The translations under genes and the position numbers were made by a program. DNA of 64,000 nucleotides from Eledone cirrhosa (taxonomy: Eukaryota): contig OZ024742.1 in assembly GCA_964016885.1 (NCBI GenBank), positions 47,306,001 through 47,370,000 on the forward strand, read 5' to 3'. Positions within the stretch are counted from its first letter, which is position 1; every line of letters starts with the position of its first letter. A model generated the notes under the pieces. It saw only the letters and a program-made list of their open reading frames with translations. It was not told where the DNA came from and did not search any database. Below are positions 1-64,000 of the stretch, piece by piece.

Positions 1-204
1 TATAAATAACGACATATGTCGTTATTTATAAACGTTTGGCTTGGACGCCCTTGAAATATATATAATAAAATAAATATGGTTTTATAAATATAGTTTCAAT
101 TTATTATTATCTGGGAATATTTACTCCAGTAAAGTGTTGAGTGCTCTATATCAGTTATAAACATTTATGTTTGTCGGAATTCCAACAAATTAATACAACT
201 CCTA

Positions 205-1800
<1,596 letters not shown>

Positions 1801-1802
1801 TA

Positions 1803-2342
<540 letters not shown>

Positions 2343-2746
2343 ATATATATACATAATCGTGGGTCTTCCAATTACAATGGTATGTTGAGAAATCATTCCC
2401 TTTTACAAATTATGAAATATTTTGTTTATATATTTGATGTTACAAAGATCGATAACTTTGTTCCGATTTAACTATTCCTCGCCAGATTTATAAACTATTT
2501 TCTTATACAAATGTTATTAAAATTAGAGAAATTAATTCATAAAACATCCATTTTGACACTAAAGATACGAATAAATTAAACACATACGTAGAATTTACAA
2601 CATCAACTGATGTCCTCGATCCCGTAGAATTTCTAAATTGATAATGACGATATAGAGATGGAGATTTAAACCAGTCAACACATTTAGTTCATTAAAACAA
2701 AAGATTAACAATGTAGATTTCCATAATAGACGCATATGAATTATAG

Positions 2747-2780
<34 letters not shown>

Positions 2781-2831
2781 TTTATATGAATCTATGTATG
2801 TATCTGTGTGTGAATGTTGTGTGTGTTTGTG

Positions 2832-2889
<58 letters not shown>

Positions 2890-3042
2890 CGTGTAAGTTC
2901 GGGAGTTCACAGGTGAAACTCCAAAATAACAAGGCTAACCACTTATAAAAGAAATAGTTAAATTCTACATCAGTATTGAATACACATTCTCCCGACCGTC
3001 AGTTGCACGACTGTATATATATATATATATATATATATACGA

Positions 3043-3183
<141 letters not shown>

Positions 3184-3343
3184 GACAGAGAGAAGGAAAG
3201 CGACAGTGACTTTGTAGCATCTAAGCTATCACTTTGCATTTACTGTCACTTTTGTACTTAGAAAATGTATGTCTACACTCGAAAAGAGTATTGAGTGCTC
3301 ATTCAGTTAATATTTCAGAGTTTGAAAGTTGTAAATGCTACGG

Positions 3344-3459
<116 letters not shown>

Positions 3460-3992
3460 GTGTATGTGAATATATATATATATATATATATATATAGATA
3501 TGTGTGTGTGTGTGTGTACGCTTCTTTTACTCTAACTTTTTGTTCAACGTAACATATATTCTATAATATTTATAGTATCATAACAATCACATTTTCAAAG
3601 TTTCAGAAGTCTACGAATTATACATTATCTTCTTATATTTGCAATTCATCTATTATTCTGTTTCTTCGCTATTTTCTTTTTTTTTGGGGTATTTTTCATT
3701 CGACATGTCTTCACTCCATATCAATTCCCTCCCTCTATATTCTGTTTTTGTTTTCATTTTCGTATGTTTGTTTCTCTCTCTTCGCATCAGGCCGTCAAAT
3801 CCTCTATATTTACTTCATGAGATATTAACAAATTTAAATATAGAAAATATCAAAATAGAAGAACCTACGCCAACGCACGAAGATATTCTAAATGAATTCC
3901 AATTAAACAAACACACATATCTATATAAATATTAAGACACACGCATGGAAGCACATACATACAGACACACACAAACACACACTCACACTTAC

Positions 3993-4040
<48 letters not shown>

Positions 4041-4059
4041 ATATGTATGTATGTATATG

Positions 4060-4092
<33 letters not shown>

Positions 4093-4095
4093 ATG

Positions 4096-4131
<36 letters not shown>

Positions 4132-4143
4132 AGTTTGTGTGTG

Positions 4144-4205
<62 letters not shown>

Positions 4206-4284
4206 TACATATATATGTATATATATATGCATAGATTGATAGATGGAAACATAGATACATAGATACATAGATACATAGATACAT

Positions 4285-4362
<78 letters not shown>

Positions 4363-4451
4363 TATATATTTATATATATATATAAGAGATGGTGATGAAG
4401 CGACGAGAATACTAAATCATAATTGACGTTAAGTGATAAATAATTCCCAAT

Positions 4452-4549
4452 AAGTCCCTGAAGATGTTATTCACTGCCAGAAATAATGATTTGTATCAAG
4501 TGTACACTTAACTGAAAGAATAAATACAAATAGAAATACATTAGGACTT
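4452..4549 (+). ncRNA. Hammerhead-like motif with long stem II
   Basis: AAGTCC-CTGAAGA-[68 nt containing ATTTGTAT/ATACAAAT]-GAAA-TACAT-TA-GGACTT. Stem I is a perfect 6 bp; stem III is imperfect. Confidence 0.55.
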
Positions 4550-5115
4550 GTTTTATTCACATCTCGTATTTTATTTTACTTGCGTAACTGTTTTTCGTTT
4601 TGTTTTCTTTGGCGAGGGAGGCTTGTCATGAAACTGCACACACGTACGAGAAGTAAGTGAGTGAGTAAACAAGTTTTTACGTTGACTGTTTTAAAGTAAA
4701 CAATCATATACATGTACGATAAAACACACAAATATTTCTAACAAAAGCAACAACAACAACACCAACAAACATAATTAAAATAATACCTCTTATAAAGTAG
4801 TGATGGCTGATTATATATTTTAAGTAGTATTGTTTATATTCAGTCAAACTTAATGGAGCAGACTTAAGCTCCTGGGCATTCCGGTCATGGCATTTTGGTT
4901 TTTATTTTCAGATATAGTGTATCAATGACTACATCATCTTTCGTTTCCGACTTCAGGGGAATTTAATTATTATTTTTCGCAGGTTCCGTAAACGCATACA
5001 TGTTACATCCTTCGCTCTATGCATATTTGTAGGTCAGAAGACTGTTATGGATTAGCAGAAACTGATACTACTTTGTAAAAGTACATTCTTGTCTTCTCAC
5101 TATTCCTAAATTACA

Positions 5116-5158
5116 TCTTCTTCTTCTTCTTCTTCTTCTTCTTCTTCTTCTTCTTCTT

Positions 5159-5245
<87 letters not shown>
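5116..5245. repeat. Compound (TTC)n(ATT)n microsatellite, left flank of the LINE
   Basis: Direct reading. Confidence 0.97.
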
Positions 5246-5456
5246 GGCTACCTACGTAGCAAATCATATTATATTGAGCTCCGCAAAGGTTTGTTATTTC
5301 CTTTTATTAAAAAATTGCCATTCATGGAAAATTTTATTGTTAACTGTTTATAAGCGCACATACATTGTTTTCCGAAAAGGACACCCAAAAAGATTGGGGC
5401 CTGGTGCCCAAAATTTAAACTTTTATGATTATCAAAAAATTTCTTTGAAAAAAAAA

Positions 5457-7430
5457 ATGGCTAATTCACCTCTGCACCAAGCAGCTGAGAGCCTTCCTCA
5501 CAAACTAACACCTCACACCGACACCACCATTGTAAATATTACTACGTTTGCCAACACAAAAAATGTAAGCAGTAGCAATATTTTTAATTTGTCTCAGGCA
5601 GACATTCATTTCCTGCCATTACCAATGACTGCAGGTGTTAAAGCCGCCACCACCAACACCACCGCGACAACCCCCACCCCCACAACCACCGCGACAACAG
5701 AAACAAAAGGAAAAAATAAATCAACTCGTGATGTCGAAATGTTTTCAACCAAAATGAACTCATCCACACCGAACACCACTGACGTCACCACAACCACAAC
5801 TGAAACTAAAATTAATAATAACAAAAATAACGATAACAACAACAGCAACAATGACATTAAAAAAACCACCCTGAGTTTTGCCAGAGTAGCAAGACAGTGC
5901 GAAGCATTTACGGTAACTCAGGATGAATTAGAAAATGCCCCAAAAATGGTAAAGAAAGATGGGTACAGGGTCAGCCCCCCCCCTAATAAAATGGAGCATC
6001 GGCGCCTATGCACCGTGTCTTATCGAACAATTAATGTAAAATCGCTCCGAGTGGAACGGGCATCCGAGTCCCAAATCCAAAAAGCTTTGGGACATGTGTG
6101 GGCAAGAAAAACCCAAATCAGACGTGGGCAGAAGTATTGAAGCGTAGACGTATTCTTTGAAACACCAGAGGGGGCTAGAGAACACTCCATGGCTCCATTA
6201 AGAAGTGACGACTTCACACTCGTCCCAAGCTATTGTGGCCAGAGACTCGTAAATATCAGGGTGACCCACGTTCCACCGGCCATCGAAATTCCCTGGCTAA
6301 TAGCGGCCGTCCTCGCCGGCATCGAAGCCAACACAAAGATAATAGCAATAGCAAAAGAAAAGCAGGAGAACTGGTCCGGATCTGGGATGGAGCTCCTGAT
6401 CCAAGCGGACCAAAAAAGCATTGAGGAGATCCCAGAGGTAATAGACCTCACTGACGGCAGCCACCTTACCGTAATTGCCGAGGGCAGAAGGCCTAGGTGT
6501 GTCGTCTGTGGTGAAGGAACCCACCTAAGGGCTTTCTGCCCTCAGGCTAAAAGGTTGAGGCCAGCTTTCCTACCCACCCCAGTGACTCAACCATCAACAC
6601 CACCAGTAGCAGAGATGGCAGCAACAACTGTAGCAGCAACAACAGAAGCAACTATAACAGCAACAACCCCAGCAACAGTAGCTAAACCAACACCACCAAC
6701 ACCAGCAAAACCAACACCACACCACCCAACGCTTCAGAACTAGCACCAGCGCCCACACCATCCACCACGCCACAACCAAAACTAACGCCCGTGGAGGATT
6801 TTCCACTCCTCGGCCTACCACAACTGGAGACAGATTGTGACGACGAGTGGGAAACGGTATCAGGAAAAAAAAAGAAACCTAAAAAGAAAAAATTCTCTTC
6901 CTTCCCCCTCCAAAAACAAAATACAGAGGGAAAAAAATAAATTAACAAACAAAAAAGTTAGGACAGATATGCCACCATCCACACCAGCATCACAAACCCC
7001 ATCACCCCAAACAGCAACACCATCACCATCATTAACCCCAATACCACCATCACTTACACCACAAAAGTCACCAAAATGCGAAACAGAAACAAACCCACAA
7101 CAAACGCAAACAAAACAAAACAACCAAAACGATACACACTACACAGCATAACATTTGAACAACAAGCAATTATTACACTACATCCAACACAACACCAGCA
7201 TCACAGAAAAAGACTACACAACAACCCAAAAATTCACACCAAATCCACACATACAAATCACTCGCATCACACAGAAAACTTACATGACACTAAAACAAAA
7301 ATTCCCCAAAGACATCGGAGACTTCCCACAAGCACTCTCCAGGAGGATTTATAAGGACATCCTTCCGGAGGAGGCCACAAGCAGTGAAAAGGATGGAAAA
7401 ACCGTCCTTCCTCTACGAGAAGTAAGGTAA
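5457..7430 (+). pseudogene. LINE ORF1 (gag-like) with CCHC zinc knuckle; interrupted
   Basis: ATG at 5457. An in-frame TGA at 6138 is followed by the same frame to 6743, which contains CVVCGEGTHLRAFC (CX2CX4HX4C). Thr/Pro-rich spacers and a basic KKKKPKKKK stretch follow, with frameshifts after ~6700. Confidence 0.8.
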
Positions 7431-7464
7431 GTGGTCTTTCCCATCTTTTCCACTCCTTTTTAAC

Positions 7465-10400
7465 ATGACCTCACTCAGAATAGGTAGCATAAATGCGCGT
7501 GGCTTGGGGTCGTCAAGGAAGCAGGGCCACCTGCTCAACGACCTCAGGTCTATAAACATAGGTGTAGTGGCCATCAGCGAGACCAGAATCTCCGAAGCAC
7601 GGGCCTTCGCACCGATCTTCGGCGGCTACGATGTGTACGCATCTCCCAGCCGTCCGGGATCGGGGGGGAGGAGTTACTGTGCTTTTTCGGAGAGGTTTGG
7701 ATCTCGCCATACGGGCCATCTTCCTGGACCCAGAAGGTAAGTTGGTGGTGCTGGACGTGACCAGCGGAGACGGGCAAGCTTTCAGGTTAGTGGCCGTCTA
7801 TGCACCGACAGGAGCAGGGCAGCCTGATTTCTTCCGGCGTCTAGAGACCTTTCTTAGAACGTCCCGCTTTTTAGTGTTAGTGGGCGACTGGAACGGGATC
7901 TTAGATGCACGCTGGGATTGTGTGGAATTAGTGGATAGGGAAGGAGGGTGCAAGAGTCTTACCAACCTGCTCAGGCGTTTTGAACTGTCTGACAGGTACC
8001 GAATGGATTTCCCGAATGTACCAATGTGGACTTGGACAAATCGCATAGGGTCATCCAGATTATATCTAGATAGAGTATTTTGTAGGGAAATAGATAGGTC
8101 TAGCATAGGCTGTCCACAATTCAAGATAGTCAGCTACACGGACCATAAATTCGTGATCTGTGTGCTTGACTTAGATAAGCTTCATAGACGAGGACCCGGC
8201 TACTGGAAGCTAAACGCGTGCTTACCAGCACGCAAGACCTACAGAGACGGGATTAGCGAACTAGTTAAGCGGGCGTTGACGGGGGCCATCGTCAACAACA
8301 AGTCGTGGTTTGCTCTGAAAAGAGCAATTAGAATAGAGTCCATTACATTTAGTAAGGCTTTAGCAATAGAGAAACATAGAGCAGAGGGAGAATTAGTTAG
8401 AAAATTAGACGAGGCGCTTAGCAAAGGCATCGCGACCGACGTACTTGCGGCGAAATGGGCCCTTGACCAATTCTTCAATGCAAAGCACGAAGGCTGCGTT
8501 GTCAGAGCTAGGGTACGTGCTCTCAGACACGAGTGGACGAAAGCAGTTCAATGGGCCCGAGTGGCGGAGGCGCGTCATGACAACAAAGCCACGATCCGGT
8601 ATTTGGTGGACCACGACGGGCGCATGCTACTCGATCCCGGGCAAATGTGTGAAGCTTTTCAGCGACACTTCGCTCAACTGTTCGGGGGCAGTGGCGGGCC
8701 GGTTCGAGGGATGGACTTTAGTGTCTACCTCGACGGACTGCCGCGGCTTACGGCCACTGAGGCGGAGTGTTGCGAAAAGCCGATAACAGCCGATGAAGTA
8801 CGGGAGGCAATAACTGGCTGCACAAGGGGTAAATCGCCTGGTTTGGATGGTCTGCCCTATGAACTTTACGTACAGATGCCAGACTTGTTCGGAGGCCTCT
8901 TGGCGGACGTCTACTGCAACTGGCAACAGAACGGGAGAATTCCCAGCTCTGTGAGCCGAGGAGAGGTGGCGCTGCTGAGAAAGGATCCGAGCATGGGGGA
9001 TAACATAGATAATTTTAGGCCCATCTCTGCTAAACAAAGAGTTCAAGATTTTGGCCAAGGTGCTAGCAAAGAGGTTGGCGCTTGTCGTTGGTGGTCTGGT
9101 GGGAGAGGCACAGACTTGCGCCATTCCCGACAGATCCATCCACGACAACCTTCACCTCATGCGATACATCGTAGAGAGGGTAGCTAGGGAACCTGGTACG
9201 GGTGGGTCTTTGATCAGTTTAGATCAGTCGAAAGCCTTCGATAGGGTCGACCATCGTTACCTAGCGGCAGTCCTGAGGTCGGCTGGCTTTGGGCCCGTCT
9301 TCAGAGGCTGGATCGCTGCCAAGCACAGCGATATCTGCTCTGTAGTGAGAGTGAACGGTCACCTTTCGGAACCGTTCAACATCATGCGCTCGGTCCGCCA
9401 AGGATGTCCCCTCTCGTCCCTATTGTACGTATTGACTCTCGAGCCATTACTGCACAAACTGGAGACGTTGAGGGGGTCCCGCGCGAACTAGGATGCGGAA
9501 GATCCGTGTCAGCTTATGAGGACGATGTCATCGTAGTGGTGTCGAACGCCAAACACATCGAGGCGATCGGCACTACACTAAGAGAATACGCTGGACGGAC
9601 GGACCGGTTAAATTTCTAGGGTTCTGGTTCGGTCCAGACCACCTGACGGACAAAAACTGGGACGTGGTGACGAGCAGGGTGGCTTCTATCACCCAGAAAT
9701 GGGCCGAGAGGAAATAATCCCTGAAAGGTCGAGCAGAGGTGGCTAACGCGTACATCGCGTCCGTCAACTACTACCGCTTGACCGTCGTACCTTGTCCTAA
9801 GCCCCGCCTGACTGCGCTGGAGCGTTTGCTCTTTCGCTTCTTGTGGAAGGGACGCGCTCCGATGGTCAGGCGGTCCATCTGCTGTCAACACCCGCTACCT
9901 GGAGGGCTGGGCATGCCGTGGCTGATGATGCGCAGACACGCGCTCAGGCTACGACATCTCCACCTCTTCCTCGACGGTGATCAGGTGTGGTCGCCGTTTG
10001 CTAGACTCGTTTTTCCCCAGCTCGTCTCCTTGACGGAGCTGCAGTCCTGGGTCAAGCGAAGACCGAGAGGGAGCGCTTGGAGACTGGAATGTCTTCAGGC
10101 GCTCACAGCCCTCGACCGATCGGGCAATGTGATCGGTGGAAACTCCACCTTGGCGTTCTATAGGGGATTAGTGGAGGGGAGGAGCGACGACGTACTTGGA
10201 GAAACTCTGGGCGTCGACGAAAATCAACTAGCCAATCTCTTCGGAAGGTCTTTCGGGCCGGGGCCTATGTACAACTTCCAGAAAAGTTGACCTGGCAGTG
10301 CTACCGAGGAGCTTTGCCAGTTCGGGATAAACTCTACAGGCATGGATGTGCCGTCAGCCGGGCATGTCCGAGATGCGCACAGGGCGACGAAACCCTCCTG

Positions 10401-10781
10401 CACACACTCGTCCAGTGTCCGAGCATTGCTGACTTGTGGGTTTATGTCGAACACCTGCTGTCACGTGTAGGACGGATCCAGCTATCAGCTGAGTCCATCG
10501 TGAGGATTGCCCCGCCCTCTTACTTTAGCCGGGAAGTGCAGGCAGTTTTTATCTGTCTGGTGGCCATGGCGAAAGAGATAGTATGGTGGACACGTTTGAA
10601 AGGGCTGAAGACGATCACTTACCTCTTCGGTGATGCCCTGATTAACTTTTTCAAATTTCATTTGAAAAAGAAAATCAGGGTAGAGAGGGAAGTGCTCTTT
10701 TACCAGCATTGTTTTGAAAGATGGGTGAGAGAAGCAAGTATGGCCCGAATGAATGGGCCTTCTCTGAGTATGAGTCTGTAA
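7465..10781 (+). pseudogene. LINE ORF2: apurinic endonuclease, reverse transcriptase and zf-RVT; frameshifted
   Basis: Motifs SINARGL, VAISET, VAVYAP, VGDWN, YLDRVF, TDH, GPGYWKLN, KSPGLDGLPYE, NFRPIS, SLDQSKAFDRVDH, VRQGCPLS, AYEDDV, GGLGMP and CPRC..DETLLHTLVQC. Frameshifts at ~7660, ~9030, ~9480 and ~10287, an apparent deletion at ~9590, and a stop at ~9716. Confidence 0.93.
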
Positions 10782-11024
10782 ATTAAAGGTGGACAACTGG
10801 GAGAGTACACTTGCCCTGGTGGTTAGGGTCACTGTGGTCTTTTAATGGGCTTTCTCCACAAATGTGCCTCGGAAGTCTCCCCCCTATTGGGGAATTTTTC
10901 TTTGTTATTTTATTACATCCTCTGTTTTTTTTACACGCAGAAATGCCCATTTGTACCGTCCTGTATTGTCCTGTACTGTCCTTAATGTCTACTTTATGTA
11001 AACCCTTGTGGTTAATAAAGAAAA

Positions 11025-11025
<1 letters not shown>

Positions 11026-11083
<58 letters not shown>
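11026..11083. repeat. (ATT)n microsatellite, right flank of the LINE
   Basis: Direct reading. Confidence 0.97.
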
Positions 11084-11084
<1 letters not shown>

Positions 11085-11189
11085 CATTATGTATTTATTT
11101 AATGCTCCGTTCTGTGTGTTCTGTAAGAAGGACTTCCTCCCCTTATTTTGATTATCGAATGCCGAAGCATGTGCTTTATTGCACCAACT

Positions 11190-11640
11190 CCTTTAATTCT
11201 TGCACTTAATCCAGCCTCCACTGTTCCACCACTCGTTGAGAGAGCCCCGAGATACCATCTTCAATAGCGTAATTCCATTCACATGTAAAGTGCCGGCTTC
11301 CTTGAGCGGGCATTAGTCTCAATCTGCGCAGGATTGCTTTTCATTCCGGCCTTGCAGCACTCGGCATCAAGACTATCAAGTGCAAGTTGGTTATCACCCT
11401 CTGTCGAGTTAAGTATCACAATATCTTCTGAAAATTCCAGCCGACTGATTTACACCTGCCAGTCATGATACCACTTCCAACACTATTGCACATGTCAAGT
11501 GCGTTCACGAAAATAAGGAAAAGGAGAGGTGACAGTACACAACCTTGGCAGAGTCCGATTCGCTCATTGAATGGTTTCGATTTAGCACCCTTTATTCGAA
11601 TACAGATACTCGGTCATTCGAAGCCCACCATCGAACCCAT
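11190..11640 (-). mobile_element. RTE-like LINE RT fragment, decayed
   Basis: The minus strand reads CIRIKGAKSKPFNERIGLCQGCVLSPLLFLIFVNAL and later YLGALSTSGGTVEAGLSARIKG. It is similar to 30560-30780. Confidence 0.75.
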
Positions 11641-12685
11641 ACTCCATCTGAACCTTCCACATCAGTTCCCATGCGAGGCGCTCATATGCAATTTCCAGGT
11701 TTATAAAACAAGTATATATGGTGAAGCATGATTATATACAGAAAGTAATATAAGGTAGAAAATAACTATAGTAGAAAATATAATTACAATAGTAGCATGT
11801 GAGTCAGGATTCGGACATACCATGCAACACACCACAGCTTATATTCTCAAGATACACTGATTCAATCTCAGGTAGTTAAAAATACCTTAATGCTGTCGTC
11901 TCGGTAGAATTACCACACTTATCTCGAATTATTTTATATAAGAACTCACATATGATTTTTCACTTAGCATTTTTACTTCCTTATCAATAACAAACCTGTT
12001 TCAACCAGAATATCCTCCTAATTACAATTATCAATACTTAAAGCTCTGCATCATAAACTTTCATTCCTTGAATATCATTTTATTTCTCTTCCTTCAAATT
12101 TCCTTACTCTTTATATCACATAGCCAGCAATAAAAAAGAATTTAAATCATCTCAAATGTATTTTAGATTTATGCTATTATCAGGAATTTAGGTAAAAATC
12201 TCCATATGAACGAAATCGCTTTTTTCTGATATTAAGAAGTTTTTGCTTTTCAACCAAAATAAATAATCGTGTTTTGCATAGGTATCAATCATCAGAAGTT
12301 TAGGGGCGTTTTGTTGGAGATTTACATTAATACATTCTAAAGTAAGGCTTAATGATGTGAAATGATTGAATGTTGGATTATTTAGAAACTAAACTGAATG
12401 TTATGTCCGATAAGAATTCTTCTTCCTGCACAGAGTTTAGATCTCATATGTGAAATATAGCTTAGTAGAATCAGCCCATGACAAGAAAAACTCAGTAAAT
12501 ATGTAATATATTAAAGTGCAATTTCTGTACAGTTTATCTTGTAGTTGAATAAATTCAAAATAATATGACATTAATAAACTTGTTTCCCTTAATTAATGCA
12601 AATTAAGGGAAACAATTGTATTAATAATTAATACCAATTATTATTGATATTATTGATTTATTAGGTAACACAAACAGTAATATAA

Positions 12686-12900
12686 TGGTTTCTGATTTAG
12701 GCACAAGGCCAACAATTTTTGGGAAGAGGAAAGACGACTAAATCAACCCCAGTGTGTTACTGGTACTTTATTTTATCCACACCGTAATGCTGAAAGTTAA
12801 AGCAAACCTCGGTGGGATTTAAACCTAGCACATAAAGAAATGTAGCTGTATGCTACTATGCATGTTGTCCGACGCTCTAGTGATACTGCCAATACACCGC
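12686..12900 (-). mobile_element. tRNA-headed SINE (Nin/Deu-type core), older copy
   Basis: GGCACAAGGCC...ACTGGTACTTTATTTTATC...ACCTCGGTGGGATTT matches the other SINE copies in the window. Confidence 0.8.
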
Positions 12901-14336
12901 CCTGCGGACCTGAATTATTATGAAAGCTTATTATGTTTAAGGATCGGAGACGAACAATTATGATGTTTTCAAAATGGATATAATCGAGTCAATTGTTAGT
13001 TAATTGGAAATGGGCCGTATTCTAATTCCCCCATTTAATATTGCCAATGATACATCCTTTAGATGGTCGTTCAATATGCAAGAAATAGCAGTTGCATCTC
13101 CATCGTTACATGCTCTAATATTTAGGAAAGGAAGAATATATAGGATAATGTAATCCTAAAGTGGTTTGATCATAAATAGAAGGCCTTTGATCTCGGTTTC
13201 TACTGGATCGATCAGGACTGCTCACGTGCAATAATAAAAATAAAACCTCAACTACACGTTATATAAATGACAAATAAATGTTTGAAATCGTTCGTCGTTG
13301 TCATTGTTACTATTTTCATGCAAATATTTGTCATTTTTCCACATTAAATGAAAATAAATTACATATAGTTCCAACAGTGCTGACATCAAATTAAAAATAC
13401 CTCATCAAATGCCAGAAAATATTCTAGGAATAAGAAATAATTGAATTATGTTTAAGGCAAGATAGGTACGTATTTAATATTTTGATGTCACATTTTACAT
13501 TACATTTTAAATTAGCATTTCAAATAAAGGCAATTTTTATAGATTGTGCGTTAGTTTATTATCATTTCTTCATTTCAATTTGCAAAATTTTCTATCTCAT
13601 TTCCTCATTTCCGCACATTCTGACGTAATAGATAGTGTTCAAATTCGATAAATATTTTAGAAAGAAGTAAAGTTGTCACTGAAAGTTTTCTTTATTGAAT
13701 AAATTCCAAAATAATGTGAATATAACTTGAGTATCAGTTATAAAAATTTCTATGTAAAATAATATCTAATAATAATTGCAATTTTTACTACGTTTTAGTC
13801 ACTTTAATAAAACTAATATTGACAAATTAGATGCACCATAAGATGAAAGAGAAGTTTGCATTTTGTCTGATCAGTGGATGCAGGCAGATTGGAATGGTTA
13901 TGTTGTTCGCGGTGCACTCTTGAGGTCCCATTTTTTATCCATCCGTTGAAATGTTGTGCTTGTCTCTTTTATCAGAGCTTTGGGGGTGATCAAAGGTAGT
14001 GAGTAAAATTGTAACATTGGGTATACGGAAATTAGATGTAAGCCCATCCGATGAATAATAGCAGTAATTCAAATGTCTGGCCTTGTCACACGTGGTATCA
14101 ATCTGATTCGACTTTGTAAATAGGTTAGAGGGACTTGAGTCTGTGGAATACCTACGAGTTGGATTTTGAGTTGAGCAATGAACTGAATATTCATCGTTGC
14201 AATCGATAGAGGAATATTTCTTTCCAATGTGGGGTCGTTACCCATGTACTATCATATAAATGCGATGCTTCATTCACAACCTTCCTTATATTTCAACAAG
14301 ACTATTTCTTCTATATTATTTCACCGCTCTGGAATC

Positions 14337-14417
14337 CTGATGAGTTGAAAATACGACAAAGTAGGTTGCGCCATAATTTCAATCAGACGAAAGCCCAATA
14401 GTATTATCGTAGGGCTC
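14337..14417 (+). ncRNA. Hammerhead-like motif
   Basis: CTGATGA-GTTGAAA..TTTCAAT(cagac)-GAAA-GCCC..GGGC-TC. Stems II and III are good and the triplet is CUC; stem I is degenerate. Confidence 0.55.
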
Positions 14418-14660
14418 ATAATTAAAATACGAAATGAAATATATATGAACGTGATGTCGAACGTTTATGTAATTAGATCCAACTCTTTATCGGAATTCAA
14501 TTTATTAAAGGTGTAAATATGTCAGGGTAGCAAATAAAAAGTATAAAATCCAGCAACAAAATATCAACACCCTAATGATATGTAATATGACGTTGTGTTT
14601 GTATATATATAAATGTATACCAGATTTAGCTCTTTAAATATTGTACTTCCAAACATCAAA

Positions 14661-14807
<147 letters not shown>

Positions 14808-16299
14808 TACAGATATAGATGTATGCAGCGGCTGTATAGATGTGTATGTGTTTGTGTGTGTATGTCTGTATATGTAGGTGTGTGATTGGTTAAGCAATTT
14901 ATACCCTACAGTTAAAAGATAATTCTACCACAAACATATTTAAGTCTCTACTGGGTTCCGATCTTTTGTATCTTCAAATGACATCGTCAATGTTATGTCA
15001 GGACAAGTAGATACCACCAAAATGATTTCCAAGTTGTAAACTTATTTATAAGCGAAACATTATTCTCTTGGCATCTGAAGTAGACATAGAGGGTCATTGA
15101 TGAGATATACGTTGTTATTTGAGTAAAGAATACATTAAACTTTTAATCATAGCAGATGTACGTTTAAAAGTCTATATCAATTATTTATATAAAAAACTAT
15201 ATTTGGCGAGATGTATCAGCTGTCAGCTCGTCAAATAAAACTATTTGAACATATGGGTCTCCAGATTTATATATATTTGAACAATAACTATTTCCCTTTT
15301 CACACACACACTCAACCAATGTATCCTGCTCCGGTGTCGGTGGTACTTATGTATCGAATTATCATTTACGATATTTCAAGCGATTCTGTGAAAAATGTTC
15401 TATAAAGATTTGTATACAAGGCTATCTATTGCATCAGAAACTACAACACCCGAAATCCTCTACGGGAAAGGAGATCAACAAATAATGAAGAGTACCAACA
15501 TCTGAGACGCCATCTCATTGATTAAATGACTGGTGCTATGAGTCGCTGTAAATTGTAATTAACTGGTTATCAGTTTCTATTTCAGAAAGCAATACATTTC
15601 TGAACATGATATACAACAATTCGTTTACATTATTTTACATAAGCATCCATTTTAATTATCTTTTCAGTCTCGTTGGAAACTAAGCAGAATTCATTGTGAA
15701 ATCAATTAGTACACATTTTAATGATATACTTATAGAAATAATGTTATTATTGTAATCTGTAGTTCCTGCGCCTCTTCATATAGGCGTTTTTAATTCCATT
15801 ATTAATTACATTATTTCCATATAATAAATGTACGAAAATGAACGACGCCACTATCTCTCTGTATAATATAGTTTGAGAGTACAACGCAAACGAACAATCC
15901 TCCAAATACTGAATTCTGATGTATAATACCTTAAGTAAAATTCTGGTGTACGAATTCATGATCACAATTTACTGTGTTGCAAAAGAATAGAATAGCACTA
16001 ACATATTATATGTAGGCGATCATACACATACGCATGCACACACCCACGCATACACAGACATACACACATTCACGCACATTCTCTCACACAAACATAAGGA
16101 GATACACACATACGACTGCACTCACATACATTCAGTCTCTCAGAAACACATATGTATATTGAACATCGAACGACAAACCTCAATATACTCACGAACCACA
16201 GGAGCCTCACCACAATGAGACTGGACTAATCCAATCCTATCGATAGTAAACCACATGGTAGTAGTTTCTATACAATACCTCACCAAGAGTGGGTAAACA

Positions 16300-16920
16300 C
16301 CTTATGCTTTGAGGTCTGTGATAGCTTGTCAGTTCTGTTTTTACTCTTGTTAAATCGACTACTATACTATCTCCCAAACGTAGTTTTCAAACAGATAGGT
16401 CCATGAGTGTCTCACATCTTTTCTTTGAATACGATCTGAAGTTGTATGGGTCAAATATCAATCATATCAAAACGCAATTGAATCGCATTACACAATTTTC
16501 TGCAGTATATATTTTGGGATGTAAAATGTCGAAAAGTTGTATTCTCTGCCGAAAACTTTCCCATAAAGATCTCGATAATAAAAACGATGATAAACGGTAA
16601 CAACGACAGTGAGATTGAATATGGGGAGAATGCCAGATGCGATGGTTCCATAAATAAACACAGGGCAAGAAAATAATACAGCAACTATGGTCATCAGACG
16701 TTCAGCTATAAACAAACATATTGTCCACATAAACTTTTGCTATGACTATACGAACGTCTACGCTCAGTTTTGTTAACTGATCATTACAACTACTGAACGT
16801 GATGGATGAAGGAACTCGCTCTATGTTTCTGGGAATTTCAACATCAAGGTAGATGTGGATATGCTATATTTCTAACACCTGCAATATGGCTCTGGCTTGA
16901 AATCCAAACAAATAGGTATG
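16300..16920 (+). mobile_element. R4/Dong-like LINE RT relic
   Basis: CDSLSVLFLLLLN resembles QGDSLSPLLF and VSHLFFEYDLKLY resembles ISHLLYMDDLKLY; heavily decayed. Confidence 0.5.
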
Positions 16921-18490
16921 AACATAGTAAGCATAATGACTTAGAGGCAAATGTTGGGAGCAAATAATAAATACCACCATCAAAATCCCTGGTCGACCCA
17001 TGCCTTGCGGCTGAATCTTGGTGGACGGGAACTGTTAGAATGAACTGTACCTGTTATTCGAAGGGCCTTCCTAGTGAATCAATATGCTGAAAATTACGGT
17101 ATACACACAGTTGTCGCTGTAATGTTCAGTCACCTACACGTCAAGTTCATGAACAGGCTGTTACATTGTTCGGTGAACGTCATTGATTCCAATGTTTCAC
17201 TATAATTTTCAATAAGGCACGATAAAAGAAAACATGGCTGAACTAAATAAACAGACCCTCAGATTAATATTCATAATAGATATCGCACGCAAATATAGCA
17301 ATTGCCACAATACAATTAATATTTGCATTTAATAATTATAATCAATTAATGAAAAGCTACAGAAGTCTTATAGAATTAGATTAATACGATATTTAAAACT
17401 AACAGACTAAGCTCATTAATATTATCAAATGTCATAATTACTAATCCTAAGCACCAAACACATATTTTCGATTAAAATCCATTTGAATATGTTATATAGC
17501 CAATTGTGGGATAGAAGTGTTCTTTTCGTTGTTGCTTAAACCTAAGGTGGTTCCCAAACGCGCAGTTCTATGGTTATACGAACGTTGCTATGGCCTCCGA
17601 TTTTTCAATCAGGAAAGCGGCATCCCGGAATAAACGTTACATGTTCTTTACATGGTGGAGGTCTGCGGCTTACAAGTGACTTCTCTGGAATTTCAAGTAG
17701 ACACTGAACTGGCTATTTTGTTACTTAGAAACTTCGTATTGATTTTGTTTAGTAAATGTGAATGTAATATTTCATTATTATACATGTTAGTGTATTTAAA
17801 CATTTTTGTTTGTGTTTGTAAATTACATGAAATAATTCTGCAAATAGAAATTAATTCGAAATAAACAAATCATAAAGCAATTGTAAATAATTGTAATTAA
17901 TATTTGGGAAACTTGATGATAGTAGAATTAGGTCCCTTCGCTATACTTCGTTTATCATATGATAGGTATATAATGTGACGGTTATACTATAAAAATCTAT
18001 GTGCCTTAACCGATTTGCTACACACGTATCTAAGTTATGTTTAACTTCACAAGGAGCCTTATCAAATCTCCTTTGTTAGCATCTACCAACATAATCTTGA
18101 CATCCTATTTTTTAGGGCCTCCATATTTATAATGAGTAAGTTACCACTTGACATATAATGTACCGATTTTACCTTGGAAGAATATTCTGATTTTGGAGTA
18201 AGGATGTAATTTCTTCGTGAATGGCCTTGGATTGAGAAATTTTAAATCTAATACATCATTATCATTTGCTTTTCCTTATTATCATTAGGACAATATCGTA
18301 ATAATACTGGCTGGTGGAATCACGAAGACAGAAAATATTATTTTACTCTAATACACGTTCAATGTATATATTATTTTCGTGTTATTTCCCGATACACATT
18401 CTACGAAAATGTTAAATATGAATTTTCCAATTAATCTAAATATATATATAGTGTACAGAATTTATATATGAATCCACGAAAGACACGCTC

Positions 18491-18521
<31 letters not shown>

Positions 18522-18538
18522 TATATATATATATATAT

Positions 18539-19172
18539 AATTGAAAAAGTGAAGAATAACAAGGTCAACAGTACAAAAAATGGAATTTATTTACAGTCTA
18601 ACAATTTACAGTCTAACAATTTACAGTCTAACAATTGTTTCACTGATTAAGTTGTCTAAAAATTGCTGAACACTAGAAGCAGTGCCACTCATTTTTAAAT
18701 ACGATGTTAACCTAATCAGATCATCAGAGACAACTTGAATATCCGTTAAATTTATAAATTCAAATTATTTCTCTCTTTATCTTTATTATTAATATTATTA
18801 ATGAAGCTGTAATTTGAATTTGTATATTTAACGGATATTCTAGTTGTCTCTGGTGATCTGATTAAGCTAACATCGTATTTCAAATTTAGTGGCACTGCTT
18901 CTAGTGTTCAGCAAATTTTAGACAACTTAATCAGTTAAACAATTATTAGACTGTAAATAAATTCCCCTTTTTTGTAATATTGACCATGTTATTCTTCACT
19001 TTTTCAATAGTATTACTCCAAGATAAACTTACACCGGAATACAAGTGAAATCAGAAACCCGTCACCTACGTAAACCTCTTGTTGAGTCAAACAACGCCGT
19101 ACGCTAAAACTATCCATAATAAGAAGTATTCACAATCTCTAACTGGATTACCTATAACGACATTTTGTCATC

Positions 19173-19175
<3 letters not shown>
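18539..19175 (+). mobile_element. PLE pLTR cassette: inverted arms 18539-18766 / 18811-19008 plus 3' tail, between (TA)n runs
   Basis: The arms are reverse complements with scattered mismatches, each contains an HHR, and the tail is related to 2183-2340. Confidence 0.75.
18626..18731 (-). ncRNA. Type I hammerhead ribozyme with 79-nt stem II (mutated mirror copy at 18846-18951 +)
   Basis: Minus strand: GTCT-CTGATGA-t-CTGATTAGGTT...AACTTAATCAG-t-GAAA-C-AATT-GTT-AGAC. The core is intact, stem II is 11 bp and stem III is palindromic. Confidence 0.75.
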
Positions 19176-19239
<64 letters not shown>

Positions 19240-19284
19240 GAAAATAAACCAAAGAAGCCTTCAATACATCAAAAGTCTTTATTA

Positions 19285-19322
19285 GCCAACAATGTTTCGT
19301 CCTATTAAGGACTCATCAGGGC
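19285..19322 (-). ncRNA. Minimal type I hammerhead ribozyme
   Basis: GCC-CTGATGA-GTCCT-TAAT-AGGAC-GAAA-C-ATT-GTT-GGC; all core positions are canonical. Confidence 0.85.
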
Positions 19323-20077
19323 AAGTAAAGCTATAAGAAGCACTATCGGCCAATACAAGCCAAAAACTAATTTTTTTACTTAACTACTTGTGACACCTAA
19401 GTAAATATATTTGTTTTTGTTTTTCGATTTCCGGTTGATTTTATTTATATTTTTTTACTACCGTGCGTAGTTTCTGTCTGGTTCTTATTCACTTATTCAC
19501 ATATGTCTGTCTACCAACCATGTAATTATGTATACTATACTATGTTTGTTATTTGATATTGAAGTTGTTATATCATATCACTTTATGTAATCGTACTATA
19601 GATCTTAAATATTTACCGATTATTCGATGTACCCTTATGTTAAATTTTGTAAATTCTGTAATATGTTTATATTTTTTATAATTTTTATAATGTTTAGATA
19701 ATATTTATTTATACCAATTGTATAAAAACTCGACCTCCGTCTGTTTTGTTACAACGGTATAGATATTTTTCCAGCACAATATTTTCAACACAATTCAGTT
19801 CTGTATGATATTTTTTTTCTCACCCTGTGGGTAATTTTATATGATTTGTTAAGTTATATGCCAATATATTATAATATTGTTATTATAGTGTTATTGTAAT
19901 ATTTATATTGTTTATGCAAATTGACCGGAGATTATAAATTATATAGTATATTATATATTATATTTTTATTTTTATTCATTTCTTTATCATTTCATACTGT
20001 AAATAATATATGTATTATATTTATATTTAAACTCTTAATAAGTGTTAGTTTGTGTTTGTATTGATGGATATGTGTAT

Positions 20078-20113
<36 letters not shown>

Positions 20114-20411
20114 GTATATATATATGTATATTGGGTTTTTTAATATTATTATTATTATCATTATCAATTATATTATATTATATTATATTATATTATATTA
20201 TATATCGTACTGTAATTCTCGCTTTATATCACCACTTGTGTTTAGTTTTAGTTTTTGCATTGTACTATATTTGTAATATGGGTTCAAAATGTTATTCACT
20301 TCCTTAGCAATTTTTACTTGATAATTTTCCTATGCTTTCATGTATGTATACTCCATATTCTTCTGAGTTTTTGGCTTGTATTTGCCGATAGTGCTTCTTA
20401 TAGCCTTACTT

Positions 20412-20449
20412 GCCCTGATGAGTCCTTAATAGGACGAAATATTGTTGGC
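20412..20449 (+). ncRNA. Minimal type I hammerhead ribozyme
   Basis: GCC-CTGATGA-GTCCT-TAAT-AGGAC-GAAA-T-ATT-GTT-GGC. Confidence 0.8.
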
Positions 20450-20596
20450 TAATAAAGACTTTTGATGTATTGAAGGCTTCTTTGGTTTATTTTCATAATT
20501 CTTTGGCTCTGTTTAATTACATCGAGCTATATCTTTACTGTCATTTCTATAATATGAAGAGGGTGTTTAACTCCAACACACTCTAGTATTTTAATT

Positions 20597-20633
<37 letters not shown>

Positions 20634-21234
20634 GTTAAAAAATTAACTTCGTTTATTCATATTCGCTGTTACATATATATTTCGCTGATAACCATTATGC
20701 AACAGATATGACCTCAGCTAAAATTTAAACAGAAAAAACATAACGATGGAATAAAGCTTACTTCTGTTATTTCGATTTTTTATATGCTCGGAGCTGAAGC
20801 TTGCGGTTGATTTCTCATAAATATAAATATATATATATATATACATATATACAAATTATGCTGTGTGGTTTACCAATGGGTAAAACTGATCGTTCCGGTT
20901 AGTGAACCATCACCATCATGTAATAAATTAAAGCTCTCGGTGGTATGCAACTCATCCATCGTAGAAGTGTATCCCGTGACAGGTGCATGAACGGATTTAA
21001 ATTTCTTTATAGAAACAACAGAAGACCGGACTGGAAATAATCCTTTAAAGCTTTAATTTTGTACATACACTATACCTATTTAATGAACTAGTTACATGAT
21101 GCGATCATGATATAAGTAGGTCATTGAAACACGCATAGTGTTATTGCAACATTAAAACTTTAAAATAATATTTTCAGTCCAGCCTTTTCTTATAAAATGA
21201 ATATGTATATATTTCTTCCAGAGGAGGATAGATA

Positions 21235-21359
<125 letters not shown>

Positions 21360-21879
21360 AAAGAGAGAGTGAGAGAAATAGAAAGAAAAAATGGGAGTGA
21401 GAAAGAGATATGCAGAAAGAGAATCGCACTTATTCTATCGACCTAGAATGGAGGAAAGGCAAAGTTGACTTCGGCGGAACTTGAACTGGTGAATCACGCA
21501 ACATATGTGGTGTATATGTATATATAATAACGCAACATATGTGGTGTATATGTATATATAATAACGCAAATCATTCTATAAGACGTTCTCATGACTGTCA
21601 ATCCGGCGCCATATATATATAAAACCCTCAACGCTCACATGATGATGCGACCTAGCATAATGCAACCTAATATGTGTATAGCTAACAATTTCCAGGCCTG
21701 AAACAATGACGTATCGAAGCTGTATGGGCTTCAAAACGACCACGAAGAAATAGTAACCCAGTCACAGGACAACCAACACGGCCAGTCTGTGGAGCCAGCA
21801 TTGCCAGTAACTATTGACTCTCCTACTTCATCTCCATTAACGTACGACCCATAATTGAAATATCCCCAGACGTATGTGA

Positions 21880-22920
21880 CAGCACGAAAGATCTCACCAG
21901 CAGAATCAACGAATGCAGCTCATGTGGGGATCCGATAAACTGTACAATAGACACTATGCATGTGGTATCCTTATACCACCCATTGATCTAGATTTTGCTG
22001 CGGAAAAATGCGTGGAGATGATGAATGATAGTGATGCAGAATTCCGTGGGATTGACATCACTGCGCTGGGAGTCCTACTTAGACTTACACGGGATACGTT
22101 TTACTTAGATAAACACAACATTCACAGACTCTGTCCCACAAGGCCAGAGACAGGCAGAACACGTACCGTTAAGTCAATTGCAAAGAATACCCACACAGAA
22201 ATATAGAGCGGGTGGACCAAAGCCATACGAAGCCCCCCGAAAACCACGACCGAGTAACGAAAAGGCTCGCATACGCACTAGGGACCAGTATAGGTCTAAC
22301 TCTTAAGGAACATATCTTTAAGTTCAATGGCAAAACATATGCCCAAGAATCTGTGTCAGCATTGCTGGTGACATAGCTTACCTCTTTATGGTATAGTGTG
22401 GGACAGTGTGATAGGAGATATAAGGAACGCTTAGATAAGTACTCTATAACTCTGACTATGTACTCCCGTTAGGTAGATGAAATCAGCTACGTAGTGAAAA
22501 CACCCCAGCAGAAGAACAGTCAGGAATTAGAAAGGAACATCATGGAAAACTTCCAGCAAATAGCTAACTCCATCTATCAGAGTATTAAAGTAACTATAGT
22601 CTGCCCAACTAAACACTTCAACCATAGATTACCTGTACTAAACAAAGAGCTTTTGTTAGAAACCATTAGTAATAAGACACATATCCTGCATTCACATTAG
22701 TCCTCCAAGTATCTGATCCACAGAAGCTCAGCTATGTCGAATAATATGAAAGTTAACATACTAATTACAGACGTATTAAGAGTGATGAGGAATGTGCCCC
22801 GCATGCGCAATCCTAAAGAATTAGAGAGACATTCAATACTTCATCCATCTCATGCAGTTCTCAGGCTACAATCAGAGAGACACAATCGGGGTGTATAGGA
22901 GCAATGTTTGGAATAAGAAG
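21880..22920 (+). pseudogene. Penelope-like element RT fragment (Naiad-like type), decayed
   Basis: PPIDLDFAAEKCVEMM...GIDITALGVLLRL, HIFKFNGKTYAQ, SIYQSIKVTIVCPTKHFNHRLPVL and SKYLIHRSSAMSNNMKVNILITDVLRVMRNV. The last is homologous to the 51888 ORF, which runs into a GIY-YIG domain. Confidence 0.7.
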
Positions 22921-25459
22921 ACTAATGAGATCAACTGGTGACACGAGAGCAATAAATACAATCATTTGTGTAACACATGTGCAGTAAGTATATTTACTTT
23001 TATGTCATGATTTTAATTATCATCCTAAAGTATCGACTGCTCTAAACAAGTTGAATAGTGTGGATAGTTCTACGGTTGTACGTACTTAATTTTAGATGGG
23101 TTCATTGTGTGAATACGGTGTTTTCTATAGTGGCTGGTTGATACAAAGGGATATCAACACAGAATACGTAATGTCAAAACGCACATCAAGACACTGTAAC
23201 AAATCCGTGTATTCACCGCCGTAGCTTTAGATGTTGGAGGGAATGGCAATGTGAGATTCAAATTCAAAATGCAAAATCCCGGAAATTTCCCTCTAAAGAT
23301 TCTGCCAATTCCTTACCTTCAACTTGTTTGGGGATGTACTATATTTTGAGAGCAACAAATATATTTAACCTAACAAAATGTCGTATCATCAATTATTCGT
23401 TCACCATTAGATTAACGTCAGTAAAATTGTAAAGAGGCTAAAATTAAAAATTGATACTGTTGTATTAATGTTAGTATCAACTAATAACCAGATTTCTATT
23501 ACATTGCTACGTAAGTATAATTCTTTGTTGTTGGTATTAATGACGCTCTATAGAAAATGTGAAGTGAAATAATTTATGGGCATATCATTTATTAATATTC
23601 TTCAGTGGTAGGAATGACAGAACACTGGTCTAATACCTGAGTATTATGCAATATATCCATATGTTCTAAGATGGGTATATTAATTATTTGATAAATACAA
23701 GTCAGGTTTGGATGGTATTCATTCTACTATATTTTCTCTTCGGCATTTATTGTAGTACTTCAAACAATCACTATTGTTTTCCAATATAAACTTAGCTATT
23801 TAATATTAAGTAACACAATAAGATCTCTGAGATTGAATCATATTGTAATAGATTTATTCGATAGATTTCTCATACACTAAGTCAATTATTACGTAGAATG
23901 TATGCAAATTCCATTCCAAATATAAGAAAAATGTAACAATCGGAGGAATACAACACCGCATCCTTAATAGATGCCTGGTTAAATGTCTAGACATGTTTTA
24001 CTAACAACGTTTTCTTTTTTGTACCGATCAAGTGTTTTATCCAAACATTTACTGTTTTTATTTTTATGGCATCTTTGTGTGACGCTTATTGAAACCAAAT
24101 CAAATCTTCTAGATTAGGATCTATTTCGGAATGTAATATACTATATATGATGTGGTGTCGATATATATTTCCTGGTGCGAATTTTCATATATTTATCTAA
24201 ATTATTGTGACAAAATTGGGATCAAACATACAACAAACATTTAATATAACATAACACTCCATCAAACATTTAATATAACATGATACTCAATCAAACATTG
24301 AAAATGAGTTATAAATAACTGTATTAAACAATGCGGTAAACGATATTCTAATGAAACATTCTAATAAAATTAAATCCTGCAAATTAAAATTCAAAAGAAA
24401 TAAAAAATTAATGAAGATAATTAGGGGTTGGTATCAAGAAGATAAGCTATGGTTTCATAGCAGTTTATCTGAGAAATTTACGGAAGTCTTCCGTAGAAAC
24501 CTCATGCTACAATCCGTGGGGGAGGAAAGGATATCACTCTATGTATTGGATTGAAATGTCTATATGGCTATAGACTTGCCATTTTACAGACACACACACA
24601 TGCACGCACAAATACAGCCACTCCCAAACATGCTTGTACAAACAAATTTCTCATATATGAATTGATTAATAGTTAAAATATAGCTAAACTCGTAATTTGC
24701 AACGTTCAATCTTACTAAAACTTGCACACTGATAACATGTGTAGTGTTGAGGATGAGAGAATAGCTGATGACCCTTATTACACAAAACGGGGGTGAATAT
24801 TTAGCACTAATAATTGCAAGGCACCAAAAGATTTGAAAATAACCAGAATATCAGTAGAAACATAAAATCTTAAAGAAAAGTTTCGCACACAATAATAGCT
24901 GCTATATGACTACCTAAAATATTGTCAAAACTGCGTTAGAAAGATGGTAAGGGGGACATAAAAATGTTCTGCCTGTGCATGGTCGGGTCTGTGGTGACTA
25001 AACCGGCAACCCCACCGAGTTAGCTTGTTGAGGAGGGTGATTTTGGACACCCCATCAAAGGGCGAAGGAATTCAGGACCGTCAACGGCCATCCAATAAAG
25101 TGATTTTTTGTGGAGCGAGAGACTCTTAGACTTTATTAAGGTATCTTTCGAGTCACTCTGATATAAATCCTACGACGTCATTTGCATCCAATGATGTAGA
25201 TCATTTCTAATTTTTTGGCAAATGCATTCGATGTTCAGAGTGTGGGATTGGCCCTGTGCAAAGCCGTTTCTCACTTTAAAAAGCTTCAAACACAGGCATC
25301 ACTTGATATGTGATATTATTTTAGATACATAGCATTGCTAGCCATAGGCAAGTCTGTTGAAGGATTAACATGTGAGGTCACTGATGCTGTTGCTTAAATA
25401 TCAAGAGGCGATGGCATTACTGGAAATTGAGGAGCCACCATCATGTGTATATATATAGG

Positions 25460-25574
25460 AAAAGAGTCAGGACACCGACGGCTGAACTACGGCCGTTTTG
25501 ACAGCTAGTTCTGAACAGTTCAGAACTAGCTGTCGAAGCGGCCGGAGCTCAGCAGTCGGGGTCCTGACTCTTTT
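25460..25574. repeat. 115-nt near-perfect palindrome (inverted repeat-element end); half copy at 54120-54167
   Basis: AAAAGAGTCAGGAC...GACAGCTAGTTCTGAAC-A-GTTCAGAACTAGCTGTC...GTCCTGACTCTTTT. Confidence 0.9.
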
Positions 25575-26576
25575 ACTATTACCCACTCTACTACCCATAG
25601 TATCGAGTAATCAGGTGCGTTATGGTCCACCGGCTTCCTTACCACACTTCCTTCGTTATAAATATTTATATATAAGTGGGACCACTGATCAGGGGGCCCA
25701 CTGAAGCACTATATATATGACAGAGTGTTGTAGTTTGCTTGAAGCCTTGTTTAATAGGAAATAAAAATTAAATAAGATTAAAAGCTATACATTGCATTGA
25801 AAAATCAAAGGTGCCCATATAGCGTTAGAATTTTCTTACCAAATTTAATTGCTATTGCATCCATTCATCATGTCATGCAGTTTGGAATGGAACGTGAGCT
25901 TAGCTGTTGGACTAGATATGACGACTTTGTGTTAGTTCAAAGAATATCGGTAGGTGTATGCTCCTTATAACGTTAGAAATGATATTGTATATTAAGCATC
26001 CGTTAAGGAAGTTCTTCGGTCAACATATTTTTCAATATGATCCTAAAATCCTACACACACACACACACGCACACACACACACGCCCCCCCCCCCACACAC
26101 ACGCACACACACACACATACACACACACTCATATATATATATGTGTGTGTATGTATATATGTATGTATATATATATGTATAACTTCCACTCACTCACTCT
26201 CTGTTTCTCCCCTTCTGACTTCCTCCCGTTTGGCTTGTGTGGGTCTCTTCTTGCTCACATCTCACACACGTCAACACGGTCTGTACCTCTCTCGCTCATG
26301 AAATCCATCCAGCTTATGCTGACCGGACAACCATGTTGCTTGTTTATTTTCCTATCTTCGGTTTGCTTTTATCCTTCTATGTTGTTTACTTGTCCCCCTC
26401 GGCTTACGCGAATTCTGGTCCAAATAACTTTTTTTAGTTATTGCTCGCACCAACCTGAGGTATCTGATTTTTAATGCGATGAAATACCAATGATGGTTGG
26501 AAAATCACTGACGAAGGACTATTTTTATCATATGTAACCCATGTGCAAACCACGCAGTATTCTTTTTTCTCCTCAT

Positions 26577-26642
<66 letters not shown>

Positions 26643-26711
26643 AAAAAGAGATGAAATCGAAAATGCAACTGGAGTCTTATTTAAACAAAATATATATATA
26701 TTTATTTGGTT

Positions 26712-26749
26712 CCTTTACCGGTTTCGCAGTTCTTCTGCTTTTCAAAAGG
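26712..26749 (-). ncRNA. Minimal hammerhead, U3-A8 core variant
   Basis: CCTT-TTGAAAA-GCAG-AAGAA-CTGC-GAAA-CCG-GTA-AAGG; palindromic stem III ACCGGT. Confidence 0.75.
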
Positions 26750-26898
26750 TGAGTTGAGATGGAGGGGCTGTGGTTTTCCTCATATGATTCCAGTTCCTCA
26801 GAGAAATAACAACCCAACCAGGAACTGGGCATATCAGAGTATTGACAAAATTATACACCTCAACAACATATGTACTTGTCTATACCACACTAATTCGG

Positions 26899-26953
26899 AC
26901 TGCCTGAAGAGGTCACAGCCAAAGATGGCTGTCACCGAAATATTTATAGCAGT
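26899..26953 (+). ncRNA. Type I hammerhead ribozyme
   Basis: ACTGC-CTGAAGA-GGTcACAGCCA-AAGA-TGGCTGTcACC-GAAA-T-ATTT-ATA-GCAGT. Stem I is 5 bp, stem II is 10 bp, and the triplet is AUA. Confidence 0.85.
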
Positions 26954-27681
26954 AATAAACGAAGATAAATTTTAACATTTGACTTTTTATTTTACTTTAT
27001 TTTACATTACTCCGGGGTAACCAAACCAACCTGCGCACTTCGTCGAGTGCTCCAGCCTGCATACTGAGGTGTTGCTATACAACCAACATATACTCAAAAT
27101 CTCTCTCTCTCTATATATATATATATATAGAAGTGGTTACACTTCTACCTAACTCGTTCTATGGACTGAGTGCTCTACCACTACGGATATTACCTTCCAT
27201 TGTATATATTACCTTCTGTATACATATATATATATATATGGTAAAACAGCGTGGTATGAAAACTCATTGACGATTAACTGACTGAGCAGTAAATATGAGG
27301 TGAGTAGAAAATTGTGTGCGTTTGTATGTGTGTGTGTATGTGCTTGTGTGTATATGTGTGTGTATGCGTGTGTGTATGTTTGTGTATATGCGTGTGTGTA
27401 TAAATACTCTTTCAATGAAATGATAATGGATTCGATACGAAACTGAAAATTATACAATTTGTTTTTAGAATAAAGAAAGAAATACTGATATTTCTTCAAA
27501 GCTTCGACATGAGGAAAGGCAGTGTTTTCAAGTGGTGTGAAGGAAGCAATTAAGCTAAAATCAGAGACTCGATTATAATGTGTGTAGTACATTTTATATG
27601 TCAACTGCTATTATAATTTAAATCTTTCTTCTGCAGAAGATTTTATGATTTTAAATATGATTTTAAATATGAAGACATATA

Positions 27682-27845
27682 TTTACGGGTAATACCCACA
27701 GGGAGGAGACCCAGGTGTAGACCACGAGCAAGAAGGTTGGATAACAGCCATTATCTCGACTAGTCTCGAGGGACCCATTGGAGGCAATCTTTGAGGACTT
27801 TGCGCCCCTGAATGTGTCAGGTGGGCAAAGAAGAAAAAGAAGAAT
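27682..27845 (+). mobile_element. RTE 3'-end fragment with (GAA)-like tail
   Basis: LRVIPTGRRPRCRPRARRLD-like reading, homologous to the reverse complement of 30060-30100, ending AAGAAGAAAAAGAAGAA. Confidence 0.55.
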
Positions 27846-28319
27846 ATGAAATTATATATGGATTATCTGTTAAAACAAACAAACAAAATAAAATGCCAAA
27901 GATCTTTAACGTTTCACAATCCAACATTTCACATACACTTGTAAATTGTCTCTTAAACAGATATCGTAAATGGCAATATCGTAAATGAAGTGATCAACGG
28001 TAAAATATATACAAATACAAAACCACATTAGCATAAATATGATGAAAAGTTAAAATCAATGGGGACCTTAAAGACTAAATTGCTGTCTAATTACGTAATT
28101 AATTATATTTTTCTCCGAATTAAATGAAAAAAGTCAGTTATGTAATGCAATCTAAAGTAAAAAGTAATTATATAACACGTGTTAATTCTTTGTATTAGCG
28201 GCATTCATAATTACTTTAGTTACAACGTGTTCAATCATTCTCTCAATAGTGATTATAGTTATCCTGGAAATTCTTATATTATGCTCGGTTTTCAACTGCT
28301 AATATATCACATATTTCTC

Positions 28320-28650
28320 AGTGATATCTAAACTCACAGAGGCTGAGGTGACAAGAGCAATTAAATGAGTCAAGGCGGTGACAGTTGGACTGGTCCTCTG
28401 AAAAGGAAGCTATGCAATAGCAATCGGGAATGACAATCTCAATTTTCAAAAACGGAGACAAGAAAGATTGCTCGAAATATAGAGTGATCATCTTGTTAAG
28501 CAACTCCGGTAAAGTCTACGCTAAGAGTATAGCAAAAAGATGTAGGGAGATTATTGCGTCGAAGCTAATTGACGAACACTGGTTTTTGGCCCTGGACTGA
28601 TTCACTACACACAATTTACGGGCAAACCAACCGGCAGGCGAACCTAGGAT
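28320..28650 (+). mobile_element. RTE-like LINE RT N-terminal fragment joined to a 3' fragment
   Basis: TISIFKNGDKKDCSKYRVIILLSNSGKVYAKSIAKR matches the PIFKKGD..C.NYRGISLL motif. TTTACGGGCAAACCAACCGGCAGG matches the RTE at ~30075. Confidence 0.65.
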
Positions 28651-29250
28651 AGATCCCTGAGTAAGATGGTTAAACACGGTTGGTCTCGCTTGCTATCGAT
28701 ATAACACCATATTAGCAGACTGTCCCCGACTCGAGTTTTCTATTTTCTACGTTCTATTTTTTTTTCTATATCCTGTCTTCTATTCTACGATTGGGTTCAA
28801 CGTAATCCTGTTAATAAAAACTGGCTTACCTTCTGTTTGATGTGAAGCTACATTTCAATGAAAGTCGAGGTTACTACTACACTTAGCGATGTCCATAGAT
28901 GTGATGCAGAACATAGCTGATCGACTATCTCTGCTCCAAGGGGGCTAACCACCGCTAAAGATGGTCCACGGTCACTTACGTAAGAATTACTAATTTCTGC
29001 ACACCATAGTTCCATTCATAGTTGCAAGCAGATCGGAATCACATAAACTAATGCATTGGTCCGGGGCCGGGAAATCAAATTTTCTATCCACACGAAATCC
29101 TGTTTCTTACTAATTAACGTATAGATTTCATGGGTTTGTGCGTTAATAATACAAACATAATCAAATTATTGAGTGAGTGAGAAAACAACCCACCCTATGT
29201 CGGTCTTATTCGGTAGCTTCGTGATATTCTTCTTATTATTATTTTATATA

Positions 29251-29436
29251 ATTGATTGGCAGTATCGGTAGAGGGGCGGACGCCATACTTTGACGCATAG
29301 AGTGACTGCTCTTGTCATTCTGAGTTCAAATCTCGCCGAGGTTAACTTTGGCTTTCCTCCTTGCGGGGTCGGCCGATCAAATAAAGTACCAGTAATGCAC
29401 TGAGTAATTACTGGCATTGTGCCAAAAGTAGAAACA
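29251..29436 (+). mobile_element. tRNA-headed SINE (Nin/Deu-type core) with 13-bp TSD
   Basis: Box A TGGCAGTATCGG, box B GAGTTCAAATC, core GCCGAGGTTAACTTTG..CCTT..GGGGTCG..AGTACCAGT. TSD ATTATTTTATATA at 29238-29250 and 29437-29449. Confidence 0.9.
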
Positions 29437-29478
29437 ATTATTTTATATATATATACATAGAGAGAGGGAGAGAGACAG

Positions 29479-29517
<39 letters not shown>

Positions 29518-29791
29518 CGTAAGAGATTGTTTGCTTTCCATATTTTCTAATGTTTCCTAACATTTTCTAACATTTCTATAACACAGTTAATTAATTCAGA
29601 GAATCACCTTGTTCATCAGATGCTGCAATGTTTTAATCTGAGATTGGTTTGTCGCGATTTCTCATGAATTAGAAAATAATTATTTTACTAATCTATATTG
29701 TTAGAAGTATCTATATATGGAGACCTATTTCCATTTCTATTTTCAGTTTACCTATTATCAATTTTAGTTGTATTTTATAGCAAACTATACA

Positions 29792-29792
<1 letters not shown>

Positions 29793-29822
<30 letters not shown>

Positions 29823-29884
29823 CTTCTTCTTCTTCTTCTTCTTCTTCTTCTTCTTCTTCTTCTTCTTCTTCTTCTTCTTCTTCT

Positions 29885-29921
<37 letters not shown>

Positions 29922-30780
29922 TGCCCACTTATTTTAGAGAGGCTCGTTGAGGCCGATAACCTAAAACACTGCATTTTTCCTTCCAGAGTGTCCTGTCAGA
30001 AGCAACCGTCTCCAACTGATCAAGCCAAGCATATGGATGTTATCCAGTCATCTTGTATGGGTATACACCTGGGTCTCCTGCCGGTTGGTTTTGCCCGTAA
30101 AATCTATCCAGCGATTCTTTCCTGAGGCATTCTAACCACATGCCCATAGTATGTGATCTCTCATTTCGGAGAAGTAGCAGTGCTACCTGGAGTGACTATC
30201 TGATGTCCGAGTGAGGCACTCTGTCGAGTAACATTACGTCAAATACCCTTCGGATGAAACTCATTTCAGCTTGTATTCACGATTATATTCTTTAGGTTTA
30301 TTACACAAGATTCATATCGAATATCGAATTGAAGATAGCGAGTCTGGCTTCTACCCTTCCTCTGATGATCAAACGCTGAGTCTGGCGCATTATTGTATGG
30401 ATTGGCAGTATCGGTAGAGAGTCAGACACCATGCTTTCCTGAGTTCAAATCCCGCCGAGGTTGAGTTTGCCTTTCATCCTTACGGGGTCGATAAAATAGA
30501 GTACCAGTAATGCACTGCGTAATTGCTGGCCTCCTGCCTAAAGTAGAAACAATTATTGTACCAGATCCTTCAATTATTGCACTTAATTCCATCTCCTACC
30601 TTCCATCTCTCGTGAACACGGCCCAGAGATACGTGAACTCCTCCACCTGATTCAATGGAACTCCATTCACATTTAGAATGCAGTGCGCAGGCTTTCTTGA
30701 GCTAACGAGTGTCTCAGTCTTCGCCTGCATTGATTTTAATTTCAGCCATGCAGCACTCGGCATTAAATCTATACAACTGA
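29793..30780 (-). mobile_element. RTE-like LINE 3' portion ending in a (GAC)n(GAA)n microsatellite tail
   Basis: The minus strand reads LNVNGVPLNQVEEFTYLW... and YGHVVRMPQERIA..LRAKPTGRRPR. The tail is 29793-29920; the element is interrupted by a SINE. Confidence 0.8.
30398..30551 (+). mobile_element. SINE with 9-bp TSD, inserted in the RTE
   Basis: Same family as 29251, with a short internal deletion. TSD ATTATTGTA at 30389-30397 and 30552-30560. Confidence 0.9.
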
Positions 30781-32184
30781 TGAATTAAATAAGAGTTTAA
30801 CCAGTTATCTTAGCCGATGAAAAAATTATGATATTTGAGGCCTTCAGGTATATGGCTGTTGGGTCTGATATCTAGATTTCGTGGTGCAGCAATTAGTGCA
30901 TTCATCTGGATATTACATTGTAGATGCTTATTTAAATGTTATCATATGTCGGAAACTATGACAGTAGAAATAGTTCACGTTGTGTTGAAAATATTCTTGA
31001 GAAATGTAAAACGTTTTGGAAAATGATTTGAAATATGTAAAAATATATTTCTTGGCATAAGAAAAACAAAACGATTTTAAATTCGCTAATCTATAAGTTG
31101 CAGTGAATTAGAATTTAATACAAATGGCTCTGCTAACTTATTGTAAGTTAAATTTTAATTTCAGATTTTCCCTATACATCGATTTTTAGCATTTGTTTCT
31201 ATTATTAGGAGTATACTATGTAAAATGGGTAAATAATTGATTAAATAAAATGAGAAAATAATTGCAGTTAAGAAAGTCTCTATATTTTAATTATAGCGAG
31301 ATTTACTTAGCCTTTCAATCACCCAGGGTCGACAAAATATACCCAAATCATTTAATAATTATGTTAATCAAATATCACCCATCAAGCAGAAAATGACATT
31401 TTACACATGTGTTAGAACTACAAAATTGTGTTCCCCCATATTTTTTCCTGATGTTAATTCCTATTTCATTCATTTGTTCTGATCTCTAATTTCAATATGT
31501 GAATATGAAATATAATAAGGTATCGGCATTTGTTTCAATCACCCCAGGCCAACCCTAATCGGATAGAGCTATAGAGTTGCTCCAGTCTTGAACATCTCGT
31601 TGATTTTCACAGTATAGTAAAGAATCGCTAGCCTATCCTTTCACCGTTTAACGGCGTGTATGATGTGGCTAAGAGGCATTTGTCTACAAACTGCTTATGT
31701 TGTCTAATTACATAATTTAATAATAATCATTTTCCGAATTTAATATTTTTTAAAGAATGCTATTGGCATATGAATGTAAAAGTGTTTGTCAAATTTAACT
31801 TTGCTTTCAAATATATTATATCTCTATATATACAGAAATTCATGAAAGAGAAATAGCGAATATGAATCTTATTAAATTAGCGTAATTATTTATTTTCCCT
31901 TAATATAAGTAACATTGTGTTACTGAAATATTAAGAATTGCATAATTCTATTTCATTCAGAAATTCATATAATTCTGATTTATGTAAGTTAAATAAAAGT
32001 TTAATAACCTCATTTTCATTTGTAAAGAGCTAAATGATTTATTAAATACATGTGAATATGAATCACTATATAGAATAACGTACTGGCTTAGATACGCCAT
32101 ACTCGTTATTTAACACTTGAATGATATTGTTATGGTATTTTATACGTTTGTGCGTGTTTATCTTTATTATCATCGTAAACGTTT

Positions 32185-32400
32185 GGGCGGTGCGTTGTGA
32201 AAATCGTTAGAACAGCGAATAAAATCGCCGTATTTAATCCTTTTCTTTACATACTGAGTTCAAATTCCACCACATTCAACTCTGCGTTTAGACTTTCTAG
32301 ACTATAACGTGCTATTCAATTACTGGATTCAATATATTAAAACATTTGTTCTCCACAAATTGTTTGGTTTTCTGCTTTTGTTAAAAATTATGAGTACAAT
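32185..32400 (+). mobile_element. Old diverged SINE copy
   Basis: GGGCGGTGCGTTG..AAATCGTTAG..CTGAGTTCAAATTCCACC resembles the SINE head and box B. Confidence 0.45.
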
Positions 32401-33012
32401 TAAAATTTTCGTTGCTACACGTAAGGCTAAAAACAACCTTGAAATTAGTTGTATGCTTATGAATAATCTTTCATTATGTTAAATAGCATCAAAAAGAATA
32501 CAATCCTGCATCATGTTTAAATGTATATTTGTGAATACAGTGCATGTTTTGTCTGATTTTCCTATTAATCATAGAAGGCATATCTAGTAAAGTTTAATAG
32601 ATGTTATTCCTTCCTACTTAATTTTATTGCTATATTAATATTTTCCACTGTGTAAATTATATAATATGTTATCTTTACTTAAGAAGTTAAATATAGTCCG
32701 AAGAGGATCCTCTTGCTACTTTTAAAACGAAAAATGTCCACCTAGTAACTCTCCCCCTCTACTCATCAAGTGTGTGTGTCCATGTATATATGCGTGAGTG
32801 ATCATAAGGTCAGTGTCCACATGGCACCAGAATAAACACTTGTAATACTTTCATTTCAGCGTGGTGTCATTTGCCTTACAACGGATACGAATCAGTTCTT
32901 CAAAGTGTCTCCTAATGGGCAGTTTATATTTGTTTGAAAAGTAAAAACGGCATCGCGTCTTGGAGAGCATCTCAGTATTTGGATTTACTAATTCTACGTT
33001 GTTTATTTGAAT

Positions 33013-33067
33013 ATGGAAATTAGTGGATTTTTTCTCTGGCATGCTTCGATCATGCTAGTCTGGTCAG
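33013..33067 (+). CDS. Candidate first coding exon segment encoding a signal-peptide-like sequence (MEISGFFLWHASIMLVWS)
   Basis: Upstream acceptor TTTCATTTCAG at 32859, aatATGG start context, hydrophobic 18 codons and a phase-1 donor CAG|GTATGA. No homology support. Confidence 0.25.
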
Positions 33068-34312
33068 GTATGATGTAGTGTATATTAGCTGTGGCATTGC
33101 CACACAACGGATGTGATGCTTGCTTCTATTCATCCGGTATTGAAGTCTAATCAAATCTTCCAATGAATACGGATTTCAAGCGGATTATACGAGTGTGTAT
33201 TCTATCATTTCCAGAATGGGAGAAGACGAAAATAAATGAGTGAACATTATTTTGCTTTTTCCAATTATCAAAAGAAAATTATTTTAATTTCAGCTAGACA
33301 ATGATCTCATGCAACTAAAATGAAACCTCCCATTCTGTCTTTAATCCAAATATTATTTTCTCTATTTTAAGTTTCATCCAGCGTGTGAGTTTTTTTTTCA
33401 TATTTTCGTTAATGTATTTTTGAGTTCCGCATTGAGATTTTATTTTATTTTAGTTATACAGCTTTTCTATTGTGTAAATCTGCTGGTATGAACATTTCTT
33501 AATTAACTTCCGTGAATATTTTTCTCAGCAGTTTGTCTTCAAGACATTTTTCACAAGCCTGAATATAATAAACAAATCTCACCAGATGAAATGTGTCAAC
33601 AGTTTCTTCCTATCATGATAATCGTTATTCAACAAAGGTGAATGAATTATGCGAATAGCAATAATGAAAATGTTTTGGAATACCACCCAGAATACTGTAG
33701 AACAATGTGAAAGGTATTACGAGTTTCATTAGCAAATTGCTAATTTCTATCGTAAAGGCTGTTTTTTCCCACGCAAGCTAACTCTATTAAAAAGGCTACG
33801 TGATTAATTATACGCAACAAATAGGTTCATGTTCATTCCATAAAGGATAGGAAGAAAGCATGTTTGTCAGATGGATGTAAACAAGATGGGGCTGTGAAAA
33901 TAAACATATTACACTGTCTAGAAAGACATACATTTATTTACGATATTCCAGATAAAAGAAAATTTAAATTCATGCACTCGATATTTCAGTAGCTTCTTTC
34001 ATCAGATCTATCAGTTCTTAAATCTTATAGTTCAGCCCATTTGACAGTGTAAAAAGCTGTTTATTCTTACGAAGTATAGGAGGAGAATGGAAAAAAAAAA
34101 ACATTTGCTGTATTTGGTGGCTGAAGCAAAATGTGTACCGCATTATTAGTTAACATTCGCTCAAAATATGGCGTTACATTTTATATGTGCATCTGCACAC
34201 TCACACTCTCAAACATTCACATACACTACACACGCATGTTTCTTATGTGCTGCAAATGTCCATCATTACATTCAAATTTTGCAGTAATACGATACAACAC
34301 TATCTTCACATA

Positions 34313-34488
34313 TAATTGGTTCTAATTTTGGCACAAGGCCAGCAATTATTCCAGTACATTACTGGTACTTTATTTTATCGATCCCATAAGGATGAAAGGC
34401 AAAGTTAACCTCGGTGGGATTTGAACTCAGACTGTAACTCGATGCTACAAAGCATGGCGTCCGTCCCTCTACCGATACTGCCAATCCA
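34313..34488 (-). mobile_element. SINE (same family)
   Basis: GGCACAAGGCCAGCAAT...AAGGATGAAAGGCAAAGTTAACCTCGGTGGGATTTGAACTCAG...CTCTACCGATACTGCCAATCC. Confidence 0.9.
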
Positions 34489-35880
34489 CAACGTATACAA
34501 TATCTCTGAAGATCATATTAAAAAATCAAACACGATCAAATATGCGAACACAGATAGATGTACAACATAATTACGCAACATTTTACCAGATAATATTAAT
34601 TTAAACTGTAATGAAAACCATTAATTAGAGAAATATTGAATGTAGAAACCAATTCATGGCAATATATCACGAAATAAATTAAATGAGTTCATAGTTTACA
34701 AGGAATTTTAACAATGTGTAAACTAAATTATTCCTGCAATTTAAAGTGCGTTACACTAAACTCTGTATGTATTTTAACATGTGACTTACACCAAATTATA
34801 CATGTATTTTAGCAACCGGTGTATTTTAGCGCTAGGTGTGTTATCGAATAAAGGAATATTTAGAAAATATTTTGTTACTTTGTGTGAACTATAAATATGT
34901 CATCACTAGACACTGGTAATAAATATTTTGTAGTTTCCCTTTTCACACTACTTTGTGTAAATATGTCCACTGCATTAGAAATACATGAGAAGAAACAGAA
35001 ACAGATTTTCAAGATTTATCAGAGAATCTATATCGCCGTATTAACGAGAAATAGAGAACAATTGAAAATATGGAGTTGTAATTTCCTCAACTGGTTTGAT
35101 CGTCAATAGATAATATAACGGAAATTACATGTCAGATATCTACAATGTTCTCGCAATGAGCGGTAAACTATTTCGACCTGAAGTGTACAGGACTCTGTAG
35201 TCAACTTGTCAATTTGATTGAGGAATACCACTATATAATTGCCTGCATATGCCAATATGTATAAATGTTGCATAATTTTCCTTTCAAGCACTGTAACTAT
35301 ATAGTAGGGCCCTGACAATAGTTTTATCCTTTGATGTATACGAAAGTCACGTACAAAAACAAAAGCATGCGCCCAAATATATATACATAGATACAAGTAT
35401 CTGTCAGTGGGTAGGTATGTGTGTAAGATGACAGGTATGTGTAGAATGAATATGACGATGATGATGATGGATATAGATGCCGCCTTCTATTGCCGATCAC
35501 AAAAATAAAATAACAATAAAAACAACAACACAAATATCAACAAAGAAATAAAAAAAAAACGTTAAAGTCTGAAGACCATGTTTAAGAGAATCTGCTGTTC
35601 ACATGTCAAGAACTGCTGGTAGTTAGTTATTATTCTTATTTGGCATTAACCTCTAAGGGACGGTAGTGCCTGATCAACAGATATTATATAATGCTTGCAT
35701 GAAGGGGAAATGCTTGCAGTGATGAGAAGGTGAAGAACGAGATATAAGTTACATTATAGTATCCCAACCTTTAGTATCATTCAACATCTTTCTTTATTTC
35801 CCTACCTATCCTACTTTCTTTTTATGGAGGCGTGTTTTTATGTATACACACCTCATTTATACAAATATATAAACATATGT

Positions 35881-35945
<65 letters not shown>

Positions 35946-36200
35946 GTGTGTGTGTGTGTGCATATATATATGTATATATATATGTATATATATCGAGATG
36001 GAAAGAGAGAGAGAGAGTGAGAAAGAGAGAAAGAGAAAGAGAGGTAAATGGAAGCAATAGACGGAGAAATTGACTCTGTGTTTAACTGTAGATGTCTTGT
36101 GTACATTAACTGTACATTCATTCAAGTATAGAAATGTATGTTCTAGAAAATGTTCAAACACATATGTATGTATACATGTATATATATATATATATATATT

Positions 36201-36347
<147 letters not shown>

Positions 36348-36444
36348 GCATATATATACATATATATATATATGTATATATATATATGCATATATATATA
36401 TATATATATAAATATATGTATATATATATGTATATATATATGCA

Positions 36445-36475
<31 letters not shown>

Positions 36476-36631
36476 GTATGCATACACACACACGCACGCA
36501 CACACACACATACACACACGCACACACACGCAAACACACATATATATATATATATATATATCTGTATGTATAATAAGTGGATTCCAGCGGGGGATCGGGA
36601 GGGGACAGCAATGTTAAATATTTGCTACTCA

Positions 36632-36728
36632 TACAGGACTAGAACTATTTATTTGGTATGAAATCATCTGGAAATTCCTGATGATTTCATATGAATGAAA
36701 CCGTTCTACTCCTGTAGAAGTCATTTCT
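36632..36728 (+). ncRNA. Hammerhead-like motif within a short inverted repeat
   Basis: CTGATGA-tTTCAtaTGAAt-GAAA-C-cg-TTCTAC-TCCT-GTAGAA-GTC. Stem I (GAAAT/ATTTC) is offset by 2 nt. The preceding ~40 nt mirror it (TATGAAATCATC/GATGATTTCATA, TACAGGA/TCCTGTA). Confidence 0.45.
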
Positions 36729-36777
36729 GTAAGTTATATATATATATAAACACACAAACAGACGGACACACACACAG

Positions 36778-36825
<48 letters not shown>

Positions 36826-36832
36826 ATATATA

Positions 36833-36883
<51 letters not shown>

Positions 36884-37123
36884 TTATATCTAGGTTTGTA
36901 CTTATGTGTGTATATGTGTACATATAGTTGTCGCGTTAAAATTAATGTATTCAATGGAGAATATCGATATATGTAGGTATTCCAATTTGTATGTGGAATC
37001 CAACATTACTCTGAAAAAAAAAACAGTAATAGCTATACAACAATAATAGCTATGCAACGAGTTTTATATGTTATATATATCGATAAAAGTATATGTTCAT
37101 ATATTGATATACATACACGTATA

Positions 37124-37176
<53 letters not shown>

Positions 37177-37235
37177 GTGTATATATATATATATATATAT
37201 GTGTATATATATATATATATATGTGTATATATATA

Positions 37236-37276
<41 letters not shown>

Positions 37277-38367
37277 ATATATTTATATGTGTGTGTATAT
37301 ATATATTTATATATATTTATATATATATATATATAAATATATATATGTGTGTGTGTGTGCGTGTGCGCGTCTTTATGTATGTGTGTGTGTGCACGTATAT
37401 GCACATATATACATAAATATATACAGGCACACCCATCTGATTTTCTCTCTCAATATATATATATATATAGCGTTTCATGTCTAATTTAAAAAAATAGAAA
37501 TAGATAAGTAAAGAATGCCTATGTATAGTATATTTTCACTTTGAAATCGCCTAAGAAAATACACCCCCGGTCTTGAACGCTTTATTCGTATGTGTGTGCG
37601 TGCGACATGTGCATTGAGACTCGACTTTCGTGGCTGAAAACTTCGATCTGTAATTTATCTTATCTTCTGGGTGAAAACCTTTAGGCTACGATTGTTATTA
37701 ACACTAATCAAATACAATCGGAACTGACTGGCGTCAGTCGAATACGTTATCAATGGAAAACCGAGGACTAATGTCTGGAACCGAATACCTCCTCAACGAT
37801 GCAGCTCCTAAGTGGAAAGGTTACAACGATGCAATCAACCTCAATAGGCAGATCTGTCGTTAGCTCATTCTACAAGCTTTTCTCCTCTGTTTATATTCTG
37901 ATAGCGTGACACTACTGAGACGTCGTGAAAGGACTAATTTTTTTCTTATCTTTATTTAGTTTTTAACTTTCAGAGAAAACAGGATGTGTGAATGAATCTC
38001 CTTGAATTCCAAACTGTATGAGAAAATGGTATAGAAGATCAATGAGAGACAAGACGTGTTGTAGAAGGATGAAAAAGCCGAAATATAAAAACGAAAAAAC
38101 AAAAAAAAATAATACAACACGAGACCAAAACAAAAGATAATATAAAAACATAATATATTTAAGAAAAAAAAAAAAAAAATAACAACAAATCTGAGACATA
38201 TGAATACGATCTAATTAGGTTGTAGATGTTCAAGGAAGAATAGCCGATTTATTTCTTAAATTCTTGAAACTTTTACAGAGTTAATAACATTTATTTGTTG
38301 CTGAAAAAATTCTAGTTAGGTCATAAAGATAAAATACAAAATGACACTTGAATAAACATATTTTACA

Positions 38368-38481
<114 letters not shown>

Positions 38482-38605
38482 GCGTATGTATGTATATATG
38501 TATATATATATATGTATGCATTATGTATGTACGTATGTATGTGGATATATATGCATGCATGTTTGTATGTATGTATGAGTATATATATGTATATGGAATT
38601 ATTTA

Positions 38606-38640
<35 letters not shown>

Positions 38641-38907
38641 CATATAAGTTTATGAAAATATAAATGAATATATCGGCGCTTATGAATACATATAAATATG
38701 TATATATCTTTGAGAATAAGTATAACATACGGATCTGAGATTATATACACACAACCTCTTCCACTTTCTCCTTCTCTCTCTCTCTCTTTCTCACACACAC
38801 ACACAAACACACACATATATTTATATATATACATATATATATATGTGTGTGTGTGTGCGTGTGTGCGTGTGTGAAAGTGAGGGCATATATATATATATAC
38901 ACTCACA

Positions 38908-38945
<38 letters not shown>

Positions 38946-38946
38946 A

Positions 38947-39015
<69 letters not shown>

Positions 39016-40576
39016 AATGGAAAAATGAAACGAAATTTCATTTCTCACTCTTAGTACGGCTGTTACTTAAATATAAGTATGTATACGTACATACATATAT
39101 GTATACAGACGTGCATGTATGTATATATATACATACTACTGTACGTCTGTATACATATATATACATATATATATATCTATATATATTTGGGATGGTCATT
39201 ATGTCGTAATGTCGTTATTTCTTTTCGTGGTGAAGTTTTCGTGTTTGTGCATGCATTTGCGTCTACGCTTTCGTCCCTGTGTATGTGTTTTTCTGGTTGT
39301 CATGTCTATGTGTGTGTGAGTTTTTATCGTTAGCTGTTTTGCTGTCTGTATCTTTTCTTCTCTCTCTTTTCTTATTCTGTCTTCTGATGTTAAGTAGTTG
39401 GCCGTTACTATTCCGCTCGTGTTCTCTGTTTAGGCTGGGACTATTTTCTATTCTGTCGGTGGCGTCAGTAATTTGTTTGAGTGATGCGTTAGTTCTGTAT
39501 GTAGTAGGATCTTTATTTCTAGAGTATCAATTGAATCCACGTGTTCTAATTTGGCATGTTGGTATAGTACTGATGATCTTTTCGTCTCCTTAAGTTCTCC
39601 TTGGTTATTACGAGAGAACTGCATTCGGTGAATGACGTGTTGTATTTATGTCTTTTATATTCTGTTGGATCAGGCATGCGGCTCACATTTCTCATCGTGG
39701 TTATAATGTCCGCTATTCAGATTGCCACTTCTTCTTCTTGGGCATATGTTTTTATTATTAAATTTACACGCATTTCTCTTTAGAGTAGTTTTGATACTCA
39801 TGTACGATCATTTTTCTCACATGCTCTTGTTTTGTGGGTTCTGCATGGCTCTGGTCCCTCCGCTCCATCTTTCCATGGGGGTTTTCTTGGCTATTGAGGT
39901 GATGGTGAGAAGTGTAAGTTTTACATGTCTATTGGGGCATCGCATCTAAGGTTGTACTTATCTAGATATTTCCTATCACACGTAAGTCTGGGGAGGAGGT
40001 TTAGTTCCTCACGGTCAACTCTTCAGAATTCCACATTGCTCTCACTGATCATCTCCACATATTTCTCCACAGCAAAATCAACGTCTATGGGTGGGTATAA
40101 GGTATAAGGATACCACATCCCTGCTGCCTATTACCCTGTTTATCAGGTCGTGGGTGCAGTTGCATGTGTTGATTCTGTTGGCCGACCGAGTTAGTATGGA
40201 AATAGACGAATATAGTACATAGTTAACGGGCAGCAGTATAGATCCAACATATATAATTACGTAACTCAAATTTTAAAATAGTTTTTATTTCAGAAATTTC
40301 AAGCGGTGTGGATTGATTGAAAACTAGTTTTTCCATGATCACTACGATACAATATTCAAAGTACGTCCAGCTCGGATTGCGTGTGGTATGACGATGTAAA
40401 GGCGTACGTTTCACCATGTGTTTGCAAGTTTTCGGTCTTACTACTCACAAATATACACACTTTTTACCCGGTAATTGATGATGCGTTGTCGCAAGGTTTT
40501 TTGATGAGTTCATTGCTACTTTGGTTGATGGATTTTACCCGCTTGCCCATAGAGGAATTCTCGACAAAACATCATA

Positions 40577-40762
40577 TAACTGTTTCTACTTTAGGCACAA
40601 GGCCAGCAATTACCCAGTGCATTACTGGTACTTTATTTTATCGACCCCGTAAGGATGAAAGGCAAAGTCAACTTCGGCGGGATTTGAACTCAGATCGTAA
40701 AGGGACGTAACTATGCTGGAAAGCATGGTGTCCGACTCTCTACCGATACTGCCAATCCACCA
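40577..40762 (-). mobile_element. SINE (same family)
   Basis: Full core and head, highly similar to 58346-58513. Confidence 0.92.
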
Positions 40763-41485
40763 CCCCCGGTCGAAATATATATTAACGAAATCAGACAAGA
40801 ACGATTTTTGTATATGATAATAGAGAAAAGAACAAATACACCTTGCTCTTCAAAAATACTGTTATAATATTTCGTTAAAAGGTAATTTTGAAACACATTC
40901 AACTCCGAATAAATCAGTTTGTATTAATCAGTTCTTAGCTCAGTTATACATTAAAAAACGTTATGAATCAATATTCATCACATGCTGGTAAGGTGTGAAG
41001 TAATTTATGCCTTTGGGGAAAAATTATGAAAAGCAGGAGTATGTGGCTTGAAAAACTGCCTGAGGTTCGTTAATCTATACATATAGAGATATTGTAGGTA
41101 TATGTATGATTTAAAATTGCGGAGTCATGGAAAAGACATATGACCGGAGAAAGGCATAGAGTGAGAGGTATAGAACAATATGTGTCTGTATCACTGGCCA
41201 AATGGCAAGAGAGAAAAATAGCAGCTATTACCTGACTATAATACGTGGCAGAGAGAAGGAGTGTGAGAGAATTGTAGCTGGAGTTTCTATGTTTTTATAG
41301 AGAAGAGTACCTCTTGGTGAGTAGATCTTTTAACGAGAATATTTGTATGCCAGTATTGTTGAATATGAAAAAGGAAGATTCTCATATGCTGATATAGAAT
41401 TTTGGTCCACGTTTAGGCCAGGTCACACAAATGTAAACATAAATAAGTAACTCATACAAATACACCCATCTGGCAGAAGGGTATA

Positions 41486-41526
41486 CGGTGCTGATGATAG
41501 CTAAGAAGCTTGAAACTAGTACATCG
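41486..41526 (+). ncRNA. Minimal type I hammerhead ribozyme
   Basis: CGGTG-CTGATGA-tAGCT-AAGA-AGCTt-GAAA-CTA-GTA-CATCG; palindromic stem III ACTAGT, GUA triplet. Confidence 0.8.
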
Positions 41527-41676
41527 TTCCTGTGTCAGTGTTGAACAAAAAGGTGACGTGGTTGCCTTAACACCGTACGGCTTAAATCAGGCTGTCCGTT
41601 TGTTTACAAACGGACAAAGCGGGCGTTATAATAAACGTCCGCTAAACTGATACGTACATATATATATGTGTACCTG

Positions 41677-41746
<70 letters not shown>

Positions 41747-42124
41747 TGCTACTGTACGTCTGTATACATATATGTATGTACGTATACATACATACTTACA
41801 TTTAAGTAAGTGCCGTACTAAGAGTGAGAAATGAAATTTCGTTTCATTCTATTACAATATATATATATGCATACATATATATATATAATTAAAATTAAGA
41901 TGACGTATGTATATGAAATAAACTCATCAAATAGTTACAGGGGATAATTTATGAAGAGTGTAAACATACATAGTTACGGAGGCAACATATTAAAAATTAA
42001 CAATAACCTAGAATATAGATAGATATCTTTCATTAAATATTAATCTCCTTTGTATATATTCACCATTTGTATATATTTCACCATTAATCAGTGCATCATA
42101 TCCTTAATCTAATTTATATATATA

Positions 42125-45100
42125 TGATCAGAGATTAGTATGGTTCATTGATTACTAAATGTATACAATTTTACAATAGATTAGAAGCACTCAACAGAGC
42201 AAAAAAAAATTCTGGAGTTTTTAATATTATTGAAAATATTAACAAATGAAAAATATTCTCATAATCAAAATATATACTTTATTGTATATATATTTCAGAG
42301 GTATTGTGTTGTTTTTTAGTACGTCCTCATCAGACAAAAATATGATTTGATATATGACATACCGCTACGGTCTTGATTATTCAATTCCAGTATTAGCAGT
42401 AATTTATTTCATCAAATCTCAATGTGTATATACCACAAATAATATGATAAACTTAAAGAATAAAGGACGTACAGCGAATTAGAGATATGAGAGAGGGTGT
42501 AAAGAAGAGGAAAAGTAAGGAAAAAAAGAATAAATACATACATAAATAGATAAATAAATACAAAATAAATGGATGAATGAGTAAAAGAAATATATAAAAA
42601 AGAAAAGAGGAATAACGACAAAAGATGGAAGTTGTGGGGAACGTGAAGGAAACAGAGGGGGTAAAGAAAATAAAGAAAAATAAAGGAACATCAAAAAGAG
42701 AGGGATAGAGAAAAAACCGTTGATTTCAAATGCTAGCTAAAATAGGACATCCAATCACTTCACATAATCAATTGAATAACTCTTGTATTTGATTATGCTT
42801 TAACTAATTATACTTATATATTATATCAAAATTAATCAGTATAGATTACTTTCTATAGAAATCACATATATAGTTTAATTAAAAATATATATAATTTAAT
42901 TTAATTCATTATAGATGATTATTTTTAATTTTAAGGTAAATATTCTATAAATATTTTGGTACAACTTTAAAAGAATTAATCTTTAAAGCGTATTTAAATA
43001 ATTATTAAATATGTATTAAAATCTAATACCATGCATATATCACCATCAATACATATAATATATTTAGATCATTTATTATCCAAATTATTTAATTTAATTA
43101 TGATATTCTCTTAATAAAATCTTACTATTCTTTAATTTTCATTTAATTCCTAGGATAAAACTGCAGTTACATTTACTCTCAAAAGTTATTACATTAATTT
43201 ATGATAGGTTATATTTACTTATGTATTTACTTATTTAGATATATAGTTTCCTTTTAATGATAGTCTATACATTATTAAACTACATATTTCATATCTGATA
43301 TAATTTAGCAAGCTAGTCAAAAAGAAAAGAATTTTTTACGGACAATGTAAACAAAATGAAGATATCTCATTCACCATATACCAACATTTATAATTTATCT
43401 AGACTCTCACGTCCAGTGATATTTCGAAAACCGTAAATCATCTATTGTATATATCATAAATGATGTCTAGTTACATATTGAACTGTCCTAATCAAAACAA
43501 AGGATAACGAGACTCTTAATGAGATTATTCTAATACATATAAATATCAATAAATTATTACCACAATAAGGCAAAAACTTATATATATATTAAATTATTAA
43601 TTGTTAATATTTTTTCGAAACTTGTACATTGCCTAGAAAGTTTTATCAATTTTATGGTGACAATTACTAAATAATTCATTTTTTTGTTGATTAAATTGTC
43701 ATAATCTTTAATTATCTGTAGTGTCTCAAGGTTTCAAATATTGCAATTTTGCGAAATAGTTGAGTTCCGATAGGGGGTAGCATCCTCTAATTTTGTTCAA
43801 GAGATGGAGTATTTAATATTATTGTCCTTTAAAGACCATATTAATTGTGAAAGTGAAGTTGAAAATTTCATATCTCTGTTTACTGAAAGATTGTCTATGA
43901 TTTTACCAACGTGCCTTAAATTTAGATGAAATGGCACCAATGTAGTTATATAGATTATTATTTGTCTTAATGGTACATTTATATACTAGATTCCTGTCAA
44001 GGCAATTATTTTGTAAAGGACATTCGGACTTCTTTCTACAATTACAGACCTTAAACAATTCACATTATTTTTTAAAGGTTTTCTACTATTATTCATGTTT
44101 AAACTATTATTATTGTTATTCCTATTAACTAATGTATTGTTATTATTATTGTTATTATTAATAATTAAAGGTTGGTTCAAATTAATATTTTTACTATTTA
44201 TTTTTGCTATATTCTGAGCAATATTCATAGTTGTTGAATAAGAGAGTTTAACTGTGTGTCTATTGAAGATAGAGTAATATTTATGTGACCTAGGGAAGCA
44301 TTTATCCAAAGCTTAAAAAAAATAAATGTGCTACAGGTGTTTTACTAGCTAAGGATGCTGGCGGAGCATACAAAATTATAGATCTAGTTCTTATTTTTTT
44401 CCCCGATTTATTCATCAAGTTGTTTTTATATTCATTTTTATTATGATTACTATGATTATAATTAATTTTATTTTCAGTATTTTCTATATACTCAATATTA
44501 TTGTTATATCCAGCTTTATGTAACGCTTCATTATAATATATAGCCTTACTATTAAATATGGATCTATTAGCAGATAGACTGGATATTCGTTGTTGTACAC
44601 TGTTGACTATTGCATTCTTAATACTTTTATGATGATTAGAATAAAAACTAACATAATTTAAGTTCTCATTGACTTTATGGAAAGGGAAATAAAGGCCTGA
44701 GTTCAAATTTAGAGTCACATCTAAAACATTAACTATTTTATTATTATTTTCTACTACTAATTTCAGATCGTAATTTAAAAGAAATTCTATAATTACTTTC
44801 TTTACACTATTTAATTCGTTATTATTATGTGTTTCTACAATAAATAATATGTCGTCCCTCTTTTCTCGTTATTCCTCTTTTCTTTTTGATATATTTCTTT
44901 TACTCATTCATCCATTTATTTTTTATTCATTTATCTTTTTATCTATGTATTTATTTATTATATATATTTTTTTCTTGCCTATCCTCTTCTTTACATCTTA
45001 TCTATATTTCGCTCTACGTCCTTTTCTTCTTTAAGTTTATCATATTATTTGTGCGATATAAACATTGAGAGTTGATGAAATAAATCACTGCCCATACTGG

Positions 45101-45256
45101 AATTGAATAATCAAGACCGTAGCGGTATGTCATATATCAAATCATATATTTGTTCGATGACGACGTACTGAAAAGAAACAACACAGTACCTCTGAAATAT
45201 ATATAATAAAGTATATATTTTGATTATGAGAATATTTCTCATTTGTTAATATTTTG

Positions 45257-45263
<7 letters not shown>
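42125..45263 (-). mobile_element. 5'-truncated Penelope-like element with ~400-bp inverted pLTR arms (42225-42620 / 44865-45263)
   Basis: Minus-strand RT C-terminus and EN; arms are reverse complements. Degenerate HHRs at 42282-42336 (-) and ~45150-45205 (+). Confidence 0.85.
43640..44840 (-). pseudogene. PLE RT thumb plus GIY-YIG endonuclease, decayed
   Basis: VLDVTLNLNSGLYFPFHKVN..YVSFYSNH..RISSLS..YNEALHKAGY, KCFPRSHKYYSIFNRHTVKLSYS, YIGAISSKFKARW, TSLSQLIWSLKDNN. Confidence 0.85.
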
Positions 45264-45343
<80 letters not shown>

Positions 45344-45508
45344 GGAGGAGGAGGTTATAGTTCACTTGAAGCATTGTGTAATGAGGTATAAACGTTTGAA
45401 TATGTATAATAAATCCAAAACAATGCAGGTATGGACATAGAAAAAAGAATGCAATTGCAAAAGATATTGTTGACAATTCGTCTTTTACCTTAGATTTATT
45501 TTAAACGT

Positions 45509-45543
45509 CCTTAATTTTCAAGATAATATCTCTTCTTCAGAGG
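45509..45543 (-). ncRNA. Hammerhead-like motif (minimal, imperfect)
   Basis: CCT-CTGAAGA-agAGAT-ATT-ATCTt-GAAA-A-TTA-AGG, in a short segment between TA runs. Confidence 0.45.
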
Positions 45544-45763
45544 GAAATAAAGGTCTCAAACCAGCGTTCTGAATATCTTGCCAAGCCATGCTGACAGGAA
45601 ATAGTATAGAGTATCTGTTCTATCTCTAATGACAAAGAGTTAACATTTTAACTCTTTGACATTAGAGATAGAACAGAAAAATGTGTATCTATATTATTTG
45701 TATACATATATGTACATATGTTTTAATGATTTCGCTACAAATATACTCACACATACATACACA

Positions 45764-45856
<93 letters not shown>

Positions 45857-46103
45857 GTGTGTGTGTGTGTCTGTCTGTGTATACCTAAATATCTGATATA
45901 TATATAAAAAAATGTATGTGTATATTTTTTATTTCTTCTTGCACGTTATATAATCAATTTAAGACCAATTTTTTAAACTGAAATTCATAAACGCTTCAAC
46001 CTATTGATAACTCCCAACATGCAATTTCGAGATCAAATATTTTTCGAATTCAAATATTCCAATTGGTTGTTGTTAAATTATTTTCTTTATTTCTCATATT
46101 TCT

Positions 46104-46180
<77 letters not shown>

Positions 46181-47976
46181 ATTTATCTTTCTTTACACAC
46201 ACACACGCACACAGACACATATATATATACATATATATCGCTTTCTCTGTTTTTCCCTCCCTCTCGATTGCTTCCAATCCCACAAATGCATGCGCATATT
46301 CAATTTGTTTCACCACTAATTTATGTTTCAGCCTACGTAAGCCTTGTCATATATAATATGATATTTTTGTCTTCATCATACGTATTTGAATGCAATTACT
46401 CCGTATATTTCGAAGACATAATAATCCGATTATTTGTCAATTTTGACATTATGAGATATGGACGAGAAACTGTTGAAGTTCGAAATAAATGGCTGATTTG
46501 CAAAAAAAAAAAATAATAATAAAAAAATGATATAAATAATAAATAAATAAATGATGTTTATATGGCTACCGTATATTAAAAATGTCATTGTAATGGCAAA
46601 ATGTAGCAACGTATATTAATACACCAATTTTTAGAATTTTCTTGAGATCAGGAATCTACTTTCATTATTATGATATGTTGGCAGACAACTTTCCTTTTGA
46701 TATATATTTAAGTGACATTACTATTTCCAATTTATTTCTTAAATCTGCAGACCGTCTGTAGTATAGAGCCTGTGGAATAATTTTCTCTCAGACAACCTCC
46801 TTTTATTTCAGAAATCACAAAATGGTTTCGTAGTAAATTTCATTGTCTTAACACTTATTCTGTCTGTTGGAAAGATCACTTATTGTCAATAGTACAATTT
46901 TGCATGAATTAAATTATTCATTGACAGGAATTATGCGTAGATAAGAAATCACCCGTGATATATTATGTTTTTCATATATTCGTATGCTTTGCCTGCAGTA
47001 TATTTCGAACAGTAAAATCCATTATGAATGTGTACAGAGACCCACATTTTACTCGCAGAATGGCGTGAATGAGTGTTTTCTATCAATCTATACAGGACAG
47101 TCCCAAAATAATTTGTGTCTCTTGACGGGTAGAACTAGCAGTGAATTTTACCACTAATCAGATAATACTTTTTTTCGAAATTAGAAGGAAATACTCTATG
47201 ATGTATTCCTTGATGGCAAATGGAAAGAAGGACTGAATAGAAATGATATCATTGCATATTATCTTGTTTAAAAATGCCATAGAGACGTCGTACATTAATA
47301 CGCCACCCCTAAAGTACGTACAGATGTTACGTGAGGGAATATTTAAAAATTACAGTTTGTTATTGCCATTATGAATTCATTATGTAGTGTGAGAATCATA
47401 TTAAGAAAGAAAAACACTTTTTGAATTAATTTGCGATTCAAAATTAAATACCGCTATATAATATTCATGGGAACGATGTATAATGTTCACTGATATATAT
47501 GACAGAAATCTATATAATATTAAATGATATGTATTACAGAACATTATATAATGTTTGGTGACATATATTACGGAACGATGTAAACATGGTCGTGAAACCG
47601 TAACCGTAACGCCTTTGTGTATATCATACAAAATTATTAAACAGTCAACTAACATGCTCCAAACGAACTACGTTACTCTTCACAAATACTGATATGAAAT
47701 ATATAAATAAATGATTTCGTTATTTTACAATCCAGCCAAGCTTGTTATAATATTAATACATCACTTATTTTCTTATAATGTCATAATTTAATATTTGTTT
47801 TTACAATATGTTTAACACTATTGTTCAAATTCTCACGCGTGGATATTTCACAACGCAAAATCTTAAAAATATTTGTCAAATATATTACGTTAACCGACTG
47901 TGCATATTTTAATAAATGGTATTTAAAGCACCCGAATTATTCGTTATAATTTTCATTGTCCTTATTTTATTTATAG

Positions 47977-48032
47977 ATGCCACATTGGCCTTATGTATAC
48001 TAACAGATAAACCACCCTGCTGGCATGTATAA
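47977..48032 (+). CDS. Candidate terminal coding exon ((D)ATLALCILTDKPPCWHV*)
   Basis: Strong pyrimidine tract and acceptor TTTCATTGTCCTTATTTTATTTATAG. Phase-compatible with the 33067 donor; AATAAA at 48086. Speculative. Confidence 0.2.
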
Positions 48033-49208
48033 TGTGTATATTGATATTATACGCAAGTATATATGCATGTAGATATGATACATTAAATAAAATCGTAATT
48101 GACAATATACACAGAAATTGAACGAAGACTGTGTTACACTCTCTAATGTAATCAGTAACGTAATCCATGATACATTAAACAAACACGATATTATATATAA
48201 ACTGCATTAGGAGAAGATTAGTGATAGAAATATATGAATATTTATTTAAACGATCGCTAAACGGAAGTGCTGACATTTGAACATTTTAGAGAAGTGAATC
48301 TTTAAATAAGTAAGAAAATATATTTAATGAACAGCCACGAAATTTACTAGATACATTATGTATTATTCATTCATTATTTATTCGAAGTAATCCAACTTAT
48401 TTTACTAAAGGGATAACAAATTATAAAGCGTACGCAGTCCCGTGCTTCTTACCTTATTATAGTTTAGATTCAGGTAGCTAATACAATACGAATCAAACAA
48501 GATTTACTTCTAGATGGCCAAAAACATATTACATGATATAGGAACAATATAATTATTAAAATATTTTATCAAATACATTAGCATATATATAGTGCATATT
48601 AAATTCCCTTAGCTTTCGAAATTATTTCCATACCATACCTATTGAGGTCATGAATCAGCATCCCCAATTTATGTTGACCAACATAATGTCAATATAAAGT
48701 CACAGGAAATAGCACAATCCATCTACAACACTGTAATATATTATATTTCCTTCTGTCCATTGAATATAATTTTAGTCCCCCAAATTCAATTATTCTATAT
48801 TATTCAGTATCATTCTTGTGACTCTGTTAGAAATACTATAACGAAAGTATTGGGAACGATGCTGGAAGGCGCACGCATTTACTCAGAATAAATTGAAGTC
48901 AAAACAAGTGATGAAAAAGTTAACCGGCATTCAAACATTTATCTAAAGAAATGTGTTTGTAATTTTGGGACAAAATTTATGCGTTGGAAATGTACAGGAG
49001 AGTAGATAAGCTTCGAGGAGATAGGAGTAAATATGTGCTGTTTATTTGTTCAGAAATAAACATGTATAATGATCGTGATGCACAACAGACCTTGACTGAG
49101 TTTGGAGGGCTATTGCCTGTGTATAATTATCTATATCCAAGTGAGTGCGCGCGAAGTTGAACAGGTTAGGGAGTGAGAGAGGTTGACTTGTTAGGCGTGC
49201 GTGTGTGT

Positions 49209-49327
<119 letters not shown>

Positions 49328-50410
49328 CAATCAATGTTATATACGTACATATGCGTAGACATAAAACATACACACACATGAAGCGTTGCTCATTACGTGG
49401 TTCCGAGGAAGATCGAAACCACATATGCATGCAAGTTGTCACGTCCAATGTAATGTATAGGTTCCAGTGGATCGTAAGAGATACCACAAACATCCAATGC
49501 AGACATCAAATACTGAATTCCGAAAGATGAAGGTCTATACGGATTTCAAGATGGATAGAACCAGCATATGAAGAAGTGAAAGCGAGGGCAGGGTATAAAT
49601 GCGATGTAGTATTTAACCCGACGTTAAGATGGTCGAAGCTATAGACTTCAGGCAAAACAACACCACGGGTGAACATATGATGCACACTAACGTGATGTGA
49701 ATAAGTGTGATTAGACTGTGAATATGTTGGGTCCTATGTTAGTGCATACGCTAAACGCCTATAAGTGGAAGAAGAGTATACATATATATACATGCATGTG
49801 TACGGCTATAAGCATATATATCCACATACATACATCGAAGTGCATAGTGAAAGAGCAACGATAGAAGGAGTGGTATAACAAGGGATACGGAGTGGAGACA
49901 TTTTAAGGTATGCATGCGTCTATGGTACAGCAGGATATATGTGTAAGTGTTTGTGTGTATGTGTGCTTATGGAAGCTTAAATATTGTGTGTTGTGGGACC
50001 GATTAGCTCAAAGGGGTGTATATCCATGTGTGTGTTTTGGGACCTGAGTACTATATGTGTGAAGAATTGTGCATATGTGTTGTTAAATGTGTGGATCAGA
50101 ATTTCTACACCCTAAATGTAGAACCAAGTTATTTGATGAAATTTGATGAAATAAACACTGCATCTTCCACATTATTTCTCCAACATACGACTGTCTGCAT
50201 AGATATGTGTGTACATAAGTATAAAGCATCGGTGTGTATAAAAGAATAATATATTTTATATGAGTGAGGGTGGTGTAGAAGGAGGAATCTGCATAGATGA
50301 ATGATATAACTTTAGGCTATACACTTTATGATGGACATATGGACAGATATACAAACAGGAATAATGTTACCCAACCATATTTAGAGAAAATTACTATTAT
50401 TAATAGAGAA

Positions 50411-50542
<132 letters not shown>

Positions 50543-50753
50543 ATTTCGTTTCTGAATTTGTTTAGCAAGATTCTTTATCTGAAATCGTGTGTTGAAACCG
50601 ATATTGTTATACTTTGGGAGGGTCATGTTGCCAATAAGAAACACACGCACCAGTTGCTTTCACTTCAATTTATTATAATAAATTTATAATAAATTTATAA
50701 ATTTATAAATTTCTGGTTGGTTGGTTCCACAACCAGATAGTTGTTTATATATT

Positions 50754-50796
50754 GTCATAGTTCTTTCGTCACACACTCTGTGACCTCTTCAGTGAC
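50754..50796 (-). ncRNA. Type I hammerhead ribozyme in PLE pLTR
   Basis: GTCA-CTGAAGA-gGTCACA-GAGTG-TGTGAC-GAAA-G-AA-CTA-TGAC; same strand as, and ~200 nt downstream of, the PLE ORF. Confidence 0.8.
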
Positions 50797-50997
50797 TGGG
50801 GATTCCTTTCTTTGTTTCTGTGCCTCTCCTTTGTTCTGTCCTACGCCATTTTGTTTCTGTGTGTGCGTTGTGTGCTCAGTCTGCGCATGCGCCACATCCG
50901 GGTGTCTGTGTGTGTTTATGTTCATTTATTTATTTGTTTATTTACATGTTACTGGTTGGTTGTTTGTTCTATGTGTGTGTGTCTTTTCATTTTGTCC

Positions 50998-51888
50998 TTA
51001 ATTGTAAGTTGTTATGTTGATGTTCCACTCATATTTTCTATTTAATTTTGGTTGTAATTCTTTTATGTTTATTGCCTCTGTAATTTGTCTAAACATTGCG
51101 TCTTTTCTGTGTGTAGATTCTATTTTTATTTCTATGTTCTCTAATTTACCGTTGTATTCTAATTTAGCATGTTGGTAGAGTAAAGATGATTCTTTACTAT
51201 CTTGAAGGTCTCGCCAGTGTTAATTTATCCGTTCTCCTACACTACGAGCTGTCTCACCTATGTACACTATATTTTTGTCTCTACATTGTCCTTCAGTACA
51301 TCTTATGCTATACACTACATTTCTAGTTTTGCAGTTAATATGGGGGCTTATTTTACAGGTTATACATTTCTTATCTATACATGAGGGTCTTTGAAAAGGG
51401 TATGTCTTGCTAATAAGTGTTTTTACGGAGGTACCTGGTCTTTCTACTATCTTAATATTGAGTTTATGTTTGTTTAGAGCCCTTCTAAATTTGTAAGCTA
51501 ATTCCTCTCTAGGGGTTGTATCGATGAACATTACACTCTGGCATTTATTGCTATCATACCATGAGTTTATTCTATTAGCGTTGTTCATAGTTCTTTCTAT
51601 TCTATTCCAAAATTTGCTCCTATACAAGGGGCAGGTCCCATTTATGTCATTATTTACCATTTTTTCCCATTTGGTTCTGGCTCCTCTATACACTCTGATT
51701 TTATCTCTCTTATTGTAGCCAGAGAACTGCATACGGTGGATGAAGTGTTGTATGTGTCTCTCTAGTTCTTCGGGGTTGCACATGCGGGACACGTTTCTCG
51801 TCACCCGTACCAAATCCGCAATCAGTATGTTGATTTTGGTATGGTCCAAAACGGCCGAGTTTCGGTTGATCAGATGTTTGGAAGTCAT
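50998..51888 (-). pseudogene. PLE RT thumb, Cys-rich linker and GIY-YIG endonuclease (one in-frame TAA at 51220)
   Basis: MQFSGY, IKIVERPGTSVK, CIDKKCITC..CKTRNVVYSIRC..YIGETARSVGERIN*HW..RQITEAINI..LNRKYEW. Confidence 0.9.
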
Positions 51889-52128
51889 GTGTTTGGCATA
51901 ATGGGAATGGATATATATATATACATATATACATCTATATATATATATATCACTCCTTAAAGGTAGATATTATTGCGTATTGTATATATATATATATGTG
52001 CCTGTGTGAATATGTAGCTGTTACGCATGTATATACAAACACATGCACACACTATATATTTTTATGGGTACATATAAATAAATGAATACATAAATATATA
52101 TATATATATGTACATACATAGTATATAA

Positions 52129-52209
<81 letters not shown>

Positions 52210-53231
52210 TGTGTGTGTGTGTGTTTGTATGTGTGTGTGTCTGTGTGTGTGTGTTGGGTATGTACGTGTAATGCTAATGTAAATTATTTATTGATAAAAA
52301 AAATGAAAGTATTCTGAATATATGTGAAAATTGACAAAACATTTTAACGTCTCTACCTACGAGAGAGTCAAGATTATATGAGTTTGTTTTATTGTGCATA
52401 TTTCAATGGAAATCTAATATGTATGCAATAGAATATATGATCTTGAGTTGAAACTGTTAACATAGTAATTATGTAATAATTGGCTAACAATTTTTTTCTT
52501 TCAGAAACATAATTCTCGTTTCAACGTTAGCGGATATTGTTATGTTTTTTGGCATAAATTAAATTAACAGCAACATAATTTCGAAATAAGGAGTTATTAC
52601 AATGTATTTATATATTTAATTTTGTATTATATTACATATTATGTTGTGAGAGATTTGACCGGATTTCCATTGCGGGAACAGTTGGAATAATATTTAAATA
52701 AAAACATGAAATGATATTTATACATTCCATAAAACAGATATAAACATAGGAACATATATTTATTTTCCCATACATATGTAGATAGCTCTATAATATATGT
52801 GTGTGAGTGTGTGTATGTATGATGTATATGTGTATATATGTCTATATATATAAATATCGACAAATATATATGTGTGTTTATATATGCAGATACCCACACA
52901 TATACATATATATGGAAGCTAGATGCCATTTACATATCATCACGTTCACTATAATCTTTTGTACCATATTTTAGGACCGAGCTGTATATTAAATACACAT
53001 CGCTTCATAAAATAAACGTATTTTACTTCGCTTCCTTTAGTTTATTTTTATGCCTAACAAAAATAATTGAAAATAAAAATCTGTCCATATGTAACTTCGT
53101 ATATTTAGATTTACTCTACTGAATGCAGTGAAATATAAAACATAATATTTTGAAAGCACTGTATTTTCATCAAAGAAATGCTAATACAGCTACAACTTTA
53201 AAATAAATCTTGATGAATATATATATATATG

Positions 53232-54100
53232 ATTCGTTCTTGAATTTGTTTTGCAAGATTTCTTATCTGAAAACGTGCGTTGAAACAGATACTTTTATAC
53301 ATTGGACGGTTCATGCCGCCAATAAAAATACACGTATCTGTTAGTGTTCAATTATTATACGTTTCCGGTTGGTTGGTTCGATAGCCCTCCTCAGTGACTA
53401 GGTTTTATTTTGTTTCTTTCAATTGTTCTGTCCTACACCATTTTGTTTATGTGTGTGGGTACTGTGTGCTTAGTTTTCGCATGCGTTACATCCGTGTGTG
53501 TGTGTGTTTATTAATTTATTTATGTTTATTTACTTGTCATTAGCTGGTTGTTTGTTCTATCTGTGTGTGTTTGATTTGTTTTGTTAGTTTGGTTTTTGTG
53601 TGTGTCTGTATGTCATAATTTAGTCTTTAATTACTAGGTGTGATATTTCTATTCGACTCATGTTTTCCGTTTGAATTTGGTTGGAGTTCATTTAGATTTT
53701 TCGCCTCTTTGATTTGTCTTAGCATTGCATATCTCTATGTTCTCTCATGTACTCCTATGTTCTATTTTGGCATGTTGGCGGAGTACTGATGAGGTTTTCC
53801 CATGCTGGATCTCTCACCAGAGTTCACTTATCCTTTCTCCTATGCTACGGGCTGTTTCATCTATGTATGTTATATTCTTATTCCTACACTGTCCCTCAGT
53901 ACACCGTATACTATACACTACGGTTCTAGTTTTGCAGGCTTAGCTTGCTGACTATGCATTTCCGATCAACACAGGGCGGTCTTTGAAATGGGTATGTTTT
54001 GCAACCAGCCAACCAACAGGAAACGTATAATAAATTGAAGGGAAAACCAACAGGTGCGTGTTTTTTATTGGCAGCATGACCCTCCCAAGGTATAACAATT
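53232..54100 (-). mobile_element. Second, more decayed copy of the 50545 PLE family with inverted pLTR fragment (54003-54100)
   Basis: 53232-53600 parallels 50545-50990, with the HHR partly deleted. 53640-54000 is a decayed EN, and 54003-54100 is the reverse complement of the pLTR segment 50605-50720. Confidence 0.8.
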
Positions 54101-54278
54101 TATATATATATACACAGACCTAGCTGTCGAGACGGCCGGGCCTCAGCCGTCGGGGTCCTGACTCTTTTTCTGTAGAAGCCTTTTCTATATTAAATATTTA
54201 TACGGTGCTTTGTATTGAGTACCTTACTTGATGTGGTTAACCCCGATTGAATCCGGGATAAACTAATATATATATATA

Positions 54279-54436
<158 letters not shown>

Positions 54437-54635
54437 GATATATATAAATCTAAAATGAACATAGAAAGTTCCTATAAATCTTTTAAATTTGGAAAAATCT
54501 AAGAATTTCCCTGAAATAAGAATTTCGTTTCATGATACAGGGGCCCGGCCGAACGTTGTGTTGTTTCATCGACGAACGGCCTCTGTATGACCCCCAAGTG
54601 TTTTGGTGGAAGTGTTGGTCAGTTTACGAAGTAAC

Positions 54636-55037
54636 GCAAACAGTTTGTAGCCTTCTACCTTTCCTCCCTATCTTTATCTGGTGCAGTAGTAGTCTCAGTG
54701 GCTGCTATAATAGTAGTGACAACCCCTCCCAGCCACATATTTCATACAGGTCTGCAACAACTGTGAATATTATCACCGATACCAAAATTAACTATATAGG
54801 CAATGATTTAAATGATTTAATTAATTACAAGAAGAAGAGTTATATTTAAGGGGAAATGTATGTGGGAAAAAGATAATTATAATTATAATATCGGTTATAA
54901 TATCCACAGTTGTTGCACACCTATAGAAACTAAGTGACTTGGAGGGATGGTTAACACTACTATTATAGCAACCACTGAGACTACTACTATAACAGCTAAA
55001 GATAGGTAGGGGATGAAGGAGGGCTACCAACCGTTTC
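54636..55037. repeat. Diverged inverted repeat (arms ~54636-54782 / ~54889-55037)
   Basis: For example, AGTAGTAGTCTCAGTGG.TGCTATAATAGTAGTG pairs with CACTACTATTATAGCAACCACTGAGACTACTACT. Confidence 0.85.
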
Positions 55038-55261
55038 ATATAGTTTCACTCCCTCTCAGAGTTAGCAGGTAAACAGTATACGGTATTGATGAAGGGTAAC
55101 AGCACGAATTATTAGTGTTTGCCATTCTGTTTATATGCCAACAAAGGAGAAAGAAGGATGGGGTCATTCCACTGAGATGGCTTAAGAAGCTGTTTGCATA
55201 ATTGCAAACGAATCCAATATTATTATTAAGATTCGAAAAACTCAGATTTACATTTCTTGTA

Positions 55262-55819
55262 TTCAACCAAAACTATTTGATGTATTACGACTCTAACCTT
55301 GCACATAACATCACAGCTTCAAATTTAGCTAAACTACCTAGCCCTGGGAACACGTGCAACCCTGTAATTAGTACTAACTCTAATTGCAGGAATCGGGCTG
55401 ATTGCCCCCTATCCGGGAAAGGCCTCTCTAGTAACATTGTCTACAAATGTAAGGTTGTAACACCCACGTCCCGTAGGGCCTACATAGGGTTAACCGCCAA
55501 TAGTTTCAAGCAGCGTCTTTACATGCATACCCATTCTTTTCGTTAACCTCTTAGAAGGAATATAACGTCACTTTCAGCTTATATCTGGAGTCTAAAAGAC
55601 AACCACACCCAATATAAGTTACACTGGGAGATCCTAGCTAGGGCTAGATCGTATAACGGAAATAAAAGACCATGTGACCTCTGCGCAGCTGAGGCCCTGG
55701 AAATACTCTACGCCACAGACTACATCTTAAACAAAAAATCTGAGGCAATTTCGGCTTGTAAACATAAATTGCACAAAACTTTCCTGTATTACAGCCCCAC
55801 GTTATACCCTAACGGATAG
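55262..55819 (+). pseudogene. PLE GIY-YIG endonuclease domain (one in-frame TAA at 55544), same type as the 43.6-kb element
   Basis: SNCRNRADCPLSGKGLSSNIVYKCKV..YIGLTANSFKQRL..H..SFR*..TSLSAYIWSLKD..WEILARA..CDLC..E..LNKKSE..CKH. Confidence 0.9.
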
Positions 55820-56711
55820 TACGATCTATACGTGGATATTTTACGTCTTGATGTGGGAGATAAGTATATATTTTGTTTATACCTTTACTTATTTGCATAG
55901 CTAAGTATATATTACCCGTATGTTTTGTGAAGGTACGTATACCTTCTCGTACGTATATTTGATTGGTATGGCGTATAATTTTATATATTCTGGTACATAT
56001 GGTTTGGCTATGTGTATACGGGAGTTTTGCGTCTGTGTGAGTATGATGGTTCGTACGTATAGCGGGTGTGCGTATATGTGTACTTCATGTTTTGGTTGAC
56101 TTACGTCTCCGAACATTCGTGTGTTTATATGAAGGTGTGTGTGTGCGCTTGTTATATACGTATTTATTTATTTATATACGTTTATATAATTAGTTATTTA
56201 TTTGTATACACGCATACACACACACACATATTTATATGTGCGGGGTTTTGTATACCTATGGTAAGTTTTTGCGTATGCTCGTGTATGTACGTATTTGTTT
56301 GCGTGTATGTATTTATTTATTTCTATTACTTCTGTATTGTTTTTATTTACTTTGTTCTTAACTCTGTAGCGGTGATTCATTTGGTCTCCTTGTTAGAATT
56401 TTAGTCTACGACTTCTGCTATACCATTTACCTTGTTTTGTATTTGCGTGCTATTGTTCTCCACGCACCACATATGAAGTATTATCTTCGTTTTTTCGTTA
56501 ATTGCCAGACAACGTCTCTATGCACCACCTGAGAGAACATTAGTCTACGACCTCTTTTATACCATAAACGTGGTTCTGTCTTTGCGCGTAATTGTTTTTC
56601 ACCGCTCCTATTAGCGAACGTTTCCACGAACCAAAGTATCGTCTTCCTTTCTTCCTCCGGTTGCAAAGTTTTTTGAAATATCCAGTTCTGCGTTTATATA
56701 TTGACTTTGTT

Positions 56712-56760
56712 AGTTTCAGAAGATCCCGTTAAGGGTGAAAGCAGCGATTCTTTGCTTAAA
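56712..56760 (+). ncRNA. Hammerhead-like motif (U4A) in the probable pLTR of the 55.3-kb PLE
   Basis: TTT-CAGAAGA-tCCC-GTTAA-GGGt-GAAA-GCA..TG-CTT-AAA; ~110 nt before the (TA)n run. Confidence 0.5.
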
Positions 56761-56869
56761 ATTGAATCTGTTATTTTAATAAATATTTGCTCTACGGTTC
56801 ATATATATTTGATATATATTTATCCTTATCGAGCCCTCTTTGGATTTTAGTCTTCAAATTTATTATTAT

Positions 56870-56911
<42 letters not shown>

Positions 56912-56916
56912 TATAT

Positions 56917-57207
<291 letters not shown>

Positions 57208-57242
57208 TGTGAGAAAAACCACAGACCCTCCATCTCAACTCA

Positions 57243-57280
57243 CCTTTTGAAAAGCAGAAGAACTGCGAAACCGGTAAAGG
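57243..57280 (+). ncRNA. Minimal hammerhead, U3-A8 core variant (in pLTR fragment 57204-57350)
   Basis: CCTT-TTGAAAA-GCAG-AAGAA-CTGC-GAAA-CCG-GTA-AAGG, identical to 26712-26749. A mutated third copy lies at 57899-57936 (-). Confidence 0.75.
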
Positions 57281-57347
57281 AACCAAATATATATATATTT
57301 AAAAAAAAAATAAGACTTCAGTTGCATTTTCGATTTCATCCCTTTTT

Positions 57348-57545
<198 letters not shown>

Positions 57546-57565
57546 TATATATATATATATATACA

Positions 57566-57694
<129 letters not shown>

Positions 57695-57783
57695 GTGAGG
57701 CTTTTTTTACAAAATGAAAAATGACCGAGGTGTGCTACACGAGTGAATGTATAAGGAAAAAATATTCGGTAAACTCGGATTAC

Positions 57784-57830
<47 letters not shown>

Positions 57831-58154
57831 AAAAAAAGATGAAACCGAAAGTGCAACTGGAGTCTTATTTTAAAAAATATATATATATTTATTTGGTTCC
57901 TTTAACGGTTTTGCAGTTCTTCTGCTTTTCAAAAGGTGAGTTCAGATGGAGGGTCGGTGGTTTTTCTCACATCTGCTTGGTCTTTGAATGTTACTTGTTT
58001 ATATGGAATAAGTGGCTCGAAATGCCAGGTTTTTCGAGAAGTAATTTGATTGGTTGTTCAATAATTATAATAAATTTCGGGCCAGTTCGCGTTACAAAGT
58101 TCTTTAAACAAGGGGGGGGGGGGGCGTCACAGGTTGTTTTTTCATATATGAGTG

Positions 58155-59030
58155 TTTGAATTGCTTTTTACTTAAAAAAACAAAAAAGGGGGCTGACGAA
58201 GGCTTTTTTTTAATAAACGTAATTTGATTGGTTATAAATGAAATTATGCTGTCACGTGAACAAGTTTTCATTAAATTTTCGTGCCCTTATTTGGAAATCC
58301 ATTCTGTAGCCTTTTTAGAGAATTTTATGATAAGTAAAAGATAATTGTTTCTACTTTAGGCACAAGGCCAGTGCATTACTGGTACTTTATTTTTATTGAC
58401 CCCGTAAGGATGAACGGCAAAATCAACCTCGGCGGGATTTGAACTCATATCGTAAAGGGACGTAACTATGCTGGAAAGCATGGCGTCCGACCCTCTACCA
58501 ATACTGCCAATCCAAAGATAATGGTCAAGAGAATGGGATGGGAGAATTGTTCTGGTTCAGTGAATATGGTTAGTTTGCTGGGGTGTCAGAATTCAGATTT
58601 TCTATTGAATACAGAAAGTAAAGATATGTATGTTTATTTGTGTACTTGTGTGTGTGTGTGTCTGTCTGTGTGTTGTGTGTGTGTGTGTTGTGTGTGTGTG
58701 TTTGAATTTCTTTTTACTTAAAAAAAGGGGCTCACGAAGGCTTTTTTTTAATAAACGTAATTTGATTGGTTATAAATGAAATTATGGCTGTCACGTGAAC
58801 AAGTTTTCATTAAATTATTTTCGCGCCCTTATTTGGAAATCTATTCTGTAGCCTTTTTAGAGAATTTATGACAAGTAAAAGATAATGGTCAAGAGAAATG
58901 GGATGGGAGAATTGTTCTGGTTCAGAGAATATGGTTAGTTCGCTGGGGTGTCAGAGTTTAGATTTTCTATTGAATAAAGAAAGTAAAGATATGTATGTTT
59001 ATTTGTGTGCTTGTGTTTGTGTGTGTGTGT
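58155..59030. repeat. ~370-bp tandem duplication in the PLE 3' region (58155-58700 with SINE; 58701-59030 without)
   Basis: Direct comparison of the two copies. Confidence 0.9.
58346..58513 (-). mobile_element. SINE with 9-bp TSD AAAGATAAT
   Basis: TSD at 58337-58345 and 58514-58522; the empty site is visible in the duplicate at ~58878-58886. Confidence 0.93.
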
Positions 59031-59512
59031 GTATTGGAAGATGATTCTATTAGTAGAAATGGGGGAGAGAGTTGTGTGATTGTGTATATGGGTGTTATGT
59101 GTGTATGGGAGTATGTTAAGATGGAGAGAATATATATTTTGTGTGTGTGTATATATGTGTGTAGGAAAGTGAATCTATTAGTAGAAATGGGGGAGGGAGT
59201 TGTGTGTTTGGGTGTGTGGATTGTTATGTATGTGTATGGGTGTTATGTGTGTGGGAGTATGGTTAGCATGTTAAGATGAAAAGAATATATATATATATTG
59301 TGTGTGTGTGTAGGAAAATGATTCCTTTAAGAATATTTTTGAATTAACATATTTTCCTTACTTATTCGTATTTATCCTGTTGTATTGTCAGTGCAAACGT
59401 ATGTTAAGGTTTATTTAGTTCGGGTTTTTATTTTCTAAAGTAGAAGGTATTATGTGTGTGTGAATGTGTCTGTTTGGATGGTTAGCATGTTCTGGTGTTA
59501 ACATAATGTATA

Positions 59513-61665
59513 TTAAACCATATTTAATGCTGGTCTATATTTTTGAATAAACATATTTTCCTTATTTATTCGTATTTGTTCTGTTGTATTGTTAGCGCAA
59601 AGGTAAAATGGGAAGACTTGGAATTTAGGTGTCTTATTACTTGCGCAAATGTCTAGATGTGCGCTTAGTCGTATCTGTCTCGTGGTTGGATCTCGTAATT
59701 GTTGGCGATGAACTGTCATTCTGTTTCTGAGTGTGAGTTTAGTTTGTCCTATATAATCTTCATTGCATCCTTTACATTTAATGGCATAAAGCAGATTTTT
59801 TGATGAGCAAGTGAAGTAATTTTTTACAGTAAAATTCTGTCCTGATTTAAATGTATACGTGTTGCCTTCAATGAGGTGAGTGCAGGTTCCACAATTAGAG
59901 CGACCGGATTTTTTGACACTTGGTTGTGGGTTTGTGGTAGGTAATTTGGCATTGGTGTGTAATGTTTTCAGTGATTTCGCTTGTCTTTTGCTTTTGATTA
60001 TTTTGTGTGTTTCAAGGGCCTTTTTTCATTCTTGGGTTTTGTTTTAGTAGTGGGATGTTCTTGTGAATAGTGTTGTAAGCTTCCGCATTTCTTGGATTGT
60101 GTGTTGAGATATATGATAGAATATTGGACGTACCTTGAATTTGTTTCTGTTTTCGTAATTCATCAATGCCCTTTCTATTCCATAATTTATTAGTAATAGT
60201 GGGCACTCTCTTTTGAGTAGAATTTCCTTTAATTCTTGAAGTCTTTTATTTCGCGTTTCATAATTGGAGACAATTGTGCAAATTCTTCTTGCAAGGTTAA
60301 AAGGAATGTTCGTCTTCGTGTGCTTTGGATGGTTGGAGGTGAATAGCAGGTATTAAGATGTCCAGAAATGGAAGTTGATCTTGGCTGTATTCCATTGTGA
60401 ATTGGATGTGGTTATTGATGGCGTTTATTAAGTTTTTGAAATCCTTCAGTTGGTCGAGTGTGAGGGACCAAAGCATGAGACAATCAACCAAGTAGCGTTT
60501 CCAATTCTCTGATAAAAATTTGTGGAAGTTCAATCCATATTTTGATTTGGACTGTTCATATATCTGGACTTCTAAGTATGCCATGACTAAGTTGGCATAA
60601 GTTGGAGCGGCTTTTGTACCCATCGTAGTCCCCGATATCTGCTTGTAAGAACTGCCATCGAAATCAAAAAAGTTGTTCTGTAAGATGAAATTTAATCCCT
60701 CGGTTATGAAGTTTTTTTCTATTCTGTCAGGTCTCTCATTGGGATATTTCTCTAGCCAGAATCCTATTGTTTCTAGTCCGTATTGGTGTGGGATCGTTGT
60801 GTAGATATTCACTACATCGAAAGACACAATAATAGTGTCGTTGTTGACATGTTTGGGGAGGTGGTTTAAGAGGTCCAGATCGTCTCTTACAAGGCTTGGT
60901 ATGTGTTTGAGAATTGATTTTAGTAGTATGTCTATATAAAGTTGCTCAGTCTGTGTGTTTCACATTGTGGGCCCGCTACAATTGGTCTTAATTTAAGGTC
61001 TGTGGGGGTATTCTGTGTTTACGCAGGCTGAGGTGGATTGTTTACAGGCATCGTTAATTATTTTACACTTGTGGATCTTCGGAAGTCCGTAAAGGTTGCT
61101 GGTTTTGTATTCAAAATGTGTTAAATAATCGTGTTCCTTTTTAGTTAGGTCTTCCTGGTATCGATAAATAAGTGTGTTTAATCTGGTCATTGTTTTTGAT
61201 TGCTGGTAGATTTTTACTCTTTCATAGTAATTAGTATTTTGTAAGAGAGAGAACATAGAATTTTTATATTTTTCAGCCTCCATAATAACAACAGTACTTC
61301 CCTTGTCCGCTTCCTTAATTATAATGTACGTATTGTTTTTTAGTTCATGGATAATCTCCCATTCCCTTCTACTCGTGTTGGGTTTGGGTTTAGGTTGCGG
61401 TAGTTCATGGTATGGGAAGGTAGCTATGTGGTCACAACATTTGTCCAGAACTCTGTTTCTAGCTTTTGTTGGGTTGTAGCTGCTTTTATTCCGTACAATT
61501 GATTCGTCGTTATTCTCCTTGCCAAAGAATTCCTCTGTGAGACGTAATTTTCTACAGAAGTGTGAGATATCGTCATTTATCTCATTTGGGTTAGAGTATT
61601 GTGGTGTTGGTGTAAATTTCAGCCCTTTGGAGAGAATTTTTACTTGTTGGGCTGGGAGAAATTAA
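59513..61665 (-). pseudogene. PLE polyprotein: RT, zinc linker and GIY-YIG; frameshifted
   Basis: LSKGLKFTPTP, IIIKEADKGSTVVIM, LYGLPKIHK, SFDVVNIYTTIPH, QISGTTMGTKAAPTYANL, WKRYLVD, LPFLDI, FTCSSKNLLYAIKCKGCNEDYIGQTKLTLRNRMTVHRQQ, RINKENMFIQKYRPALN. Confidence 0.93.
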
Positions 61666-61907
61666 AAAACCGTTGGAAGATAATAGATCATTTAAAAGAT
61701 TTTGATATGAAAAGTTTATGAGGTTTATGCATGAAGAATAATGAATTAAGAATAGTATTAAATTAAGGTGTGTATATTGAAGGGTTTAATAATATGTGCG
61801 GAGAAAAAGAATTTATTAATATGTATTTTTATAATAAAAATATTAATGATATTAAGGATATAATGTGAAAAGAAGGAGAAGAATAAATGATTTATGAATT
61901 TAGAGGA

Positions 61908-62272
61908 ATTAGTTAGGGTTTAAGTTTATTTTTATGTATTGTAATATGTATACGTAAATAGTATGTTTAAAATGAGCGCAGAAGGAGAGAAGAAAAAATA
62001 ATGTTTAAGGAAGAAAATATCTAACGTCAAAAAGTATATATCTTTATGAAATATTTTCTAATGGTAATATTATAATATATTAAAAAGAAATTAGTTAGGG
62101 TTTAAGTTTGTTTTTATGTATTGTAATATGTAAAAGTAAAAGTAAGTAGTAAGTTTAAAACGAGCATGGAAGGAGAGAAGAGAGCAGAAAAATTTAAGGA
62201 CAGAATATATAACGTCAACAAGTTTATATGTTTACGAAAAACTTCTAATGGTAATATTATAATGTATTAAAA
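61908..62272. repeat. ~180-bp diverged tandem duplication upstream of the PLE ORF
   Basis: ATTAGTTAGGGTTTAAGTTT.TTTTTATGTATTGTAATATGTA...TTCTAATGGTAATATTATAAT occurs twice. Confidence 0.85.
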
Positions 62273-62666
62273 AAATAGTTTTAATGGCTAATAATATGAG
62301 GAAAGATGGAAGAATGGATAATTTGGTAGTGAGTAATAATATGAATTGAGAAGTAATTGGGAAGAAAAAGTACAGATTAGAGATTAGAAATTAAAAAAGA
62401 AAAAAAGAAGAAAAGAAGAATGACATAGAATGAGTAAATTGTATTATATAATATATAATACTGAAATAAGGTAGAAAGATGGGTATATTTGTAAAAGATA
62501 CATAAGCCTTTGAGAAAAGAGGATTTTAAACTAATAAGGTATTGAGATATTAGCTGTATACTCTATGGAATGTTCTATGGGATTTATGCAAGCAGAGCGA
62601 AAGTAAATCTGTGCGTCTATTTATTATAGAATTGAAATTAGATATAATGGTAAATTTCTAACCTCC

Positions 62667-62718
<52 letters not shown>

Positions 62719-62722
<4 letters not shown>

Positions 62723-63093
62723 GCGGTTGTCTCCCTTGTTTTGATTAGGATCTAGACGGGAAGTGGAACCCTTTCTGCAACTTCCGGTCAGAGCCCTATA
62801 AAACTAACAACTTTAAGCTTCCTTCCTCTCTTTGCCTTTTCGGCACCAGGTCAAGAGCCTCTCATTGGGCTCCGCCATTAATTTGGCCAACAGGCGCCTG
62901 GCCTTAGCCAGGCGTCCTCTGCCAGCCGCGTTTGCCTGGCAATCAAAACGGTAACTACTAACTTTGCTTCATTCTAACAACATCCTCATCTTTGACATGT
63001 CAAGTATACTATCTACCATTGTTAATTAAATATTATACACACAAACCATGTCTCGTTTTGTTACATTCATACAACCTCAGTAATCTCGCTATA
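62719..63093 (+). mobile_element. 5' LTR of an LTR retrotransposon (probably Gypsy-type), inserted in (TA)n
   Basis: Starts TGTAGCG and ends CGCTATA (inverted termini). TATA-like CTATAAAA at ~62796, ATTAAA at ~63025, and a PBS follows immediately. Confidence 0.75.
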
Positions 63094-63094
63094 T

Positions 63095-63111
63095 TGGTAA
63101 CCCTGACGTGA
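63095..63111 (+). promoter_or_regulatory. Primer-binding site complementary to the tRNA-Trp 3' end
   Basis: TGGTAACCCTGACGTGA versus the Trp PBS TGGTGACCCCGACGTGA (2 mismatches). Confidence 0.8.
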
Positions 63112-64000
63112 CACGAACACGCAGCCGTTCATCGCTATAAGTGGTCACCCCCCCAAAAAGAGAAAAAAATAGCACATCTGGTTTTGTGAGTAACATTACG
63201 AATACACAGCAAATTTAGCGACAAACTATGAAAATACTCAAGGACACGCACTCACGCACATGTGGAATTCGCACAGACAGACTTTTTCTCTCACGCATCA
63301 ATTAACTGTCGCATTTCACCAATATATATATATGTTTCTCGTTTCTTACAACGAACACTTTCAAAACAAAAAAAAAAAAAAACATTTCACGATATATATA
63401 TATGTTTCTCGTTTCTTACAACGAACTCTTTCAAAACACAAAAAAAAAAAGAAATTTGATATTCTTTAAAAAAACATTTCAACAGGAACATTTATTTTCG
63501 ATGAACCATTGCCTTTTTGTTCATCGTTTTCTTCATCGTTCAAGTTTTTTTTTCTTTTTTTTTTCCAAAAGTTCACACCAATAATTATGCTGAGTGAAGC
63601 CTTTCTTTTTCATCATTGTCACTTTCAAAATTGCACTATCATTTTCTCGCGCGTTAGAAATATTATTTTTTTCAACCTTGTATTGGCACGTGTAGGCAGC
63701 ACAAATTCTCGATTCACAGAGATGTCTCTACTCACAGACAGCCGCACGCAAGAGATAACATTTCTCACCAGGGATTCTTCAGCCTTAAGCTATATTCTTC
63801 TATTTGCCGGTTTATAAATTTACAATGTAAATTTACCGTTGATAACCGCGCATTTATTGGGAATGCTTATTTCTCTGGTCGCTGGCCTCTTGACCCTTCC
63901 AGGTCAACGCATTCTCAACATCGACCATCAACTTCGGCTGCTATTTCTAGCACTTTGCGCAACTCATTTTTTCTAAAAAAAATTTTTTTGCTGTGAATTT

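What the first reader, a model, noticed from the sequence alone, without database searches (positions are those of the whole stretch)
57243..57280. Penelope-linked hammerhead with compensatory U3-A8 core (UUGAAAA instead of CUGANGA)
Seen: CCTT-TTGAAAA-GCAG-AAGAA-CTGC-GAAA-CCG-GTA-AAGG occurs identically here and at 26712-26749(-). A third copy at 57899-57936(-) keeps the same UUGAAAA and lies on the sense strand at the 3' end of the 59.5-61.7 kb PLE. Established: C3 and G8 form a tertiary Watson-Crick pair in the active HHR, and U3-A8 preserves it. Inference: the double change is fixed in this family rather than decay. Standard CUGANGA searches would miss it. The self-complementary ACCGGU stem III suggests dimer-dependent cleavage.
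Basis: partly seen in the sequence, partly recalled or inferred. Interest (0 to 1): 0.75.

Follow-up and report, generated by a model that had tools for sequence, protein, structure and literature searches.

The report
Penelope hammerhead, known U3-A8 variant
This is a real hammerhead-shaped RNA motif, predicted to cut itself only slowly and only as a pair, carried by thousands of copies of a young jumping gene; its swapped U-A core pair is fixed in the family but already published, and most copies were likely made from RNA that the motif had not cut.

Summary
Observation confirmed: the 38-nt motif is identical at 57243-57280(+) and 26712-26749(-). The third copy keeps UUGAAAA but has lost G12 and the stem III palindrome. 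U3-A8 is fixed: 6,452 of 6,478 exact-flank genomic copies, none C3-G8. Sister families with 50-57% identical proteins share it around different stem II sequences.

The motif lies in the pseudo-LTR of a young, (TA)n-targeting, Neptune-like Penelope element, about 39-76 nt after a predicted transcription start. It is not new: U3-A8 hammerheads, with the same UUGAAAA core, were published for Schistosoma Penelope elements (PMC4209133). This scan also noted U3-A8 before, in this genome and in others.

Added here: of 97 copies chosen without regard to the ribozyme, 85 run through the cut site, 44 stop at the predicted start and 3 at the cut. U3 is predicted to pair with A17 and cover the cut site. 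The ribozyme is probably slow, dimer- or protein-dependent, and not needed for most insertions. Cleavage is untested.

The parts
57243..57280 (+). Type I minimal hammerhead motif, U3-A8 core; predicted cut after A17 at 57276
57204..57352 (+). Solo short insertion of the family, from the predicted transcription start (A at 57205, 72 nt before the cut) to the first 3' end, inside (TA)n
57353..57689 (.). (TA)n-rich tract between the two tail-to-tail copies; typical flank of the family
57899..57936 (-). Third hammerhead copy in the 3' pseudo-LTR of the long element; G12 and stem III palindrome mutated, probably inactive
57690..59512 (-). 3' UTR / pseudo-LTR with long tail; TATA-like box at about 57998-58003, predicted start at about 57974
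59513..61661 (-). 5'-truncated, frameshifted RT + Cys linker + GIY-YIG reading frame (ORF2) of the Penelope-like element
26712..26749 (-). Second, identical hammerhead copy
26639..26785 (-). Solo short insertion holding copy 2; begins at the same predicted start, ends in (TA)n

Best explanation
The motif is a type I minimal hammerhead with a family-fixed U3-A8 core pair in the pseudo-LTR of a young Penelope-like retrotransposon; it likely cuts only slowly, likely needs a second copy (and perhaps the element's protein) to form stem III, and most genomic copies were likely reverse-transcribed from RNA it had not cut. Shown: the sequence, its fixation, its place in pLTR-ORF1-ORF2-pLTR units of 4.7-5.0 kb, two 3' ends about 64 nt apart joined to (TA)n, and 5' ends piling up 64-75 nt before the cut site. 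Inferred: the pile-up marks the transcription start (TATAAAA 30 nt and CCAAT 79 nt upstream, initiator-like CCAGAT). Reverse transcription would start 78 or 142 nt downstream of the cut, cross the uncut ribozyme and run off the 5' end, giving 150-215 bp solo or head-to-head copies such as the flagged one. Predicted: ACCGGU pairs only between two copies (double hammerhead), and U3 can pair with A17 and close the cut site, as is proposed for C3-G17 in minimal hammerheads. Occasional cleavage may process tandem or read-through transcripts.
For: Fixation: 6,478 exact-flank copies, 16 not U3, 10 not A8, 0 C3-G8; 75 of 75 full motifs among copies picked by a downstream anchor have U3 and A8. Loose pattern: 23,767 hits against 249 for the reversed control; C-G 105, C-A 193, U-G 181, about 23,288 U-A by subtraction. 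Sister families with ORFs 57% (L059) and 50% (L033, L066) identical keep U3-A8 with compensated stem II. Direct pLTR-ORF-pLTR units in 2 of 20 loci with an intact ORF2, 5' pLTR alone in 1 more. 5' ends of 97 copies: 30 further upstream, 44 at -75..-64, 11 at -63..-3, 3 at -2..+2, 9 at +3..+20. Promoter motifs. Fold predictions: intramolecular stem III probability 0, intermolecular 0.92-1.0, dimer 7.5 kcal/mol below two monomers, U3:A17 0.46-0.56. Literature: PLE minimal hammerheads are inactive as monomers and weak as dimers (PMC4209133); an anole PLE hammerhead cuts only with protein present, and uncut RNA is the main template in vitro (PMC11167929); the C3-G17 trap (PMC3884650).
Against: No cleavage or RNA data for this family. 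The transcription start rests on breakpoints and consensus motifs only; a predicted hairpin at the same place could also stall the enzyme or favour inversion. Junctions at the cut site outnumber those at one control position (about 67, from 42 of the 100 listed of 160, versus 13 of 22), and breakpoints are denser just 3' of the cut than just 5' of it, so some templates may have been cut. That stretch is A/T-rich, though, and the junctions there are ambiguous. The loose pattern demanded ACCGGU, so it cannot show that the palindrome is conserved. The older subfamily has only a 3-bp stem I (A at 2.4 in 31 of 75). Fold predictions are secondary structure only.
Confidence: 0.7

Rival explanations
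1. An efficient dimer ribozyme: two copies in one transcript cut cleanly after GUA and release or circularise unit-length element RNA, which is the normal template.
For: The dimer fold is favoured in prediction. Direct repeats 4.7-5.0 kb apart exist (L129, L138). There is a modest excess of junctions at the cut site, including short duplications that begin there (L129, L188, L194). The 30 of 97 long copies could come from religated circles. U3-A8 hammerheads are reported active in vitro (PMC3088659 citing another paper).
Against: 44 of 97 copies stop at the predicted start upstream of the ribozyme, which neither a cut RNA nor a cut-to-cut circle contains as an end; only 3 of 97 stop within 2 nt of the cut. 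U3:A17 pairing is predicted in the dimer too. Published PLE dimers cleave poorly.
Confidence: 0.17
2. A non-cutting fold: the motif descends from a hammerhead but is kept as a protein-binding, dimerisation or template-positioning element in the 5' UTR, and U3-A8 only preserves shape.
For: Templates are mostly uncut. Hammerhead mutants did not affect insertion by the anole PLE in vitro. No distal stem I or loop-loop contact is predicted. A related motif with A13 changed was seen in three copies at two loci (L123/L124, L132).
Against: All catalytic-core letters (U4, G5, A6, A9, G12, A13, A14, A15.1, U16.1, H17) are the majority state in the family. The sister families also show them, although the search pattern demanded most of these letters. 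PLE hammerheads tested so far do cut, if weakly.
Confidence: 0.11
3. Decay or chance: a canonical hammerhead degraded at positions 3 and 8 in a few copies, or a chance resemblance.
For: None found; only 2 of the 100 listed C3-G8 hits resemble this family.
Against: 99.6% U3-A8 in 6,478 copies; single changes are rare and about equally frequent at both positions, as neutral decay after insertion predicts; U3-A8 is shared by diverged families.
Confidence: 0.02

Closest known systems
U3-A8 minimal hammerheads of Cercyon PLEs, Schistosoma mansoni (Cervera and De la Pena 2014, PMC4209133; I read parts 1-2 of 4 of the text and parts 1-2 of 3 of the supplement)
   Same: Type I, in the pseudo-LTR, U3-A8 core; Fig. 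S3 row S. mansoni(4) has the same UUGAAAA; mostly single or opposite-strand copies; predicted to work as dimers.
   Different: Here stem III is a 6-nt palindrome rather than 2 nt, stem II is 4 bp with no extra base after A9, H17 is A, and copies are nearly identical (young family). The host element has a Cys linker and an upstream ORF.
PLE hammerhead variants with a small palindromic helix III (Aedes, Drosophila, shrimp, rotifer; same paper)
   Same: Palindromic helix III, short helix I, dimer-type architecture.
   Different: Those listed have C3-G8 cores.
Natural U3-A8 hammerheads (Perreault et al. 2011, PMC3088659; section 8 and passages read)
   Same: Same 3-8 covariation, stated to be active in vitro on the basis of an earlier paper that I could not open.
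   Different: No link to Penelope elements in the section and passages I read.
PAc, Poseidon element of the green anole (Frangieh et al. 2024, PMC11167929; parts 1-2 of 4 read)
   Same: Hammerhead at the pLTR/ORF junction, two internal reverse-transcription starts that give a tail, AT-rich targets, uncut RNA as main template.
   Different: C3-G8 core and a single ORF that starts inside the ribozyme. Here the first ATG is 168 nt after the cut and the tail is about 64 nt rather than 30-40.
Neptune/Nematis clades of EN+ PLEs (Craig et al. 2021, PMC8557442; passages read)
   Same: C-terminal GIY-YIG, CX2-5CxxC linker, microsatellite targets, inverted 5'-truncated partner, tail on one end.
   Different: Clade placement by RT tree was not done, so Neptune versus Nematis is open.

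Membership tests
Type I hammerhead ribozyme | Core N3 U4 G5 A6 N7 N8 A9 / G12 A13 A14 with a Watson-Crick 3-8 pair | tested here: met
   U3-A8 in 6,452 of 6,478 copies; each core letter in 73-75 of 75 copies
Type I hammerhead ribozyme | Stem II starting G10.1-C11.1, and stem I closed by the two ends | tested here: met
   4-bp stem II, pair probability 0.9-0.95 in short contexts and lower in longer ones; stem I 4 bp, 3 bp in 31 of 75 copies
Type I hammerhead ribozyme | Stem III stable in a monomer | tested here: not met
   Intramolecular probability 0; forms only between two copies. Usual for PLE hammerheads
Type I hammerhead ribozyme | A15.1-U16.1 pair and NUH triplet | tested here: met
   GUA; A17 in 75 of 75, but A17 is complementary to U3
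Type I hammerhead ribozyme | Match to an Rfam hammerhead model | tested here: not met
   No hit at the three sites among 150 of 158 rows shown
Type I hammerhead ribozyme | Site-specific self-cleavage | not testable with these tools
   Genomic breakpoints inconclusive
Minimal hammerheads of Penelope-like elements | On the sense strand within pseudo-LTRs flanking the ORF | tested here: met
   Direct flanking pair in L129 and L138, 2 of 20 loci; a 3' sense copy in most others
Minimal hammerheads of Penelope-like elements | Palindromic helix III / loop 3 | tested here: met
   ACCGGU; each position 72-75 of 75 in copies picked without it
Minimal hammerheads of Penelope-like elements | Extra unpaired base between A9 and G10.1 (common, not universal) | tested here: not met
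   A9 is followed directly by G10.1; published rows without the extra base exist
EN+ Penelope-like element | RT followed by C-terminal GIY-YIG in one frame | tested here: met
   P0001, 775 aa: RVT_1 at 295-441 (E 1.3e-6), GIY-YIG at 682-772 (E 7e-6)
EN+ Penelope-like element | Inverted 5'-truncated partner and optional 3' tail | tested here: met
   Inverted partners in many loci; two 3' ends, 48 long and 38 short of 86
Neptune/Nematis clades | CX2-5CxxC linker between RT and EN; (TA)n targets | tested here: met
   C-X4-C-X2-C just before the EN in P0001; ends joined to (TA)n
Neptune/Nematis clades | Placement in the RT phylogeny with reference elements | not tested
   No named reference PLE proteins among the 120 homologues listed
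Non-autonomous retrozyme | Non-coding, head-to-tail tandem units of a few hundred bases | tested here: not met
   The family has many open 775-aa frames; its short copies are solo or head-to-head

The most novel reading that the evidence does not exclude
The U3-A8 swap plus A17 is a built-in brake: U3 pairs with A17 and shuts the cut site until the element's own protein or a partner ribozyme opens it. This lets a very successful retrotransposon copy thousands of uncut 5' leader RNAs into DNA while cutting only tandem transcripts, with the 6-nt palindrome acting as a family-specific pairing code.
Probability: 0.15. Interest if true: 0.6.

Novelty: new member of a known kind. Interest (0 to 1): 0.27.

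Why it matters
The core variant itself is in print, so the headline claim adds only a large new family. The useful part is that this young, intact, high-copy family records where reverse transcription stopped. That record suggests in vivo what was seen in vitro for one lizard element: the hammerhead is usually uncut in the template. What PLE hammerheads are for is an open question (PMC8557442 says their function is unclear), and this family offers intact ORFs, a predicted transcription start and a specific prediction (A17C should speed cleavage) to test it.

Tried and rejected
Rfam gave no hammerhead hit at the three sites. Sequencing runs: no RNA holder listed; contigs of four runs of unrecorded kind only confirmed the two 3' ends and the 3' bias. 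A sharp 'fossil cut mark' at the cleavage site was tested and is inconclusive: about 67 junctions against 13 at a single control position, but the cut-site count also takes in breaks at +1 and +2, and 9 of 97 sampled copies break at +3..+20. A raised mutation rate at position 17 (58 of the 100 listed hits are point changes) had no matched control, and 75 of 75 sampled copies keep A17, so it was dropped. I could not polarise U3-A8 against C3-G8 on a tree: no close C3-G8 family with an ORF was in the fetched loci, and the 47%-identical element in L265 showed no hammerhead downstream. The C3-A8 repeat that turned up (L081-L084) has GC-rich flanks, no PLE ORF nearby and no clear stem I, and was set aside. 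The main C3-G8/ACCGGU repeat (L073-L080) lacks a good stem II and was not resolved. Two key papers were not held: Lunse et al. on PLE dimers and Przybilski and Hammann 2007 on 3-8 exchanges, so U3-A8 rates come second-hand and a U3:A17 test there cannot be excluded. Literature searches: hammerhead + U3-A8 gave 1 paper, hammerhead + C3U + A17 gave 0, hammerhead ribozyme + retrotransposon + cephalopod gave only Craig 2021. A sequence look-up in earlier scan notes found nothing. The script timed out and that crashed; both were rerun.

Full report
1. Observation. The 38-nt motif lies at 57243-57280(+) and, identical, at 26712-26749(-). A third copy at 57899-57936(-) has two mismatches; shuffles give none. 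A descriptor with free positions 3 and 8 parses it as a type I hammerhead: 4-bp stem I, U3 U4 G5 A6 A7 A8 A9, 4-bp stem II, GAAA, the palindrome ACCGGU and A17. The third copy has A instead of G12 and a broken palindrome. It lies in the 3' end of a frameshifted, 5'-truncated RT/GIY-YIG element at 59513-61661(-). The flagged copy is a separate insertion of about 148 bp in a (TA)n tract, on the opposite strand. Rfam shows no hammerhead at these sites in the 150 of 158 rows listed.

2. Is U3-A8 fixed? Yes. With positions 3, 7 and 8 free and 29 flanking letters exact, the genome (3.0 Gb) holds 6,478 matches. Sixteen differ at 3 (9 C, 4 G, 3 A, all with A8), ten differ at 8 (3 G, 4 C, 3 U, all with U3), and none is C3-G8. 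That pattern favours the youngest subfamily, so I also used a loose one: 23,767 hits against 249 for the reversed control, with C-G 105, C-A 193 and U-G 181, leaving about 23,288 U-A by subtraction. Most of the C-G hits are one unrelated repeat; 2 of the 100 listed resemble this family, about what two independent changes would give (my estimate, about 1.5). In copies chosen only by an anchor downstream of the ribozyme, 75 of 75 complete motifs have U3 and A8 (97 copies sampled, 22 of them without a full ungapped motif).

3. It is older than this family. Other repeats in the genome carry U3-A8 with ACCGGU but a different stem II (GAUG/CAUC, GAUGG/CCAUC, GCAU/AUGC). Two of them follow PLE frames that are 57% (L059) and 50% (L033, L066) identical to this family's protein. 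Among repeated hammerhead-like motifs in the fetched loci, found with no constraint on positions 3, 8 or the palindrome, the states were C3-G8 or U3-A8. The exceptions were variant copies that I had fetched on purpose and one low-complexity pair. The loose genome pattern demanded ACCGGU, so it says nothing about conservation of the palindrome.

4. The element. A 267-aa RT query returned 144 scored matches at 97-100% identity, many in open frames of 775 aa, so the family is young and probably still competent (inference). Of 20 loci with an intact ORF2, two (L129, L138) show pLTR(hammerhead)-ORF1-ORF2-pLTR(hammerhead) units of 4.7 and 5.0 kb, and one more (L134) shows the 5' half; most others have a 3' sense copy, often with an inverted partner. 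ORF1 (400-401 aa in L129 and L134, no Pfam hit) starts 168 nt after the cut site in L134 and overlaps ORF2 in the -1 frame at a UUUUUUA heptamer. ORF2 has RT, a C-X4-C-X2-C linker and GIY-YIG, which are Neptune/Nematis marks in PMC8557442 (passages); no tree was built. Copies end at either of two points, 78 and 142 nt after the cut, joined to (TA)n. This is the 'tail' that PMC11167929 ties to two internal reverse-transcription starts.

5. What the 5' ends say. I sampled 97 copies from the start of contig C1, in and around the first 100 places listed of 12,331 anchor matches. Relative to the cut site, 30 extend more than 75 nt upstream, 44 stop at -75..-64, 8 at -63..-35, 3 at -34..-3, 3 at -2..+2 and 9 at +3..+20. 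Head-to-head pairs contribute two rows each, so rows are not all independent. The pile-up sits 30 nt below TATAAAA and 79 nt below CCAAT, at CCAGAT, so I read it as the transcription start (inference; a hairpin at the same place is a rival). If so, these cDNAs crossed an uncut ribozyme in a linear RNA, since neither a cut RNA nor a cut-to-cut circle has that end. The flagged copy is exactly such a product. Following a lead from an earlier scan note (e1-8643110), I tested for breaks at the cut itself. By my hand count, 42 of the 100 listed of 160 hits are junctions (about 67 in all), against 13 of 22 at position -6. The cut-site pattern also captures breaks at +1 and +2 and borders an A/T tract, so this is at most a weak sign of occasional cutting.

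6. Folding. Predicted monomer: stems I and II only, stem III probability 0. Predicted dimer: the double-hammerhead topology through ACCGGU, 7.5 kcal/mol below two monomers. In both, U3 pairs with A17 about half the time. The matching C3-G17 pair is the proposed reason why G17 blocks minimal hammerheads, and tertiary contacts relieve it (PMC3884650, passages); no distal contact is predicted here. The C3/G8 double change is predicted to form another hairpin that removes stem II. These are secondary-structure predictions only.

7. Comparison with what is known. Cervera and De la Pena 2014 (PMC4209133) report a U3-A8 core in S. mansoni Cercyon PLEs, about 1,300 hits with a dedicated descriptor; their Fig. 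S3 lists a PLE-linked row with UUGAAAA. They found no monomer activity and low dimer activity for a minimal PLE hammerhead. Perreault 2011 (PMC3088659) first reported natural U3-A8 and cites in vitro activity. Frangieh 2024 found an anole PLE hammerhead that cuts only with protein and is dispensable for insertion in vitro. Two primary papers could not be opened and may already cover U3-A8 rates, PLE dimers with 6-nt palindromes or the U3:A17 pair. Earlier scan notes, unreviewed, reported U3-A8 PLE hammerheads in this genome and others; none matched this sequence.

8. Verdict. The residual interest is the genomic record of uncut templates and the testable U3:A17 brake. Interest 0.27.

Noticed in passing
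L129:3815-5020 and L034:4734-4850 (window 59513-61661 is the truncated relative): The family has a 400-aa ORF1 overlapping the RT frame in the -1 frame at a UUUUUUA heptamer followed by a predicted hairpin, which suggests programmed -1 frameshifting. The same heptamer precedes the RT frame in sister family L059. PMC8557442 Fig. 1 mentions ORF1 with a frameshift in some PLEs.
   Followed up: partly
window 20412-20449(+) and 19285-19322(-): Inverted pair of canonical C3-G8 hammerhead motifs from another repeat family; Rfam HH9 hit at 19265-19335, E 0.0034.
   Followed up: partly
window 26899-26953(+): Canonical C3-G8 hammerhead-like motif with a long stem II, in a repeat that abuts copy 2 head to head; the repeat recurs in at least 10 fetched loci.
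   Followed up: partly
L011:55-1000, L077:712-1180: C3-G8 hammerheads with an ACUAGU palindrome repeated head to tail about 465 bp apart, like retrozymes. Their stem II letters parallel those of U3-A8/ACCGGU families.
   Followed up: no
L062-L066: Sister family with U3-A8 and a U-U mismatch at the base of stem II, a variation that PMC3088659 describes as tolerated.
   Followed up: partly
L132:9120-9235, L124: Related motif with its own flanks and a covaried stem I (UUU/AAA), in which A13 is C in all three copies seen.
   Followed up: no
window 58149-59032 and 40576-40759, 34312-34488, 29254-29447, 30388-30556, 12749-12896: The 3' UTR of the long copy has a local duplication around a 170-190 bp repeat that recurs elsewhere in the window.
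   Followed up: no
window 7568-11209(+): Fragments of a non-LTR element with an AP endonuclease and zf-RVT domain.
   Followed up: no
L123-L124: A 3.9-kb insertion with inverted ends is repeated in tandem, giving two same-strand hammerheads around an RT frame that lacks a full ORF1.
   Followed up: no
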